From: an uncultured virus (IMG/VR IMGVR_UViG_3300046010_007863)
Taxonomy: Duplodnaviria; Heunggongvirae; Uroviricota; Caudoviricetes
IMG/VR virus record: IMGVR_UViG_3300046010_007863
Direction: 5' to 3' (one strand)
DNA length: 64,000 bases
Positions 1 to 64,000 of this stretch are shown here, in pieces. The notes beneath the pieces are model-generated. The model was not told where the DNA came from, did not search any database, and was given only the letters and a program-made list of their open reading frames with translations. Every line of letters begins with the position of its first letter. The first letter of the stretch is position 1. The translations under genes and the position numbers were made by a program.

Positions 1-135
1 GAGATGGTCTTCATAGTCCTTTAGTATCTTGTCAAACGGGTCTTTTCCGAATGCGTTTACTACTACGGGTACAAGGTCTTCGGGAATCTGACGGGACTCT
101 ACCCATTGGGCGATATGTGTTTCTTTTGTTTCCAT
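1..135 (-). CDS. Hypothetical protein, 5' part (runs off left edge)
   Basis: Own translation METKETHIAQWVESRQIPEDLVPVVVNAFGKDPFDK...; promoter motif immediately upstream at 141-172. Confidence 0.6.
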   Translation of the reverse strand, partial: METKETHIAQWVESRQIPEDLVPVVVNAFGKDPFDKILKDYEDHL

Positions 136-140
136 AGATA

Positions 141-172
141 CAATAATACGAAATTATCGGGAGAAATCCAAA
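141..172 (-). promoter_or_regulatory. Bacteroidota-type promoter (TTTGGA...CG-TATTATTG)
   Basis: Same TTTGGA to TA spacing (24 nt start-to-start) as the other copies in the window. Confidence 0.6.
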
Positions 173-486
173 CGCAAGCTGATGAAAAGATGATGAATAA
201 ATGTTAATGAATAAGATGAGGTTGCTGAAAGTAATTATGAATATAAGGGGAATGAGATTGCTGAATATGAATAGTTATTCATACTTTTGTAATGTAAGGT
301 TCATAAGAAGATTTTGTGTTTGCAGGTGTGAAAGAGTGTGTAGATTTTGTGAATAATGTGCCATACTTATGATAAGAGTGTGTAGGAAAGATAGTCAAGA
401 ACTCGATGTTTTGTTTGTCTTCGTTTGTTGTTGTCTTTTTCTGCATATTCTACATTAGCAATCTATAAACTATCTTATGGTATCTT

Positions 487-1104
487 ATGGGTAAACCCGT
501 TGGCAATCCCCCTTTAAACCTAACCGAGTCGCAGATTCGTTATGCGATGGAAAATACTTATTCCAATCTACAAGCGTCCAAGTTCCTCAACGTTTGTTAC
601 AATACTTACTTGAAGTATGCGGAACAATATATTGACCGAGAAACTGGTTTGAATCTTCGCGACTTACATAAGCAAAAAGTAAAACCAAAAGTAAAATCCG
701 AGTATGGTGCAACAGGTGATAAACGTAAATGGGATGGACCGTATAAAGAAAAGTTAGATGATATTCTTGCTGGGATGTATCCCCATTACCAACCTCGTAT
801 CCTTCGCAAAAGATTATTTTTATCGGGTATATTACCGATGGAATGTTCTTCTTGCGGTTGGAATGAGTGCCGGATTAGTGATCAAAATTATCCTCTTTGG
901 TTAGCGTTCCACGATAACAACTGGCGTAATAAGAAGTTAGAAAACATATACTTACTTTGTTTCAACTGTTACTTTTTGCAGATAGGTTCCCTCGGTCAAA
1001 AGTATCAAGGGATGACGTATGGTACAAGAAGTAAACCGCGTTGGGATGGAAAGAAGAAAGCGTTTTGGAAAACAAAAGGTGACGAAGAAACTCCATCACC
1101 TTAG
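487..1104 (+). CDS. HNH-endonuclease-like zinc-binding protein with N-terminal HTH-like region
   Basis: CSSC...PLWLAFHDNNWRNKKLENIYLLCFNC resembles the CxxC...L.lhHiDG...NN..eNL..LCpNC HNH family, degenerate at the His positions. Confidence 0.6.
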   Translation: MGKPVGNPPLNLTESQIRYAMENTYSNLQASKFLNVCYNTYLKYAEQYIDRETGLNLRDLHKQKVKPKVKSEYGATGDKRKWDGPYKEKLDDILAGMYPHYQPRILRKRLFLSGILPMECSSCGWNECRISDQNYPLWLAFHDNNWRNKKLENIYLLCFNCYFLQIGSLGQKYQGMTYGTRSKPRWDGKKKAFWKTKGDEETPSP

Positions 1105-1132
1105 TGGAATTGTTTTAGATGTACCGTGGTCT

Positions 1133-1498
1133 CTACTTGTAGTTACGTTCGATGAACGATGTTAGATCATCAACGATCTTTTGCAGACTTTGATACGTAA
1201 ATCGTCTTGCTTGCTGATATGCCGAATACCTTTCCCGACTGAACTCGCCAGCTTGAAAACCTGGTATGCTTTTTAGTTCCTTTGGGACAATATCATTCAT
1301 GTCTTCTAAATATGCTCTCATAGACATAACGGTGGATGCAATATCAAGAAATACTTCTTTCGTTTCCTTCACAGAATCGCCGTCACCTCTCGATTTGATT
1401 CTCTTGATTTTGGACTCAAGTCCGCTTGTGTTCACTGTATTGTCTTCGTTTAGTGTGTTTTCGTTTAGTAGACCAGCGAGTTTCTTCAATCTATCCAT
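1133..1498 (-). CDS. Hypothetical protein with N-terminal RLKKLAGLLNE motif (possible internal head protein)
   Basis: ORF with GGAG RBS and upstream TATTTAT motif; N-terminal motif shared with 25928..26221. Confidence 0.7.
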   Translation of the reverse strand: MDRLKKLAGLLNENTLNEDNTVNTSGLESKIKRIKSRGDGDSVKETKEVFLDIASTVMSMRAYLEDMNDIVPKELKSIPGFQAGEFSRERYSAYQQARRFTYQSLQKIVDDLTSFIERNYK

Positions 1499-1537
1499 TT
1501 TGTTCTCCTAGTAATTGTTGTATTGTAATAAATAGAA

Positions 1538-1570
1538 ACCCCGATGAAAATTCCGGATAATCATCGGGGT
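1538..1570. terminator. Hairpin, probable intrinsic terminator
   Basis: ACCCCGATGA...TCATCGGGGT inverted repeat just downstream of 1575..1976. Confidence 0.55.
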
Positions 1571-1574
1571 TGTG

Positions 1575-1976
1575 TCAAGTAGGAGAATCACCATCCATTA
1601 CCATATCAACCAATTGCGAGCATAGTTCAGTTCTGTCTTGTGTATCAAGGAATAGTTCTCGCTTACTATCTACCGGGACGTAAGATTCAAACAATTCATC
1701 AATTACATCTTCGTCAATCGAATCAAAGATAATTTCCCACTTATTGGCTGTACCAATCGTCTCTTGAAGTACCGCGAGAATCACATCGTCACCAACGGCT
1801 TCAGCGTACTTATCAATAAACTCGTTATCGTCCATGTCCATATACTTCTGCTTCAGTTCATCACCCATTTGAACAACGGTCTCTTCGTCGTTGTATGATG
1901 CAATACTACGGATGGTCTCGATGATGAGTGCTTCCCGTGGTGTAAGTTTCATATTGATTGTTGGGTTGGATTTCAT
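1575..1976 (-). CDS. Acidic hypothetical protein
   Basis: 133-aa ORF with AAAGGA-CAACAATG-type leader. Confidence 0.7.
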   Translation of the reverse strand: MKSNPTINMKLTPREALIIETIRSIASYNDEETVVQMGDELKQKYMDMDDNEFIDKYAEAVGDDVILAVLQETIGTANKWEIIFDSIDEDVIDELFESYVPVDSKRELFLDTQDRTELCSQLVDMVMDGDSPT

Positions 1977-2002
1977 TGTTGTGTTCCTTTGTTGTTTTGT
2001 TG

Positions 2003-2395
2003 TTATACTATTGTATTTGGCATTTCAGGAAAATCATCTTTGGTAACATCTCCTGTCAGTCGGACGTTACCGTTCTCACCGAATAACTTGAAGCAAAGAG
2101 TATTGTATAGACCCGATACGTGATTCCAATTTACAATCACACCATCGACTTCCGGCCTATGTACACCCTTGACTGGAATACTGTGTGCACAGTTCCCACT
2201 GATAAGTCGGTTGATACCCGACTTAGCTATTGCGAAATACTTGAATTCGTGCGATGTACCGCAATTCAAATATTCATCTCCGTTCTGATCCCAAACACGC
2301 CACTCTCCGTCAACAATCACGTTGCCCTGTGGATCAACGTTGGTTGATTTATGGACGTAGGAGGCACGAAGATAGATGAAGTTTTGGTTAGCCAT
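2003..2395 (-). CDS. Stand-alone paralogue of the N-terminal domain of the adjacent AAA+ ATPase
   Basis: MANQNFIYLRAS, WRVWDQNG, AKSGINRLI and FKLFGENGNVRLT...DFP match the N-terminus of 2517..3725. Confidence 0.8.
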   Translation of the reverse strand: MANQNFIYLRASYVHKSTNVDPQGNVIVDGEWRVWDQNGDEYLNCGTSHEFKYFAIAKSGINRLISGNCAHSIPVKGVHRPEVDGVIVNWNHVSGLYNTLCFKLFGENGNVRLTGDVTKDDFPEMPNTIV

Positions 2396-2428
2396 TGTTT
2401 TGTTTTCTTTGTTTTAGATACCGCGGTT

Positions 2429-2502
2429 AAAAAGAGTGGGAGGGAACGACCGCCAATTCACAGTCCTATTGCTCCGGTTACAGAGCTCACCCTCCCATTC
2501 TC
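2429..2502 (-). ncRNA. Candidate structured RNA / terminator with three-way junction
   Basis: Outer stem GGGAGGG/CCCUCCC followed by U5; two inner hairpins GCUCU/GGAGC and GACUGU/GCGGUC. Confidence 0.45.
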
Positions 2503-2516
2503 ACACACAAGGACGG

Positions 2517-3725
2517 TTAGGACTTAACCGTATCATTTTCATCGAACATATTATCGGACTTCAGGTTCTCATCAGGGATGAACTTCTGAACAATCTGCTT
2601 CACATAGGTACGCTCTGATTCGAGACCACCGTCGTTAGAGTAGTAAGGATAGATACAAACATCAGCGGCTTCTTGAAGTGTGAACCCGTCACAGATAAGA
2701 CCAGCGGCAGCAAGAAGTGTACGAGTAGAGATAGCCGTAGAGATACGTGAACCGTCCATAGCTTCAATCTGTGTGGCGTTGTAAACGTCCGCAAGAATCT
2801 CAACCGTCTTCGCATCCATTGTAGGACACGTCATCGAGACAAGTTCCATCTGTTGTTGCTTGTTGAGGATGTCCATCTCAAGGATTTGGAAACGGTCAGC
2901 GATAGCACGGTCAATCTGACGTGTTGACGTGTACTCCATACCGATGTTCGCGGTAGCAATAAAAGAAACACCGTTGGCTACCTTGATAACAGGAGATTGG
3001 GGTGATTCATCTACACGTACATAACGTTGTGATTCATCGAGAACAGTCATGAGAATGTTCCAAGCTTCAGGGTGGGCACGTGACAACTCATCAAGAAGGA
3101 TAACCGCGTTCTCTGTTTGAAGTGCCTTGATGAACGTAGAGTCAGCGAAGTAAGTACCCGTGTCCTTGTTGAAGTGGGTGTTACCAATCAGAGTAGAACG
3201 TGGGTCTTGTGTAGCGCCAAGGTTGAAGTAGAAGAACGGACGTTCCATCGCGTTAGCTACCGTGGTAACTGCAAGTGTCTTACCACAACCAGCAGGGCCT
3301 GTAATCATAAGGTTCTTACCACGAAGAACCGAACGAACAAGGTACTTCCACTTCACGTCAGAGAGGATAAGTGTCTTTGGACGAATGTCAGGTGACGTGT
3401 GAATCATGTTCAGAACCGCTTGTTCGTTCTGTGGTGCAGTCAAGGTAAACTCCTGTGTGTTAGATTCTGTTGTAGATTGTGAGATAGGTTCTGGTGGGAA
3501 GTCGTTTCCGTAAACTTCGTTAGTGATACGAACGTTACCACCTTCAAACATCTTGAAGTAAAGGTCGAAGAACTCTTCTCCTTCGGAGCCGTACTTACGG
3601 ATAAGACGGTCAATACCTGCCTTGCCATCCGCATAGTAGTTCTTCTCGTTACCGTTCTGGTCCCATACGTGCCAGTAACCGTCGATGACCGAGGCGCGAA
3701 GATAGGTGAAGTTTTGGTTAGCCAT
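2517..3725 (-). CDS. MoxR-type (CbbQ/NorQ/CobS-like) AAA+ ATPase
   Basis: Walker A GPAGCGKT, Walker B ILLDELSR, ATAN, DRAIADRF, ISTRTL; start moved to ATG 3725 (AAGGA RBS, promoter at 3770-3800). Confidence 0.9.
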   Translation of the reverse strand: MANQNFTYLRASVIDGYWHVWDQNGNEKNYYADGKAGIDRLIRKYGSEGEEFFDLYFKMFEGGNVRITNEVYGNDFPPEPISQSTTESNTQEFTLTAPQNEQAVLNMIHTSPDIRPKTLILSDVKWKYLVRSVLRGKNLMITGPAGCGKTLAVTTVANAMERPFFYFNLGATQDPRSTLIGNTHFNKDTGTYFADSTFIKALQTENAVILLDELSRAHPEAWNILMTVLDESQRYVRVDESPQSPVIKVANGVSFIATANIGMEYTSTRQIDRAIADRFQILEMDILNKQQQMELVSMTCPTMDAKTVEILADVYNATQIEAMDGSRISTAISTRTLLAAAGLICDGFTLQEAADVCIYPYYSNDGGLESERTYVKQIVQKFIPDENLKSDNMFDENDTVKS

Positions 3726-3769
3726 TGTGTTGTCCTTGTGTGTTTGTGTTTGTGAATTTTTGAACGATA

Positions 3770-3800
3770 CAAAACTACGGAATTTTTCCGTAAAAGTCAA
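3770..3800 (-). promoter_or_regulatory. Promoter TTGAC...CG-TAGTTTTG for the AAA ATPase
   Basis: TAnnTTTG matches the Bacteroidota -7 element. Confidence 0.7.
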
Positions 3801-3805
3801 GCCCC

Positions 3806-3844
3806 TGTGGATAACTTTTTAAGTCCTTGATTTATAAGGACTTA
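3806..3844 (-). promoter_or_regulatory. Composite element: 25-bp palindrome + AAAAG + DnaA box
   Basis: TAAGTCCTT-GATTTAT-AAGGACTTA (3820-3844) next to TGTGGATAA (3806-3814). Confidence 0.75.
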
Positions 3845-4120
3845 TCAGATACCGTCCCGAAGCCATAGTGAATCTTCGTTATCTACACGAGTGTAGAACT
3901 TACCACCGGAGAAGTTACATACCCATTCATATGTTCCTTCACCGATGTCTTCATGAGGAACAAGTCCATCATACATCTCATCGAGGAGGTCGAAGGCAAT
4001 ATCGTTTGAAAGTGCGAGTGTGTCTGTGTCATTCATATACGTCTGAATGTTACAGTATGCTTGATTAGAAAGCTTGAGTTGTGCGGTCATTGGTGCCTCT
4101 TCGCAGAATGTGATCTTCAT
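3845..4120 (-). CDS. Hypothetical protein
   Basis: 91-aa ORF, TAATG-coupled to the upstream gene. Confidence 0.65.
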   Translation of the reverse strand: MKITFCEEAPMTAQLKLSNQAYCNIQTYMNDTDTLALSNDIAFDLLDEMYDGLVPHEDIGEGTYEWVCNFSGGKFYTRVDNEDSLWLRDGI

Positions 4121-4356
4121 TAGTTACCGAACGTCTTGATGTTGAACATATTGTGAATCTTCGTAGAAGCCTCCAAGAACGAGTAACCGTTCTCATTGGC
4201 GAACTGTGAACATGAACGTGCGAACCGTGAGTAGGCGTTGATACGTTCATCACCACTTGAGGTGTAGAACTCACGGAGTGCGGAACCTGATTGTTCTGCG
4301 AGATTCCAAAATACTTCACCTTGTGAAGCTGGTGCGAATAATGGAAGTTGTGTCAT
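4120..4356 (-). CDS. Hypothetical protein
   Basis: Likely start MTQLPLF at 4356, just after the stop of 4362..4574. Confidence 0.6.
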   Translation of the reverse strand: MTQLPLFAPASQGEVFWNLAEQSGSALREFYTSSGDERINAYSRFARSCSQFANENGYSFLEASTKIHNMFNIKTFGN

Positions 4357-4361
4357 TGGTG

Positions 4362-4574
4362 TTACCCTTGTGTGTAATAAACTGTTCGTTCCACGAGAAG
4401 AGTCTCGTTCTGTTCGGGAGACAAGAAACCCATCTCGAATTTCATCTCGTCCCACGTCGATACCGTCCTTATAGAAGAACCCGCGTATGTATTAGCGAAG
4501 TTCGCCGATACGTTCTCATCGAACGTCATTACTGACTTGTCACCGTTGGTGACGATGTAGAGTGAAGGAATCAT
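4362..4574 (-). CDS. Hypothetical protein
   Basis: 70-aa ORF, TAATG-coupled. Confidence 0.6.
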   Translation of the reverse strand: MIPSLYIVTNGDKSVMTFDENVSANFANTYAGSSIRTVSTWDEMKFEMGFLSPEQNETLLVERTVYYTQG

Positions 4575-4837
4575 TACTTGTTCTCCAACATACGTTCTTG
4601 ACCGAACTTGATACCGGCATCAAAACCTTCATTGAAAGATTCATCCGCGGTATCGTGACCGATACCCATAAGAATTACTTCAAAGGAAGTGAGAAGAGCG
4701 TAGTCAGACATACTTGCGATTGACTTGTCCGAGTAATAACGACGGACATCAATTTGACGGAGGCGAGCCTCCATCTGTTCACGTAAAGAGAGATCTTTGA
4801 GATCCCTATTTACTTTTGGATAATCATACAGTTTCAT
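4574..4837 (-). CDS. Hypothetical protein
   Basis: Start MKLYDYPK at 4837 with AAGGA RBS, downstream of the promoter at 4871-4902. Confidence 0.65.
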   Translation of the reverse strand: MKLYDYPKVNRDLKDLSLREQMEARLRQIDVRRYYSDKSIASMSDYALLTSFEVILMGIGHDTADESFNEGFDAGIKFGQERMLENK

Positions 4838-4870
4838 CGACTGTCCTTGTGAGTGGTTTTTTCTAATACA

Positions 4871-4902
4871 CAAATCTACGGCATATATCTGACAATTCCA
4901 AA
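4871..4902 (-). promoter_or_regulatory. Promoter TTTGGA...CG-TAGATTTG
   Basis: TAnnTTTG; first 16 nt TTTGGAATTGTCAGAT identical to the promoter at 16565. Confidence 0.7.
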
Positions 4903-4907
4903 TACTT

Positions 4908-5049
4908 TTTTCCACACCAATGTGGATAACTTTTTAAGTCCTTATAAATCAAAGGGTTACAAGATAATTAATTTTTATTCATAATTCTTTTCTTCGTAAG
5001 TCCTTGATCTATAAGGGGTTATCGTAAGTCCTTGATTTATAAGGACTTA
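4908..5049. promoter_or_regulatory. Divergent control region: two inverted DnaA boxes and three 25-bp palindromes
   Basis: TTTTCCACA 4908-4916, TGTGGATAA 4921-4929; palindromes at 4935-4959, 4997-5021 and 5025-5049. Confidence 0.7.
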
Positions 5050-5058
5050 CAAAAAAGA

Positions 5059-5089
5059 TTTGGAAGTTAGTAGAAAATTCCGTAGTTTG
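5059..5089 (+). promoter_or_regulatory. Promoter TTTGGA...CG-TAGTTTG for the vWA gene
   Basis: Conserved motif and spacing. Confidence 0.65.
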
Positions 5090-5130
5090 TGGAACATTCC
5101 ATGAACACACAATTCTCACACAGGAGTAAT

Positions 5131-7269
5131 ATGTCAACAGCAAAACGTTCACCGTGGTTTCTTTCCAAAGAGAAGTCGTCACGTTCTAACTTTTGGAAGT
5201 CCCGTAATTCGGGATATTCCGCGTCGAACTATTGGTTGAAGGATTCTATCTTCGAGAAGAAGCAATCCTCGTTCTTCTCTGATGACCCAACTTTGGAAAA
5301 TGAATCGAAGTATGACCACATCCAATTGGCACAATACCAACGTGCGATTGCAAACTTCGTTCGTATTCTTACAGGTCGTGGTGACATCCAAGTGAAGTAC
5401 AATAACGGTGGTAATTCATATACAGACGGTAAGACAATTACTCTTTCACCGAACATCAAGGAGAAGGAGTTTGATACTGCAGTGGGTCTTGCTCTTCACG
5501 AAGCATCACACATCCTCTATACAGACTTTGACCGAACGAACAAGTATATTGACGATACTGTTAGGAATACGGGTTCACGTTATTCCGATGAGGTAGACCA
5601 ACGTAAACTTCTTCTCAACCTCGTGGAAGACCTTTACATTGACGCGATGACGTATCGTTCTGCTCCTGGTTACCGTGGTTACTATTCATCACTCTACCAA
5701 AAGTATTTCGGTGATAAGAAGATTGTAGAAGGTCTGTGGTCTCGTGACTACGCGGAACCAACGTGGAACAACTATCTGTTTCACCTTATCAATATCCGCA
5801 ACCCTGAACGTAACCTCCAAGCCCTTCCTGGTCTTGACAAGATGTTCCAAATGCTAGACTTACCGAACGTTCTTCGTATGTCCAACTTCGATGACCGTCT
5901 TACGTTGTCCGTTCGTTTGTTTGAAACAATCAAGGACTACGTTGATGCAACGAAGGAATATCAACAACAGTTACAGTCACAGATGGGTGACGGTGACGGT
6001 AGTAGTGAAGAAGAGATGACACAATCTCTGAATGACCTCCTTGAACAGATGGCAGACCAACAAGAGTCTGATGACGAACAAGAAGGTAACGGTGGTGGTA
6101 GTGGTGAAGGTCAATTCACCGCATCCAACGGTATCAACATCAGTGAAGAGATGGAAGGTACAAATGCACTTGACCTCGATAAGTTGTCAGACAAGGCAAA
6201 GGAACAACTTCGTAAGCTCCTTGAAGGACAGAAGGAGTTTATCAAGGGTCAACCAAAGAAGGGTAAGTTGTCCAAGGCAGACCAACGGAAGGTTGATGCT
6301 TGGGCTGAAGTTGATATGGAAAAGAAGACCGTCGGTGCAAACTCCGAGTTCAGTAAGAAGGGTCTTCCACTTTACATCATCAATGATGTTACCAATTCGT
6401 TCATTGAGAATCTCGGTCCAACGTATGGACTCCGTAACTATGTTAGTCAATACAGTCAGAACCGTATCAACGATGCCATCAACCGTGGTAAGTTACTTGC
6501 TAAGAAGCTTCAACTTCGTAACGAAGAACGTTCTCTGAAGACATCACGTCTTGATAGTGGTAAGATTGACAAGCGTCTTCTTCATGAGATTGGGTTCGAT
6601 AACTTTGACATCTTTCAGAAGGTGAACATCAACGCTTACAAGCCATCATACATTCACATCTCTATTGACCAGTCGGGTTCAATGGCTTATGGTAAGTTGG
6701 ATTCAGCGATGGAGTTTGCTGCTATGTTCGCTACGGCATCAAAGTACATCAAGAACATTCACCTTGTTATCTCACTTCGTTCTACGTTTGACGGTTCGGG
6801 TAAGAACAGTTGGTCTCGTAGTAATAAACAGAATGTTCCATACCTCATGTATATCTTTGATTCAAAGAAGCACAATATCCAACACGTTCGTTCACTCTTC
6901 CCAAAGGTTTCTGCAAACAATCTGACGCCAGAGGGATTGTGTTTCGACGGTATCATGAAAGATACTATTCAGAAGTCTGCCAATACAGAGGCTTACTTCA
7001 TCAACATCTGTGACGGTGAACCGTACATGAATTACAGTTCAGGTAATGGTTCGTTTGACTATGCAGGCGATCAAGCTCGTGCTCACTCACGTAAGCAGAT
7101 GCAACGTATGGAACAGAACGGTGTGAAGTTCATCACGTACTTCATCGGTAGTAAGTATGACTTTGAAGCGGTAGAGAAGTGTTATGGTAAGAACGCAGTC
7201 CTTCTGCAACGTGCAGATGAGATTGGTGTAATTACAAAGACGATGAACAAGAAGTTGCTTTCCGTCTAA
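5131..7269 (+). CDS. vWA-domain protein with N-terminal HExxH metallopeptidase-like domain (CobT-like partner of the MoxR ATPase)
   Basis: SYTDGKTI, ALHEASH, LLNLVEDLYID, acidic linker, SGKIDKRLL, MIDAS DQSGSM, TPEG, ICDGEP; AGGAG RBS before ATG 5131. Confidence 0.88.
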   Translation: MSTAKRSPWFLSKEKSSRSNFWKSRNSGYSASNYWLKDSIFEKKQSSFFSDDPTLENESKYDHIQLAQYQRAIANFVRILTGRGDIQVKYNNGGNSYTDGKTITLSPNIKEKEFDTAVGLALHEASHILYTDFDRTNKYIDDTVRNTGSRYSDEVDQRKLLLNLVEDLYIDAMTYRSAPGYRGYYSSLYQKYFGDKKIVEGLWSRDYAEPTWNNYLFHLINIRNPERNLQALPGLDKMFQMLDLPNVLRMSNFDDRLTLSVRLFETIKDYVDATKEYQQQLQSQMGDGDGSSEEEMTQSLNDLLEQMADQQESDDEQEGNGGGSGEGQFTASNGINISEEMEGTNALDLDKLSDKAKEQLRKLLEGQKEFIKGQPKKGKLSKADQRKVDAWAEVDMEKKTVGANSEFSKKGLPLYIINDVTNSFIENLGPTYGLRNYVSQYSQNRINDAINRGKLLAKKLQLRNEERSLKTSRLDSGKIDKRLLHEIGFDNFDIFQKVNINAYKPSYIHISIDQSGSMAYGKLDSAMEFAAMFATASKYIKNIHLVISLRSTFDGSGKNSWSRSNKQNVPYLMYIFDSKKHNIQHVRSLFPKVSANNLTPEGLCFDGIMKDTIQKSANTEAYFINICDGEPYMNYSSGNGSFDYAGDQARAHSRKQMQRMEQNGVKFITYFIGSKYDFEAVEKCYGKNAVLLQRADEIGVITKTMNKKLLSV

Positions 7270-7306
7270 TCTTCTTCACCACTTACAATATACAAAAGAA
7301 ACAACT

Positions 7307-7804
7307 ATGATCAAAACAGCACGTCTCAAGAAGTTCAACCGTACATGGAAGTATAAACCCCAACGGGACATTCCATTGTACAACCTATCTAAACGCTCGG
7401 TAACAGACGAACAACTAAACGAGTTCTTTGACTATACACTACAATGGTGCGAGAAGAAGTTCGGTAAGGTAAAGGGAAAGCCGGTGCCTTATATCGAATG
7501 GTCATGGAACGACCGGTGGTATCAAAAAAAGAAGTTGCTTGCTTTATATGATAAGGAAGACAATCAGATTGATATTAGAATACAAGGACATCGCAATATC
7601 TACAACCTTGCCAACACTATCATACATGAGTACATACACTACCTACAACCTACACATGGTAATTGGTATGAAAGGTATGACAAGATGCACGGGTATTCTA
7701 ACAATCCCTATGAGATAGAAGCATACCACTTGGGGGAGACCTATGCAGTAGAGTGCGCTAGAACCGTCCTACAATGGATGAAAAAAGGAGGTAAAAATCG
7801 ATAA
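7307..7804 (+). CDS. Zincin-like metallopeptidase
   Basis: TIIHEYIHYLQ...NPYEIEA motif. Confidence 0.7.
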   Translation: MIKTARLKKFNRTWKYKPQRDIPLYNLSKRSVTDEQLNEFFDYTLQWCEKKFGKVKGKPVPYIEWSWNDRWYQKKKLLALYDKEDNQIDIRIQGHRNIYNLANTIIHEYIHYLQPTHGNWYERYDKMHGYSNNPYEIEAYHLGETYAVECARTVLQWMKKGGKNR

Positions 7805-8040
7805 TTACCCTACCCGTAATAGGGGGTAATATACCGCCAAAACCCCTATAAACAGGGGTATTTGACCCTCCTATACCCCTATAATGGGGGTGCCCGAATT
7901 ACCCTATTTTACCCCTATTTTGACCCCTAAAAAGGGGGTAAATACCCCAAATACCCCTGTTTATAGGGGTAGGGGGGTGGGGGTAATTAGACGTAAATCC
8001 ATAGGGGGGAGGGGGTCGCAGGAGGGGGCCGAAACCCGTT
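7804..8040. repeat. Non-coding G/C-tract island with 23-bp perfect inverted repeat
   Basis: ACCCCTATAAACAGGGGTATTTG (7842-7864) / CAAATACCCCTGTTTATAGGGGT (7948-7970); several G4-G6 runs. Confidence 0.8.
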
Positions 8041-8082
8041 TTTATATCGAGGTCAATTTTTTGCTTAAGGAAAACCTAGTTC

Positions 8083-8157
8083 TAACCCCTTACGGTGTAA
8101 GGACTTAAAAAGTTATCCACACCCTATTGACTTGTATCTGAAAATTCCGTATCTTTG
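8083..8157 (+). promoter_or_regulatory. Palindrome + DnaA box + promoter
   Basis: TAACCCCTT-N7-AAGGACTTA, AAAAG, TTATCCACA (8113-8121), then TTGAC (8127)...CG-TATCTTTG. Confidence 0.75.
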
Positions 8158-8186
8158 TATTCACATTTTCCACATCAGGAGACATT

Positions 8187-8384
8187 ATGTCTAACATCAA
8201 GTTTATCATCTATCAATCATTTCATGACAATCCTGAAGTGTTGGTTACTACACCAAAGTTGGAAAAACAACTCATTGAGGATTGGTTCTTCGTTGGTAGT
8301 GGTCGGGACATCGAAGACTATGATCGTACAGAACACAACGAGACGGGTATTCTTATCCGTAACGAAGGTTTGAGGGTAATGTAA
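8187..8384 (+). CDS. Hypothetical protein
   Basis: AGGAG RBS; first gene after the promoter. Confidence 0.7.
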   Translation: MSNIKFIIYQSFHDNPEVLVTTPKLEKQLIEDWFFVGSGRDIEDYDRTEHNETGILIRNEGLRVM

Positions 8385-8560
8385 TGACACTACAAGAGAA
8401 GGTTGATTCATTCAATCCAAAGACGTGTATCACGTCAGAATTGGTTGCCATGAAGAATCTTGCTGACTTTGAGTCCAAGACAATCGTGGTGGGTGAGGGT
8501 ATATTCAATGCCCTTCTTCCAAAGGTAAACGAAGAGTTGAAACAACGTGGTATTATCTAA
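8384..8560 (+). CDS. Small hypothetical protein (58 aa, not in ORF track)
   Basis: Own translation MTLQEKVDSFNPKTCITSEL...QRGII; TAATG coupling; fills the gap. Confidence 0.6.
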   Translation: MTLQEKVDSFNPKTCITSELVAMKNLADFESKTIVVGEGIFNALLPKVNEELKQRGII

Positions 8561-8578
8561 CATACAAAGGACAAAACA

Positions 8579-8902
8579 ATGGACAAGGTAATTCGTGATG
8601 GTAAGGTTGCCGTACTCGTATCGGGTGGGTACGGTGCCGGTTGGTCAACATGGTTTTCAGGAAACCGTAAGGAAGTCCTACTCTTCCATCCAAAGATTGT
8701 TGAGATGGTAGAAGGAGGACGTAAGAACGAAATCAAATCAACTTGGATTGAACAAGAACTCGGTCTCAAGGACGTATACACGGGTGGTACAGACGGTCTC
8801 GAAATCGAATGGGTTCCAGTTGGAACAAAGTTCTATATTGACGAGTATGACGGTAATGAAACACTAATCACTTTTGATGACATGACTTGGATAACTGCCT
8901 AA
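8579..8902 (+). CDS. Conserved phage hypothetical protein
   Basis: KVAVLVSGGYGAGWSTW...IDEYDGNE pattern recognised from other phages; AAAGGACAAAACAATG leader. Confidence 0.75.
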   Translation: MDKVIRDGKVAVLVSGGYGAGWSTWFSGNRKEVLLFHPKIVEMVEGGRKNEIKSTWIEQELGLKDVYTGGTDGLEIEWVPVGTKFYIDEYDGNETLITFDDMTWITA

Positions 8903-9129
8903 TGAAAACGCTAAAATCAATCATCGAGTTCGTGGTAAACATGATGGAGACATCGCGCCGTGGTATGCTCCTATTGGGAGTAATCCTTATATCACCTACG
9001 ATATTCAATGCCCTCATATCCCCACTAACTCCACCACATATTCGTTTTTGGGGAATCTTTGGACTCATCGTCATCGGGTCTTACATCGTCGGTAGAACTC
9101 TCAACAACACAAAGGACAAACAATCATGA
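8902..9129 (+). CDS. Small membrane protein
   Basis: Two hydrophobic segments; TAATG coupling. Confidence 0.6.
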   Translation: MKTLKSIIEFVVNMMETSRRGMLLLGVILISPTIFNALISPLTPPHIRFWGIFGLIVIGSYIVGRTLNNTKDKQS

Positions 9130-9374
9130 ATACAAAACCAATCAACGATGGCGGATCAGCCTTCCCGTTCGGGCAGATCAGCGAACTAACAGGGCAGCCG
9201 ATAAACGGATTCTTTGAACCCGGCATGACCCTTCGCGACTGGTTTGCGGGGCAGGCGCTATCCGGTATGATGGCTAACAGCTACTACCACGAATCTGGGA
9301 TTGTACCTATAAAAGATTGCTATCATTTCGCCGACGCCATGATCGCCGAACGGGAGAAGGGAGTGAAGCCATGA
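9126..9374 (+). CDS. Widespread phage hypothetical protein (GGxAFP...GMTLRDWFAGQAL family)
   Basis: INDGGSAFP, GMTLRDWFAGQALSG, ADAMIAER. Confidence 0.8.
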   Translation: MNTKPINDGGSAFPFGQISELTGQPINGFFEPGMTLRDWFAGQALSGMMANSYYHESGIVPIKDCYHFADAMIAEREKGVKP

Positions 9375-9697
9375 GCGAGTGGATAACACACCGACTGCCG
9401 ACGGTATCAGATTTGGTGGGTGTAGAGAGGGAAGTCTGGTATTACTGCACCGATCAGGGCTTCGCTTCTCGATGTCATTGGTCAGACATCGAGAGGCTCG
9501 GCGAACCCTGGCAGCCCATCACCACACCCGCCCCCTACGTCAAGCCGAAGCGGTGGACGGTAGACTTCAGCGAGTATGACAACACGTGGATCATGCGTGA
9601 CAACGTTGAAGGTTGGGTACGTCTATTGTACATTGATAGATGTCATGGCGACGCAGCCCAACGTATTGCAGACATCTACAATGAGGTGAAGCCATGA
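9371..9697 (+). CDS. Hypothetical protein (MSEWI..RLP type)
   Basis: ATGA overlap, GGAG RBS; resembles 11072..11377. Confidence 0.7.
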   Translation: MSEWITHRLPTVSDLVGVEREVWYYCTDQGFASRCHWSDIERLGEPWQPITTPAPYVKPKRWTVDFSEYDNTWIMRDNVEGWVRLLYIDRCHGDAAQRIADIYNEVKP

Positions 9698-9966
9698 GTA
9701 ACAACGATATGAACCTATCCATCACGGAGATGATGGAACTCATCCTAACAGGTGCAAACGGAAGTGAATTGGCAGTAGAGGGTGTTATGAGAACCGCAAT
9801 CGATCACATCAAGAAGTTAGAGGAACAAAATACAATGATGTTAGATGCTCTGAATAAACTGCTTCATGTTGCAAAAATCGCAGTACCAATAAAATTTACC
9901 AATATAGATGAAGTTGTTAGTGATTGCAAACAAGTTATAAATCGTGTAGAAGGAGAACAATCATGA
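9694..9966 (+). CDS. Hypothetical protein
   Basis: ATGA-coupled ORF. Confidence 0.65.
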   Translation: MSNNDMNLSITEMMELILTGANGSELAVEGVMRTAIDHIKKLEEQNTMMLDALNKLLHVAKIAVPIKFTNIDEVVSDCKQVINRVEGEQS

Positions 9967-10148
9967 GTCTTTTTAGCAATCTTATTAGTGCCGCAATCAA
10001 GACGACACTTACACCCGTTGGGCTTATCGCCGACGTTGTTCACGTCGTAAAGGGTGAAGAACCAACATCAACCATCGACATTGTGACATCGGCGACTGAA
10101 GATGTGAAGGATGGGTTTTCAGACGCAGTTGAAGGTGACATCGTATGA
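9963..10148 (+). CDS. Hypothetical protein
   Basis: Start MSLFSN with AGGAG RBS, ATGA coupling. Confidence 0.65.
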   Translation: MSLFSNLISAAIKTTLTPVGLIADVVHVVKGEEPTSTIDIVTSATEDVKDGFSDAVEGDIV

Positions 10149-10408
10149 CCGACGAAGAACGAAATAGGGCACAAGACATATTAGACAATCTCCTACGTGA
10201 TGAGTATATGCGTGGGTTTCAGGATTGTTTAGTAACATCCTTTTCTAAATCCGAAAGTGAATCCCTCAATGAAGAAATGTTCGCCATAATAAAATCTCTC
10301 GTCGTGAATCGTCGTGTCATCGGAGACCCACACTTTGAAGGAGTTCGTGAGAGATTGATTGACATGGCGGAAACAATCGTAAACAAGGTAGAAGGAGAAA
10401 AGAAATGA
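10145..10408 (+). CDS. Hypothetical protein
   Basis: ATGA-coupled ORF. Confidence 0.65.
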   Translation: MTDEERNRAQDILDNLLRDEYMRGFQDCLVTSFSKSESESLNEEMFAIIKSLVVNRRVIGDPHFEGVRERLIDMAETIVNKVEGEKK

Positions 10409-10695
10409 CAACCTACAACTTACTCATCCTTGACAAGATGATTCAACATCACTATGAATCAACTGCGGTCATCTGTCCTTCCCAAGAAGAAGTAGAAGAT
10501 GCACTCGCAGATATTTCGTTAGAGATTCAGCGATTGAAGGAGGAGAACGCCGAACTTCTGATAACTCTAAACGGAATCCAAAACGTCTTCAAGGGAAATC
10601 CCGTAGTGAATGAATTTGACATGATAGGAATGATTCACAAGATACAAGGTCTAACATTAGCAGGATTGAACAAAGTAAAAGGACAGATGATATGA
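10405..10695 (+). CDS. Hypothetical protein
   Basis: ATGA-coupled ORF, AGGAG RBS. Confidence 0.65.
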   Translation: MTTYNLLILDKMIQHHYESTAVICPSQEEVEDALADISLEIQRLKEENAELLITLNGIQNVFKGNPVVNEFDMIGMIHKIQGLTLAGLNKVKGQMI

Positions 10696-10967
10696 GTGGT
10701 GGTAGATTTGAATACTCGCAACATAGGTTGTTTGATATTGTAGAAGGAATCAAGGAAATCATTGAACACAATACCATTCCTGATGAATGGGGTAATGCAA
10801 ACAATTTCTCGGATGAAACGATTGCGGAGTTTCGTAAGGGTATCGAGATACTGAATCGTGCTTATGTGTATGCACAACGTATTGATTGGTTAGTGTCCGG
10901 CGATGACTCTGAACCTTACTTTCACAAAAGATTACAAGAAGATTTGAAGGAGTTAAACCGTGATTGA
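10692..10967 (+). CDS. Conserved phage hypothetical protein
   Basis: MSGGRFEY...RIDWLVSGDDSE pattern. Confidence 0.7.
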   Translation: MSGGRFEYSQHRLFDIVEGIKEIIEHNTIPDEWGNANNFSDETIAEFRKGIEILNRAYVYAQRIDWLVSGDDSEPYFHKRLQEDLKELNRD

Positions 10968-11071
10968 AATAGTTATGTTTTTTTCGGGATGGTGGTACTT
11001 CTCGAAACTGCGCAAACGAATAGATGATTTAGAAACTGAAGTTATGTTTTTGAAGTATGGAAGGAATTGGA

Positions 11072-11377
11072 ATGACTAATTGGATAACGGATAGAGAACC
11101 GACAATAAAGGACGGCGACCCGTTCGGTAACGTCCTTACCGTAGGTTATAACGGTGATGTTATTGTTGAACGGTTTGACCAAGTAAGAAAGGGGATGCCG
11201 TGGTTGCCGACACCTGTACCACCTAAACAACCCTCGACCCGTTGGACGTATGGTTCACAACCAAACTTTCTGACGGATGGAGAATACACAATCGTTGTTT
11301 CAGGTGGTGAAGGTAAACGTGACCGTGACAAGATTGTAAAGGCAGTATTGGAAACACTAAATATGGAGTTACCGTAA
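11072..11377 (+). CDS. Hypothetical protein, paralogue of 9371..9697
   Basis: MTNWITDREPT...PWLPTPVP...RWT. Confidence 0.65.
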   Translation: MTNWITDREPTIKDGDPFGNVLTVGYNGDVIVERFDQVRKGMPWLPTPVPPKQPSTRWTYGSQPNFLTDGEYTIVVSGGEGKRDRDKIVKAVLETLNMELP

Positions 11378-11498
11378 TGGGACTTATAAAGGTAATGATT
11401 ACCGCGATTGTTCTTCTTTCTATCCTCGGAGGAACGATTTGGTTTACTCGATGGGGATTAGAAAAATTTATTAACTTCTTTTTAGGGAAACAAACAAA

Positions 11499-12317
11499 AT
11501 GATTTCAAAGAATGAAATTTTAAACACCATCTTTTTCGATATTGAAACAACAACAAGATATAAGACGTTTGAAGAATATGCAGAATCAGAACCATTCATG
11601 GTTGATGACTTCCGTTACCGTCGAACTCTAAAGTCTGAATATGCAAACAAGACTGACGAACAAACATACGCAGAACATGGAATGGTTTATCCTGAACATG
11701 GACAAGTGATTTCAATTGCTTGGAAGAAGTGGGACGGTACAAAGTTTGCCGGTGAAACACTTGGGTTCAAGGATTGGGAAGACTATGAATCCCGTGATAA
11801 GAAGTATGCTGACCGTGATATGTTGATTCAATTCAACGAAACACTACACAACGTTTTCTCTGATAATTTTGGTAAGTTAGGTGGGTATCGTATTAAGTGG
11901 TTCGATGTTCCATTTGTTTACAAGCGTATGTTAATTAATGGTATTCTTCCACACCCTTCTCTTATTAACGTTGGAAAGAAACCGTGGGAGATTCCTTACC
12001 TTGACTTGTATGACTGGTGGCAAGGTGTGGGTGTAAACGGTATGTCTGGCTTTGGTTCTGCCTGTGAAGTATTAGGAAGTTTGAACCCAAAGGGAGACAA
12101 GATTGACGGCCGTCATGTTTGTTTTCGTTTTTGGGATGACCATGCAATTGACATGATTAACGAGTATTGTATGAGAGATGTTGATGCGAATATTGACTTT
12201 GCGATTAATCTTTCACATGATAAGTTGAAATCAAAGTATAAGAAAACATTAGAAGATTACTCTACTCGAATGGAAGAACAAACAAAGAAGGAAACCGAAA
12301 ATGAAGTGGGAGAATAA
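11499..12317 (+). CDS. DEDD 3'-5' exonuclease related to the PolB proofreading domain
   Basis: ExoI FFDIET, ExoII GYRIKWFDVPF, ExoIII YCMRDV; GKKPWE motif. Confidence 0.85.
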   Translation: MISKNEILNTIFFDIETTTRYKTFEEYAESEPFMVDDFRYRRTLKSEYANKTDEQTYAEHGMVYPEHGQVISIAWKKWDGTKFAGETLGFKDWEDYESRDKKYADRDMLIQFNETLHNVFSDNFGKLGGYRIKWFDVPFVYKRMLINGILPHPSLINVGKKPWEIPYLDLYDWWQGVGVNGMSGFGSACEVLGSLNPKGDKIDGRHVCFRFWDDHAIDMINEYCMRDVDANIDFAINLSHDKLKSKYKKTLEDYSTRMEEQTKKETENEVGE

Positions 12318-12516
12318 TGACATGGTGATGAAGCAACATAACGAAGTAAAGGGATTACCTCACGACGACACGGAATTGTTCCGACCCGACCCTCACGCAC
12401 CTGAACCCGTGAAGGTAAACGAAGAAACTAATTCATCCCCTCGTCTTCGTGAAATGAATGATTTTTGTTGATATTAGGTCTTTTATTTCGTATATTGAAA
12501 ATAAAAGGAAAATGGC

Positions 12517-12999
12517 ATGACAGTCCAACAATGGATGGAAAAAAATTTCAAACACGATAAACCTGCCATATCATTTTGGCGCAATGGTCAGTATCGTGAA
12601 GACAAGATAACATACTGGCAAGTGTACCACCGTTGGTTAGATTCCAGTAAGGATGTAGACAAACTTTGGTTGGACTACGAACAAGGTTGTCAATGGGATT
12701 TATTTTGCCGTTTACCAAAAGAGTTTCTAACAAGAGACTTCTGTGTTTCTCTCTGTGAAGAAATCATAGACCACTTTGAACTTTACAAGGAACGAACAGA
12801 ATACTGGTGGGTTGAGAAGGACGGTATGTTAAAATACCATTATGATGGTCATTGGCATACTATCGTTGGTATATTATTGTATAGAACTTCCCTAAAAAGA
12901 AATGGAATACGATACGCAGACAATCCGGAATTTTGGAAACTTATATGGAACAGAATACCCCACATTTCAATAGTAATAGAGGATTGGTCAAATGATTGA
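12517..12999 (+). CDS. Trp-rich hypothetical protein
   Basis: 160-aa ORF with AAGGA RBS. Confidence 0.65.
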   Translation: MTVQQWMEKNFKHDKPAISFWRNGQYREDKITYWQVYHRWLDSSKDVDKLWLDYEQGCQWDLFCRLPKEFLTRDFCVSLCEEIIDHFELYKERTEYWWVEKDGMLKYHYDGHWHTIVGILLYRTSLKRNGIRYADNPEFWKLIWNRIPHISIVIEDWSND

Positions 13000-13446
13000 T
13001 ATATTTAGTTCACTCACACTTATTGTTTTTGCACTTCTCGTTTACTTTCAAAGAAAGACGATATTCTCATTAGAAGAGGAAGTTTTCTTTTTAGAACGAA
13101 AATACAGAGAACATACAGGTAAACAACCACCACGTATAGAAAGAAAGAAATGATTACACGATACAATACCAACGGTGAAGTCTCTGAATATGGAGATTTC
13201 GTGAAGAAGGAAGATATGGAAGAACTTGTAGACTTTTTATATGAAGTAATGACATCACGGGCAGATATTGCAATCGACTTACTTATGGATAAAGGGGTTG
13301 ACTTCTTGGAGAAGTGGCAATGAGTTTATCAACAGATACGGTAAAAGTCTAACACTAACAATTATTGACCTATCTATTCTTGAACAGGCAATACTAACAA
13401 AGTAATTTCATATTTATAGAAAAGATTTCTATAATTGGAGAACAAA

Positions 13447-13683
13447 ATGACACAAGAAGAAGTAAATGGTGTAATCTCACAGAGTTATTCTGATAAGATT
13501 CAAATGTCTACTCTAAACCCGTCTACCGTAGATTATCTACTTTACAAGTCTATCGAAGGTGGTCTAAAACAATTCAAAGGATATTCCGCAAAGATAGATT
13601 CGTCGTTTTCACTGACAGAATCAGAGTTTCGTACTATTACAGATAACCTACTTACCGAAAATTCGGGTTGGTTTAACTCCTAA
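13447..13683 (+). CDS. Hypothetical protein (possibly late)
   Basis: GGAG RBS; TATTTATA at 13411-13418. Confidence 0.6.
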   Translation: MTQEEVNGVISQSYSDKIQMSTLNPSTVDYLLYKSIEGGLKQFKGYSAKIDSSFSLTESEFRTITDNLLTENSGWFNS

Positions 13684-13841
13684 ATCCCTTATTTTATTGG
13701 ACTTACGGTGGACAAGGGCTAACCCCTTGAAATATAAGGACTTACGATAAATCGTCGTAAGTCCTTTATTTTCATAGACTTAAAAAGTTATCCACATCCT
13801 CATTTTTTATTTGGATATATCATATAATAGCCGTAGTTTTG
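13681..13841 (+). promoter_or_regulatory. Three palindromes + DnaA box + promoter
   Basis: Palindromes at 13681-13705, 13720-13744 and 13758-13782; AAAAG; TTATCCACA 13788-13796; TTTGGA 13810...TAGTTTTG 13834-13841. Confidence 0.75.
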
Positions 13842-13877
13842 TGTATGTCAAAGAACACACAATTACAAGGTTCACCT

Positions 13878-14159
13878 ATGAAAACGACGAAGTTCTCGTC
13901 TTTTTACCTCCACACGACCCAAAAACAGGTCGGTGACAAGAAACGTGATACAGTTACAACGTATCATATCATCCTCCGTCCAACATCCGTTATGAACGAC
14001 GAACAACGTCGTTTCCTGTGTGAATACAATAACAAGACAAAGGTCGCAACATTCCGCAACGAAAAACATCAAATCGTTGAAGTACCGAAGATGGGTAACA
14101 AGGTTATCATTGACTTTGTGTATGCAATGGCTCAAAAAGTTTTCCAATCTTCTCTGTAA
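13878..14159 (+). CDS. Hypothetical protein
   Basis: First ATG with RBS after the promoter. Confidence 0.65.
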   Translation: MKTTKFSSFYLHTTQKQVGDKKRDTVTTYHIILRPTSVMNDEQRRFLCEYNNKTKVATFRNEKHQIVEVPKMGNKVIIDFVYAMAQKVFQSSL

Positions 14160-14188
14160 TTTTCACAACAACAAACAAGGACAAAACA

Positions 14189-14479
14189 ATGAACACAATC
14201 CCTAACCTTCCCTTCTCGATTGAAGAACTTGACAACTGTACCTACTATCTTGGTACGAACGCGAACGGTACTTGTATCTTCTTCGATGCGGTCACGGGTT
14301 CCGTGTATCGTTGGAACAAGACAACAGGTTACTTCCGTCGTAACTCACACTACACAATGGACGGACGCAATACTCTTGTGACGAAGAAGAAGATTCACGA
14401 TTTGGACTTTGATACCTTCGACCACTATCTTCAAACGTACCGCAAGAGTGTTCGTAATTACCCTTCACACACACGATAA
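14189..14479 (+). CDS. Hypothetical protein
   Basis: AAGGACAAAACAATG leader. Confidence 0.7.
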   Translation: MNTIPNLPFSIEELDNCTYYLGTNANGTCIFFDAVTGSVYRWNKTTGYFRRNSHYTMDGRNTLVTKKKIHDLDFDTFDHYLQTYRKSVRNYPSHTR

Positions 14480-14501
14480 ACTTCTTCAAAAGGACAAAAC
14501 A

Positions 14502-14801
14502 ATGAACGAATTTCATTTTGCGATTGACACCAAACAAACAATTTGGGAACGTACAAACTTTTACATCAAGGCAGATTCACTTGAAGAAGCAAAACAAAAA
14601 CTATCAAAGATGATTGAGACCGAAGGTATAGGTGGTGTTCGTGAAATGATTTGGGACGAAGACCTATATGCGGAAAGTGAATTTATGTACGATACCGCAG
14701 AGTTTATCACACCACAAGAAAACGGTGGTATGGCAACAGAAGAATTGATGTGTTTGGAAGATGACAACACTCTCGCAACAAATGTTCAGGAAACAAAGTA
14801 A
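14502..14801 (+). CDS. Acidic hypothetical protein
   Basis: AAGGACAAAACAATG leader at 14502. Confidence 0.7.
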   Translation: MNEFHFAIDTKQTIWERTNFYIKADSLEEAKQKLSKMIETEGIGGVREMIWDEDLYAESEFMYDTAEFITPQENGGMATEELMCLEDDNTLATNVQETK

Positions 14802-15154
14802 TGAAAACGAAAACAACAAAGACACGTAAAACCAAAAAGACTTCCAAGAAGTCTAACATCATTGAATCTGTAATCAAACGAGGACAAATTTACTGTATCA
14901 ATTTGAAGAAGAACAAGACACCATATTGGGGTGGTGAAACGTGTGATACACACATCGACCACGACGGTAACATTGTTCGGTTCGTTTGTTCAACGTGTGT
15001 ATCAAAACTTGTTCCCGCACCAAAACCAAAGAACACACCGAAGGTTGACCCCGTAACAGGTGAAAAGAGAAAACGTGGTCGTCCAAAGGGAAGTACAACA
15101 AAGACAACAAAGACGGTATCAAAAACAAAAGTTTCACGAAAGGGTAAGAAGTAA
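14801..15154 (+). CDS. Basic Cys4 zinc-finger-like protein with AT-hook-like KRGRPKG
   Basis: C...C...CSTC, Lys-rich termini; similar to 27443..27850. Confidence 0.7.
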   Translation: MKTKTTKTRKTKKTSKKSNIIESVIKRGQIYCINLKKNKTPYWGGETCDTHIDHDGNIVRFVCSTCVSKLVPAPKPKNTPKVDPVTGEKRKRGRPKGSTTKTTKTVSKTKVSRKGKK

Positions 15155-15357
15155 TGGAATTAGTCATGGATGACTACACCGCAGTCGCAATCGCAGAAGG
15201 TTTTGAAGAACCTCAATCAGAAGAACAGTTGATTGCCGCATGGCAATATCTTGTTGACACAGGTCTCTGTTGGAGACTACAAGGTTGGTTCGGTCGTACC
15301 GCTCACGGTCTTATTCAAAACGGAATTATCAATCCACCATCACGGGAACAAAACTAA
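15154..15357 (+). CDS. Conserved phage hypothetical protein
   Basis: WQYLVDTGLCWRLQGWFGRTA pattern. Confidence 0.75.
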   Translation: MELVMDDYTAVAIAEGFEEPQSEEQLIAAWQYLVDTGLCWRLQGWFGRTAHGLIQNGIINPPSREQN

Positions 15358-15845
15358 TGGGACACGATATTTCAGCCTACATCAAAACAAAGTCTACACC
15401 GAAAGACAGTTTTGACAATGAGATTGCTTACTTCCGAATCGGTGCGTTCAACACATCACGTCAACGTTTGTTCTACGGAATCCTACCAAACGCAATGGAT
15501 GCAAACGCAGGTGTATCGGGTGATGGTTCTACATTGGACTTTACCGAGGATGACATCAAACGAGCAATCTCTGCCTGTAAATACTTCATGGATGACGACT
15601 CTGCTCTTCGTGAACATCTTCTTGAACAAAAGATGGAAGCCGAAGAATCTATCAAGGCATTTGCGGACGTTTTCCAACAGATCGCACCAAACATCAAAAA
15701 GTTGACAACGAAAGAAGATATTTCCATCGAAGATGCCCGTGAAAATCTCGCATCCATTTGGAAGTTTCACGAGGATATTCTTTCTGCGTACAATGACGTA
15801 AAGGCTACTGACGACTCTGCTCACATTCAAATTTATTTCGGGTAA
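15357..15845 (+). CDS. Hypothetical protein
   Basis: Start MGHDISAY by TAATG coupling. Confidence 0.7.
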   Translation: MGHDISAYIKTKSTPKDSFDNEIAYFRIGAFNTSRQRLFYGILPNAMDANAGVSGDGSTLDFTEDDIKRAISACKYFMDDDSALREHLLEQKMEAEESIKAFADVFQQIAPNIKKLTTKEDISIEDARENLASIWKFHEDILSAYNDVKATDDSAHIQIYFG

Positions 15846-15871
15846 TTTACCACAAACAAAAGGACAAGACA

Positions 15872-16093
15872 ATGGTTATCGGAATTGAGTTCAATCGCGT
15901 AAAGACACCAAGTGGAAAGACATTCTACCGTGTTGCACCTTACTTGAACAACGTAAGTAAGATGAAGGTCGGTGTTGCCGCATTTCTCATTTTCACAATC
16001 GGTTTCTTCACGGCAATGAGTGCCTTCTCGAAGGACACATCAAATGATAATTCACATATTCGCCCATACTCTTCGTACATGGGTACACGATAA
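15872..16093 (+). CDS. Small membrane protein
   Basis: One hydrophobic helix; AAGGACAAGACAATG leader. Confidence 0.6.
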   Translation: MVIGIEFNRVKTPSGKTFYRVAPYLNNVSKMKVGVAAFLIFTIGFFTAMSAFSKDTSNDNSHIRPYSSYMGTR

Positions 16094-16106
16094 TAAGGAA
16101 ACAACA

Positions 16107-16562
16107 ATGAAGAATACACTATTTGCTCTCGCACTTTTTTCTCTTACACTTGTTGGTTGTAGTGAAAATTACTCCAACGGAGAACGTATCGGATTCGTTA
16201 CCAAGTTTTCCAATCGCGGTTTGATTTGGAAGTCTTGGGAAGGTGAATTGAACCTGACACAAACAGGTATGAACACATCGAGTACGTTTCAGTTTTCAAT
16301 TGATAACGACCGTCAAGATGAAAAGGTTGTAAAGGTTCTTGATTCAGCCGCAACTCTTGGATGGAAAGTAAAGATTCGTTATCATGAGACTACTGGTAAG
16401 AATTGGTTTCGTAATCGTGGAGAAACTGACCACTTTGTTGAAACCGTAGAAGTTCTCGACCGTACACCACTTTCTGTGTTCAATACACCACAAAAGGACG
16501 GAACACACGTTGCCGGTAAGGTAGACACAATTTATCTCGTTATTTGGCGTGACAAAAAATAA
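16107..16562 (+). CDS. Predicted lipoprotein
   Basis: Signal peptide MKNTLFALALFSLTLVG-C lipobox; YSNGERIG...KFS..G.IWKSWEGEL. Confidence 0.75.
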   Translation: MKNTLFALALFSLTLVGCSENYSNGERIGFVTKFSNRGLIWKSWEGELNLTQTGMNTSSTFQFSIDNDRQDEKVVKVLDSAATLGWKVKIRYHETTGKNWFRNRGETDHFVETVEVLDRTPLSVFNTPQKDGTHVAGKVDTIYLVIWRDKK

Positions 16563-16564
16563 CG

Positions 16565-16596
16565 TTTGGAATTGTCAGATTTTTTTCGTACATTTG
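16565..16596 (+). promoter_or_regulatory. Promoter TTTGGA...CG-TACATTTG
   Basis: TAnnTTTG with conserved spacing. Confidence 0.7.
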
Positions 16597-16630
16597 TATT
16601 ACATCAATTAACAACCTTATGGGTAACACA

Positions 16631-16903
16631 ATGAAGAAAGTCCGAAAAGTAGAACCATTCAATTGGTCACGGACACCATCACAGGAAGGTGTAGAAAGAG
16701 TTTTTCTCGCCGACCCAAATGCTTACACGACGTTCGGTAAGTCAATCACAAAGGATGATCTTTGTAATTCTCTCGCAGTCCATAACCGAATCATAGGTCT
16801 CGAAAACAAGAAGCAGATGTTACGAGATACATTGTTCTTCGTCCTCGCAATGATACCAGTTTTCTTTTTTATTTACAACATTTTTATTGGAGTAAACCGA
16901 TGA
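16631..16903 (+). CDS. Hypothetical protein with C-terminal TM helix
   Basis: ORF after promoter; hydrophobic C-terminus. Confidence 0.6.
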   Translation: MKKVRKVEPFNWSRTPSQEGVERVFLADPNAYTTFGKSITKDDLCNSLAVHNRIIGLENKKQMLRDTLFFVLAMIPVFFFIYNIFIGVNR

Positions 16904-17265
16904 GTCAATCATCATCACATATCACGTCTATTGTAGTAACACCAAAGACGTTGAAGGAACAAATCATCATTCGTATGAATACCCTCATCAATAAGGCAGG
17001 TGGTGAGTATTATACATACGATGAAGAAAATACACCGAAGCCGATTGTAATAATCGAAGACGTTGAAGTGTATGGATTGGAGACGAAGGGTAAGGACGTA
17101 TTTCTGATGGCAGTTATGAGTTCTGATGATTGGAACAACGACGGTGAATTTACACCATACAACGCAAACGAGTTTTTCCTTGAACAACTTTGGGAAGTAT
17201 ATGTTGCGATGACACCACTTTACGAATCGAGGTTCAATGATTATGCCAACTTCCAACAAGACTAA
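16900..17265 (+). CDS. Hypothetical protein
   Basis: GGAG RBS, ATGA overlap. Confidence 0.65.
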   Translation: MSQSSSHITSIVVTPKTLKEQIIIRMNTLINKAGGEYYTYDEENTPKPIVIIEDVEVYGLETKGKDVFLMAVMSSDDWNNDGEFTPYNANEFFLEQLWEVYVAMTPLYESRFNDYANFQQD

Positions 17266-17494
17266 TCAGTTTACTATCGGTAAAAAGACGTTCGCTCGGT
17301 ACGCCGACGACTACAACGATTTACAGATAAACTTCATACCGATTTATCTTGTGGAAGACGGAGAAGATTTGTATATTGGAACGAAGAATGATATGGTCGG
17401 TACATCAAAAGGATATTTCCCACTTCATTCTCTTATTGGAAAAAATCAAATAAACGCTAAGTATTTATCAAATATCTATAAAAAGAAGGATTAG
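17237..17494 (+). CDS. Hypothetical protein
   Basis: ORF fills the gap in the operon. Confidence 0.5.
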   Translation: MIMPTSNKTNQFTIGKKTFARYADDYNDLQINFIPIYLVEDGEDLYIGTKNDMVGTSKGYFPLHSLIGKNQINAKYLSNIYKKKD

Positions 17495-17496
17495 TT

Positions 17497-17703
17497 ATGG
17501 CTTTCTATTTCGCAAAAGTTCAATTTGAAATCACCGCCGATAATGGTAAGGTGAAGAAGCAATCTCGGTCATATATGGTTGATGCCGTATCTGTAACAGA
17601 TGCAGAAGTTCAAGTGAACAAGTATCTATCTACGTGTGTTGACCCATTTGAGGTCAAGACTATTTCAGAATCAAAGATTGTGGACTATATCAATGAACAA
17701 TAA
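17497..17703 (+). CDS. DUF4494-like protein
   Basis: FAKVQFE...NGKVKK...YMVDAVSVTDAE...FEVKTISESKI resembles the Bacteroidota DUF4494 family. Confidence 0.7.
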   Translation: MAFYFAKVQFEITADNGKVKKQSRSYMVDAVSVTDAEVQVNKYLSTCVDPFEVKTISESKIVDYINEQ

Positions 17704-18109
17704 TTTCAAACAACTACTCGAACGATTTTCCGAACAATGGAAAGACGTTACTCAGTCTTCAAATCTTGAAGAAGTGGAATCAACATTTTCTGCAGTTGAA
17801 GAAACTCGTGACGATATTCTAAATTGGATTTTTGAAAATACAGAAGAAGGTGACGAACAAGGTTCATACTTCAATACCTTTGGTGAAGTGGAATCGAATC
17901 TTGCCGAAACTGTGGGTGACATTCCTGTCTTCGATGATAAATTTGACATCTATGAATCATTCGATGAATATGAAACATACTATCAACGATACGGTTGCAT
18001 GGTGCCAGAGTTTGTTATCTCATGGGATGAAAAACAAATTTTATGGTCTGATGAATTGAACATCGACTATATCCAACGTCCTGACGTTCTAATGAGTGGA
18101 AACGACTGA
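17693..18109 (+). CDS. Acidic hypothetical protein
   Basis: Start MNNNFKQ overlapping the upstream stop. Confidence 0.65.
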   Translation: MNNNFKQLLERFSEQWKDVTQSSNLEEVESTFSAVEETRDDILNWIFENTEEGDEQGSYFNTFGEVESNLAETVGDIPVFDDKFDIYESFDEYETYYQRYGCMVPEFVISWDEKQILWSDELNIDYIQRPDVLMSGND

Positions 18110-18116
18110 TTTCTCG

Positions 18117-18177
18117 TAAGTAGTTGATTTATAAGGACTTACGTCATCGGCGTAAGTCCTTTATTTTTAAGGACTTA
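18117..18177. repeat. Two copies of the 25-bp palindrome
   Basis: TAAGTAGTT-GATTTAT-AAGGACTTA (18117-18141) and TAAGTCCTT-TATTTTT-AAGGACTTA (18153-18177). Confidence 0.75.
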
Positions 18178-18532
18178 AATACGGGGTTTAAATCGTTTTT
18201 AAGAGGGTTTTATTGGTCAGGGTATAGTCGTATATGGGTTATCAAATAAAAACGTCCCTACGGGGACGGTAGGGGTCAAAAACGGGGTGTTTATAGGTGT
18301 TAAAATGACCACTTTTTATTCCTACGGAATCTGAAGGTGCCTATTTACAAAATGTCAATAATTTTGACAGTATGTAAAATAACACTTGACTCGTATTGAT
18401 TTATTTTGTATCTTTACAGTGAACACGGGAAAAGAGTGAACACTTAAAAAAGAGTTAATCTATTATAGTTATTATAGTAGTAATAGTAATAATAGAAGTA
18501 ATAGTATAACTGTAATATAAAGGTTATGTAGT

Positions 18533-18796
18533 ATGATAAATAATATAATTAGAACAGAAGATAAAGTATATCTGGTTAGAAGAATACTGAATGAAAATAC
18601 TTCACAAGAATCTGCTACACAAATCCATCATAATCTTGGAACAGATACATTACTTCGTAACAAAGACGGTAAGTGGTATTGTTGTATTTCTGCAAAAGAC
18701 GCAGAGTTTCATGATGTAGAGGTCGTACCTACTGAATCTCGTGAAACATACGAGGGTACTGAATTTGAACTTGGGGACAACGGCGGCCTCTGCTAA
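18533..18796 (+). CDS. Hypothetical protein
   Basis: 87-aa ORF. Confidence 0.6.
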   Translation: MINNIIRTEDKVYLVRRILNENTSQESATQIHHNLGTDTLLRNKDGKWYCCISAKDAEFHDVEVVPTESRETYEGTEFELGDNGGLC

Positions 18797-18803
18797 AAAA
18801 TCA

Positions 18804-18835
18804 TTTGGAATTGTCCCAAAAATTTCTTATTATTG
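18804..18835 (+). promoter_or_regulatory. Promoter-like TTTGGAATTGTC...TATTATTG
   Basis: Same upstream 12-mer and spacing as 16565; TATTTATA at 18855 and TTATCCACA at 18927-18935 follow. Confidence 0.55.
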
Positions 18836-18950
18836 TAATAACAAAAACAACTGATATTTATACTTGGTCGGTATAATGTTGTTGTAATACACCTGTGTCT
18901 TTAGACACAAAGAATGAAAACATATATTATCCACAAAAGAGAGAGTTGAT

Positions 18951-19439
18951 ATGACTAACAAATGGAAACGGGTTACAACCGTCTCAATCATTGTGACTGC
19001 CTTCGTGACAATCGCAATGAAACCCTTCTCAAAGGGTGAGGTTCTAAAAGACGTGTTGTATTCATCTATCGTTTGGGTTGAGTCGAAAGGCAATGCAAAC
19101 GCAAAATCAAGAGACGGGTCTGTTGGAATTGTCCAAATCAAACCTGTTATGGTCAAGGAAGTAAACCGAATCTGTAAGATTCAAGGACTTGATAAGAAGT
19201 TCACTCTTGCTGACCGAAAGAATCCGGCAAAGTCTGCCGAGATGTTTTGGATTTACCAGGAGTTTTATAACCCTGACCTTAATTTAGATTCGCTTTCAAA
19301 AGAGGACATGGCGACCCTCGCAAGAAAGTGGAATGGTGGACCAAAGGGACACATGAAACGTGCTACAAAAAAGTATTGGAAGAAGGTGTCAAATCGGGTA
19401 AACTTGGAGCTAGAAGAACGTAATCTAGCAAAGATGTAA
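18951..19439 (+). CDS. Lysozyme-fold lytic transglycosylase with N-terminal signal/anchor
   Basis: IVWVESKGN (catalytic Glu), GIVQI, ARKWNGGP, TKKYWKKV. Confidence 0.8.
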   Translation: MTNKWKRVTTVSIIVTAFVTIAMKPFSKGEVLKDVLYSSIVWVESKGNANAKSRDGSVGIVQIKPVMVKEVNRICKIQGLDKKFTLADRKNPAKSAEMFWIYQEFYNPDLNLDSLSKEDMATLARKWNGGPKGHMKRATKKYWKKVSNRVNLELEERNLAKM

Positions 19440-19445
19440 AAATGG

Positions 19446-19523
19446 GGGATAGAAGAACGTTGTATAGAGTGATGAGAACATCATCAACATATACCGACCA
19501 AATTAGTTCTTCTATCCCTTTTT
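19446..19523 (+). terminator. Long-hairpin intrinsic terminator
   Basis: GGGATAGAAGAAC...GTTCTTCTATCCC followed by a T-run; inner GATG-AGAA-CATC hairpin. Confidence 0.7.
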
Positions 19524-19580
19524 ATTTTTTATGAGTGATATTTATTGATAATCAATTTACTTCAAACGGGGGTAATACAA

Positions 19581-19820
19581 GTGGAATTTATAGTTACTTT
19601 TCTTATTGGATTTTTTAGTTATTGGATTCTGACGAAAGAAGATTTGTTATCGAAACAAAGTTCTACGTGTCCTGAAAAAGAATCTATTGTTAGAATTGCA
19701 GAGACTTGTAGCATAGATTCTTATAAACTGAGAAAAAATTTGAAAGAATACTCCCTCATAAAAATCCAAGAAGGCCGATACGAATACGCCGACGTGTTAG
19801 AGACATTGAAACGAAAATAA
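19581..19820 (+). CDS. Small membrane-anchored protein
   Basis: Probable GTG start; N-terminal hydrophobic helix. Confidence 0.5.
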   Translation: MEFIVTFLIGFFSYWILTKEDLLSKQSSTCPEKESIVRIAETCSIDSYKLRKNLKEYSLIKIQEGRYEYADVLETLKRK

Positions 19821-19846
19821 TAAAGTAAACTTACACAAGAAGTAAA

Positions 19847-20668
19847 ATGGTTTTCTTCCTATACAGCGATAAAAATTACGAATACCAAGCTGAAAATTGC
19901 ATCCGAACATTAGAAGAACGAGTACCAACGAAAACAAAGATTGTTTATTTTACCGTTGGATTTGACTCTGATTTAGAGTTTAGGAACTTGCACAAAGTAA
20001 GAATAGAAAAGAATCTATCATATCCTGCTTTCAATTTCTATAAGCCAGAGATTTGTCTAAAAGTGATGGATATGTTTCCAAACGAGGATTATGTTTTTAC
20101 AGATACTGATGTTCTATTCTCAAAAAGACTTATATCGGAAAATCTAAAACATACAGAATCTTATCCACTTGCAAGTTTTGGACCACATGAATATCTCTTT
20201 TCATGGGAAAGTATAGACGGTGAATATATTGAGTATTCTGAAGCAGAACTTATGAAATATCTAAACGTTTCTGATAGAACACAACGATATGTCTTTTCAT
20301 GTCTTTTTTCTTTCAATGAACATTGTAGAGATTTTATAGAAGAATGGTATTCAATTTGTTGTAACAAATACCTCTTGGATAGACGAAAAAAATTCTTTCC
20401 TTTTACCGATGAAACTTCATTCAATATCTGTCTTTGGAAACGAGGGGCAACCAAAAATCTCGGATATGCATTTCTAAATACACATTTGTTATCAACAATA
20501 AAATCAATAGAAGAAGGTATAACATCTGGAAATTTTGTGGGTGGTATAAATGATTTACTTGGATTGAATTGGGAAAAAGTAGAAGACACGAATAAAACTT
20601 TCTTTTATCACGGAATAAAAGATAAAGATGAAATGAGAGAATCTTCTCTGTATTTACAAAATATTTGA
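19847..20668 (+). CDS. GT-A-fold glycosyltransferase-like protein
   Basis: YKP...YVFTDTDVLF (DxD), DETSFN, FYHG. Confidence 0.65.
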   Translation: MVFFLYSDKNYEYQAENCIRTLEERVPTKTKIVYFTVGFDSDLEFRNLHKVRIEKNLSYPAFNFYKPEICLKVMDMFPNEDYVFTDTDVLFSKRLISENLKHTESYPLASFGPHEYLFSWESIDGEYIEYSEAELMKYLNVSDRTQRYVFSCLFSFNEHCRDFIEEWYSICCNKYLLDRRKKFFPFTDETSFNICLWKRGATKNLGYAFLNTHLLSTIKSIEEGITSGNFVGGINDLLGLNWEKVEDTNKTFFYHGIKDKDEMRESSLYLQNI

Positions 20669-20700
20669 ACACTATTTATAATAAACAAACGAGAGACAAA

Positions 20701-21192
20701 ATGACAAATCGTGAAAAACAATTGAAGTCTATGTTGAACTATTACGGTATTGACATGGCTCCTGTAAAGGACGAAAAGATGAACAAGAAAGAACAAAAGA
20801 ATTTCTTGGACACCTTCAATCGTAATTACGATGTATATGCGGTTCAAGATATTCTGAAAAAAGTAAGAGATAAACTGAAGGATAAATTAGACAACCCTGA
20901 AGAAAATGATGACCCATTTTTCAATAATCTAAAAAAAGATGAAGAAGAATCTGATGGAGATATATTTCCAAAAGATCCAAATGCATCTTCTAATAGAAGA
21001 ATCGGTTATAACGACCCTGAAATGCAAAACTTTGGGTTCATGAATCTAAATCCTGAAATAGAACAATTCATAACATGGGTTTCCGATTTACTTTATTCGG
21101 CAGACCACAGAGTTGTGATAAGTGAAGAAGGTGAAGTCACACATATTCGTTTGGAAAAAATAAAGAAGAAGAGGGGTGGAAGAAAGAAGTAA
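20701..21192 (+). CDS. Hypothetical protein
   Basis: ATG at 20701 downstream of TATTTATA 20673-20680. Confidence 0.65.
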   Translation: MTNREKQLKSMLNYYGIDMAPVKDEKMNKKEQKNFLDTFNRNYDVYAVQDILKKVRDKLKDKLDNPEENDDPFFNNLKKDEEESDGDIFPKDPNASSNRRIGYNDPEMQNFGFMNLNPEIEQFITWVSDLLYSADHRVVISEEGEVTHIRLEKIKKKRGGRKK

Positions 21193-21454
21193 CTATATCG
21201 AATGGTTATTCAACCTCGAAGAAATTTTGAGAGATTTCAATATAGAATACTCTGACTACGACGAATTTTATGTAAACGAAGCAATAATGGAAACAGAACG
21301 AATCATAGAAGAACAACATATAACGGGAGACAATTCACTCACGGAATCTATGATTGATGATTACATGAAAAACGCCATAAAAAAAGAACCTTCTAAAAAA
21401 GACTACTACGAAACAATTTCAAGCTATGTCAAAAAAAGACTCCTACACCACTAA
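21176..21454 (+). CDS. Acidic hypothetical protein
   Basis: GTG start with GAGG RBS. Confidence 0.55.
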   Translation: MEERSNYIEWLFNLEEILRDFNIEYSDYDEFYVNEAIMETERIIEEQHITGDNSLTESMIDDYMKNAIKKEPSKKDYYETISSYVKKRLLHH

Positions 21455-21788
21455 TCACGATGATATTCCTGTTTGGACAAAACATCAGAATTTAGACTTT
21501 AGAAGTAATGCAGAAATGTTATCTTGGGTAACAGATGACAAAGTAAATTTTACTCTGTCAGATAGGGTTTATGACGCAATGGTGGACTGTTTAGAGAACG
21601 AAATAAACGCAATTATAGTTGCAACCATACGAGTCGAAGGTGGTTCTCAAATTGATGTTATGATTCGCAAAGACAACTTCCAAAAGATATTCAGTTCATA
21701 TGTTGAGAGATTACTTGCGGCGGAGAAATACGAAAGACTTGCGGTAATAAAACAACAAGTTCAAAAATATAATTTGGAAATTACATAA
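21426..21788 (+). CDS. Hypothetical protein with C-terminal UVR-like motif
   Basis: LLAAEKYERLAVIKQQV. Confidence 0.65.
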   Translation: MSKKDSYTTNHDDIPVWTKHQNLDFRSNAEMLSWVTDDKVNFTLSDRVYDAMVDCLENEINAIIVATIRVEGGSQIDVMIRKDNFQKIFSSYVERLLAAEKYERLAVIKQQVQKYNLEIT

Positions 21789-21804
21789 TTTTTTCGTAGT
21801 TTAT
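21773..21804 (+). promoter_or_regulatory. Promoter-like TTTGGA...CG-TAGTTTAT ahead of the thyX operon
   Basis: Conserved spacing; TTATTCACA at 21816-21824. Confidence 0.5.
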
Positions 21805-21836
21805 TCTATTCACAATTATTCACAACATATAGATTT

Positions 21837-22031
21837 ATGGGACGAGATTACAGACACAAAACAAAGAAATCCGAACGATTTGAAGACGGATATGAAATGT
21901 TCAAAGAAAAGAAGTTGGATTCTTATGACCGAAACAAAGGTCGGAAACAAAACAAAATCAATCTAAATCAATTCCAAATTCAAGAAGATGATGACGTCAT
22001 CGAGATGGAATTTGAAGAAGGTGAGGAATAA
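21837..22031 (+). CDS. Small charged hypothetical protein
   Basis: 64-aa ORF abutting thyX. Confidence 0.6.
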   Translation: MGRDYRHKTKKSERFEDGYEMFKEKKLDSYDRNKGRKQNKINLNQFQIQEDDDVIEMEFEEGEE

Positions 22032-22688
22032 ATGTCAGTCAAATTAGTTTCAATTACACATCCATCTCTTGAGAAGCAGATGACACCTGAAGAGTTTGTT
22101 GTTTACATCGCTCGTGTATCTAATCCATCAAATCAGATGAATGTAGAAACATCTCCACGTCTTATCAATTATCTCATCAAACACAAACATTGGTCTCCGT
22201 TTGAGTTTGTTGATATGACTGTGGAAATTGTAACAAGACGTTCGATTGCCGCACAAATTCTTCGTCACAAGTCATTCTCATTCCAAGAATTTTCACAACG
22301 ATATTCTTCTGCAACATCTGTTCAAGATATTGAACTTCGTAAACAAGCAGAGAAGAATCGTCAATCATCTGCGGAAGCTTACAATCCTGAATGGGTTGGT
22401 GGTGTAAAGTTATCGGATATTGTATCTGGTCACTTTCAAGCATCCCTAAATCTTTACAACGAGATGATTCAAGCTGGTATCGCTCGTGAAGTTGCTCGTG
22501 ATGTACTTCCACTTGCAACAGAAACAACAATGTATATGAAGGGTTCGCTTCGTTCTTGGATTCACTACCTCGAACTTCGTACACTCGAAGATACACAGAA
22601 AGAACACCGAGATATTGCGAACGGTATTCGTGATGTTTTTGCACAGAACTTCCCAAGTATTTCTGAGGCAATCGGATGGGGAATGTAA
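22032..22688 (+). CDS. thyX: Flavin-dependent thymidylate synthase
   Basis: HWSPFE, QILRHKSFSFQEFSQRY (ThyX motif), AREVARDVLP, TQKEHR. Confidence 0.95.
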   Translation: MSVKLVSITHPSLEKQMTPEEFVVYIARVSNPSNQMNVETSPRLINYLIKHKHWSPFEFVDMTVEIVTRRSIAAQILRHKSFSFQEFSQRYSSATSVQDIELRKQAEKNRQSSAEAYNPEWVGGVKLSDIVSGHFQASLNLYNEMIQAGIAREVARDVLPLATETTMYMKGSLRSWIHYLELRTLEDTQKEHRDIANGIRDVFAQNFPSISEAIGWGM

Positions 22689-22921
22689 AAAAGTTTTATG
22701 AGGAGTCCCTAAACTTCAATTGGGAAATGTTAGAACAAAACCCAAATTACTTCATTGAAATGAACTCAATGACTGACTTTCAAAAGTTAGATGAACTATA
22801 CGATATGTATATCTATTTTCTTGAGAAAGATGAATTTGAAAAGTGTAATGTAATACAGAATAATATAACGGCGGTAAGAAACAACTATCATAAAGTAATT
22901 AGAGAGAAAAAATCGTTATGA
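22676..22921 (+). CDS. Hypothetical protein with UVR-like motif
   Basis: YFLEKDEFEKCNVIQNNI. Confidence 0.55.
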   Translation: MGNVKKFYEESLNFNWEMLEQNPNYFIEMNSMTDFQKLDELYDMYIYFLEKDEFEKCNVIQNNITAVRNNYHKVIREKKSL

Positions 22922-23229
22922 CTGAAACAGAGAAGGTTATGAAACGTGTACTGAAAAAAGTACCAAATGCAAAAATGCTTTTTGATTCGGAAAAAAATTT
23001 GTATATTGATGTAAATGGAGTGAATCTATCGGAGGAACATCTACTCCCTCCAACCAAAGACCCACAAAAGGCATGGGAAATGGCTGACTTGAGTTTGAAG
23101 ATGACACAGAATTTTGATAGAACTCATCCAATGCGAACTGAACATTATTCATCAAATGATACGAAGAAACGTATCAATCGTAGAAGAAAAAAGACAATAG
23201 ATTTTTATGGATACTACAACAATGACTAA
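22918..23229 (+). CDS. Hypothetical protein
   Basis: ATGA-coupled 103-aa ORF. Confidence 0.65.
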   Translation: MTETEKVMKRVLKKVPNAKMLFDSEKNLYIDVNGVNLSEEHLLPPTKDPQKAWEMADLSLKMTQNFDRTHPMRTEHYSSNDTKKRINRRRKKTIDFYGYYNND

Positions 23230-23752
23230 TACGGATGAAATAACAATCTTTGATGAGATTGTAAATTGTGGAATTCTTGAAGATGATACTGTTGTAAATT
23301 TTGGGGCCGGTCATCAAGAAGGTAAGTTTTTGGAAACTCTTTTGGATTATAACGGCACACTCGGTAATGAACTCATAACTGCGGTCGAACCTAATAAGAA
23401 AAGAATAAAATCGTTATCAAAAAAATTCAAAGGAGAATCTGTTTCTTATTTCGAAGGTTCTCTCCAAGAGTATATTGATTCTGAACACAATGATGCAGAC
23501 TGGACTGTAATAACAGGTCTATTTGATTCGGGAATTTATGAAAACAATCAGTTCAGTTTTATAAACGAGGTTGTACAAAATTCACTCGAATACTCTAGAA
23601 AAGGTGTTATTTTTACTATAAGAATAACCGAGTCAGAAACACTTCGATATTATGATAATTATCTTTTTACGGAATTTGTAAATAGTTATGATAAATTCAC
23701 CGTAAAAAAATTTGGTGATGGTAATTATGTTTTTTGTATTTTCAAACAATAA
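23207..23752 (+). CDS. Class I SAM-dependent methyltransferase-like protein (possibly degenerate)
   Basis: VVNFGAG motif I, ITAVEPN, ADWTVITGLF, KGVIFT. Confidence 0.6.
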   Translation: MDTTTMTNTDEITIFDEIVNCGILEDDTVVNFGAGHQEGKFLETLLDYNGTLGNELITAVEPNKKRIKSLSKKFKGESVSYFEGSLQEYIDSEHNDADWTVITGLFDSGIYENNQFSFINEVVQNSLEYSRKGVIFTIRITESETLRYYDNYLFTEFVNSYDKFTVKKFGDGNYVFCIFKQ

Positions 23753-23764
23753 AAGGAAGAGGTT

Positions 23765-24157
23765 ATGTCCCTTACTTTACTTATAGTCCTTATTACCGCA
23801 GTTGTTGCTGGTGTGGGATTTTGGTTCTACAATCGTAGACAAATCAATTCATTGACTGAAACTCTTGAAGACAAGAATGCAGTCATCAACAGTTTCCGTG
23901 GACACTTGTCAACACCATCTGAATCAGAAATAGTGATTGAATCAGTCAAGAATTTCGATGCAAATGATGGATGGCACGGTTCAACGACGGTTACTTCAAC
24001 AACAGTTACTTCAAGTCCTAATCCTGAAAAGAAAAAGAAACGGTATTCTAACAGGCCAAAGAAGAGTGGTAATGTGAATAATAACCAACCTTCTCAAAAA
24101 TCCACACCAAAAAAGAATGACGATGGTAGGGGTAAAAAGCCAAAGAAACAACAATAA
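23765..24157 (+). CDS. Membrane-anchored protein with basic disordered tail
   Basis: N-terminal TM helix; Lys-rich C-terminus. Confidence 0.65.
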   Translation: MSLTLLIVLITAVVAGVGFWFYNRRQINSLTETLEDKNAVINSFRGHLSTPSESEIVIESVKNFDANDGWHGSTTVTSTTVTSSPNPEKKKKRYSNRPKKSGNVNNNQPSQKSTPKKNDDGRGKKPKKQQ

Positions 24158-24191
24158 AATCTAATGATAAACTTCATTTGATATAAGTTAT

Positions 24192-24222
24192 AATGGGAAA
24201 TCAGAATATGGTTTTCCATTTT
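24192..24222 (+). terminator. Hairpin terminator
   Basis: AATGGGAAATC...GGTTTTCCATT + T-run. Confidence 0.5.
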
Positions 24223-24279
24223 ACTTTATATTTATAGTAGAAATGAATGATTTTATTATGAAGTAGATGGAGATACTAA

Positions 24280-24915
24280 ATGGCACTGGTAACTATTGGA
24301 ACACAAACTTGGGACGACCAAAATCTTGACGTTGATGCTTTTGGTGATGGAGTATCTATTGCTCAGGCATCATCTTCTCAACAATGGATAGACTATTGTG
24401 CAGCAGGTACACCGGCTTGGAGATATTATAATGATGATTCGAGTAATGCTGATACATACGGAAAATTATACAATTGGTATGTTGTTAGTGCATCAATAAC
24501 CGCCCATCCGATTGTAGAGAATCCACAGTTCAAAGTACCGGCATCTTCTGATTATAACACACTCATAACTTATTTGGGTGGTACACGAGCAGCAGGACAT
24601 CCACTAAAAAATACAGAAAACTGGGGAACTTTGAATCGTATATCTGGAAATGGTTCCAATGCCTCTGGTTGGAAAGGAAACCCTGGTGGATTCCAAACTG
24701 TTGACGGTGAGTTTTTTGATTTGACTTGGAGTGGCAACTGGTGGTCAAATACAACTGCATCTGTAAGTGATGCTATATCTTATAAGTTGTACTGGTCTAA
24801 CAGATCTGCAATTTCAATAAATACACCAAAAACAATGGGTCTTTCAATCCGTCTTATACTTTCTGGTTCATGGACTGGAAGTAATGGATTCCGTCCGAGT
24901 GAAAACTGGGGATAA
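24280..24915 (+). CDS. Fibrobacter succinogenes major paralogous (FISUMP) domain protein
   Basis: VTIGTQTW..QNLDV, YGKLYNWY, L.TYLGG...AG..LK, NASGW.GNPGG, GNWWS, GLSIRLI. Confidence 0.85.
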   Translation: MALVTIGTQTWDDQNLDVDAFGDGVSIAQASSSQQWIDYCAAGTPAWRYYNDDSSNADTYGKLYNWYVVSASITAHPIVENPQFKVPASSDYNTLITYLGGTRAAGHPLKNTENWGTLNRISGNGSNASGWKGNPGGFQTVDGEFFDLTWSGNWWSNTTASVSDAISYKLYWSNRSAISINTPKTMGLSIRLILSGSWTGSNGFRPSENWG

Positions 24916-24938
24916 GATATAACACATAAAAATAATTG

Positions 24939-24978
24939 AATGGGAGACAAGATTTTTCTTGTTTCCCATTGTTTTTTT
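24939..24978 (+). terminator. Hairpin terminator
   Basis: AATGGGAGACAAGA...TCTTGTTTCCCATT + T-run. Confidence 0.65.
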
Positions 24979-25017
24979 CCTTATATTAGAACTCACATTA
25001 TTCATCATAGGATTGTT

Positions 25018-25935
25018 ATGAATCTCGGTTATGCCTGTATCAATATGACCCTCGGTAAGAAGAAGATTACCACCAATCGGTCAATGATAAAGAAAACGTT
25101 TCTTCAACGTGGTATCAATTATGCCGCTGAACTTGGTCTCCAAAACGTCAAGGACTTGGAAACTATTATTCATTGGAACGTAGAAAACAACATCAAACTT
25201 TTCCGTATCTCATCCGATATGTTCCCGTGGGCATCCGAATACGGTATAGAAAACATCCCTAACATACAGGAAATTACAGAGGTAATGAAACGTACAGGTG
25301 AGTATGTAAAACTCAATGGCGTTCGTTTAGGGTGTCACCCTGGCCCTTTTAACGTACTATGTTCACCGAATGAAAAAGTAGTTCAGAACACTATTATTGA
25401 CTTAGAAAACCACGGTAAAGTTCTTGACTTACTTCAACTTTCACATACACCATACAACAAGATAAACATCCATTGTAACGGTACATATGGTGATAAAATT
25501 GCAAGTATGCAACGTTTTTGTGACAACTATGACAGATTGTCAGAGTCTGTCAAATCTCGTCTTACAGTTGAGAATGATGACAAGGCGAGTATGTATAGTG
25601 TGAAAGACTTGATGTATATCCACGAACGTACTGGTATTCCAATTGTGTTTGATTATCACCATCACACGTTCAATACAGGTGGTCTAACTGAACAAGAAGC
25701 CCTTGAACTTGCTATGTCAACGTGGCCGGATGGTATTACTCCTGTTGTTCATTACTCATCATCCAAACCAAAGGAGTCGGGTAATCCAAAAGACAAACCA
25801 CAGGCTCATGCAGATTACATTTTGGAGAAAATAAATACTTATAGTCATAACGTAGATATTATGTTGGAATGTAAAGCCAAAGAATTGGCACTACTCGAAT
25901 ATCGTAAACACAATGGAGAAATTCAAAATGGATAG
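25018..25935 (+). CDS. uvsE: UV damage endonuclease (UVDE)
   Basis: MNLGYACIN, FRISSDMFPW, HPGPFNVL, INIHCNG, LTVENDD, VFDYHHH, HYS, QAHADY, MLECKAKE; start set to ATG 25018. Confidence 0.93.
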   Translation: MNLGYACINMTLGKKKITTNRSMIKKTFLQRGINYAAELGLQNVKDLETIIHWNVENNIKLFRISSDMFPWASEYGIENIPNIQEITEVMKRTGEYVKLNGVRLGCHPGPFNVLCSPNEKVVQNTIIDLENHGKVLDLLQLSHTPYNKINIHCNGTYGDKIASMQRFCDNYDRLSESVKSRLTVENDDKASMYSVKDLMYIHERTGIPIVFDYHHHTFNTGGLTEQEALELAMSTWPDGITPVVHYSSSKPKESGNPKDKPQAHADYILEKINTYSHNVDIMLECKAKELALLEYRKHNGEIQNG

Positions 25936-26221
25936 AAAGAGATTACAAAAACTCGCTGGTATTATAACAGAAAATTATGTTTCTGAATCTATACCACAAA
26001 ATGTTATGAATCAAAAATACAAGTATGTTGGTAAGACATTAGAGATAGAACCAGGTTCAGATGTTTTTGATTCACTCGATGATTTCTTTGCAGAGATACG
26101 TTATAGTTGGGACACAACAGAAACTGAAGTTCAGAAGTACATAGATTCTCTTTCATACGAAGGTGGAAAGATTGTTTCTAATCATTCTGGTACAAAACAA
26201 GTAGAGTTGGTAAAACAGTAA
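25928..26221 (+). CDS. Hypothetical protein with N-terminal RLQKLAGIITE motif
   Basis: GGAG RBS; motif shared with 1133..1498. Confidence 0.65.
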   Translation: MDRKRLQKLAGIITENYVSESIPQNVMNQKYKYVGKTLEIEPGSDVFDSLDDFFAEIRYSWDTTETEVQKYIDSLSYEGGKIVSNHSGTKQVELVKQ

Positions 26222-26231
26222 GAGTGAACTT

Positions 26232-27446
26232 ATGATAAGTAAACTGTTCAGTCTAAAAAACCTTATTTGGTTTTGTGCGATTGGATTAGCAGTATTTTCC
26301 GGATATTATTCCGTATTCGGTATATCCAAATTATTTTCAGGTGGTTCGTGGTCAATTATTGGTATGGCGGCAATGTTGGAACTTTCCAAACTTGTTGTTG
26401 TAACTTTTTTACACGATAACTTCAAAACACTCCGACTTCTTTTCAAGGGGTATCTTCTATCTGCCGCAGTAGTTCTTATGGTAATCACCTCTATTGGTGT
26501 TTATGGGTATCTAACAAACTCATACCAAGAAACTGCGAAGGTGGTTTACAAAACACAAAATGAAATTGTACTTCTTGACCAAAAGAAAAAACTTTTTGAA
26601 GAACAAAAGATTCAGTTAGACAAAGCAGTTGAAGAAAAAAATTCACGTCTCAAATCACTTGACCAAATCCGTGTATCACAACAAAATGCTTACACACAAC
26701 AGCTATCGGAAAAACGTGGAACTGGTGGTCTATCAAAGAATATCGCTTCAATAGACAAATCATCCGAAGGATTGAACTCTGATATTTCCACTCTTACACA
26801 AAAGTCATTCGTACTTTCAGATTCTATCGCTGCAATAGAACAAACAAAACTAACACTCAACAACGAAACATTCTCATCGGAACTTGGACCACTTCTCTAC
26901 TTGAGTCGTATCACAAACATTCCGATGGATAGTGTTGTTAACTGGTTCATTCTATTTCTCGTTATTGTATTTGACCCACTTGCGGTTAGTTTGGTAATAG
27001 CCGCTAATCATTTGAGTGATAAAGAAAAACAAAAAGAAACATTAGATGAATTGAGTGAGATTGGTCAAGACATAGGAATCGGATATGAAGAACCAACTCA
27101 AAGTTTCCCACCAGCTGTAAATGACCAAATTACAGATTCGGTTACGCAGGCTCACTTACACGTACAGTCACAGATTACAGATTCTGTTACACAGATTAGA
27201 GAGGAACCACAACTGGTTGTTGAAGAACCAGAAGTAGAACTTGCACTTGGTGATATTGTGGATGATACACCAAAGAAAGAAAGAAAGAAAAGAAAATCAA
27301 AAGATTTGAAAAAGTCAGAGGAAAGTAGTATATTAGATGAATCATCTAATGATGATGAACAAAGGAAGTTTTATGAGGAGGAAATTCAACCTGCTCAATT
27401 ACCAGCAGTAACATCAACGGGGTATTCACGAGGCATTTCTGTATGA
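26232..27446 (+). CDS. Multi-pass membrane protein with coiled coil and RebB-like peptide in its C-terminal tail
   Basis: 3 N-terminal TM helices, LELSKLV, ITSIGVYGYL, ELGPLLYL, IVFDPLAVSL; FPPAVNDQITDSVTQ. Confidence 0.8.
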   Translation: MISKLFSLKNLIWFCAIGLAVFSGYYSVFGISKLFSGGSWSIIGMAAMLELSKLVVVTFLHDNFKTLRLLFKGYLLSAAVVLMVITSIGVYGYLTNSYQETAKVVYKTQNEIVLLDQKKKLFEEQKIQLDKAVEEKNSRLKSLDQIRVSQQNAYTQQLSEKRGTGGLSKNIASIDKSSEGLNSDISTLTQKSFVLSDSIAAIEQTKLTLNNETFSSELGPLLYLSRITNIPMDSVVNWFILFLVIVFDPLAVSLVIAANHLSDKEKQKETLDELSEIGQDIGIGYEEPTQSFPPAVNDQITDSVTQAHLHVQSQITDSVTQIREEPQLVVEEPEVELALGDIVDDTPKKERKKRKSKDLKKSEESSILDESSNDDEQRKFYEEEIQPAQLPAVTSTGYSRGISV

Positions 27447-27850
27447 GATATATGACGTGTCAAAATAGTCAACCTACGAGTAAGTATTTCAAAGGAAGAC
27501 GTTGTTACGAAGAAGTTTTGGTAGATGAAAATACCAAATCTGTACTTTGTTGGAAGTGCACTGCAATGATGTTACCACCACCTGAAGAAAAGAAGGTTAG
27601 TGGTTATCCTCGTGGGTGGAAGTTTATGTCTGAATTTGTTGATAAGGACGGTAATGTATATCACAAGGGTGAATTACAACCTGAATTATTTGGAACTTTA
27701 CCACCAACTGAAATAAAAGAGTCAACAAAAGAAAGAAAAAAGAAAACTACGATAGACGATAAAATTACTAACGAATTTGCAAAGTTAGTTCAGAGTGGTA
27801 AAATAAAAAAAATTACTAAAAAGACCGTGAAGAAAACTACGAAAAAATAA
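27443..27850 (+). CDS. Cys4 zinc-finger-like protein
   Basis: C...C...CWKC, GYPRGWKFMSEFVDKDGNVYHKGELQPEL. Confidence 0.7.
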   Translation: MRYMTCQNSQPTSKYFKGRRCYEEVLVDENTKSVLCWKCTAMMLPPPEEKKVSGYPRGWKFMSEFVDKDGNVYHKGELQPELFGTLPPTEIKESTKERKKKTTIDDKITNEFAKLVQSGKIKKITKKTVKKTTKK

Positions 27851-27862
27851 AGGAGTAGAATT

Positions 27863-28522
27863 ATGGCAGGTTTCTATGATGATGAGGATGAGAACGTACA
27901 AAAAACAAGTACAAAGAAATCAGAAGAAAAAGGTGAAGATTTACCAGTAAAGTGGAAAGAGGCTCTTTCACAAATTGATTATGGTATTGATGTAGAAAGC
28001 TCTACTCTGTATATGTTTGGTGATATTGCAGATGGAACTCTTTATGATTTTATGTTGAGAATAAAGGCTATTCTTCACATGAGAGAAGATGATAAGAAGG
28101 ATAATCCAATCAACATTATTATCAATTCTGACGGTGGTGATGTATATGAAGCACTCGGTATGATTGACTTTATTCAATCACTCAACGTAAAGGTAAACAC
28201 AATTTGTAGAGGACGTGCAATGTCCGCAGCCGCCCTACTTCTTTGTTCGGGAACAGGTGTTCGTGCTGCTTCAAAAAACAGTACAATCATGTTCCATGAA
28301 ATGTCATCAGGTATCTATGGTAAGTCATCAGACATGAAGGCAAACGTTCAACACATGGAAAAGTTGGAAGAAGTCCTTGTTCAGATTATGAGTGAAAACT
28401 CAAACAAGGATGCCAAGTTTTGGAAAGAAACAACACTCAAAGATTATTATCTATCACCTGAAGAGGCACTCGGACTTGGTGTAATTGATTCAATCATCGA
28501 GCCAAAATTCAAGAGAGGATAA
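27863..28522 (+). CDS. clpP: ClpP-family protease subunit
   Basis: INSDGGDV, GRAMSAAALLL (Ser), IMFHE (His), DYYLSPEEALGLGVID. Confidence 0.9.
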   Translation: MAGFYDDEDENVQKTSTKKSEEKGEDLPVKWKEALSQIDYGIDVESSTLYMFGDIADGTLYDFMLRIKAILHMREDDKKDNPINIIINSDGGDVYEALGMIDFIQSLNVKVNTICRGRAMSAAALLLCSGTGVRAASKNSTIMFHEMSSGIYGKSSDMKANVQHMEKLEEVLVQIMSENSNKDAKFWKETTLKDYYLSPEEALGLGVIDSIIEPKFKRG

Positions 28523-28523
28523 T

Positions 28524-28847
28524 ATGGAATTTTTAGTATTATTTTTAATACTTCTTCTTTTGAGTGCTGGGTATGTCATTTATAACCTGTATACCAAATA
28601 TGCTCAGTTAGAAATTATTGCACAGGAGAATGTGGATTTCATTATGTCAATGAGGAATCGAGTTCTGAGTCAACAATCTTATCTAAAACAATTGGATAGA
28701 AAAGGTGCATTTGAATCTGACGATGAAACAGGTTATTTCTTCAAAGAATTGAAGAAGATAATAAACGATATTGCTCTTTATCTTGAATTAGAATCGGAAC
28801 AGGATGATGAAGAAAAAGACGTTCGTGGCACAGTAGGGAGATTCTGA
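28524..28847 (+). CDS. Membrane-anchored hypothetical protein
   Basis: N-terminal TM helix; LDRKGAFESDDETGYFF. Confidence 0.7.
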   Translation: MEFLVLFLILLLLSAGYVIYNLYTKYAQLEIIAQENVDFIMSMRNRVLSQQSYLKQLDRKGAFESDDETGYFFKELKKIINDIALYLELESEQDDEEKDVRGTVGRF

Positions 28848-29578
28848 TGGAAGTGAAAAAGAAAAAACAGAACGTCTATTTTACACAAGAAACAGAAGAC
28901 GCTATAAACGAATATAATCGTTGTGAAGATCCTATTGAACGAAATATCATTTACACTAAAAGAATTCATCCAGCGTTCTACAAACTATCTGAGATAATGA
29001 TTCACCGATTCAAGTTTTATAACTTTGATGTATCACATGAAGACGTAAAACATGAAGTTGTTGCCTTTCTACATGAGAAACTCGGTAAATTTGATGGGGA
29101 AAGTGGATTCAAAGCATTCTCTTATTTCTCAATCGTTGCTAAGAATTATCTTATTGCAGAGAATAACAAAAACTACTATCTTTACAAGAAGAGACATACA
29201 ATAGAATCTATTGACGCTGAAAGAAACATCGTAAATGAACAACTACGAAGTGAGTTTGTAGACGAACAAAAGGATTTTATTGATATTTTTGTGGACATAA
29301 TGGATCAATTTTTACCACTTATATTTACAAAAATAAGAGACTTACAAGTTGCAGATTCTGTTCTCTATCTATTCAAGGCGCGAGAAAATATAGAAAACTA
29401 TAACAAAAAGGCACTTTATATCCTGATTAGAGAAAGAACAGGCATAAAAACACAGTACATAACAAATGTAATTACAAAATTCAAATTCATATATGGCAGA
29501 CTCTATCAGGCATATTCGGAAGGTCAAAACATTGCAGATATGGATTGGTTTGAAATACAAGACATTATTGAAGACTAA
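28847..29578 (+). CDS. Phage sigma factor (T4 gp55-like late sigma)
   Basis: Region-2-like LGKFDGESGFKAFSYFSIVAKNYLI; located ahead of the structural module. Confidence 0.7.
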   Translation: MEVKKKKQNVYFTQETEDAINEYNRCEDPIERNIIYTKRIHPAFYKLSEIMIHRFKFYNFDVSHEDVKHEVVAFLHEKLGKFDGESGFKAFSYFSIVAKNYLIAENNKNYYLYKKRHTIESIDAERNIVNEQLRSEFVDEQKDFIDIFVDIMDQFLPLIFTKIRDLQVADSVLYLFKARENIENYNKKALYILIRERTGIKTQYITNVITKFKFIYGRLYQAYSEGQNIADMDWFEIQDIIED

Positions 29579-29592
29579 CATAGTTATATCAT

Positions 29593-29964
29593 ATGAGCTT
29601 TGACGCAGAAATATTCGGAAATAAAAAGTTCTCGGACTTACTAAAAGACATTTACGAGAACCAAAAGAAAAAAGACCGCCAGATAAATCTTCTGATTGCG
29701 GACTTGAAACCGCTTATTACAAATATAGGTGATGCGGCTTTACTTGTTCCTGTCATCAAAGATTATATGGAAGTATCGGTCAAGAATGATGAACATCTTG
29801 TAAAATTAGCCGCTGTTATTCAACGTATGGTTTCAAAGACTACGGAAGAAGGAAGTTCATTCTTGACAGATGAAGAAAAGGATGCTCTTCTAAAAGAGAT
29901 CAAAACAATAGGTGAATCACACGAGGCAACAGAGTCAGATGAACTTTCAAAAGATAATACTTAA
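29593..29964 (+). CDS. Conserved phage hypothetical protein
   Basis: 123-aa helical ORF in operon. Confidence 0.7.
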   Translation: MSFDAEIFGNKKFSDLLKDIYENQKKKDRQINLLIADLKPLITNIGDAALLVPVIKDYMEVSVKNDEHLVKLAAVIQRMVSKTTEEGSSFLTDEEKDALLKEIKTIGESHEATESDELSKDNT

Positions 29965-31270
29965 TGCACAAGAATATGAATGGGCTCCTGCTGAAGTAGT
30001 TTCGGTTGATTATGAAACACGTAACCCAAGTAGGCTGTATACCATAAAGTGTAAGTTTTTGAATGCGGAGTCTGCTGCAACTCCAACTGATTTGATTCAA
30101 GCTAGGGCAATAAATGCCAATATAAAACAAATCCCAATAAAAGGTGAGATAGTTTTAGTTTGTAAAGCACCAACCCCATATCACTCTGGTGCAGGATATG
30201 GTCGAGAATACTACTACACACATCCAATATCTATACAGTCTTCTGTTCACCACAATGGAATTCCTGGTGCAAATAAAGTTCTTCTTGATGACAGGAATAA
30301 CACACAGAAATCAACGGATGCATCACTCGGTATAGTAAAAAAACTTTCGGAAAGAACGGATATAAAGGAAACAATAGACCCAACATTTCCAGAAAGAAAT
30401 GATGTTTATCCAATACAACCATTTTCTGGTGACCTTATTATAGAGGGTAGATGGGGACAATCAATTCGTCTTGGTTCCACCGTTGATACAAGACGTAAAT
30501 ACCAACTAAATCCAAAGTGGGGAGTTGGAACTGGTGCAACAGGTAATCCAATAACTATTATTTCTAATGGAACAAATCCAAAGAAAATAGAAAAGTCATT
30601 CAATCAATTTCACATAGAAAGTCCTGATGATGACGATGCATCAATTTGGCTAACATCCGGTCAGTCTGTAAAATTTACACCGTCTTCAACATATACACCA
30701 TCAATCTTTGATAAAGAGATTGGTCTGTTTAGAAAGAACTTATTTGGTGGTAATCAAATAATACTTGCGTCCGATAGAATAGTTCTGAACTCAAATAAAC
30801 AAGAACTGGTTGGTTTTGCAAAAGAAGGTATTGGGTTTGCCACGGAAAAAACTTTAGCACTAAACGCCAAGAATATAGTTGAGATTGAGGGTGGTAGGAT
30901 TTCTTTGGGATTCAACGCAACATCTCCGATTATATTGGGTGATCGGCTTATAGAAGTCCTAAAGTCCCTAATGGATATTTTGATTGACATGAATCAATCT
31001 ATTGTAAAGATGACACATCCAACTGGAGTAGGTCCTTCGGGTACACCAATTAATAGTGGAGAATACGTGAGTTATGTCAATGCTTTATCTAGATTAATAA
31101 ATTCATTACCTAAAATCGCGAGTAAGTTCGCTTTCGTAAATGAGTTTTCTGGTGGACCATCTAGCGTAGATAAAAATAAGTTTAGTGAACTTAAGAAGAA
31201 TTCCTTTATTGTAAAGGTACCTGAAAAACAAGGTGGTGATAAATCTGGAACAGTAACTTTCAACGAGTAA
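29939..31270 (+). CDS. Baseplate central spike (gp5/gpV-like)
   Basis: N-terminal OB-like P.KGE.V, GDLIIEGRWGQSIRLGS, beta-helix-like QIILASDRIVLNS, tip THPTGVGPSGTP. Confidence 0.7.
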   Translation: MNFQKIILNAQEYEWAPAEVVSVDYETRNPSRLYTIKCKFLNAESAATPTDLIQARAINANIKQIPIKGEIVLVCKAPTPYHSGAGYGREYYYTHPISIQSSVHHNGIPGANKVLLDDRNNTQKSTDASLGIVKKLSERTDIKETIDPTFPERNDVYPIQPFSGDLIIEGRWGQSIRLGSTVDTRRKYQLNPKWGVGTGATGNPITIISNGTNPKKIEKSFNQFHIESPDDDDASIWLTSGQSVKFTPSSTYTPSIFDKEIGLFRKNLFGGNQIILASDRIVLNSNKQELVGFAKEGIGFATEKTLALNAKNIVEIEGGRISLGFNATSPIILGDRLIEVLKSLMDILIDMNQSIVKMTHPTGVGPSGTPINSGEYVSYVNALSRLINSLPKIASKFAFVNEFSGGPSSVDKNKFSELKKNSFIVKVPEKQGGDKSGTVTFNE

Positions 31271-31274
31271 AGAT

Positions 31275-34010
31275 ATGGCAACAAGAGAAGAACTCGCGGA
31301 AAAATATAGAAAAGACAGAAAGGAAAAAATTCTAAAACTTCAGGGTATATTTAGTTCTCAAATTACCCAAGAAGTAAAAAGATATTCTAAACTGCAAATA
31401 TCAGACCCTGAACGTGGTTTGATTGATTCATCTTATATTTCTGCTTTTTATACAGCGAATGATTTTTATCCAAAAGATGAACTGTTATGGGATTTTTTGA
31501 ACCTTCCAACATCTCAACGTGGGTCAAAAATAAGAAAAGATTTTCAAGACAAACTATCAAACAAAGATGAACCATTTGGTTATTTACTTCTGACCGGTTA
31601 CTGTGGAATTTCACAAACAGGTACTTTTATAAATAAGAAATTCTCATTGAATGTTGGTGTGTTTGAAACATCATATCTAAAACTTCCAAATGAAACAAAT
31701 CCATCCCTAATAGAAAGTATTAGAACAGATTACAACACCATAGTTGCAGAATCATATCAAGAACTTAGTAAAGCATTATCTTCTTTATCATATCCAATCT
31801 CACAGATAAATGAAAATAAAGGATTTTCTAAACATATAGAAAGTATAAATGAAGAACTGGAAGGTACTAATTTTCTAGAAATATCATCCATACCTGTCAT
31901 AGTAAATTCATTTATTGATATACCCGATGGTACTAATGAGGGAGTACGTGGCGAGTTCAATAACATTTTTCCAAAACCGGAAGGATGGGATGAACTTTTT
32001 GGTACACCACAAAATCCTGGTACAACTGGTGTTAGTGGAGTAGCTGGTGTAGCTGGTACAACTGGTGTTAGCGGAGTAGCTGGTGTAGCTGGTACAACTG
32101 GTGTTAGCGGAGTAGCTGGTGTAGCTGGTACAACTGGTGTTATCGGTACAACCGAAGAAGTAAATAATCAGACCACGGATTCCGGTCAAACAAATGCAAC
32201 ACCTCAAGCTGGAACTTCTGGTAATACTCGAAAATATCTCTCAATAGAAGCTGTAAAAGATGACGAAATTGTTATAAGAACGGAGAATACTGGAAGTTCA
32301 AATTACTTATCAACTGTATTTTTACAAGATGACCCAGTTGTTGAAGACTATTATAGTGAAAGTCAAATAAAACAAATTCAAACAGAAAAGGTAAATTCAC
32401 AATCTAAAGATAAAGTACAACCTGGTAGTGAAGTAAATAAAGAAGTAGTAAATAAAGAAATAGAGCAGAAAAAACAAGAAACAGAAGCTCAGAGAAAATC
32501 AGAAGAGTCGGATGCTTTAGAAAAAAAACAAGTAAAAGAAAAGTCAAATGGTGTACCCGATGGTTCTAATCCCGATTTACCTGAAGGTAAAACTGTAAAA
32601 ATAGAGGAAAAATCAAAACCAATACCTGAAGATAAAAAACCAAAAGCAATGACACAGATTCCACCACGCGCATTGACTTTTATAAAATGGATGAATAGTG
32701 TTGGTAAAGATCCGACGAATGGAATATTTTTTAGAGGAGAAGGTAAAAAATTATACCCAAAGAATTCACAACCCCCAATAGATTTTGGCAGTGTTGAAAG
32801 TAGATTTAAAAATCTATTCTCTTTTGGTTCTCAATTGGATAAAATTTTCAAAGGATATACTGTTGAATCTCCAATAGATGCGGCACTTCTAATGAATTCC
32901 GGTGCAGTTGGTAGATTCAATAAAAATTGGCCGTATATGTTTGGGGAAGGGTCGGAAATACACGCCGCAATAACAAGAGCTCGTAGTGTAGTAAAAGAAT
33001 CACAAGGAGGTATAGGTTCATTTGCTGCCGTTATCGATCACCCAAATGAAATAGATACAAATTGGGCCGAAAATCCATTTTGGTGTGGTCTGTGTACAAA
33101 TTTTATGCTTTATTCTAACGGAAAATATTCATCTGATAGTAATCCTGTGGACATAACAAACACAAGAAACGCCCCAACACTTTATTCCAAGTCACCATTT
33201 AACATTTTTGGAGAACGATTGGATAGTCGAAAGAAGAAATTACAGAATGATATATCTTCTAAAAAAGGAACCATTTCTGGTAATAACTCTTCAATAAAAA
33301 CAAAGAAAACATCACTAGAAAAAGAAAAACCAAATGCAGAAAAAAATGAAGCAAACTATAGAGACAATACAGATCCAACAAAATATAATCAAAAAAAAAT
33401 AGATGGATTTTACATAAAAGTTAGAAACCTTGAGAGAGAAATACAAAATCTAGAGAATGCAAACAAAAAATTGGAAGAAGATATAAAAGAATATCAATCG
33501 GAGTTAGATAGTATTTCAAAAAATTCATCTTCTGGTACTTTTTATAACGAAAATAATGTTGTTGCATTATTTGAAAATGGATTTCATTGGACATCAAACG
33601 GTCTTACTGAAGCTGGTAAACAACTTTGGGATAAGATAAAAAATTGGCCAGGTGCATTTGTGGTGAGAAGACCTGACGGTAACGGTTCTGGTCACGTAGA
33701 AACACTATTACATTTTTCACCGACCGGTGAGATATACACTATAGGTGGAAATACCGGACTAGACAACTCGGATGGAAATGGACAGGAGTATGGATTCAAA
33801 AAATATACCGGTATTCACGATTTCAATGGTAAAATACCGTATTTCTTTGTCCATAGACGAGGAGATGCAAAACCATATACTAACGGAATTGGATTTAGTG
33901 TCAAACAAACTGAAACTTACAAGAAATATGTAAACGACTTACAAGTAAAAAAAGACAAAGAATTGAATCCTGCTGCTTTCAATATTTTAAGAAATATAAT
34001 GGAGATATGA
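31275..34010 (+). CDS. Large virion-associated protein with C-terminal CHAP/NlpC-like amidase motifs
   Basis: PFWCG (Cys), SGHV (His), TIGGNT; lies between the spike and gp25. Confidence 0.6.
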   Translation: MATREELAEKYRKDRKEKILKLQGIFSSQITQEVKRYSKLQISDPERGLIDSSYISAFYTANDFYPKDELLWDFLNLPTSQRGSKIRKDFQDKLSNKDEPFGYLLLTGYCGISQTGTFINKKFSLNVGVFETSYLKLPNETNPSLIESIRTDYNTIVAESYQELSKALSSLSYPISQINENKGFSKHIESINEELEGTNFLEISSIPVIVNSFIDIPDGTNEGVRGEFNNIFPKPEGWDELFGTPQNPGTTGVSGVAGVAGTTGVSGVAGVAGTTGVSGVAGVAGTTGVIGTTEEVNNQTTDSGQTNATPQAGTSGNTRKYLSIEAVKDDEIVIRTENTGSSNYLSTVFLQDDPVVEDYYSESQIKQIQTEKVNSQSKDKVQPGSEVNKEVVNKEIEQKKQETEAQRKSEESDALEKKQVKEKSNGVPDGSNPDLPEGKTVKIEEKSKPIPEDKKPKAMTQIPPRALTFIKWMNSVGKDPTNGIFFRGEGKKLYPKNSQPPIDFGSVESRFKNLFSFGSQLDKIFKGYTVESPIDAALLMNSGAVGRFNKNWPYMFGEGSEIHAAITRARSVVKESQGGIGSFAAVIDHPNEIDTNWAENPFWCGLCTNFMLYSNGKYSSDSNPVDITNTRNAPTLYSKSPFNIFGERLDSRKKKLQNDISSKKGTISGNNSSIKTKKTSLEKEKPNAEKNEANYRDNTDPTKYNQKKIDGFYIKVRNLEREIQNLENANKKLEEDIKEYQSELDSISKNSSSGTFYNENNVVALFENGFHWTSNGLTEAGKQLWDKIKNWPGAFVVRRPDGNGSGHVETLLHFSPTGEIYTIGGNTGLDNSDGNGQEYGFKKYTGIHDFNGKIPYFFVHRRGDAKPYTNGIGFSVKQTETYKKYVNDLQVKKDKELNPAAFNILRNIMEI
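32017..32143 (+). repeat. 36-bp tandem repeat, about 3.5 copies (GTTGVSGVAGVA)
   Basis: ctggtacaactggtgttagYggagtagctggtgtag repeated. Confidence 0.9.
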
Positions 34011-34011
34011 T

Positions 34012-34452
34012 ATGAGTTTGGATAAACTCCTGAAACAAATAAGAGTAATAATCAGAGAAGAAATCGAATATGCTCTTGATAAAAAAATCAATGAGTCTAA
34101 AAAGACTACTGATAAAAAAACATTAGAACATGGTATGTCTTTGATGAAAGAATTATCCTCGATAAAGAAGCAACCTCAAAAGGAAATGAAACCATCAAGA
34201 CCTTCAAAAACTGGATTATCTAGTATTCAAGATATTCTAAATGAAACAAGAATGTCAATGGAACACGCAATGCAGGAAGAAGAATATCCGGAAATGCGAT
34301 TCAATACCGATTCGATTATGTCAGGGAGAATGAATAATGGAATGATACCCGATGGATATAATCAAGAAGAAATAACACCAGAAGTATCAAAGGCACTTAC
34401 TCGTGATTATTCTGCTCTCATGGCAAAAATAAATGAGAAAAAAGGAGTCTAA
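34012..34452 (+). CDS. Hypothetical protein
   Basis: IIREEI...INE; ALTRDYSALM. Confidence 0.7.
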   Translation: MSLDKLLKQIRVIIREEIEYALDKKINESKKTTDKKTLEHGMSLMKELSSIKKQPQKEMKPSRPSKTGLSSIQDILNETRMSMEHAMQEEEYPEMRFNTDSIMSGRMNNGMIPDGYNQEEITPEVSKALTRDYSALMAKINEKKGV

Positions 34453-34454
34453 TA

Positions 34455-34973
34455 ATGGCATTTCGCAGGAAAACACTATTACTCAATCCAACTGACTCAA
34501 ATACATCTCAAGTTCAAGATTTGAGGAGACCTGGTGTAATAAAACCAATCGGGGTAACATTGCCGTTCAACAATCCGAATGGTATATTCTTTACGAGTAC
34601 AACAAACAAGAATCAGGTACTGAGTAATCTAAAGAATCTCTTACTTACTGCAAAAGGTGAAAGATATTTTGAGCCAGAGTTTGGAACAGATATTAGATCT
34701 ATATTATTTGAGAATATAACCGATGAAGAAGAATTTACAAATAGAATTCGAGGAGATATAGAGACTGCAATTTCAATTTGGTTACCATACCTAATTGTAA
34801 CAGAACTAACAGTAAATCTGAACATTTCCGACGATGGTAGAGTTGATGATCCAAATCATGCAATTAGTATTTTTCTACGTGTATTAATTTCAGGAACAAA
34901 CATATATTTGCCAGTTAGGATATTTATATCTGAAACAGCAACTATTCGTGTAATTGAAGAGGCTCAAAACTAA
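34455..34973 (+). CDS. Baseplate wedge protein, gp25/GPW-like
   Basis: NLKNLLLTAKGERYFEPEFGTDIRSILFE, ISIWLPY. Confidence 0.9.
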   Translation: MAFRRKTLLLNPTDSNTSQVQDLRRPGVIKPIGVTLPFNNPNGIFFTSTTNKNQVLSNLKNLLLTAKGERYFEPEFGTDIRSILFENITDEEEFTNRIRGDIETAISIWLPYLIVTELTVNLNISDDGRVDDPNHAISIFLRVLISGTNIYLPVRIFISETATIRVIEEAQN

Positions 34974-36877
34974 TGGCAGATTTAGTAAAAAAGGATATTC
35001 GTTATCTCTCAAGAGATTTCGGTTCATTGAGACAGAATCTTATAGATTTTGCAAAAAACTATTTTCCAAATTCATACCAAGATTTCAACGAATCATCACC
35101 TGGTATGATGTTTATGGAAATGTCTGCATACGTCGGCGATGTGCTTTCGTATTATACGGATGTTGCACTCCAAGAGTCAATGATACTACAGGCATCCGAA
35201 ACTCAAAATATAATAAATCTTGCTCAATCATTTGGTTATACACCAAAGACTTCTGTTGCTGCTAATGTTTCAATAGACGTATTTCAGATTGTACCTGCTA
35301 TCGGTACTGGCGTGAACAATACTCCCGATTGGAGTTACGCTTTTGCAATAGAGCCTGGTATGATTGTTGCTGACGAATCTGATAACTCCATACAATTTAG
35401 AACAATAGAATATCTTGATTTTAGATTTAGTAGTTCTTTTGAACCAACTGAAGTAACTGTTTTTGAGGTAGACGATTTAGATTCTACGGAACCAACTTTT
35501 TATCTGCTGAAAAAGTCTGTAAAGGCAGTTTCTGGTGTAATAAAAACTTCAAGTTACTCTTTTGGTTCCCCAAAACCATATGATAAAGTCATTCTGAACG
35601 ACGATAGAATCATAGAAATACTATATGCGATAGATTCAGACGGAAACAAATGGACGCACGTGCCTTATCTCGCACAAGATACTATCTTTGAATCTGTTGC
35701 AAACATACCAAGAAATGATAAACAACTGAGTTCATATAGAACTGAGACACCTTATTTGTTGAAATTGAATAGGGTTTCTAGACGATTTTCTTCAAGAGCT
35801 TTTGGAAATAACTTCACCAGTTCATATGAAATAAGTTTTGGTGCTGGTGTTTCTGACTTTGACGATGAAGAACTAATACCAAACCCAGATTTGATTGGTT
35901 CATCTCTTACTGGAATTGAATCATCAACATCTCCAAATATAGACCCATCTAATTTTTTGTACACAAAAACTTATGGATTAGCCCCAAACAATACCACACT
36001 CACAATATATTACACACAGGGTGGTGGTGTAAGAGACAACGTTGCATCAGAAAGACTGACACGAATTGTAAGTAAAACTATACTTTTGGATGAAACCGGT
36101 CTAGACATAACACTATACAATCAAGTAATTGGTAGTATCGCAACAACAAACCCTGAACCTGCTACTGGTGGTAAGGATGGTGAGACAATAAATGAAATTC
36201 GTCAAAATGCTCTCGCATCATTTGCCTCACAGAATCGTGCAGTTACAAAAGAAGATTATATTATTCGGGCATATAGTCTTCCGCAGAAGTACGGGTCAAT
36301 AGCAAAGGCATACATAACAAAAGACACACAACTTACAGAAGAATCCATATTCAATAGCGATAGAGTTGCAAACGATTTAGCATTGAACTTTTACGTTTTG
36401 GGATATGATTCAAATAGTAAACTAACAACAATAAATGTTGCAACCAAAGAAAATCTAAAAACATATTTGGGTCATCATAGAATATTGACAGACGCAATAA
36501 ACATAAAAGACGCATACATAATAAACATCGGAATTGAATTCGATATAATTACAATGCCAGATCAAAATGGAAATCAGGTTGTATTGAGATGTATAGATAA
36601 ACTAAAACGATACTTTGATATAAAAAGATGGCAAATAAATCAACCAATCGTTATAAGTAATATCTATACCGAACTCGATAGAGTTGAAGGTGTTCAAACC
36701 GTATCTAATGTTAGAATAGTGAATTTTTATGATACTACTCTTGGATATTCGAAATATTCTTACAACATAGATACCGCAACTAAAAATGGTATAGTTTTTC
36801 CATCACTTGATCCATCAATTTTTGAAATAAAATACCCTGATAATGATATTATTGGTAGAGTGAGGGCATTCGGATGA
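34973..36877 (+). CDS. Baseplate wedge protein, gp6/baseplate-J-like
   Basis: YLSRDFGSLRQNL, DFNESSPG, AYVGDVLSYY, ATGGKDGET.NEIRQNA, QNRAVTKEDY. Confidence 0.9.
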   Translation: MADLVKKDIRYLSRDFGSLRQNLIDFAKNYFPNSYQDFNESSPGMMFMEMSAYVGDVLSYYTDVALQESMILQASETQNIINLAQSFGYTPKTSVAANVSIDVFQIVPAIGTGVNNTPDWSYAFAIEPGMIVADESDNSIQFRTIEYLDFRFSSSFEPTEVTVFEVDDLDSTEPTFYLLKKSVKAVSGVIKTSSYSFGSPKPYDKVILNDDRIIEILYAIDSDGNKWTHVPYLAQDTIFESVANIPRNDKQLSSYRTETPYLLKLNRVSRRFSSRAFGNNFTSSYEISFGAGVSDFDDEELIPNPDLIGSSLTGIESSTSPNIDPSNFLYTKTYGLAPNNTTLTIYYTQGGGVRDNVASERLTRIVSKTILLDETGLDITLYNQVIGSIATTNPEPATGGKDGETINEIRQNALASFASQNRAVTKEDYIIRAYSLPQKYGSIAKAYITKDTQLTEESIFNSDRVANDLALNFYVLGYDSNSKLTTINVATKENLKTYLGHHRILTDAINIKDAYIINIGIEFDIITMPDQNGNQVVLRCIDKLKRYFDIKRWQINQPIVISNIYTELDRVEGVQTVSNVRIVNFYDTTLGYSKYSYNIDTATKNGIVFPSLDPSIFEIKYPDNDIIGRVRAFG

Positions 36878-38046
36878 TATACACCATTTATCCTAAATTT
36901 GATTCTACAATATATGAAAGAACAGAATCTCTAAATACTGGTACAGACCAAATTTTGGAATTATCCCATCAATTGGTAGGTAGTTCATCAAAATACAACA
37001 GTAGAATTTTGATGAAATTTGATGTATCAGGTATAGAATCGGACGTAAACTCTGGAAAAATATCTTCAAACGCAAAATATTACTTACAGCTAAGGACTGC
37101 AGACGTTAGAGAAATACCACAAGAATATACAGTATATGCATATCCTATAAGTGGTTCTTGGGTAAACGGAACGGGTAAATATAATAACACACCGATAACA
37201 ACAGATGGTGTTTCTTGGAAATATCGTTCTTCTAAGTCAGTTGGAAAATTATGGGGTGTAACCGAAGTAACTGGTGGTCTAAATTATGAATGGGATGAAA
37301 TATCCGATAGCTGGGTGGATGCTAATCTAATTTTTGGAGCATTATATGCTTCGTCAACCGGTTCATACTTCTCATCAGTCGGTGGGGGAACATGGTGGAC
37401 ATTTGAAAATACTATATGTACACAGTCATTCTCATATGAATCATCTGACATTTATATGAATGTTACTTCAATCGTAAAAAAATGGATAACTGGATCTGGT
37501 AGATTTGATAACGAAGGATTTATACTAAAATTTTCAAACGATATAGAGTCCTCAACGGAAACACTTCCTAGCTTGAAATTTTTCTCAACTGATAGTAACA
37601 CGATTTATGTCCCAAGACTTTTTGTTGTATGGGATGATTCATCATTTCAGACTGGTAGCCTTACACAACTTTCTTTAGATGATACACTAATCAATGTAAA
37701 TCTAAAAAAATCATATTCTGAAACAGAAAAGGCAAAAATACGAGTATATGTGAATAGTAAATATCCACAAAAAACATACACAACACAGTCATATTACACA
37801 CAAAATTATTTTCTACCAACATCTTCTTATTACGAAATCAGAGATGCACATACAGACGAAATTATAATTCCATTCGATAAGACTGGTTCAAAACTTAGCT
37901 GCGATGGAGATGGTAATTATTTCAAATTGTGGATGGATTCATTTCAACCAGAAAGATTTTATAGAGTTTTAATCAAATCGGAAACAGATGGTGGCAATAT
38001 ATCTCAAATATTCGATAACCAGTATTATTTCAAGGTTTCAAGATGA
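36874..38046 (+). CDS. Virion structural protein
   Basis: DSTIYE...NTGTDQILE, FFSTDSNTIYVPRL..WDD, QPERFY; baseplate operon. Confidence 0.7.
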   Translation: MIYTIYPKFDSTIYERTESLNTGTDQILELSHQLVGSSSKYNSRILMKFDVSGIESDVNSGKISSNAKYYLQLRTADVREIPQEYTVYAYPISGSWVNGTGKYNNTPITTDGVSWKYRSSKSVGKLWGVTEVTGGLNYEWDEISDSWVDANLIFGALYASSTGSYFSSVGGGTWWTFENTICTQSFSYESSDIYMNVTSIVKKWITGSGRFDNEGFILKFSNDIESSTETLPSLKFFSTDSNTIYVPRLFVVWDDSSFQTGSLTQLSLDDTLINVNLKKSYSETEKAKIRVYVNSKYPQKTYTTQSYYTQNYFLPTSSYYEIRDAHTDEIIIPFDKTGSKLSCDGDGNYFKLWMDSFQPERFYRVLIKSETDGGNISQIFDNQYYFKVSR

Positions 38047-39833
38047 TTCGTATAGAACAATTTTTATTTGAGCAATACGTTGAAGAAACTCAGGCAGAAT
38101 CTATAATATCTGAATTTCCCAATATTATGTTCAATACAACTGATGAGTTTTTTGAATTTTTTGAACAACGTAATATAAAGTTGGTAAAAAAAATTGCAAA
38201 TAATCCAAGAAAAGAATCATATCCACCAAGAGAGGAATTACTTCAAAGACTGAAGGAATTCAAATCATCCACAGATTATGATTATGTAAAAAAATACATA
38301 GCAAAAGAAACTTTGATACGAAATGAAATTTCTGCTGGAAACATAACAAAAGATACAAATTTACTAGACAGTATAAAGTCTGAACCATTGGATCCGTTTT
38401 TTGGTTTTATAGTCAGAAAAATTCTAACTGGAAGTGAAAGTGGAGTTCTTCCATCGGAAGAGCTAAAAAATATTCTAAATGAACTGACTAAAAAAACACA
38501 ACAAGACATAGATACTACTGTAGCCGTTACTAGGGATGAAACGGGCAGAGTAACATCATTTGATAATTACATCAGAAATAGAGGTTCTATAAACGTAGAA
38601 GTTCTCGATGAGAGATTCACAATAACTTCAGTAAATTATGTGGTTCCAAATGAATTCAAAAGTTTACCAGATGCAATTGTTGCTGAAAAAAATGTATTGA
38701 AAAAAGCAGCTGAATTTGTTACACTATTTCCGAGTCAAGGTGGTGATGGAAATGAAACTGGAACGGGAACAGGAGTTCCAACAGATCAACAATCTCTTAC
38801 TGAAAATTTGAAACGATTGATAGTAGAAGATTCAAACACAGTACCTTCATTACAAGCAAAAGTGCAAAATTTATCTGAACAGGTAGACAACCTAAATGAG
38901 TTAGTACAACTAAAACAAGAGGGTATAGACGACCTTTCTCGTGTGATAGAAGAGCTGTCAGATAAACGTAATCAAATTCTAGATGAAAATGCTATAAAAG
39001 ATGACACAATTATTACTTTGAATGAAGTGATAGATTCTACTATTACCGAATTGGAAGGTAAAGTATCTGAACAACTTACAAATACCGCAGACGCTTTCGA
39101 TGCATTGGCAACACAACTTGAAGCCCAAGCCAAGAAAGCAGAAGAGTCGGCAGCAAAACAACTTGCCGCATTTGAAAAGGCCGTTGGTGGTATTGCTGAT
39201 GCACTCAAACCAAAAGAACCAGAACCAGAACCTGGAAATCCTGCTGCTGATATTATCAAACAGATATTTACTGAATGGGATAAGATATATGCAATATCTA
39301 ACAGTAGATACTCATCAGTTGAAAGTATATTGAAAACGTTAGAAGTAAAATCTCCGCCATCAAGACTCGACTACATATTTGTTCCACCAGCCGCGAGTAA
39401 TTCATTTGGTCCTGGTCAAGAAATAAACCAAATTCTAAAATGGAATGATACATATAAATCTCAATTTAAAGACTTGGTAAATGGAGTTACTGATAAGACA
39501 AAGGCAAATTCTATACTTACAGAGACAAAAAAATTATCATCAAACAATGGTGGAATATCTGATATAAAAAATGTGATAGAAGTTGTATTTGATGAGTGGT
39601 CTGGAGATATTGGTGGTGCACTGGGAGTTGGAAGACCTATTGTAAGAAAATCAATTTTAGAAATGGATCCTACTTATTCATTTACTGGTAAAACTGATGG
39701 GGATACAAAAACAAAGGGAATAAGTCTAATAAGAGCTACAAATGATACACAGATGATACTACGAGTATTGAGAATTTTATCTGAAATAAGTAATGTTGTT
39801 GATAGAGGCGGGTCTTGGCTAAAAATAGGATAA
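38043..39833 (+). CDS. Coiled-coil putative structural protein
   Basis: Heptad-rich central region; operon context. Confidence 0.6.
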   Translation: MIRIEQFLFEQYVEETQAESIISEFPNIMFNTTDEFFEFFEQRNIKLVKKIANNPRKESYPPREELLQRLKEFKSSTDYDYVKKYIAKETLIRNEISAGNITKDTNLLDSIKSEPLDPFFGFIVRKILTGSESGVLPSEELKNILNELTKKTQQDIDTTVAVTRDETGRVTSFDNYIRNRGSINVEVLDERFTITSVNYVVPNEFKSLPDAIVAEKNVLKKAAEFVTLFPSQGGDGNETGTGTGVPTDQQSLTENLKRLIVEDSNTVPSLQAKVQNLSEQVDNLNELVQLKQEGIDDLSRVIEELSDKRNQILDENAIKDDTIITLNEVIDSTITELEGKVSEQLTNTADAFDALATQLEAQAKKAEESAAKQLAAFEKAVGGIADALKPKEPEPEPGNPAADIIKQIFTEWDKIYAISNSRYSSVESILKTLEVKSPPSRLDYIFVPPAASNSFGPGQEINQILKWNDTYKSQFKDLVNGVTDKTKANSILTETKKLSSNNGGISDIKNVIEVVFDEWSGDIGGALGVGRPIVRKSILEMDPTYSFTGKTDGDTKTKGISLIRATNDTQMILRVLRILSEISNVVDRGGSWLKIG

Positions 39834-39836
39834 ACA

Positions 39837-42800
39837 ATGGCAAACTTTGAATATAAAAATATTGACGAAATACGTTCCGAAAATTTTCCAAAAAGAGGTG
39901 TTACCATTCCTTTGGAAGACTTGGCATTATTAGAGAAACGAGTAGTTGTTCCTGATTTTGATCCAAACTTTGTTGACCCAATAACAAATACAAATCCATT
40001 CAATATAGAACTCCACACTTTTCTAAGAAACTTGGGGTACATTAGATCTGCCTATAATATAAACACGTTTTATTTAGATTCAACTAGTGAAATTCCAAAA
40101 CTAAGATTACAGATTCATAAAGACTTAGAGAATTTGAATGTACCACCGACTGAATATAAGGTGGTTTATAATTTCTTGAGAAACATGATAGGTTCTCATG
40201 AATCTGGTAACAATCTTTTTATATCTGATATTTCTGATGATCGAAAAGAATTGAAACTTTCATTAGTTTCACCGGAGTCAGTAACTGGTAGATTGGAGCT
40301 TGCTAGATTTGTTCTTGAAAACATTAGACCAAAAACATTCCTACCACCAATTGTTTTAAATTTTGGTGAGAATAAATTAGTAGACGTAATAAATGTTACA
40401 TCAGATGGAGACCCAGTATCTTTTTATGTAAAGTTGTTTGAACCACTTCCACCGGACTTGGATTTATTCTTTACGTGTTGGGTTTCTATAAAGATAATGA
40501 AACCGTATATTGATACGGTAAACATACTACCTGAAACATTTGAACCAGAAGTACCATCAATACAAGGACCTAATTTTGAAGTTGATTATGACTACTGGAT
40601 AACATCTGATACCGAGTATAAATCATGGACAGACATATTGAGTGAAAATGTTCAAACTTCTGAACAATTACTCAATAGATACCTGACTGGCTCTAATCTT
40701 CCAGTCACATTGAATATAGATTACTCTGAATTCAAAAACTTCATTTACTATTCAAATGCAAGAGACCGTGTAGAGAACTTTTTATACAAAATGGAACTTG
40801 TGGAGTTTTACAATAATGAACTCGGTAGAATAAATGGAATATCTGGATCAGTTGGTTCAAATAGAATAAAAATTCAACTTTTGAGAGATAAAGTTATCTC
40901 TGGTTTTGATGGTTTTGAAAAATACTTGTATTATGATTCGACTGGCAGTTTCAGTTACACGTATCAAATAAGTGCATCAATTTCACCGTACCCAAAATAT
41001 GAATTGAACTCGACTGCTAGTGTTTATGATATATCAACTAAAGTAGGAAAATTCAATTTTTACTCCTATACATCTTCGTTTGTTGAGGATTGGTCTGATT
41101 CTATAATAACACTTGCAAACGAATACGATGCGAAAAATTATTATGCCCTCTCAAAGGCACTACCAGACCACATTCGAGAAGACTCTGATAACGAACAAGC
41201 TGTTACATTTGTCAATATGCTTGGACAACATTTTGATATAATGTATCTATACACAGATCACATTTTGAAAAAGAATCTTCGAGAAGAAAATCCTAGATCT
41301 GGTTTATCTCAAGATTTGATTTATGATGCAACTCGTAACTTTGGTTGGACTCTTTCACATGGAACACAGACAAAGGATTTATGGGAATATGCCCTCGGAC
41401 TAAGTGGTAGTACAGAACCAATATGGACTGGTAAAACAACTATAGGCAAGTATTTTTCCAAGACATATGAAGAAAGAACTAAAGAAGTATGGAGACGTAT
41501 TTTCAATAATCTCCCATATATTTACAAAACAAAAGGAACTGCTCGTGGTATAAAGGCTTTACTTGCTGCCTATGGTATTCCACAAACTCTTCTAACGATA
41601 AGAGAATTTGGTGGACCCGATAATGCAGATTTAGGAATTATTCCAAGAACAGAGTGGGAAAAACATACTTACTATCTAAACATCAGAGGGTCTTTACCAG
41701 TACCAACTGTACCAAATTATGTAACTACTCCTTGGGAAAAAATAACAACACCAACTGGTTCATGGTTATATCCTGATACTCTAACATTCCGTTGGAAGAT
41801 GGAACCAGAATCAAGATATTCCTATACTGGAAATCAAATACAAACTCTTCTTCAAAAAAATTCTGGAAGTAGAGTTGATTGGTTTGTAACTATGGAGAAG
41901 AATGGAACAGATGTTGGTAAAGGTTCTGTTACTTTTTGGTTAGGTAATGGAACTACTTATACGTCTGCATCAATATATGACGATTATTTCTACGATGATG
42001 TGCCTCTGAATCTTATGATAACAAGAGAGTATAGTAATGATGCAACATCATCAAATCAAATTTACAGATTCTATGTAAAGACTTCTAAGTACGGAAAACT
42101 TGTAATAGAACGTTCTGGTAGTATTGTTGTAAATGGAACAACTAGCGGTAGTTACAATAGGTCTTGGTCGTCTGATGGAACATTATACATTGGCTCTGGT
42201 TCGAATCCACAAACCAGTAACATACTATCAGGTTCAATTTTTGAATTGAGATATTGGACAAATAAACTAAATGAGAGTTCTTTCAACAACCATGTCATGG
42301 CACCTCGTGCATACAATGGTAATACAGCAACATCATCATTCTACGATTTACAAGCACAATTCAAGTTCTGGCAAGAATTTGATACGACTCAAACATCAAG
42401 TATCGTAAGTTCTCACCCAGACCAAACAAAGACAAGTTTTTACACATCTCCAAAATCTGCCTCATTGATTGGTTTTAACTATGATGCGTTTGAATCAATA
42501 ACCGAAACCTATAATATGGAAGTTGCAACGGTTGGAAACAATACTCCATTTTCTGAAAAGGTAAGGATTGACTCTGGTTCTTTGATTGGTGGATTAGATC
42601 CAAACTATTCGTCTGAAGTTTCTCAATTTGATAAGTTTAGTATTGATTCTAACAAATTGATGGTTGCGTTTTCTCCACAGAATATTATAAATGAGGACAT
42701 ATACGAGGCAATCGGATATACTACTATTGATGATTATTTTGGAGAATACTCCAATATTGATAAAGAAGAATATCCAAAACTAAAATGGTTTGCCCGTGAA

Positions 42801-43859
42801 TATTGGAAAAAATATCCAAACAAGAATGATTTTACGGCATACATACGACTAATATCTCAATTTGATTTGAGTGTTTTTGAACAGATACGTCAAACACTTC
42901 CGGCCCGTGTAAATGAGATACTTGGTTTGGTAATTGAACCAAATGTACTTGAACGTTCAAAAGTAAAAGTAGTAAGAAACTTTAGTGGAGAACCAAACAA
43001 CTCACTACGAACAAACGAAATATCATCATCAGGTACACCAACGGTTTCTGTATCTTCTAAAAAAGCAACTATCTTGATTGGATTTGAAAATGAAAGTTCT
43101 TATCAAGAAATTGAAGGTGAATTTGATATACCACTTGAAATAGAATCTTCTCAAGATATAAATGTGTCTGGTGATTATAATCAAGTTGTAACACCAACTG
43201 GATTTGCAAAACCATATTCTGCAATTATATCGAGTTCAAGAGGTCACGTTGCCAATTTTATACGCGATAGGTTTACACCAATAAAAACAAGTATACAAAT
43301 ATCAACGAGTTCTATTTCGTCTCAATATGTAAACTATTTTTCAGTTATCGCTAACAAAAATTTTGGTAAAGTAATAGCCAACATTTCTTCTGTATTTGGT
43401 TCTGGAAGTTCTACTCTGTTTGCGTTGTTTGATACAAATTTCTCAAGCCCTTCTAAAAAACTAAATGTTGAATATTTTGAAGGAAGCCCTGATGTTGGTT
43501 ATGGAACTGGATGGGCAACATCTAGTGTAGATTCTGGAAAATCTACATTCGTATTTACAACGTATCAATCATATAGACTTGATAATTATTATAGTGCTTA
43601 CAAGTTTTATTATACGAGTAGTAGAGATATTGATGAAAGAAACTACTCTTCATATCAATTTGTAACCGCAAGTTTTGAAAATCCAAATAATTTGACTAAT
43701 TCAATTCGTAATCAAAGATTTGAAGGATGTAAATTATCAGGACCGGATGTAAACATTGAAACAAGATCTACACCAGATGGAAAGGCCGTTGTAGAATTAT
43801 TTTTCGTAGATCCGAATCAAATAAATCTAAATCAGTATTCTGCGAATAGTGGAATCTAA
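39837..43859 (+). CDS. Large baseplate protein (gp7/tail-P2-I-like with LamG-like domain)
   Basis: MLGQHFD, NNLPYIYKTKGTARGIKALLAAYG, LYIG...SGSIFELRYW, GLVIEPNVLERSK. Confidence 0.7.
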   Translation: MANFEYKNIDEIRSENFPKRGVTIPLEDLALLEKRVVVPDFDPNFVDPITNTNPFNIELHTFLRNLGYIRSAYNINTFYLDSTSEIPKLRLQIHKDLENLNVPPTEYKVVYNFLRNMIGSHESGNNLFISDISDDRKELKLSLVSPESVTGRLELARFVLENIRPKTFLPPIVLNFGENKLVDVINVTSDGDPVSFYVKLFEPLPPDLDLFFTCWVSIKIMKPYIDTVNILPETFEPEVPSIQGPNFEVDYDYWITSDTEYKSWTDILSENVQTSEQLLNRYLTGSNLPVTLNIDYSEFKNFIYYSNARDRVENFLYKMELVEFYNNELGRINGISGSVGSNRIKIQLLRDKVISGFDGFEKYLYYDSTGSFSYTYQISASISPYPKYELNSTASVYDISTKVGKFNFYSYTSSFVEDWSDSIITLANEYDAKNYYALSKALPDHIREDSDNEQAVTFVNMLGQHFDIMYLYTDHILKKNLREENPRSGLSQDLIYDATRNFGWTLSHGTQTKDLWEYALGLSGSTEPIWTGKTTIGKYFSKTYEERTKEVWRRIFNNLPYIYKTKGTARGIKALLAAYGIPQTLLTIREFGGPDNADLGIIPRTEWEKHTYYLNIRGSLPVPTVPNYVTTPWEKITTPTGSWLYPDTLTFRWKMEPESRYSYTGNQIQTLLQKNSGSRVDWFVTMEKNGTDVGKGSVTFWLGNGTTYTSASIYDDYFYDDVPLNLMITREYSNDATSSNQIYRFYVKTSKYGKLVIERSGSIVVNGTTSGSYNRSWSSDGTLYIGSGSNPQTSNILSGSIFELRYWTNKLNESSFNNHVMAPRAYNGNTATSSFYDLQAQFKFWQEFDTTQTSSIVSSHPDQTKTSFYTSPKSASLIGFNYDAFESITETYNMEVATVGNNTPFSEKVRIDSGSLIGGLDPNYSSEVSQFDKFSIDSNKLMVAFSPQNIINEDIYEAIGYTTIDDYFGEYSNIDKEEYPKLKWFAREYWKKYPNKNDFTAYIRLISQFDLSVFEQIRQTLPARVNEILGLVIEPNVLERSKVKVVRNFSGEPNNSLRTNEISSSGTPTVSVSSKKATILIGFENESSYQEIEGEFDIPLEIESSQDINVSGDYNQVVTPTGFAKPYSAIISSSRGHVANFIRDRFTPIKTSIQISTSSISSQYVNYFSVIANKNFGKVIANISSVFGSGSSTLFALFDTNFSSPSKKLNVEYFEGSPDVGYGTGWATSSVDSGKSTFVFTTYQSYRLDNYYSAYKFYYTSSRDIDERNYSSYQFVTASFENPNNLTNSIRNQRFEGCKLSGPDVNIETRSTPDGKAVVELFFVDPNQINLNQYSANSGI

Positions 43860-43879
43860 AGGAAAATAAAGAATATGTA

Positions 43880-43887
43880 TATTTATA
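43880..43887 (+). promoter_or_regulatory. Putative phage late-promoter motif TATTTATA
   Basis: Recurs in short intergenic gaps at 13411, 18855, 20673, 24229 and 57889, and inside gp25 at 34921. Confidence 0.5.
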
Positions 43888-43921
43888 TGAGTAACATTAT
43901 ATTCAACAAGGAGTAACTAAC

Positions 43922-44599
43922 ATGGGTTATTTAGACAATACCTCGATTACCGTAGATGCCATCTTGACAAAGAAAGGTCGCGAACTTTTGGCAAAAGGTA
44001 GAAACAATTTCAAAATTACACAGTTTGCATTAGCAGATGATGAAATTGATTATGATTTATGGAATCCAGCACACCCACTTGGATCTGATTATTATGGTGT
44101 TGCAATCGAAAATATGCCAATAACAGAGGCGGTTCCAGACGAAACACAATCAATGAAATATAAATTGATTACACTTCCAAAAGGAACAACTGCAATTCCA
44201 TATTTGACATTGGTAACGCCACAAACAGTTTCACTTGTAGCCGGAACAATTCCACAAGGACAGAATATAATCCCAGAAACAAGATTCAACGGGACAAGTG
44301 TACAGGCAACTGCACTAAATGCTCAGTTGGGTTACACCGCAACTCTTTTAGACAGTACCTATATGACAATTACAGGTCGAGGCATCGCAAATGCCAACAA
44401 CCCAGTTGCATCTATGTCAGGAGATTCTGAAACAGCAAACTCTATGTCAGTAATAGGTTTAGAATTTCAGGTATCACCAAAGCCAGCTGCTGATTTCATT
44501 TCTACCACAAAAACAACAAAGGTTATTGTAACTGCAAATGAAACTGGTGGTAGAATTGTAGTGAATGTTACTTTAGATAAACGACCAACCGGTTTATAA
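43922..44599 (+). CDS. Virion structural protein (baseplate/tail-associated)
   Basis: MGYLDNTSITVDAILTKKGRELLA...ITQFALADDEIDY, pattern familiar from large myoviruses. Confidence 0.75.
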   Translation: MGYLDNTSITVDAILTKKGRELLAKGRNNFKITQFALADDEIDYDLWNPAHPLGSDYYGVAIENMPITEAVPDETQSMKYKLITLPKGTTAIPYLTLVTPQTVSLVAGTIPQGQNIIPETRFNGTSVQATALNAQLGYTATLLDSTYMTITGRGIANANNPVASMSGDSETANSMSVIGLEFQVSPKPAADFISTTKTTKVIVTANETGGRIVVNVTLDKRPTGL

Positions 44600-44624
44600 G
44601 TAAAAACAAATAGGGAATTTTATT

Positions 44625-45725
44625 ATGTCAAGAATTTATAGAGCTGTCAGTAGACCATTAGATGCAACAAATATGCCAATGGAATCCGCTGAAACTGTTG
44701 TTGAAACACGGGGTCTTTGGTCTAATGGGACAGGAGAGTTGTTTACATTTTTTACGAGCTCATTACAAACAACCTCTTCTAAAGAATATTATTATGAAGT
44801 TTGGAGCTCAGCTTCATTAGATTGTGAAGATGCACAAATATTTTCAGTTGCATACGGACACTATGCTGGTTCGGGTTCTGCATCTCCTGGTGGAGAGATT
44901 AGTGATACTCCTTCCAAGGCAATATATTCACAATATAGACTACTCTGTCTTGAACATGATGAAACATTATTCAAGTTAGGAAATTCATCACAAACAACAA
45001 TTTATGATTTTTACGCCATAAACTTCAATAGAAGTAAAGTTGGTGATAAACTTGACCCAGGAAATTTCCAAATAAATATCGCGGCATTGAGTGGTAGTGG
45101 AAAAGTAAATTCTTCTCACACTGGAAGTGCAGTTCAAGTATCTGGTTCAAACCCACAGATTATAAAACTTATTGATGATTCTGTTGATAAGAGTGACGGT
45201 TTAGGATATAATGGAATACCATCCCCTGTTAGAAATCTTGTTAGTGGTAGTTTGGATGACGGCATTTATAATCCATCAAATCCACATTACTATGGACTAG
45301 TTTATTCAGATATTGGTACAATTCTAATATCTGCGAATTCTTTGAATCAATCATCATCATTCAATACTGTAACTGGAAGTAATGTAGCTGGAGATAATAG
45401 TTATAAGTTGTTCACCGCTATAAGTGGTGCAGCAGTAACAGGTAATGGTTTTACTGCAAGAGCAGTAGATATAAAACATCAAGACTTTTACTTTGTAAGA
45501 ATTTCTAACAACGAATTCAACTATTCTACAAATCCAACATATTATACAGGAAGTGATGGATTTTTGAACAATTCTCAATTTACTCTTGAACCAATTACAT
45601 ATATCACCAGCATTGGTTTATATGACAAAGTTGGTGGAGATTTATTGGCTGTTGCTAAACTAAGCAAACCACTTCAAAAATCTTTCCATAGCGAACTATC
45701 AATTACTGTAAAACTTGAGTATTAA
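44625..45725 (+). CDS. Virion structural protein, paralogue 1 of 5
   Basis: AIYSQYR, KLDPGNF, FNYSTNPTY, YITSIGLY...LLAVAKLSKP. Confidence 0.75.
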   Translation: MSRIYRAVSRPLDATNMPMESAETVVETRGLWSNGTGELFTFFTSSLQTTSSKEYYYEVWSSASLDCEDAQIFSVAYGHYAGSGSASPGGEISDTPSKAIYSQYRLLCLEHDETLFKLGNSSQTTIYDFYAINFNRSKVGDKLDPGNFQINIAALSGSGKVNSSHTGSAVQVSGSNPQIIKLIDDSVDKSDGLGYNGIPSPVRNLVSGSLDDGIYNPSNPHYYGLVYSDIGTILISANSLNQSSSFNTVTGSNVAGDNSYKLFTAISGAAVTGNGFTARAVDIKHQDFYFVRISNNEFNYSTNPTYYTGSDGFLNNSQFTLEPITYITSIGLYDKVGGDLLAVAKLSKPLQKSFHSELSITVKLEY

Positions 45726-45730
45726 AAATT

Positions 45731-46801
45731 ATGACACAAGAAGAAATACTATTAAGAAAAAGTTTACGAAATGGAAAAACATTCACACCATTTGTGGATG
45801 ATATAGACATTTCTCCAAATCAAAAAGAAGTTGTGTCCGCACCACTTTGGTCAAACAATCAAGCATCATTGACTGGAATTTTTACAAGTTCATTCCAATC
45901 TGCAAATCAGAAAAGATATTACTATGAGATATTCAACAGTCAATCCAATTCTTTTGGTGCAGAACCACAATTTAGTTTGGCATATGGTGATTCTATGGGT
46001 AGTGGTTCATCCACTGGTTCGGCTAATCAAAATGTTTACGATTATCCAACAAAAACAGTATATGCACAATATAGACAGATGCTCCTTGACCCAGGTGATA
46101 CATTATTCACATTCAGAAATAATGAAACATCAGAATACATTTATGCCGTAAACATAAATCGTGCAAGATTCAAAGACAGAATGGACACTAAATCATGGCA
46201 GTTGACTTTCAAACACAGTGGTTCTGCAAATTATACAACGCTAATTGATGATGCAACAACTACAACAACAGAATTAGCTCAACAAGGTGGTCGAGTTTAT
46301 AATGTTAGAAGTGGTTCTATTGCAAATGGAATTTATACAGCAGACACAACACCGTGGGGACTTTTCTACCCAGATAGAGGTGTGATAATTTTGAATGGAA
46401 AAGCTTTGGATGCATCGGCTTCTTTCAATACAAGAAGAGTACCTGCGACTGCGAGTGGATTTGATAACACATTCGAATTATTTACATCTATAAGTGGTGC
46501 CATAGCAGCTGATACTGCGTCTTATTCATTCAAAGGAAGAACTAGTGAAGTTATATCATCCACATATTACTTCGTAAGATTATTCAACGGGGAATATAAT
46601 TACTCGTCAAATAATAGTTTTGTTAGTTCAAGCAGTGGAATACTCAAGTATGATTCAATGGTGAGAGACCCACAGGTATATGTAACGTCTGTTGGTATGT
46701 ATGATGATAATCAAGAATTATTGGCGGTTGCTAAACTGAGTAAGCCAATAAAGAAATCGTTTGATAGAGAATTGGTAATAAAAGTTAAATTAGATTATTA
46801 A
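45731..46801 (+). CDS. Virion structural protein, paralogue 2 of 5
   Basis: VYAQYR, YVTSVGMY...LLAVAKLSKP. Confidence 0.75.
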   Translation: MTQEEILLRKSLRNGKTFTPFVDDIDISPNQKEVVSAPLWSNNQASLTGIFTSSFQSANQKRYYYEIFNSQSNSFGAEPQFSLAYGDSMGSGSSTGSANQNVYDYPTKTVYAQYRQMLLDPGDTLFTFRNNETSEYIYAVNINRARFKDRMDTKSWQLTFKHSGSANYTTLIDDATTTTTELAQQGGRVYNVRSGSIANGIYTADTTPWGLFYPDRGVIILNGKALDASASFNTRRVPATASGFDNTFELFTSISGAIAADTASYSFKGRTSEVISSTYYFVRLFNGEYNYSSNNSFVSSSSGILKYDSMVRDPQVYVTSVGMYDDNQELLAVAKLSKPIKKSFDRELVIKVKLDY

Positions 46802-46812
46802 GATAAAAAACT

Positions 46813-49326
46813 ATGGCAACTCAACAGGAAATAGTACAGAATATAAATTTTTGGCAGAATTCTCCAACGAAAGAAAGAAAAGACTACTATGCTGGAGTCA
46901 TTTTCAGTCAAACGGGTTTGACACCTGAACAAGTTGTAGCAGCAAATCCAGTTACATTTGCGACTCAGTTGATAACTGATACTCCTACTGAATTTATTGA
47001 GACAACTCAATTTAATTTAGGAAACGGTGTGGTCAGAGTAAATGCTCCACAAACACAGTCTATTGCACCAAGAACAACAGAAACTCCACAGCAAGACCCG
47101 TGTGCAAATGCAACATATAGAATCGGTAAGATAAAAGAACTTGGGACAAAAAACTTTGCTGAATACTCTAGTCCTGACTTTGTTGACATAAATAAACAAT
47201 GTATTCTTATAGGTGAAATCTATAAATGTTGTGAAAATGGAGAAACTAAACTTGGATGGGTAGAACTTGGAAGATCAAAATCTTCTAAATTTTACGAAAA
47301 TTGTCCTGATGGTGGAAAAAGAGCAGTTGCCGAACAATATTATGATTTGAGTGAAATTGGTCCTGGTTCAAGTCTTATATTAGACACACTCGATAAGACA
47401 TTCCAAAATAATACTGTCTCTCTGAGTAGTAAAGAAAATTTAGGATGGTATAATAAAAAATGGTCAGTCGGATGTAATGCCAATCTTTTTAGTGCAAATG
47501 CCGCACAATCAGATGCCGGAAGACAATCATTTCCAACATTTGATACATTTGAAGAGTATTTCAATTATAGATTTACAAATGAAGTTGCATTTGAAAATGA
47601 TGATGTAAGAACAATAACTAATAATCAAGTTATTTATAACGAGTTTTCAACTCCGTCTGGTGTTATTAGTAGAGCTGTAAAGGCAAAATGTGGTGAAAAA
47701 GGTAAATGTATATCTCAACCACCACCTCCTCCTCCAACCGGAGGCGATGGAGGTCCGCCACCACCACAAGATGGTCCTACATTTGGTGAGGAAGAAGAAA
47801 TACCAGGTTCAAGACGGGTGTTTGATGAGACTGAAAAAGTCCCCGTCGAAGGCGGTAGTAGTGGTGCACCACAACAACACCCAAATAAACCATGTAGACT
47901 TGCTGTTGTATCTCTCATAGATGAATATCAACTTGGAGAGTACAAAGTAGGTATACCGGTTTTTGCAACTAAAGCGATGAACCGTCCACCATTGCGATAT
48001 GAAAGTGAACGAGTAATTCCAACAAGAACTTTCAAAGCAAGACTAACACAGTTTATTGATGCGGGACGAGATCCAAACTGTAAATACAAAGAGCACATTG
48101 TAGAATATGAAGAAGACGATCCTTCAGATAAGTGTTTTGGAATAATCAAAAAAGACGTAACACGAATTTATGACGACGGTTTGGTTGAACCATATCTAAA
48201 AGGTGCGTTTGTAAGATATTTCAGAAAACAAGATGCAGACTGTTCACCTGAAACTGTAAAGGTATATCACCCTCTTGATTTAGGTAAAGATGTCATGAAT
48301 GCAAAAATTCGTGCAAAGACTAAAGGTCTATTTGATGGGGCTCAGTCACTTGAATGTCATCACACAAGTTCAACACAATCAACTTCATCTAAACTGTATT
48401 ACTACGAAGTTACAGATTGTGACTCATGTGGAAAAACACCGTACTTTGCTTTGTCATATGGACATAATCAAGGTTCCGGTTCGACTTGGGCCGAAGGTGA
48501 ATTGAATGACACACCAACTCGTTCTGTGTATGGTCAATACAGATCAATAGCACTTGATTTACCGGATACTGAATTTACATTCTACACTAATGGTCAACCA
48601 ACTGCATCAAAAGATATTTATATCATAAACTTCAATAGAAGAGGTATGAGTGATAGAGTTGACCCTGGTAATTGGGAAATTGCTCTTGCCGAATTGAGAG
48701 GTGGTTCTTATGCGAACAATGTATTCACAGGAAGTAATGTTGCAGTTTCATCCTCTAACAAGATTCTAACATTTATTGATGATTCAGGTGACAGATCAGA
48801 TACAGTATCTTGTACACATGATCCATATGTGTCTTATGATGTCATAAGTGGTAGTTTGACATATGGTGTATATGCAACGTCCTCACGTCACACATATGGT
48901 GTTGTTTATCCAAATCTTGGTATTATTGTTCTTGATCCATATAAAATGAATACCGAACTTGGATTCAATACTGTTACTGGTAGTAATGTTGCAGGTGACA
49001 ATGCCTTCAAGTTGTTTACATCAATAAGTGGTTCTGGTGCAACTGGTTCATACATGAAAGCAAGAAACTTGAACTATAAGACAACAAATCATTACTTTGT
49101 TAGAGTTGCAGCACCGTTTGCAAACTATAGTAATAATCCAACATATGTTAGTGGTAGTGATGGTTTATTCTTCCATCCTTGTTTTGATAAAAATCCACAG
49201 ACATATATTACTTCTGTTGGCCTTTATAATGATTTCAATGAACTACTTGCTGTTGCTAAACTAAGTAAACCAATCAATAAATCGTTTGATAATGACGTTC
49301 TAATAAAAATTAGATTGAACTGGTGA
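46813..49326 (+). CDS. Virion structural protein, paralogue 3 of 5, with Cys-rich/polyproline N-terminal extension
   Basis: VYGQYR, VDPGNW, YITSVGLY...LLAVAKLSKP. Confidence 0.75.
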   Translation: MATQQEIVQNINFWQNSPTKERKDYYAGVIFSQTGLTPEQVVAANPVTFATQLITDTPTEFIETTQFNLGNGVVRVNAPQTQSIAPRTTETPQQDPCANATYRIGKIKELGTKNFAEYSSPDFVDINKQCILIGEIYKCCENGETKLGWVELGRSKSSKFYENCPDGGKRAVAEQYYDLSEIGPGSSLILDTLDKTFQNNTVSLSSKENLGWYNKKWSVGCNANLFSANAAQSDAGRQSFPTFDTFEEYFNYRFTNEVAFENDDVRTITNNQVIYNEFSTPSGVISRAVKAKCGEKGKCISQPPPPPPTGGDGGPPPPQDGPTFGEEEEIPGSRRVFDETEKVPVEGGSSGAPQQHPNKPCRLAVVSLIDEYQLGEYKVGIPVFATKAMNRPPLRYESERVIPTRTFKARLTQFIDAGRDPNCKYKEHIVEYEEDDPSDKCFGIIKKDVTRIYDDGLVEPYLKGAFVRYFRKQDADCSPETVKVYHPLDLGKDVMNAKIRAKTKGLFDGAQSLECHHTSSTQSTSSKLYYYEVTDCDSCGKTPYFALSYGHNQGSGSTWAEGELNDTPTRSVYGQYRSIALDLPDTEFTFYTNGQPTASKDIYIINFNRRGMSDRVDPGNWEIALAELRGGSYANNVFTGSNVAVSSSNKILTFIDDSGDRSDTVSCTHDPYVSYDVISGSLTYGVYATSSRHTYGVVYPNLGIIVLDPYKMNTELGFNTVTGSNVAGDNAFKLFTSISGSGATGSYMKARNLNYKTTNHYFVRVAAPFANYSNNPTYVSGSDGLFFHPCFDKNPQTYITSVGLYNDFNELLAVAKLSKPINKSFDNDVLIKIRLNW

Positions 49327-49327
49327 T

Positions 49328-51544
49328 ATGGCAGCGGAATATGAAATCAAAGAAATTGGCTTTATAGGTTCTTTATGGCAAGGTGAATTTAATTCACCAC
49401 TAAACGTCGGTAAAACCATTGAAGTTATAAATGTTCCTAACACGGTAGAATCAGGAAGACATCAATCTATTTTTTTATCAACAAATGAAAATGTTGATAT
49501 TCAAAAACTAAATTCTCAACTTCCCGATATTCAAAACTACTATGAAATGGGAAAACTGAATGAAAAGACTTTGGACGAACTATCACTCTATACTAAAATA
49601 GACAAATCATTTTTGTCTAGTTTAGATGTACTGTATAGATATACCCGAAGAAACCCTTTCAAAGACCCAAATGCAAGCTCTCTACCAATTCAAGAAAATT
49701 GGTCATTTGATACTTCCGATTCAAATAAAGTAATATACATATACAATCAACCACAATTTATAGTTTTTGTAAACTATGTGTTTCTTGTATCGGAAGAATA
49801 TCAAAATACACTATCGAGGTATTTTTTAGAATTACAACAGGGTGGTAATTCAATAAACACACCACCCAGCAATCTTTCTGTTGCAATAGTAAGAAGTTCT
49901 GCTGATTCTACTGTTACATATCCACAAACTCCATTCTTTACAGGAAGGTTGTTTGGTGATGTAATGTTGACTGATGAAATGATAGAAGAGGCTGCTGTAA
50001 CTAAATTTACAAATAATTTGAGTGCTTTCAATCAATCACAAATAGAACCTGTTATTGATGTAACAACAGGACAACCTTTTTCACCTGAACCATTATTTGA
50101 GTCAACTGATAATACTGTCATAAGTTCAAATCTAAAAATTATAGATGATAGATTACTTAGATTATCTACATTTTTAGAACAACAGAAAGTAAATCCTGCT
50201 TTTCCATTTTATACGGTTTCTGCGATAAGAACTGAAATAATATACTTGAACATGATAAAAAATTATCTATTTGAAAGAATAACTCAAATAAATAATGTGG
50301 GATTTCCAGATGAAGAACCAGAACGATACTCTATTTCGGAAGAAGGTGTAATATCAGTATTACCACCACCACCGATAGAAGATTCTAATGAAGTAAAAGT
50401 TTTACAAAATGATATACAACAACAACAAGATGACTTTGCATATTTCATAGATGATATGATAGAAGAGTTGACAATAGACGATAATAATGTATATGTTTTC
50501 AAAAAGTTATCAAAAGTATCGGATTATGATTTACCAATTCTTCGATATAAGACAAAAGGTTTGTTTAGATGCACTGGTGAAAAACTATCCACGTTTTACA
50601 CAGGTTCTCTGACAGAAAAACAAAAAAAGTATTATCTAACGGTATTCAATGAAGCAGAAAATACAACAGATTCATATCATCAATTTGATATAACATATTG
50701 TCATATATCTGGTTCTGGTTCAACTCATATTGAAAATGAAGTTGATTTATATCCTGCAAAAACAATGTATCGCAAATATATGATAGAATGTTTTGGCTAT
50801 ACGAATGGAAAATTCCCATTCAAGAATGGTAAAAATGGTGATTATTTTTACGCAATACAATTGGACAGAACTCAATATAAAGAAAAACTTGATGCAGGAA
50901 ACTTTGAATTATCTCTTTGTGAATTATCATCAAGTGGAACACAATCGCATCCAACATCAACTAGATTTTTTACTCTTATTGATGAAAGTAGAGACACAAA
51001 ACAAGAAATAGTAACCAATGAGGGTATTCAAGAATACTACTATGTGACATCAGGCTCACTTCGTGATGGTGTCTATAATGAGTCAACTGATGATGCGTGG
51101 GGTATTGTATTTCCTAAAATGGGACTGATTGTGTTAGACGGTGTTGTTATGGATCAATCTTGTTCATTCAACACAATAACTGGTTCAGTAGATGGACAAA
51201 ACTCAAATAGATTATTTTTATCAATTAGTGGTGCCGCAGTACCAACATCGTATAGACCAAGTAGTTCTTTTTTTGCTAGATCGTTTGAAACGTTTTTGAC
51301 GGAAACTTATTTTTGCCGTGCAGATTTCAATGAATTCAATCATTCTACTAATTATACATATGTAAGTGGAAGTGACGGGTTTTTGAAATATGATTATTTC
51401 AAAAAAAGACCTCATTCTTACATAACAACAATTGGTTTGTACAACAGAAACAAAGAACTTCTCGCCATAGGCAAACTTAGAAATCCTATATTGAAAAATG
51501 AAGGAAATTCTCGTATATTTGAAGTAGTAGTGAGATTGAATTAA
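49328..51544 (+). CDS. Virion structural protein, paralogue 4 of 5
   Basis: KLDAGNF, FNHSTNYTY, YITTIGLY...LLAIGKLRNP. Confidence 0.75.
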   Translation: MAAEYEIKEIGFIGSLWQGEFNSPLNVGKTIEVINVPNTVESGRHQSIFLSTNENVDIQKLNSQLPDIQNYYEMGKLNEKTLDELSLYTKIDKSFLSSLDVLYRYTRRNPFKDPNASSLPIQENWSFDTSDSNKVIYIYNQPQFIVFVNYVFLVSEEYQNTLSRYFLELQQGGNSINTPPSNLSVAIVRSSADSTVTYPQTPFFTGRLFGDVMLTDEMIEEAAVTKFTNNLSAFNQSQIEPVIDVTTGQPFSPEPLFESTDNTVISSNLKIIDDRLLRLSTFLEQQKVNPAFPFYTVSAIRTEIIYLNMIKNYLFERITQINNVGFPDEEPERYSISEEGVISVLPPPPIEDSNEVKVLQNDIQQQQDDFAYFIDDMIEELTIDDNNVYVFKKLSKVSDYDLPILRYKTKGLFRCTGEKLSTFYTGSLTEKQKKYYLTVFNEAENTTDSYHQFDITYCHISGSGSTHIENEVDLYPAKTMYRKYMIECFGYTNGKFPFKNGKNGDYFYAIQLDRTQYKEKLDAGNFELSLCELSSSGTQSHPTSTRFFTLIDESRDTKQEIVTNEGIQEYYYVTSGSLRDGVYNESTDDAWGIVFPKMGLIVLDGVVMDQSCSFNTITGSVDGQNSNRLFLSISGAAVPTSYRPSSSFFARSFETFLTETYFCRADFNEFNHSTNYTYVSGSDGFLKYDYFKKRPHSYITTIGLYNRNKELLAIGKLRNPILKNEGNSRIFEVVVRLN

Positions 51545-51545
51545 T

Positions 51546-53306
51546 ATGTCATTTCAAAGTGGAAATACCTTAAGTCTTATTTGGAAAAAACTCAAAAAGG
51601 GTGATTATACAGTCAGACCATTTGAGGTTTATAAATTATGGGAAATATCTTCTGATTCCGCAGAACCGAAGAATTATTATGGTTTATTTGACATAATGAT
51701 TTATAGAGCACTTTACCCAGAAAATTACAAGTATTATGGTGGTGTTGCAAATCTTTCATCTTCTTTATACGAACGAGTATTTACAACTCAAAGTCTTGAC
51801 CCTAAACTTTTATGGTATTATCTAGACCATAATTTCTACACAGAATACTCAAAAGAAAAAATTCCAAATGTTATAACTGATTATGATAGAATAACATACT
51901 TAGCAGAATCTAGTTCTATGATGGTTTTACCACAAGGTGTTTTTGGTGAAGGAATCCGCAGAAATTCTGTAAAATTTACTAGTGTTCATCCTACATCTTC
52001 TTATCAAGTTACTATGATGGATGACGGTAAAGGTAATTTGAAAGATTTGGCTTTTGATGAAACAAAGATGGTAGGAACTGATAATCTTCATCTGTATCTT
52101 GGCTTCAATGAGAAGTATAGAGAGTACAATCTTCGCAACAAGCCAATTGATTATGTTTTAGATAATTCACCTCTTGTAAACGAAGTCGAGTCTATTAGGA
52201 ATAAACAGATAAGTTATTTACCAGGAATACCAGTAACAAATACAACACAATCCACTGGTGTTTCCGCGTATCTTGATGGTGGCTATTATGAAGTAAAAAC
52301 GTCTGATAATTTCAATTTTAGCGCTAGAAATAGTTTTGCATTTAGTTTTTGGATAAACATACCACCAACACAATCAAACTTACAATTTACACATAATCAT
52401 TTGTTTGATAAAAGAACAACAAAAGATCTGATTGTAAAAGATAGAATAACAAAAGTTGTATCTGTTGTTGATAGTAATGACCACCCAACTATACAAGGTG
52501 AGTCTTCAAACTATCCGTTTGATATAAAAATCTATAATAGAACCGCAGGTTTAACAGATGAACATAAAATAGAATTTTCCCAAAAGTCTGGAGAAACATT
52601 GTTTTCTGTAACATCCAGTGCCGTTTCTCACTCTGTATGGAATCATATAGTTTGTCAAAAGAGTTCAAGTTACTATCAAGTTTGGGTAAATGGAGTTTTG
52701 AAAGGACAAACAACTGGTTCTGTAACAACAAACACAACGAATACAAACAGATTTTTTATAGGAAGTAACGGTACGTCAAACGGAACATTTTCGGGTTATC
52801 TCGATGAAGTTAGAGTATACAAATCTGGACTAACATCAGAACAAATAAGTTATTTGGGAAATAATAGTTTTGAGACAGGATACGCTTATCAAACTTCTCG
52901 TATAGGAAATGTTTTTTACAAACATGGAATGATTATTATATCTGACCCTAGACCAAAGTATGCAAATGTTTTCTTGGGAAGAACTGGAAGTTTTGATTTT
53001 GGTGGAACTGAATATGGATTTACAGGTTCTTTCCGTAGTACCACAACATTTTATGAACATGAAATTATTTGTAAAATAAGAAAAAGTGAATTTAATTTTA
53101 CACAGAATTGGACTGTTCGTCAAGATAGAAATAACTCATCTCAATTTGTAGATGATTATGCAACTAGTTCGTATTTCAATCCATATATTACAACAATAGG
53201 TTTGTATAACGAAAAACATGATCTTGTTGCAATAGGTAAACTCTCATCCCCACTTGAAAAAAGAGACGATGTAGATATGAACGTAATTATAAGGTTCGAC
53301 GTATAA
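51546..53306 (+). CDS. Virion structural protein, paralogue 5 of 5, with inserted LamG/ConA-like domain
   Basis: FSFWI, WNHIV, VWVNG, FIGS...FSGYLDEVRVY..GLT; PYITTIGLY...LVAIGKLSSP. Confidence 0.75.
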   Translation: MSFQSGNTLSLIWKKLKKGDYTVRPFEVYKLWEISSDSAEPKNYYGLFDIMIYRALYPENYKYYGGVANLSSSLYERVFTTQSLDPKLLWYYLDHNFYTEYSKEKIPNVITDYDRITYLAESSSMMVLPQGVFGEGIRRNSVKFTSVHPTSSYQVTMMDDGKGNLKDLAFDETKMVGTDNLHLYLGFNEKYREYNLRNKPIDYVLDNSPLVNEVESIRNKQISYLPGIPVTNTTQSTGVSAYLDGGYYEVKTSDNFNFSARNSFAFSFWINIPPTQSNLQFTHNHLFDKRTTKDLIVKDRITKVVSVVDSNDHPTIQGESSNYPFDIKIYNRTAGLTDEHKIEFSQKSGETLFSVTSSAVSHSVWNHIVCQKSSSYYQVWVNGVLKGQTTGSVTTNTTNTNRFFIGSNGTSNGTFSGYLDEVRVYKSGLTSEQISYLGNNSFETGYAYQTSRIGNVFYKHGMIIISDPRPKYANVFLGRTGSFDFGGTEYGFTGSFRSTTTFYEHEIICKIRKSEFNFTQNWTVRQDRNNSSQFVDDYATSSYFNPYITTIGLYNEKHDLVAIGKLSSPLEKRDDVDMNVIIRFDV

Positions 53307-53713
53307 TGAAAAGAAATGCAGTTGCGATAAAACACGGGTTTCGTTCTGGTCTTGAAGATACAATCAATGAAAATCTAAAATCCTCAAAGAAAAAGTACAG
53401 TTACGAAACCGAGAAACTCTCCTATATCAAACCAGCCACAAACCACACATACACACCCGACTTTGTTCTACAAAAGAAAAAGGGTGGAACAATGTACTTG
53501 GAAACAAAGGGACGTTGGGTAAAAGCTGATAGAGAAAAGATGGAACTGATATTCAACCAATATCCAAACATAGACATTAGGTTTGTCTTTCAGAATCCAA
53601 ACGCAAAACTCTACAAGGGAAGTAAAACAACGTATGCCCAATTCTGTGAAAAACGTGGTTGGTTGTGGTCAAAGAAAGAAATTCCACAAGAATGGTTGGA
53701 TGATTGTTTGTAA
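53306..53713 (+). CDS. T7 endonuclease I-like Holliday junction resolvase
   Basis: GFRSGLED, YTPDF, ETKGRW, DIRFVFQN, KGSKTTYA. Confidence 0.9.
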   Translation: MKRNAVAIKHGFRSGLEDTINENLKSSKKKYSYETEKLSYIKPATNHTYTPDFVLQKKKGGTMYLETKGRWVKADREKMELIFNQYPNIDIRFVFQNPNAKLYKGSKTTYAQFCEKRGWLWSKKEIPQEWLDDCL

Positions 53714-53745
53714 ATCTCCTCAAATAGTCGTATATTGGTTTTACT

Positions 53746-54699
53746 ATGATAAACCACGACTTATTACATCTGTTAGAACAAGTTTTAGGTAAAGGAAAGA
53801 AGACCTCCGGCAACAACTATTCTTTCTTTTCCCCATTCGTTTCCCACTACAAACCAAAGTTGGAGATAGATGTTTCATCTAACTCTAAAAACCAAAACTT
53901 CTGGCATTGTTGGATTTCCAACGAAAAGGGTAGAACAATACAATCCCTGTTCAAACGTCTACGAGTAGACCGTCAACACTACGAGTCCCTCAACAGAATC
54001 CTCAAAACAAAGGCACTTCACACATTCGTCAATACCGACGATAAAGACGAGGAGTTGAGATTACCACCAGAGTTTATCCGTCTTACGGACTTTGGTTCTA
54101 TACGAGACATCACAATTGCAATGCAAATAAAACAAGCGGTATCTTACCTAAAATCTCGTGGTATTCTCCCAACAGATATTTTCAGGTACAACATCGGTTA
54201 TTGTCCAAATGGTATCTATGGTGGTAGAATTATTGTCCCATCATATGACGATAATCTAAACCTAAACTTCTTTGTTTCCCGAACTATCTTTGAAGATGTA
54301 AACGCAAAGTATAAAAACCCACCTGTAAGTAAAGACGTTGTTGGATTTGAATCCCTCATAAATTGGAAAGAACCGATCACACTTGTTGAAGGTGTATTTG
54401 ATGCCATTTCTGCCCGTTTCAATGCCATACCACTATTCGGTAAAATTGTCCAACCTCTTCTAAAAGAAAAGATACTCATTCGTAAACCACCAAAGGTTAT
54501 TGTTGCCCTTGATAATGATGCGATGAAGGACTCCATAAAGATTTGTGAGTGGTTGATTTCAAACGGAATCAAAACAAGTATGGTAAAACTTCCAGATAAA
54601 GACATCAATGAATTTGGATTTCAAAGATTTTCAGAGTATATTGAAACATTACCATCGGTAGATGGGTTTGATTTGATGAAAGAAAGGATATTAGTGTGA
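53746..54699 (+). CDS. DNA primase (DnaG/gp61-like TOPRIM)
   Basis: YLKSRGI, RIIVPSY, KYKNP, LVEGVFDA, LDNDA, KDINE; promoter-like TTTGTA...CG-TATATTG at 53707-53737. Confidence 0.88.
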   Translation: MINHDLLHLLEQVLGKGKKTSGNNYSFFSPFVSHYKPKLEIDVSSNSKNQNFWHCWISNEKGRTIQSLFKRLRVDRQHYESLNRILKTKALHTFVNTDDKDEELRLPPEFIRLTDFGSIRDITIAMQIKQAVSYLKSRGILPTDIFRYNIGYCPNGIYGGRIIVPSYDDNLNLNFFVSRTIFEDVNAKYKNPPVSKDVVGFESLINWKEPITLVEGVFDAISARFNAIPLFGKIVQPLLKEKILIRKPPKVIVALDNDAMKDSIKICEWLISNGIKTSMVKLPDKDINEFGFQRFSEYIETLPSVDGFDLMKERILV

Positions 54700-57600
54700 T
54701 ACAACAAACACTCATTTCAAAAAGAGTAAACAAAGTAGATAACGTCATTCATATTGCTGACGTTCATATTCGTAATTTCAAGAGACACGATGAATACGAG
54801 TCGGTATTCAATCGCGTATATGATTATTGTAAAGAACAAGTCCAACAAGATAAGAACACAATCATTTATCTTGCAGGAGATATTGTTCATGCAAAAACAG
54901 ATATGTCTCCTGAACTTATTGTAATGACGAGAAACTTCCTCGTGAACCTTTCTGATATTGCACCTGTTCTTCTTATCGCTGGTAATCACGATATGAATCT
55001 GAATAACCGCAATCGTTTGGATGCCCTTTCACCAATCGTGGACTCAATAGATACACCTGACTTCTTTTATCTGAAGGATACAGGGGTCTACAACCTCGGT
55101 GGTGTCAATTTTATTCTGAATGCTGTACACGAAGACCCTGACAATTTTATCAAGGCAGAGGACGTTGTAGGGGACGGAATAAAGGTAGTATTTTATCACG
55201 GAGCTATTGACAGAGCAGATATTGGATTTGGTCAAACAATCAAGAACAACAGAATCAATATGGATATGTTCAAGGATTTTGACTTTGGTATGTTTGGTGA
55301 TATTCACTCGTTTCAGTATCTACATCCAAACAACAAGTTTGCCTATGCAGGTTCTCTTATCCAACAAAACTTCGGTGAAGGATTGGTTCACGGAATTATT
55401 CATTGGAATCTTCGCGAAGGTAAATCAACATTTGTTCAGATTCCAAACGATTGGTCTCACTACACTATTGATATTGACGAAGGTAAGTTTGTAAATCTAC
55501 CAACTGAATTTTCGATTCATAACCGAATTCGTGTTCGTTCTTACAATACTCCAAACTCCGAACTTATGAAGGCGGTAGCCAAACTAAAATCAATCGTGAA
55601 GGTTGACGATATTCGTATTCAGAAGTTCTCAACAAAACCAACCAACGGACAAACACAATCAACGATTTCTATCGGTGATGTTCGTGATGTTGAATACCAA
55701 AACAAACTCATCGGTGATTATCTTGAAAAAGAGTTTGCGGTAGAAGAAGAAGTAATAGATGAAGTCAGAAAGATAAACAGAACAATCAATACAAATCTCA
55801 ATAAATCAGTTGTTCTTCGTAATGTAATTTGGAATCCAATCAAGTTTGAATTTGACAATATGTTCTCATATGGAGAAGGAAATAAGATTGATTTCAGTCA
55901 AATGAATGGAACGTATGGTATTTTTGCTGCAAATGCAAGTGGTAAGTCATCTGTATTGGATGCCCTTATGTTCTGTATCTTTGATAAGTGTTCTAGAACG
56001 TTCAAGGCATCACAAGTTCTCAATAATAAGAAAGATACATTCCGTTGTAAGTTCCAATTCCAAATCAATGGAAAAGATTACTGGATTGAACGTATCGCCA
56101 CAAAAGATAAGAGAGGGCACGTAAAGGTTAATGTTGATTTCTGGCACGAAGAAAGTGGTGAAAAGATTTCTCTCAATGGTGATGATAGAGATGGAACAAA
56201 CTTTGCAATCCGAAACTATCTCGGTACATATGATGACTTTATCATTACTGCATTTTCCCTACAAGGAAACAACACGAACTTTATTGATAAGGCACAGAGA
56301 GAACGTAAAGACCTTCTGGCACAATTCCTTGATCTCAATCTGTTTGAAGAGTTGAGTACGATTGCTTCCGATGAAATCAAGTCAGTTCAAACTCTCATCA
56401 GAGAATACTCACGTCAGGATTACTCTACGAAGATTGCAACTGCAAACGATAATCTCAAACGTTCACAATTAGATTTAGATGAAATCAATGAAGAACGTGA
56501 TTTATATCGTTCTCGTTTGGATTCCAAGAACGAAGTTATTATGGAACTTACCAAGGCACTCAAACCAATTGACGACCGACTGATGGGTCATAACTTGGAA
56601 GAACTAACTCAAAAGAAAGATGAGTTTGTTCGTAAGGTTGCATCTTGTAGAGAAGAAACATCAAGACTTGAAATTGAACTCGGTGATGAAAACAAAATTC
56701 TATCGGAACTTCAAACTCAATTTGATTCAATTGACTCGGATAAATTACAACAAGATTGGGAAGTTCTACAAGAAACAACTCAATCAATTTCAAAAACAAA
56801 ACACAAGTTAGAAAACATCCGACTTCAAATTAGTCACAATCAATCCAAGATTGATAAGTTGTCTACACACGAGTATGACCCCGATTGTAAGTTCTGTACT
56901 AACAATGTGTTCGTTCAGGATGCAAAATCAGCAGAGGAAATCCTCGTTGACCTCAATAAAGAACGTGGTATTCTTGAATTTGAATTGGCTGAATTAGAAG
57001 TTATAGGTCATAAATTGAATTACGTTGAAGAACAGAAAAAGAATTATCAAGACCTTGAACGAAAAGTCCTCGGTAAGCAAAAACAAATTCACGAGATTGA
57101 AAAGAAGATCTCACAGAATGGAATCACCTGTGATGACCTAACTTCAAAGACGGAAAAGATTGAAGACCTTATTATATCGTATGTTCAGAACGAAGGTATC
57201 ATCAAGGAAAACCAACAAATTCAAACAAAGATTTCTGTTGCGGAGAGGGAACGTAATGACTTTACATCAGAACTAAAACGTCTTGAAACAAAGTATATTA
57301 CACTTGCTGGTGAGATAAAGGTCTATGAAAAAACAATTCAAGATTGTGCAGAATCAATCAAGAAACTTCAAGAATTGGAAAAACAATTCAAGGCGTATGA
57401 CTTCTATCTAAAGGCTGTAAATCGTAACGGAGTCCCATATCAATTGATTTCAGATGCAATGCCAAAGGTTCAAGCTGAAGTAAACTCTATCCTTTCACAG
57501 ATTGTTGACTTTGAAATACTCTTTGAAACGGATGGTAAGTCAATCAATACATACATCGTATATGATGATGAAAACTTCTGGCCTCTTGAAATGACATCGG

Positions 57601-57866
57601 GTATGGAAAAGTTCATCTCATCACTTGCAATTCGTACTGCTCTTGTAAACGTATCATCTCTACCACGTCCAAACTTCATGGCAATCGACGAAGGATTTGG
57701 TGTATTGGATTCAGAAAATCTAAACTCACTTCATATGTTCTTCGATTATATGAAGACCCAATTTGACTTCCTCCTAACCATTTCCCATATTGATGCCCTT
57801 CGAGACATTATGGACTCTATCATCGAAATCAAGAAGGAAAACGGATTTTCAAACGTTCGATTTTAG
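54696..57866 (+). CDS. Fused SbcD/Mre11 nuclease - SbcC/Rad50 ATPase (gp47-gp46-like)
   Basis: ADVH, GDIVH, GNHD, GDIH, YAGS; Walker A NASGKS, Q-loop SLQG, zinc hook CKFC, TSGMEK, Walker B IDEGFGVLD, ISH. Confidence 0.93.
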   Translation: MIQQTLISKRVNKVDNVIHIADVHIRNFKRHDEYESVFNRVYDYCKEQVQQDKNTIIYLAGDIVHAKTDMSPELIVMTRNFLVNLSDIAPVLLIAGNHDMNLNNRNRLDALSPIVDSIDTPDFFYLKDTGVYNLGGVNFILNAVHEDPDNFIKAEDVVGDGIKVVFYHGAIDRADIGFGQTIKNNRINMDMFKDFDFGMFGDIHSFQYLHPNNKFAYAGSLIQQNFGEGLVHGIIHWNLREGKSTFVQIPNDWSHYTIDIDEGKFVNLPTEFSIHNRIRVRSYNTPNSELMKAVAKLKSIVKVDDIRIQKFSTKPTNGQTQSTISIGDVRDVEYQNKLIGDYLEKEFAVEEEVIDEVRKINRTINTNLNKSVVLRNVIWNPIKFEFDNMFSYGEGNKIDFSQMNGTYGIFAANASGKSSVLDALMFCIFDKCSRTFKASQVLNNKKDTFRCKFQFQINGKDYWIERIATKDKRGHVKVNVDFWHEESGEKISLNGDDRDGTNFAIRNYLGTYDDFIITAFSLQGNNTNFIDKAQRERKDLLAQFLDLNLFEELSTIASDEIKSVQTLIREYSRQDYSTKIATANDNLKRSQLDLDEINEERDLYRSRLDSKNEVIMELTKALKPIDDRLMGHNLEELTQKKDEFVRKVASCREETSRLEIELGDENKILSELQTQFDSIDSDKLQQDWEVLQETTQSISKTKHKLENIRLQISHNQSKIDKLSTHEYDPDCKFCTNNVFVQDAKSAEEILVDLNKERGILEFELAELEVIGHKLNYVEEQKKNYQDLERKVLGKQKQIHEIEKKISQNGITCDDLTSKTEKIEDLIISYVQNEGIIKENQQIQTKISVAERERNDFTSELKRLETKYITLAGEIKVYEKTIQDCAESIKKLQELEKQFKAYDFYLKAVNRNGVPYQLISDAMPKVQAEVNSILSQIVDFEILFETDGKSINTYIVYDDENFWPLEMTSGMEKFISSLAIRTALVNVSSLPRPNFMAIDEGFGVLDSENLNSLHMFFDYMKTQFDFLLTISHIDALRDIMDSIIEIKKENGFSNVRF

Positions 57867-57932
57867 GTAGATGTTTTAGTGTAATCCATATTTATACATA
57901 TGAGAAATGTGTATGTGTAAACATGGAGTCCC

Positions 57933-60900
57933 ATGCTAATAAAGAAGAAAAATAAACAGAATCTGAATCAGTTAAAACCTCAATTTATAGATATTAGTGA
58001 AAACTCGAAAGATTTTTTCAATATAACCTATATGCCAGAGGTTTTTACTGCTGGTAAAAACATAATAAAGTTTAGACCGTATCAACAGAGATTCACCGCA
58101 AAAGACCCAATTCTTTTTGAAATATTGGATTTCAATAGTGAACCAATATATTATGAGATTTTAGATTATAGAGATAGTGACGGGTCAACCGTAATTTCTG
58201 TTTATGTTTATGAAGATACTCCGGCTGGAAATTGTCTTATAACATTTTTTGGAACAGTTCTCTGTGACCAAAATCTCATAGCACTTCCTTCATCAGACAT
58301 AAAATCAAATAATTTCAGATTTAGTAAAATATTGTATGTAGATAAAAATAAGAGAAATGACTCTGAAATTATTTACATAACTCCACCGACTATTAGTATA
58401 AATGAACGAAAATACTCAATAGTTGAACAACATTTTTCTGGTTCAAGATATGGATTTTCAAGAGGAACGGCCTCTTATGAACTTGTTGGTGATAAACGTA
58501 GATTTATACCAACCGTTGGTAGTTTTTCACAAAGTTTTCAAAATGGAACTATAAATCTTAGAACACTATCCAATGATTATACGACTAAAGTAGATTATTC
58601 AACATCATCCTTTGCATATTCATCATCGGTTGTTTATGTAAAATCTCCAAAAGAATTGGAAGTAAAAGATGATGTAAAACTTTATGGACTAAGTGGTCAA
58701 CAAAGAACAATATCCACTATTCAAAATCAGTTATACGAAGTAACTTTTTCTGCAGACCCAATATCAAGAAGACTAACTCAAAATGATGTATCTTATGCCG
58801 TTTTAGATATTTCTGGATTAGAACCATCGACGGGTGATATATCAAGACTCAAAGTTTTTGCAAAATCAAAATTCAAACCAGAATCTGATTATGAGCTCAT
58901 TTATGATGATGAGATAAAAATAAAAAACAGACTAATTGACCAATCTTCTCCTGTTGTAGAATATGCAATAGGAAAATTTGATGCAACTAATACATATACC
59001 GTAAATTCTCATGCAGTAACGTATACATTCAATCCATCGGTATATTGGGAAGAATCTGCAATAAATACATCTTCTCCGTCAAAGACAGTTTCCGATTCTA
59101 TTTTATTTGGAGGACTTTCTCTAAACATAGTACCGTCAAATTTGATATTATCTGGTTCCTCTGAATTTATACTCACACAAACATCTAGTCTTACAGTACC
59201 ATTTTATAAAGACACGGACTATAGAGTAAAATTTGATTATCATGTCCAATCTCACCCATCCGAATCGAGAGGGCCAAAAATAGATGTATATGCAATCGGT
59301 GATTCCTTTGTTGAAGATACTTCACTTGGAAAATACGTCGGTGGAATCCCAACTGGTTCAAGAGCAAAAACAATTGATTTTGATTATGAACTGAAACTTC
59401 CAATAAATTCAGATGGCACCGGCCGTCTACGATTTGTAATGAGACCGGGATGTACAATATCGAACATTAGAATCGTAGAAGATATTGATTTTGGTTTTAC
59501 TCCAAATAGGATAAAACTTTATATCCCCACGCTCCAAGAACACAGAAACGAGTATTTAGATTTTAAGGTACAATTTTTCAATTACACATTGAGAGAAAGT
59601 AACAAATTATCTGAAGTTTATAATCTGTTTTTTCAAGGGGGTAACTACTATATCTATGGTAGTAATAATATAATAACAGGTTCTGTATATGTTTCATCTT
59701 TTTCAAGTAGTGGTATAGAACTTTATGGTAATACACAAGTAAGAGATATACGAAATCTATATGGTTGGGGCTATAATACAACTGGTGAACTCGGTATAGG
59801 TTCTACTACCGATGTTGATGTTCCAATTCAAGTTAGTTCATCAAAATGGAAAACAGTTTCGTATGGCGGTGATCATGGAATTGGAATTAGACAAGATGGT
59901 ACAGTGTGGGGATGGGGTACTAATACTAGTCTCGCAACACTTGGTCATGGAATAACAAATTCTAATGTTCTAATACCAACAAAACTTGGAACTGGTAGTA
60001 ATTGGAAAAATATAGAAAGTGGATATGCGTTTAGTCTTATCCAAGATACTAGTGGCAAACTTTATTCTTGGGGTGTAAACGGTAGTGGTCAACTTGGTGT
60101 AGGTGATACGTCTGATAGAACAACTATAACAAATCTATATTCACCTGTTTCAAATAGTATTTGGTTAGATTTTAGTGCTGGCCAGGCACATTCCGTTGCA
60201 ATCAAAGATGACAATACATTATGGGCATGGGGAACCAATGGTGATTATCAATTGGGTGATGGAACTACAACAACTAGACTTATACCTACACAAATTGGAA
60301 CTAGTTCTAATTGGTCTATCATTAGTGCTGGAGAACTACATAATCTTGCAATACAAACTAATGGAACACTTTGGGGATGGGGAAAAAATGATGCAGGCCA
60401 ACTTGGAACTGGAAACACTGCATCACAAACAATTCCAACTCAAATAGGAACTGGATCAGATTGGAAAAAGGTTTCTGCTGGTGGTTATATGTCTCTCGGT
60501 ATAAAAACCGATGGTACTCTGTGGGCATGGGGTAATGGGTATCTTGGAAATGTGAATGCGACGTCACAAAGTTTAGTACCAATAAAAATAGGAACGGGGT
60601 CTGATTGGGTTGATGTTGTAACTTCAAAAACAAGAGAATCCGTTGGTGCATCTTTTTCACTTGGAATTAGAAATACAAATAGTGATTATGAACTTTGGTC
60701 TTGGGGAGCAAATGGAGCTGGACAACTCGGTGACGGAAACTCACCAACGAATAATGGAATACCTACGTTAATTGGACATGATACTGAATATGCTGGAGAT
60801 GGTGGTGGGTGGGATGTAATCACAGTTGGTTGGTTTTCAAGTGCAGGTATATACTCAACAAAAACGGAAATGTCTGGATCTGTTCTTAGAAGTTCCGGAT

Positions 60901-63900
60901 TTAGTGGTATAGAATCTGCTATAGATAATCCAGATAAACCTACCAATTTTGGTTGGGGGTTTGCAACTGGAGACCCATACCTATTGGGGTATACATCATC
61001 CGTTGCTGTTGAAATGGTAAATGAATGTGGAGATCTTTTCAACTTTAGAACTGGTGAGACTGGGAGTGCTTTTAATTTAGCAGTAGTCGGTGAACATTCG
61101 TGGGCAATCATTGGTAATAGTGGATCATCCGGTCAAATTGGTTATGGTGGTGCTTCATCCGATTGTAGTGGTTCAAGTGGTGAATCTTACATAAAGTGGA
61201 ATGGTAGTACTGTTACTATCAAAAATGCAACATTTGATCCGCCCGTAGGTAGTGGTGGAACGGGTGGAACCGGCGGTTCAAATGGAACATCAGGGACATC
61301 GGGAATATCTGGTACTTCTGGAACATCGGGAATATCAGGAACACACGGTTCATCTGGAAAAAGTGTAGGATGTTCAATGTTCAATTTTACATCACTCCCT
61401 TCAACTGGAGATATGTACACATATGGAACACCCGATGGTACGTTTGATACAAATGTCACATCTATTGATATATCCGATACAGATGTAGACGGAAACAATG
61501 TTAACTCTGAATTAGCATCATTAGAAGTTGGTTCTGTATTTACATTTACTTTAAGTGGTAACACAATAAAATACAAAATAACTTCTATTTTAAGTGGAGG
61601 TGGAATTTACACATTCGGTGTATCATACGTTACAGGAACAACATATTCACCTGCACCAGGTGCAGATATAAAAGTGTGTTATTATGAAGGGAAACCAGGA
61701 ACATCCGGTTCTTCAGGAACTTCAGGTTCATCTGGATCATCCGGTACAAGTGGAACATCAGGTTCAACTGGTTCATCAGGTACATCAGGGACATCAGGTA
61801 CTTCAGGTTCAACTGGTTCATCGGGTTCAACTGGTTCATCTGGATCGTCTGGTACATCATTTTCAGGAACTTCTGGTGAAGCCGGTTCATCAGGAACATC
61901 AGGCACTTCAGGTTCAACTGGTTCATCAGGTTCAACTGGTTCATCAGGTTCAACTGGTTCATCAGGTTCAACTGGAACATCAGGTACATCAGGTACTTCA
62001 GGAACATCAGGTACTTCAGGTTCAACTGGAACATCAGGTACATCAGGTACTTCAGGAACATCAGGTACTTCAGGTTCAACTGGTTCATCGGGTTCATCGG
62101 GTACATCAGGTACTTCAGGAACATCAGGTACTTCAGGAACATCAGGTACTTCAGGTACTTCGGGAACATCAGGCACTTCAGGTTCAACTGGTTCATCAGG
62201 GACATCTGGTTCAACTGGTTCATCCGGCTCAACTGGTTCATCCGGGACATCTGGTCAAAACGGTTCATCGGGAACATCAGGTACTTCAGGAACATCTGGC
62301 TCATCTGGTACTTCAGGAACATCAGGTTCATCAGGTTCATCAGGAACATCAGGTACATCAGGTACTTCAGGAACATCAGGTACTTCAGGAACATCAGGTA
62401 CTTCGGGAACATCAGGTACGTCTGGTTCATCAGGAACAGGATTCACAACAATCTCAAACCCATCTGATAACCGTATTCTAACATCAGACGGTTCTGTAAA
62501 TTCTGCTGTTGCCGAACCTAACTTATCATTTGACGGGTCATCACTAACAGTAACTGGTTCCGTCGGTGTATCTGGTGATGTAATAGTTCAAGGTATTCTG
62601 AGAGCCCAAGAGTTCCATACAGAATTTGTGTCTGCATCCATCATTTACAGTAGTGGTTCAACCAAGTTTGGCGATACATTAGATGACACACATGATTTTA
62701 CAGGCTCAGTTAGAATAAACAATTCTTTATATGTCTATGGATTTGCATCAATAAGTGGATCACTTAGTGGTTCATTTATTGGAGAATCTACCGGCTCATT
62801 TACTGGTTCACTTAGAGGAATCTCAAATACAACTGGTTCTTTATCTGGCTCATTTAGAGGAGAAGCAACAGGATCATTTACTGGCTCATTTAGAGGTATA
62901 TCAAATGTAACGGGTTCACTAACTGGTTCATTTATAGGCGAAGGAACCGGTTCATTTACCGGCTCGTTTAGAGGAACTTCATTTACCACTGGTTCACTAA
63001 CCGGATCATTTATAGGTGAATCAACAGGTTCATTTACTGGTTCATTTAGAGGTATCTCAAACACAACAGGTTCTCTAACAGGTTCATTTATTGGAGAAGG
63101 AACTGGTTCATTTACTGGTTCATTTAGAGGCGTTTCGAATACTACGGGATCTCTAAATGGTTCATTCATTGGCGAAGCCACTGGATCATTCAGTGGCTCA
63201 CTTCGTGGACAATCATTTACTACGGGTTCATTCTCAGGTTCTCTTTTTGGAGTAATAGATAGTATCATTGACAATAATGTCAACAATTACGTAGTAACTG
63301 CAACGGGTGATTCAAAACTAAATGGGGAACAAAATCTTCAGTTTGATTCTACACCAACGAGAAAAGTTCTAAAACTTACAAGTGGTTTTATTGATCTAAC
63401 AGATGTTGATTCTTCAAATTTTGCAATTGGTAGTGGTTCACTATCTTCAATTACAACAGGTACTTCTAACCTTAGTATAGGTTCTGCATCACTTCGTTCA
63501 ACGACTGAAGGTTCTTTCAATATAGGCATTGGTATAGAGTCATTACGTTCAAATATAGACGGTAATCAAAATACTGCACTTGGACATTTCTCTCTTATAT
63601 CAAATACAGGTGGAGACCAAAATACCGCAATTGGTATAAATTCATTATACAATAATACAACGGGGAATTCAAATACTGCAATCGGTGCATTCTCACAATA
63701 TTCAAATCAAACTGGTCAATATAATGTTTCTCTTGGTAATGAATCGCTTTATCTGAATCAGACTTCAAATAGAAGTATTGCAATTGGTAATTCGGCACTT
63801 TATTCAAATACAAGAGATGGTAATATTGGTATTGGTTATAGTGTGATGTATAACAATACCACAGGTGAAGGAAATCTTGCAATTGGAACTAGTGCTATGT

Positions 63901-64000
63901 TGGAAAATACAACTGGTTCAAGAAACATTGCAATTGGAAATAAAACGTTGTATAATGCAATTGCATTTGATAACATTGCAATTGGTGCATCTGCATCCTT
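57933..64000 (+). CDS. Giant tail-fibre/adhesin-like protein (>2000 aa, runs off right edge; not in ORF track)
   Basis: ATG 57933 with GGAG RBS and TATTTATA at 57889; same frame confirmed at 59760, 61680 and 63960; RCC1 repeats, GTSGSS repeats, TGSF repeats, NxAIG repeats. Confidence 0.8.
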   Translation, partial: MLIKKKNKQNLNQLKPQFIDISENSKDFFNITYMPEVFTAGKNIIKFRPYQQRFTAKDPILFEILDFNSEPIYYEILDYRDSDGSTVISVYVYEDTPAGNCLITFFGTVLCDQNLIALPSSDIKSNNFRFSKILYVDKNKRNDSEIIYITPPTISINERKYSIVEQHFSGSRYGFSRGTASYELVGDKRRFIPTVGSFSQSFQNGTINLRTLSNDYTTKVDYSTSSFAYSSSVVYVKSPKELEVKDDVKLYGLSGQQRTISTIQNQLYEVTFSADPISRRLTQNDVSYAVLDISGLEPSTGDISRLKVFAKSKFKPESDYELIYDDEIKIKNRLIDQSSPVVEYAIGKFDATNTYTVNSHAVTYTFNPSVYWEESAINTSSPSKTVSDSILFGGLSLNIVPSNLILSGSSEFILTQTSSLTVPFYKDTDYRVKFDYHVQSHPSESRGPKIDVYAIGDSFVEDTSLGKYVGGIPTGSRAKTIDFDYELKLPINSDGTGRLRFVMRPGCTISNIRIVEDIDFGFTPNRIKLYIPTLQEHRNEYLDFKVQFFNYTLRESNKLSEVYNLFFQGGNYYIYGSNNIITGSVYVSSFSSSGIELYGNTQVRDIRNLYGWGYNTTGELGIGSTTDVDVPIQVSSSKWKTVSYGGDHGIGIRQDGTVWGWGTNTSLATLGHGITNSNVLIPTKLGTGSNWKNIESGYAFSLIQDTSGKLYSWGVNGSGQLGVGDTSDRTTITNLYSPVSNSIWLDFSAGQAHSVAIKDDNTLWAWGTNGDYQLGDGTTTTRLIPTQIGTSSNWSIISAGELHNLAIQTNGTLWGWGKNDAGQLGTGNTASQTIPTQIGTGSDWKKVSAGGYMSLGIKTDGTLWAWGNGYLGNVNATSQSLVPIKIGTGSDWVDVVTSKTRESVGASFSLGIRNTNSDYELWSWGANGAGQLGDGNSPTNNGIPTLIGHDTEYAGDGGGWDVITVGWFSSAGIYSTKTEMSGSVLRSSGFSGIESAIDNPDKPTNFGWGFATGDPYLLGYTSSVAVEMVNECGDLFNFRTGETGSAFNLAVVGEHSWAIIGNSGSSGQIGYGGASSDCSGSSGESYIKWNGSTVTIKNATFDPPVGSGGTGGTGGSNGTSGTSGISGTSGTSGISGTHGSSGKSVGCSMFNFTSLPSTGDMYTYGTPDGTFDTNVTSIDISDTDVDGNNVNSELASLEVGSVFTFTLSGNTIKYKITSILSGGGIYTFGVSYVTGTTYSPAPGADIKVCYYEGKPGTSGSSGTSGSSGSSGTSGTSGSTGSSGTSGTSGTSGSTGSSGSTGSSGSSGTSFSGTSGEAGSSGTSGTSGSTGSSGSTGSSGSTGSSGSTGTSGTSGTSGTSGTSGSTGTSGTSGTSGTSGTSGSTGSSGSSGTSGTSGTSGTSGTSGTSGTSGTSGTSGSTGSSGTSGSTGSSGSTGSSGTSGQNGSSGTSGTSGTSGSSGTSGTSGSSGSSGTSGTSGTSGTSGTSGTSGTSGTSGTSGSSGTGFTTISNPSDNRILTSDGSVNSAVAEPNLSFDGSSLTVTGSVGVSGDVIVQGILRAQEFHTEFVSASIIYSSGSTKFGDTLDDTHDFTGSVRINNSLYVYGFASISGSLSGSFIGESTGSFTGSLRGISNTTGSLSGSFRGEATGSFTGSFRGISNVTGSLTGSFIGEGTGSFTGSFRGTSFTTGSLTGSFIGESTGSFTGSFRGISNTTGSLTGSFIGEGTGSFTGSFRGVSNTTGSLNGSFIGEATGSFSGSLRGQSFTTGSFSGSLFGVIDSIIDNNVNNYVVTATGDSKLNGEQNLQFDSTPTRKVLKLTSGFIDLTDVDSSNFAIGSGSLSSITTGTSNLSIGSASLRSTTEGSFNIGIGIESLRSNIDGNQNTALGHFSLISNTGGDQNTAIGINSLYNNTTGNSNTAIGAFSQYSNQTGQYNVSLGNESLYLNQTSNRSIAIGNSALYSNTRDGNIGIGYSVMYNNTTGEGNLAIGTSAMLENTTGSRNIAIGNKTLYNAIAFDNIAIGASAS
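59750..60860 (+). repeat. RCC1/BLIP-II beta-propeller repeats within the giant ORF
   Basis: Repeated (L/V)WxWGxNxxGQLGxG...P.QIG..S.W..VSAG..H...I..DGT. Confidence 0.85.
61698..62440 (+). repeat. 9-bp-based Gly-(Thr/Ser)-(Ser/Thr) low-complexity repeat
   Basis: ggaacatca / ggtacttca / ggttcatca / ggttcaact units; a shorter block at about 61250-61355. Confidence 0.95.
62755..63245 (+). repeat. 78-bp (26-aa) TGSFTGSFRG...TGSLTGSFIGE repeat
   Basis: About six diverged copies in frame. Confidence 0.85.

Follow-up and report, generated by a model that had tools for sequence, protein, structure and literature searches.

A portable peptide resembling the N-terminal arm of R-body (Reb) proteins recurs in unrelated phage proteins

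A short peptide that copies the N-terminal arm of the R-body subunit Reb is duplicated in the tail of a phage membrane protein and recurs in many other phage proteins. R-bodies are coiled ribbons that bacteria use against predators. The initial annotation had proposed a captured or mimicked Reb motif in a phage membrane protein. The copying of the Reb arm was corroborated, but the description turned out to be too narrow, because the tag was found in about 55 unrelated phage families. The portable Reb-arm pattern in unrelated phage proteins is well supported, and from it we infer a mechanism, which is weighed against its rivals below.

The window, i.e. the whole stretch of 64,000 nucleotides that was analysed, contains the carrier gene at 26232..27446 (+). 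Its translation was borne out: it encodes 404 amino acids, in which four membrane helices and a long coiled coil precede an acidic tail that varies. Membrane helices 1-3 (amino acids 11-29, 42-60 and 67-85; 26262..26486, +) were recognized in a hydropathy scan and as helices in the AlphaFold model. They are followed by a coiled-coil hairpin (about amino acids 96-235; 26517..26936, +; AlphaFold, pLDDT about 70-93) and by membrane helix 4 (amino acids 238-256; 26943..26999, +; hydropathy), which contains an invariant VFDPLA. According to the positive-inside rule, the hairpin would be located outside the cytoplasm and the acidic tail (27078..27443, +) inside it. The tail is likely to be disordered, judging from the model, in which the pLDDT is mostly under 50 from amino acid 285 onwards; many indels occur in it among homologues. 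The protein belongs to a conserved family in large myophages (2205 relatives found). No Pfam or PHROG family could be assigned to it. DUF4407 did not match the window protein, and 2 of 66 aligned relatives matched it weakly, the best with an E of 7.6e-4, below the cut-off. A fold search with the carrier gave no match at E 0.001 or better, and the ESM Atlas returned only unnamed viral clusters for the whole protein and nothing usable for the tag. The closest cultured relatives are encoded by Microcystis phage Mel-JY01 (55%; the neighbouring genes are similar as well) and Flavobacterium phage immuto (33%); the core tag pattern had no match in Mel-JY01. A ClpP-like protease gene (27863..28522, +; Pfam CLP_protease E 8.8e-34) is mentioned for context only. 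Half or more of the window's words were present in 22 of 24 listed runs, all 22 of which were labelled lake water and six of which may be the source; the window's phage is thus a lake phage. RNA contigs from two runs did not extend over the tag, and their small share carries no information on habitat.

Copy 1 of the tag (FPPAVNDQITDSVTQA; 27105..27152, +; amino acids 292-307) corresponds to residues 3-18 of Reb. Copy 2 (VQSQITDSVTQ; 27162..27194, +; amino acids 311-321) comprises the core only and is placed 45 bases after copy 1. Translation, hydropathy and an identity of 15/16 to Reb starts all agree with the earlier description of a duplicated RebB-like peptide in the acidic tail of a membrane protein. 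The eight core codons common to both copies specify identical residues and contain three silent differences (CAA/CAG, TCG/TCT and ACG/ACA), in accordance with the synonymous divergence noticed earlier. Two relatives that are 93-94% identical (P0002 and P0003) have a single tag copy and are 15 amino acids shorter. When the 16-mer of copy 1 was compared with 204 Reb N-termini from named genomes, 24 of them were identical at 15 of 16 positions and 98 at 13 or more. The QITD/DQITD motif, which is the named Reb signature in the accessible part of PMC13430693, is present in the window tag together with the preceding conserved proline. The peptide can therefore be identified with the Reb N-terminal signature, as had been proposed. 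The Reb set itself stems from a pattern scan of named genomes that yielded 225 distinct segments among the matches listed (135 rows); a simple rule assigned 210 of them to Reb, and on visual inspection most of the remaining 15 are Reb as well. The Reb N-terminal consensus is M-A-F-P-T-[AS]-V-N-[DSNG]-Q-I-T-D-[SA]-V-T-Q-[AS]-N, and that of the tag is F-P-x-[AS]-[VI]-N-[DSP]-Q-I-T-D-[SA]-V-T-Q. In a structure model, Reb forms one long helix (residues 6-87), of which the tag segment comprises the cap and the first turns. The tag is thus a copy of the Reb N-terminal arm, i.e. the N-cap and the first three turns of the Reb helix.

The carrier protein, however, is not a Reb, because the Pfam RebB profile (PF11747; 68 positions, cut-off 24 bits) scored its positions 1-12 only, below the cut-off. 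This alignment to the profile start, which had been suggested as a check, was obtained with a 61-amino-acid piece (E 0.006, 17.1 bits), whereas the whole protein of 404 amino acids gave no match. Reb proteins are small single-helix proteins of about 75-115 amino acids with the signature at residue 7-10, unlike the carrier with its four helices. The Reb body that follows the signature (KxxxD/E, a second proline, QQQ) is absent from the carrier translation, and no RebB over the cut-off was detected in the nearest record (G001, 22% complete); the remainder of RebB is therefore missing, as had been claimed. In six frames of the window, QITD occurs in the two tag copies only, and no cluster of reb genes was found there. 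A complex prediction with two Reb copies and the tail (amino acids 283-326) scored 0.00 and speaks neither for nor against binding. Sequence searches of the PDB with the tag and with Reb gave chance-level matches only and revealed no Reb structure.

A pattern search across phages, also suggested earlier, led to many unrelated families. The strict 11-residue pattern matched at least 120 viral contig rows (37 families among the matches listed), and at least 120 rows were also obtained with the 8-residue core pattern. Together, these 240 overlapping rows formed 55 single-linkage families among the matches listed, a count in which doubtful carriers were left and a few families are perhaps over-split or due to chance. 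Possible chance near-matches are an aldehyde dehydrogenase (L512), L370, L382 and L424; L480, also kept in the family counts, looks like a Reb cut at the contig end. From rough recapture (strict 8/11; core 3/17; 40 of 120 core rows strict), about 165 strict and 500-700 core matches were estimated for 2.9 million viral contigs. The carriers include gp32 SSB, RecT, a T7-type scaffold, DnaK, Hc1, two endolysins, holin-like proteins, a CHASE2 cyclase, an OmpA/Pal protein, cytochrome c peroxidase, a cupin, tyrosinase, periplasmic and lipoprotein-like proteins, and many small membrane proteins. From what is known of these families, carriers would be present on both sides of the membrane and among both early and late genes. 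Every tag match examined was in frame within an ORF, and none of the 240 viral carrier rows among the matches listed matched a Reb-body profile. Of 31 records, 27 matched: 25 had a single match, one had a tandem pair and one had two tagged genes. These records were mostly picked for having the tag, so that 25/27 is not a prevalence; of the four non-matching records, one has a codon outside the pattern and three were relatives included for comparison. Genomes thus mostly contain about one tagged locus. For the same reason, the tag was rejected as an address that one phage would attach to many of its proteins. The nearest cultured relatives of the carriers, at identities of only 38-55%, infect Pelagibacter, Methylophilales, Flavobacterium and Microcystis. 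Two weak matches, unverified short contigs without QITD, were the outcome of a tblastn search of the tag against cultured phages, a search that is insensitive for an 11-mer. In one tagged phage record, an ORF (L620:772-1005) was noticed that presumably encodes a protein resembling ribosomal protein bS21.

Chance was ruled out as the origin of the matches, since about 0.001 11-mer matches would be expected per 1e10 codons. The reversed pattern had 0 viral matches, compared with at least 120 for the real one, and a scrambled core had 7 rows, all representing one protein. Two downstream Reb segments, whose patterns hit 129 and 49 of the 210 Reb genes at the protein level, yielded 0 viral matches. 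Phage-borne reb genes were rejected on the basis of these two Reb-body patterns, and the result agrees with the lack of Reb homologues in phage genomes that is reported in the available part of PMC3583457. When the core alone was searched, the upstream Reb positions were occupied by N in 34 of 39 families and by V in 29 of 39. Conversely, a search with the left part alone, complete at 37 matches, retrieved 36 in 10 families that continue with [SA]VTQ. True Reb genes depart from this ending in 34 of 121 cases, and the Bacteroidota loci in 13 of 24. The consensus test for the tag ending gave p values of 0.06 against all Reb genes and 0.005 against those of Bacteroidota, and is suggestive of tags keeping the common Reb ending while real Reb genes vary.

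The initial annotation had taken the silent differences as a sign of selection on the peptide, and across families the residues are indeed kept while the codons vary. In 7 of 8 families, silent differences affect 33-47% of the motif codons, and residue changes affect 0-9%. The flanks change by 44-73%, a figure that indels inflate, since no gaps were allowed in the comparison, and that refers to members found through the motif. The RecT family was too uniform for a codon comparison, and the tag in the CHASE2 loop has 0 amino-acid changes among 6 variants. The tag is thus under selection at the protein level, as the codon comparisons show. Among 120 rows, 87 distinct 33-mers were present; all synonymous codons of the fixed residues were used, and serine was encoded by TCN as well as AGT. 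The GC3 of the tag tracks that of the carrier (rho 0.83, 240 tags). A fixed mobile DNA element was rejected in view of these 33-mers, the unrelated flanks and the carrier-like GC3. Bacteroidota O-glycosylation sites have the form D-S/T-x. Such a site was set aside, because about half of the tags have D-A-V there and many of the carriers belong to the cytoplasm. Taken together, the tag is portable: it is placed in whichever linker, tail or loop tolerates it and is kept by amino-acid selection. The sequence comparisons suggest an undescribed kind of mimicry.

Within the carrier's own family, the best 120 of the 2205 relatives were examined, a set that was obtained by protein search and is therefore free of the bias of finding members through the motif. 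The tag core was present in 76 of these best 120 of 2205, and two copies, by a slightly looser pattern, in 10. Conservation among homologues and alignment to Reb N-termini (15/16) were thus both found, the two properties on which the initial annotation had staked its proposal. In the tails of the homologues the flanks are variable and the position of the motif shifts, so that the tag forms a short conserved island inside a variable, low-confidence tail. In a quick tree built from 142 rows, of which 93 have the tag, 21 changes were needed, at least 7 of them forced by well-supported branches. This repeated gain and loss marks the tag as an accessory. In one clade of the family the tag ends with VT[VI].

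Tags were also found in cells. A metagenome scan biased against Reb yielded 120 loci with 155 motif ORFs, 58 of them Reb and 97 non-Reb; most of the latter were viral-looking, and about ten looked cellular by eye. The cellular carriers include a pyruvate dehydrogenase E2, with the tag in a linker (L498:2665-3978), ribosomal protein S17, with the tag in an N-terminal extension (L499:2983-3354), and several secreted proteins. In genomes, tags were located in the linker of an ActB-like Flavobacteriaceae respiratory subunit (L625:5926-9075), in a hydroxylase and in a secreted protein of a Nitrososphaeraceae archaeon, whose last 22 residues are Reb-like (L199:2491-3057). Among 121 Nitrososphaeraceae genomes, the seed itself was the single one with the tag; a tag is also present in L462:2168-3238, which is archaeal-looking by its neighbours. 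In four genomes with tagged cellular proteins, one of them archaeal and none of established completeness, no RebB over the cut-off was detected; one of these (G004) has divergent Reb-like genes (E 0.06). Whole Reb is fused to signal-peptide- or lipoprotein-like proteins in P0199, P0193, P0197 and P0237, and these exported fusions hint at a Reb function outside the cytoplasm. An Asp/Asn beta-hydroxylase is fused to whole Reb in P0234 and to the Reb arm alone in L624:4035-4733; the arm may serve enzymes that modify proteins as a leader or as a site for docking. Trimmed fusions that retain only the arm are represented by L199, L467 and L624. Because whole-Reb fusions exist, one likely origin of the tag is fusion with whole Reb followed by trimming; another would be convergence in place within helices.

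With the seeds excluded, reb was found in 3 of 400 Bacteroidota genomes, in 2 of 400 genomes from the class to which Curvibacter belongs (where a further gene was broken) and in 1 of 300 Flavobacteriaceae genomes. The same samples contained 2, 1 and 1 non-Reb 7-mer matches, which is at the control level of 1, 3 and 1. A reb gene with a premature stop was seen in a 1.7-Mb genome (L590, G920), and a lone reb gene (L584:1313-1573) adjoins a tail-sheath-like gene (1869-3050), as in contractile injection loci. Bacteroidota reb clusters end with a winged-helix AAA ATPase (L251:3987-5882 and L194:5376-6032; Pfam-checked for L251), which, judged from its domains, could be a candidate reader of the Reb arm.

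The explanation that we tentatively prefer is a mimic directed at grazers, with the reader of the Reb arm residing in protists. Aquatic phages might repeatedly have adopted the arm as a portable warning or interference peptide against protists that eat infected hosts, a proposal that we put forward with considerable reserve. Because the identity of the carrier does not matter, the tag would act in trans and occupy the site at which the Reb arm is bound by its reader. This reader would be met once the infected cell is engulfed or broken, in grazers that would encounter R-bodies as toxic prey. R-bodies extend inside amoebae and hinder predation, according to the accessible portion of PMC13733733. 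The tag would make infected prey appear armed with R-bodies, or would act on the grazer like the Reb arm; the meal might be rejected or its digestion disturbed, and finished virions would survive. The membrane protein encoded at 26232-27446 would merely be this phage's carrier, and its second copy would raise the dose. A grazer-side reader is favoured by the distribution of carriers over 55 families, both membrane sides and early and late genes, by the single tagged locus of most genomes, by the tagged cellular proteins in genomes without RebB over the cut-off, by the retention of the common Reb ending, by the lake origin of the window's phage and, weakly, by the varied hosts of the carriers' cultured relatives. 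Unlike a bacterium, a virion can survive the rupture of the cell, and this would account for the enrichment in phages. The grazer-side reader is weakened by the possible incompleteness of the four genomes and the Reb-like genes of G004, by the cytoplasmic location of most carriers, which would be exposed only once digestion starts, and by the ending test, which is only suggestive and has an exception in the VT[VI] clade. Our literature search found neither a protist receptor for the tag peptide nor phage-grazer mimicry.

Tags (about 500-700 in 2.9 million contigs) and Reb clusters (0.3-0.75% of sampled genomes) are both rare, so that all tagged phages could infect Reb carriers. For this reason a decoy inside such hosts, a wider form of the idea in the initial annotation and itself somewhat doubtful, is nearly as likely as a reader in grazers. 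The tag would bind the Reb lattice or a Reb-reading assembly factor, such as the AAA ATPase with its winged-helix domain (L251), and cap or divert R-body assembly; the infected host could then neither rupture early nor invest in ribbons. In favour of this reading, the tag coincides exactly with the Reb segment that is conserved best, in part because of how the set with its invariant columns was selected; one copy per genome and the duplication would fit titration, and many carriers are abundant cytoplasmic or inner-membrane proteins. R-body assembly is described as pathway-sensitive in the available text of 10.64898/2026.05.21.725848, and the accessible part of PMC3583457 cites an earlier observation of phage-like particles together with R-bodies. 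However, in several carriers the tag is located outside the cytoplasm, a place in which no R-bodies form, for instance in the unchanged CHASE2 loop, and tags do not follow the variant endings of Bacteroidota Reb. Furthermore, Reb clusters are rare in the sampled Bacteroidota and Gammaproteobacteria, PA14 expresses reb in 0.26% of cells (PMC8322103, as far as available), and no anti-phage role of R-bodies was found in the literature search.

It is unlikely that the arm binds some other widespread prokaryotic reader, i.e. a defence sensor, toxin, protease or chaperone, which phages would block or recruit by converging on the peptide, with the R-body uninvolved. Near-matches within folded helices of DnaK and Hc1 would suggest such convergence in place, GC3 follows the carrier, strong enrichment in phages fits counter-defence, and unrelated viruses and bacteria do converge on one motif (PMC8812568, available part). 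However, no candidate for the reader was found, and it would have to reach both membrane sides across several phyla. The F-P-x-x left arm, which stops at the Reb start, and the trimmed fusions point to capture from reb genes instead. A tolerated relic, i.e. occasional capture of reb 5' ends followed by functionless drift, would fit the patchy presence on the tree and the fusions and trimmed forms, but is very improbable given the excess of silent changes, the lack of viral matches to two other Reb segments and the in-frame position of all matches examined.

Several known systems resemble the tag in part. Reb subunits themselves share residues 3-18 at 15/16 and the same S/A tolerance in the core; the tag differs in having no Reb body, in not being N-terminal, in lacking a reb cluster and in being embedded in unrelated proteins. 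Short peptides common to unrelated phage proteins are also known from the internal proteins of T4, which have a capsid-targeting sequence. That sequence, however, is attached to a free end of numerous proteins encoded by the same genome, whereas the Reb tag sits within its carriers, is found about once in each genome, spans phage groups that are unrelated and has its counterpart in a bacterial protein. Bacterial whole-Reb fusions, known from database entries, likewise join Reb sequence to an unrelated protein, but retain the full Reb domain; in the literature, we found no description of these fusions or of the trimmed tag. The closest logic is that of DDVF, a short linear motif with which unrelated viruses and Yersinia bind RSK kinases (accessible part of PMC8812568). 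In both cases a short motif, probably in disordered regions, is reused by unrelated microbial proteins. As far as that source is available, DDVF has a known target and is borne by dedicated effectors. The Reb tag, in contrast, has 11-16 residues, is found about once per genome on housekeeping or structural proteins of phages and imitates the subunit of a bacterial polymer. Cryptophyte ejectisome proteins were reportedly recognized as Reb homologues by Yamagishi in 2012. The same homology is reported in the available part of PMC3982174. A Reb tag in phage proteins was not found in the literature searched, which mostly excluded subscription journals, and the Reb tables of PMC13430693 could list fragments; the accessible parts of PMC8322103, 10.64898/2026.05.21.725848 and PMC13689365 describe no such tag.

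A long exact peptide that is mobile among phage proteins and under selection implies that something binds the Reb arm strongly enough to shape phage genomes. Identification of the reader would clarify the assembly of R-bodies or the response of predators to them, and would uncover either an interaction between phages and grazers or a role of R-bodies against phages. If a grazer-side reader exists, some protist protein reads R-bodies, and the tag would represent three-party molecular mimicry, in which a bacterial weapon against predators is copied by a phage and directed at a eukaryote. As a tag on otherwise ordinary genes, it belongs to a class of phage traits that is missed by annotation at the family level.

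Two minor observations concern other parts of the window. Two small proteins encoded at 1133-1498 (-) and 25913-26221 (+) have an N-terminal RL[KQ]KLAG[LI] motif in common, and a short tandem GTTGVSGVAGVA repeat is located at about 31990-32140, within an ORF of 911 amino acids (31275-34010).
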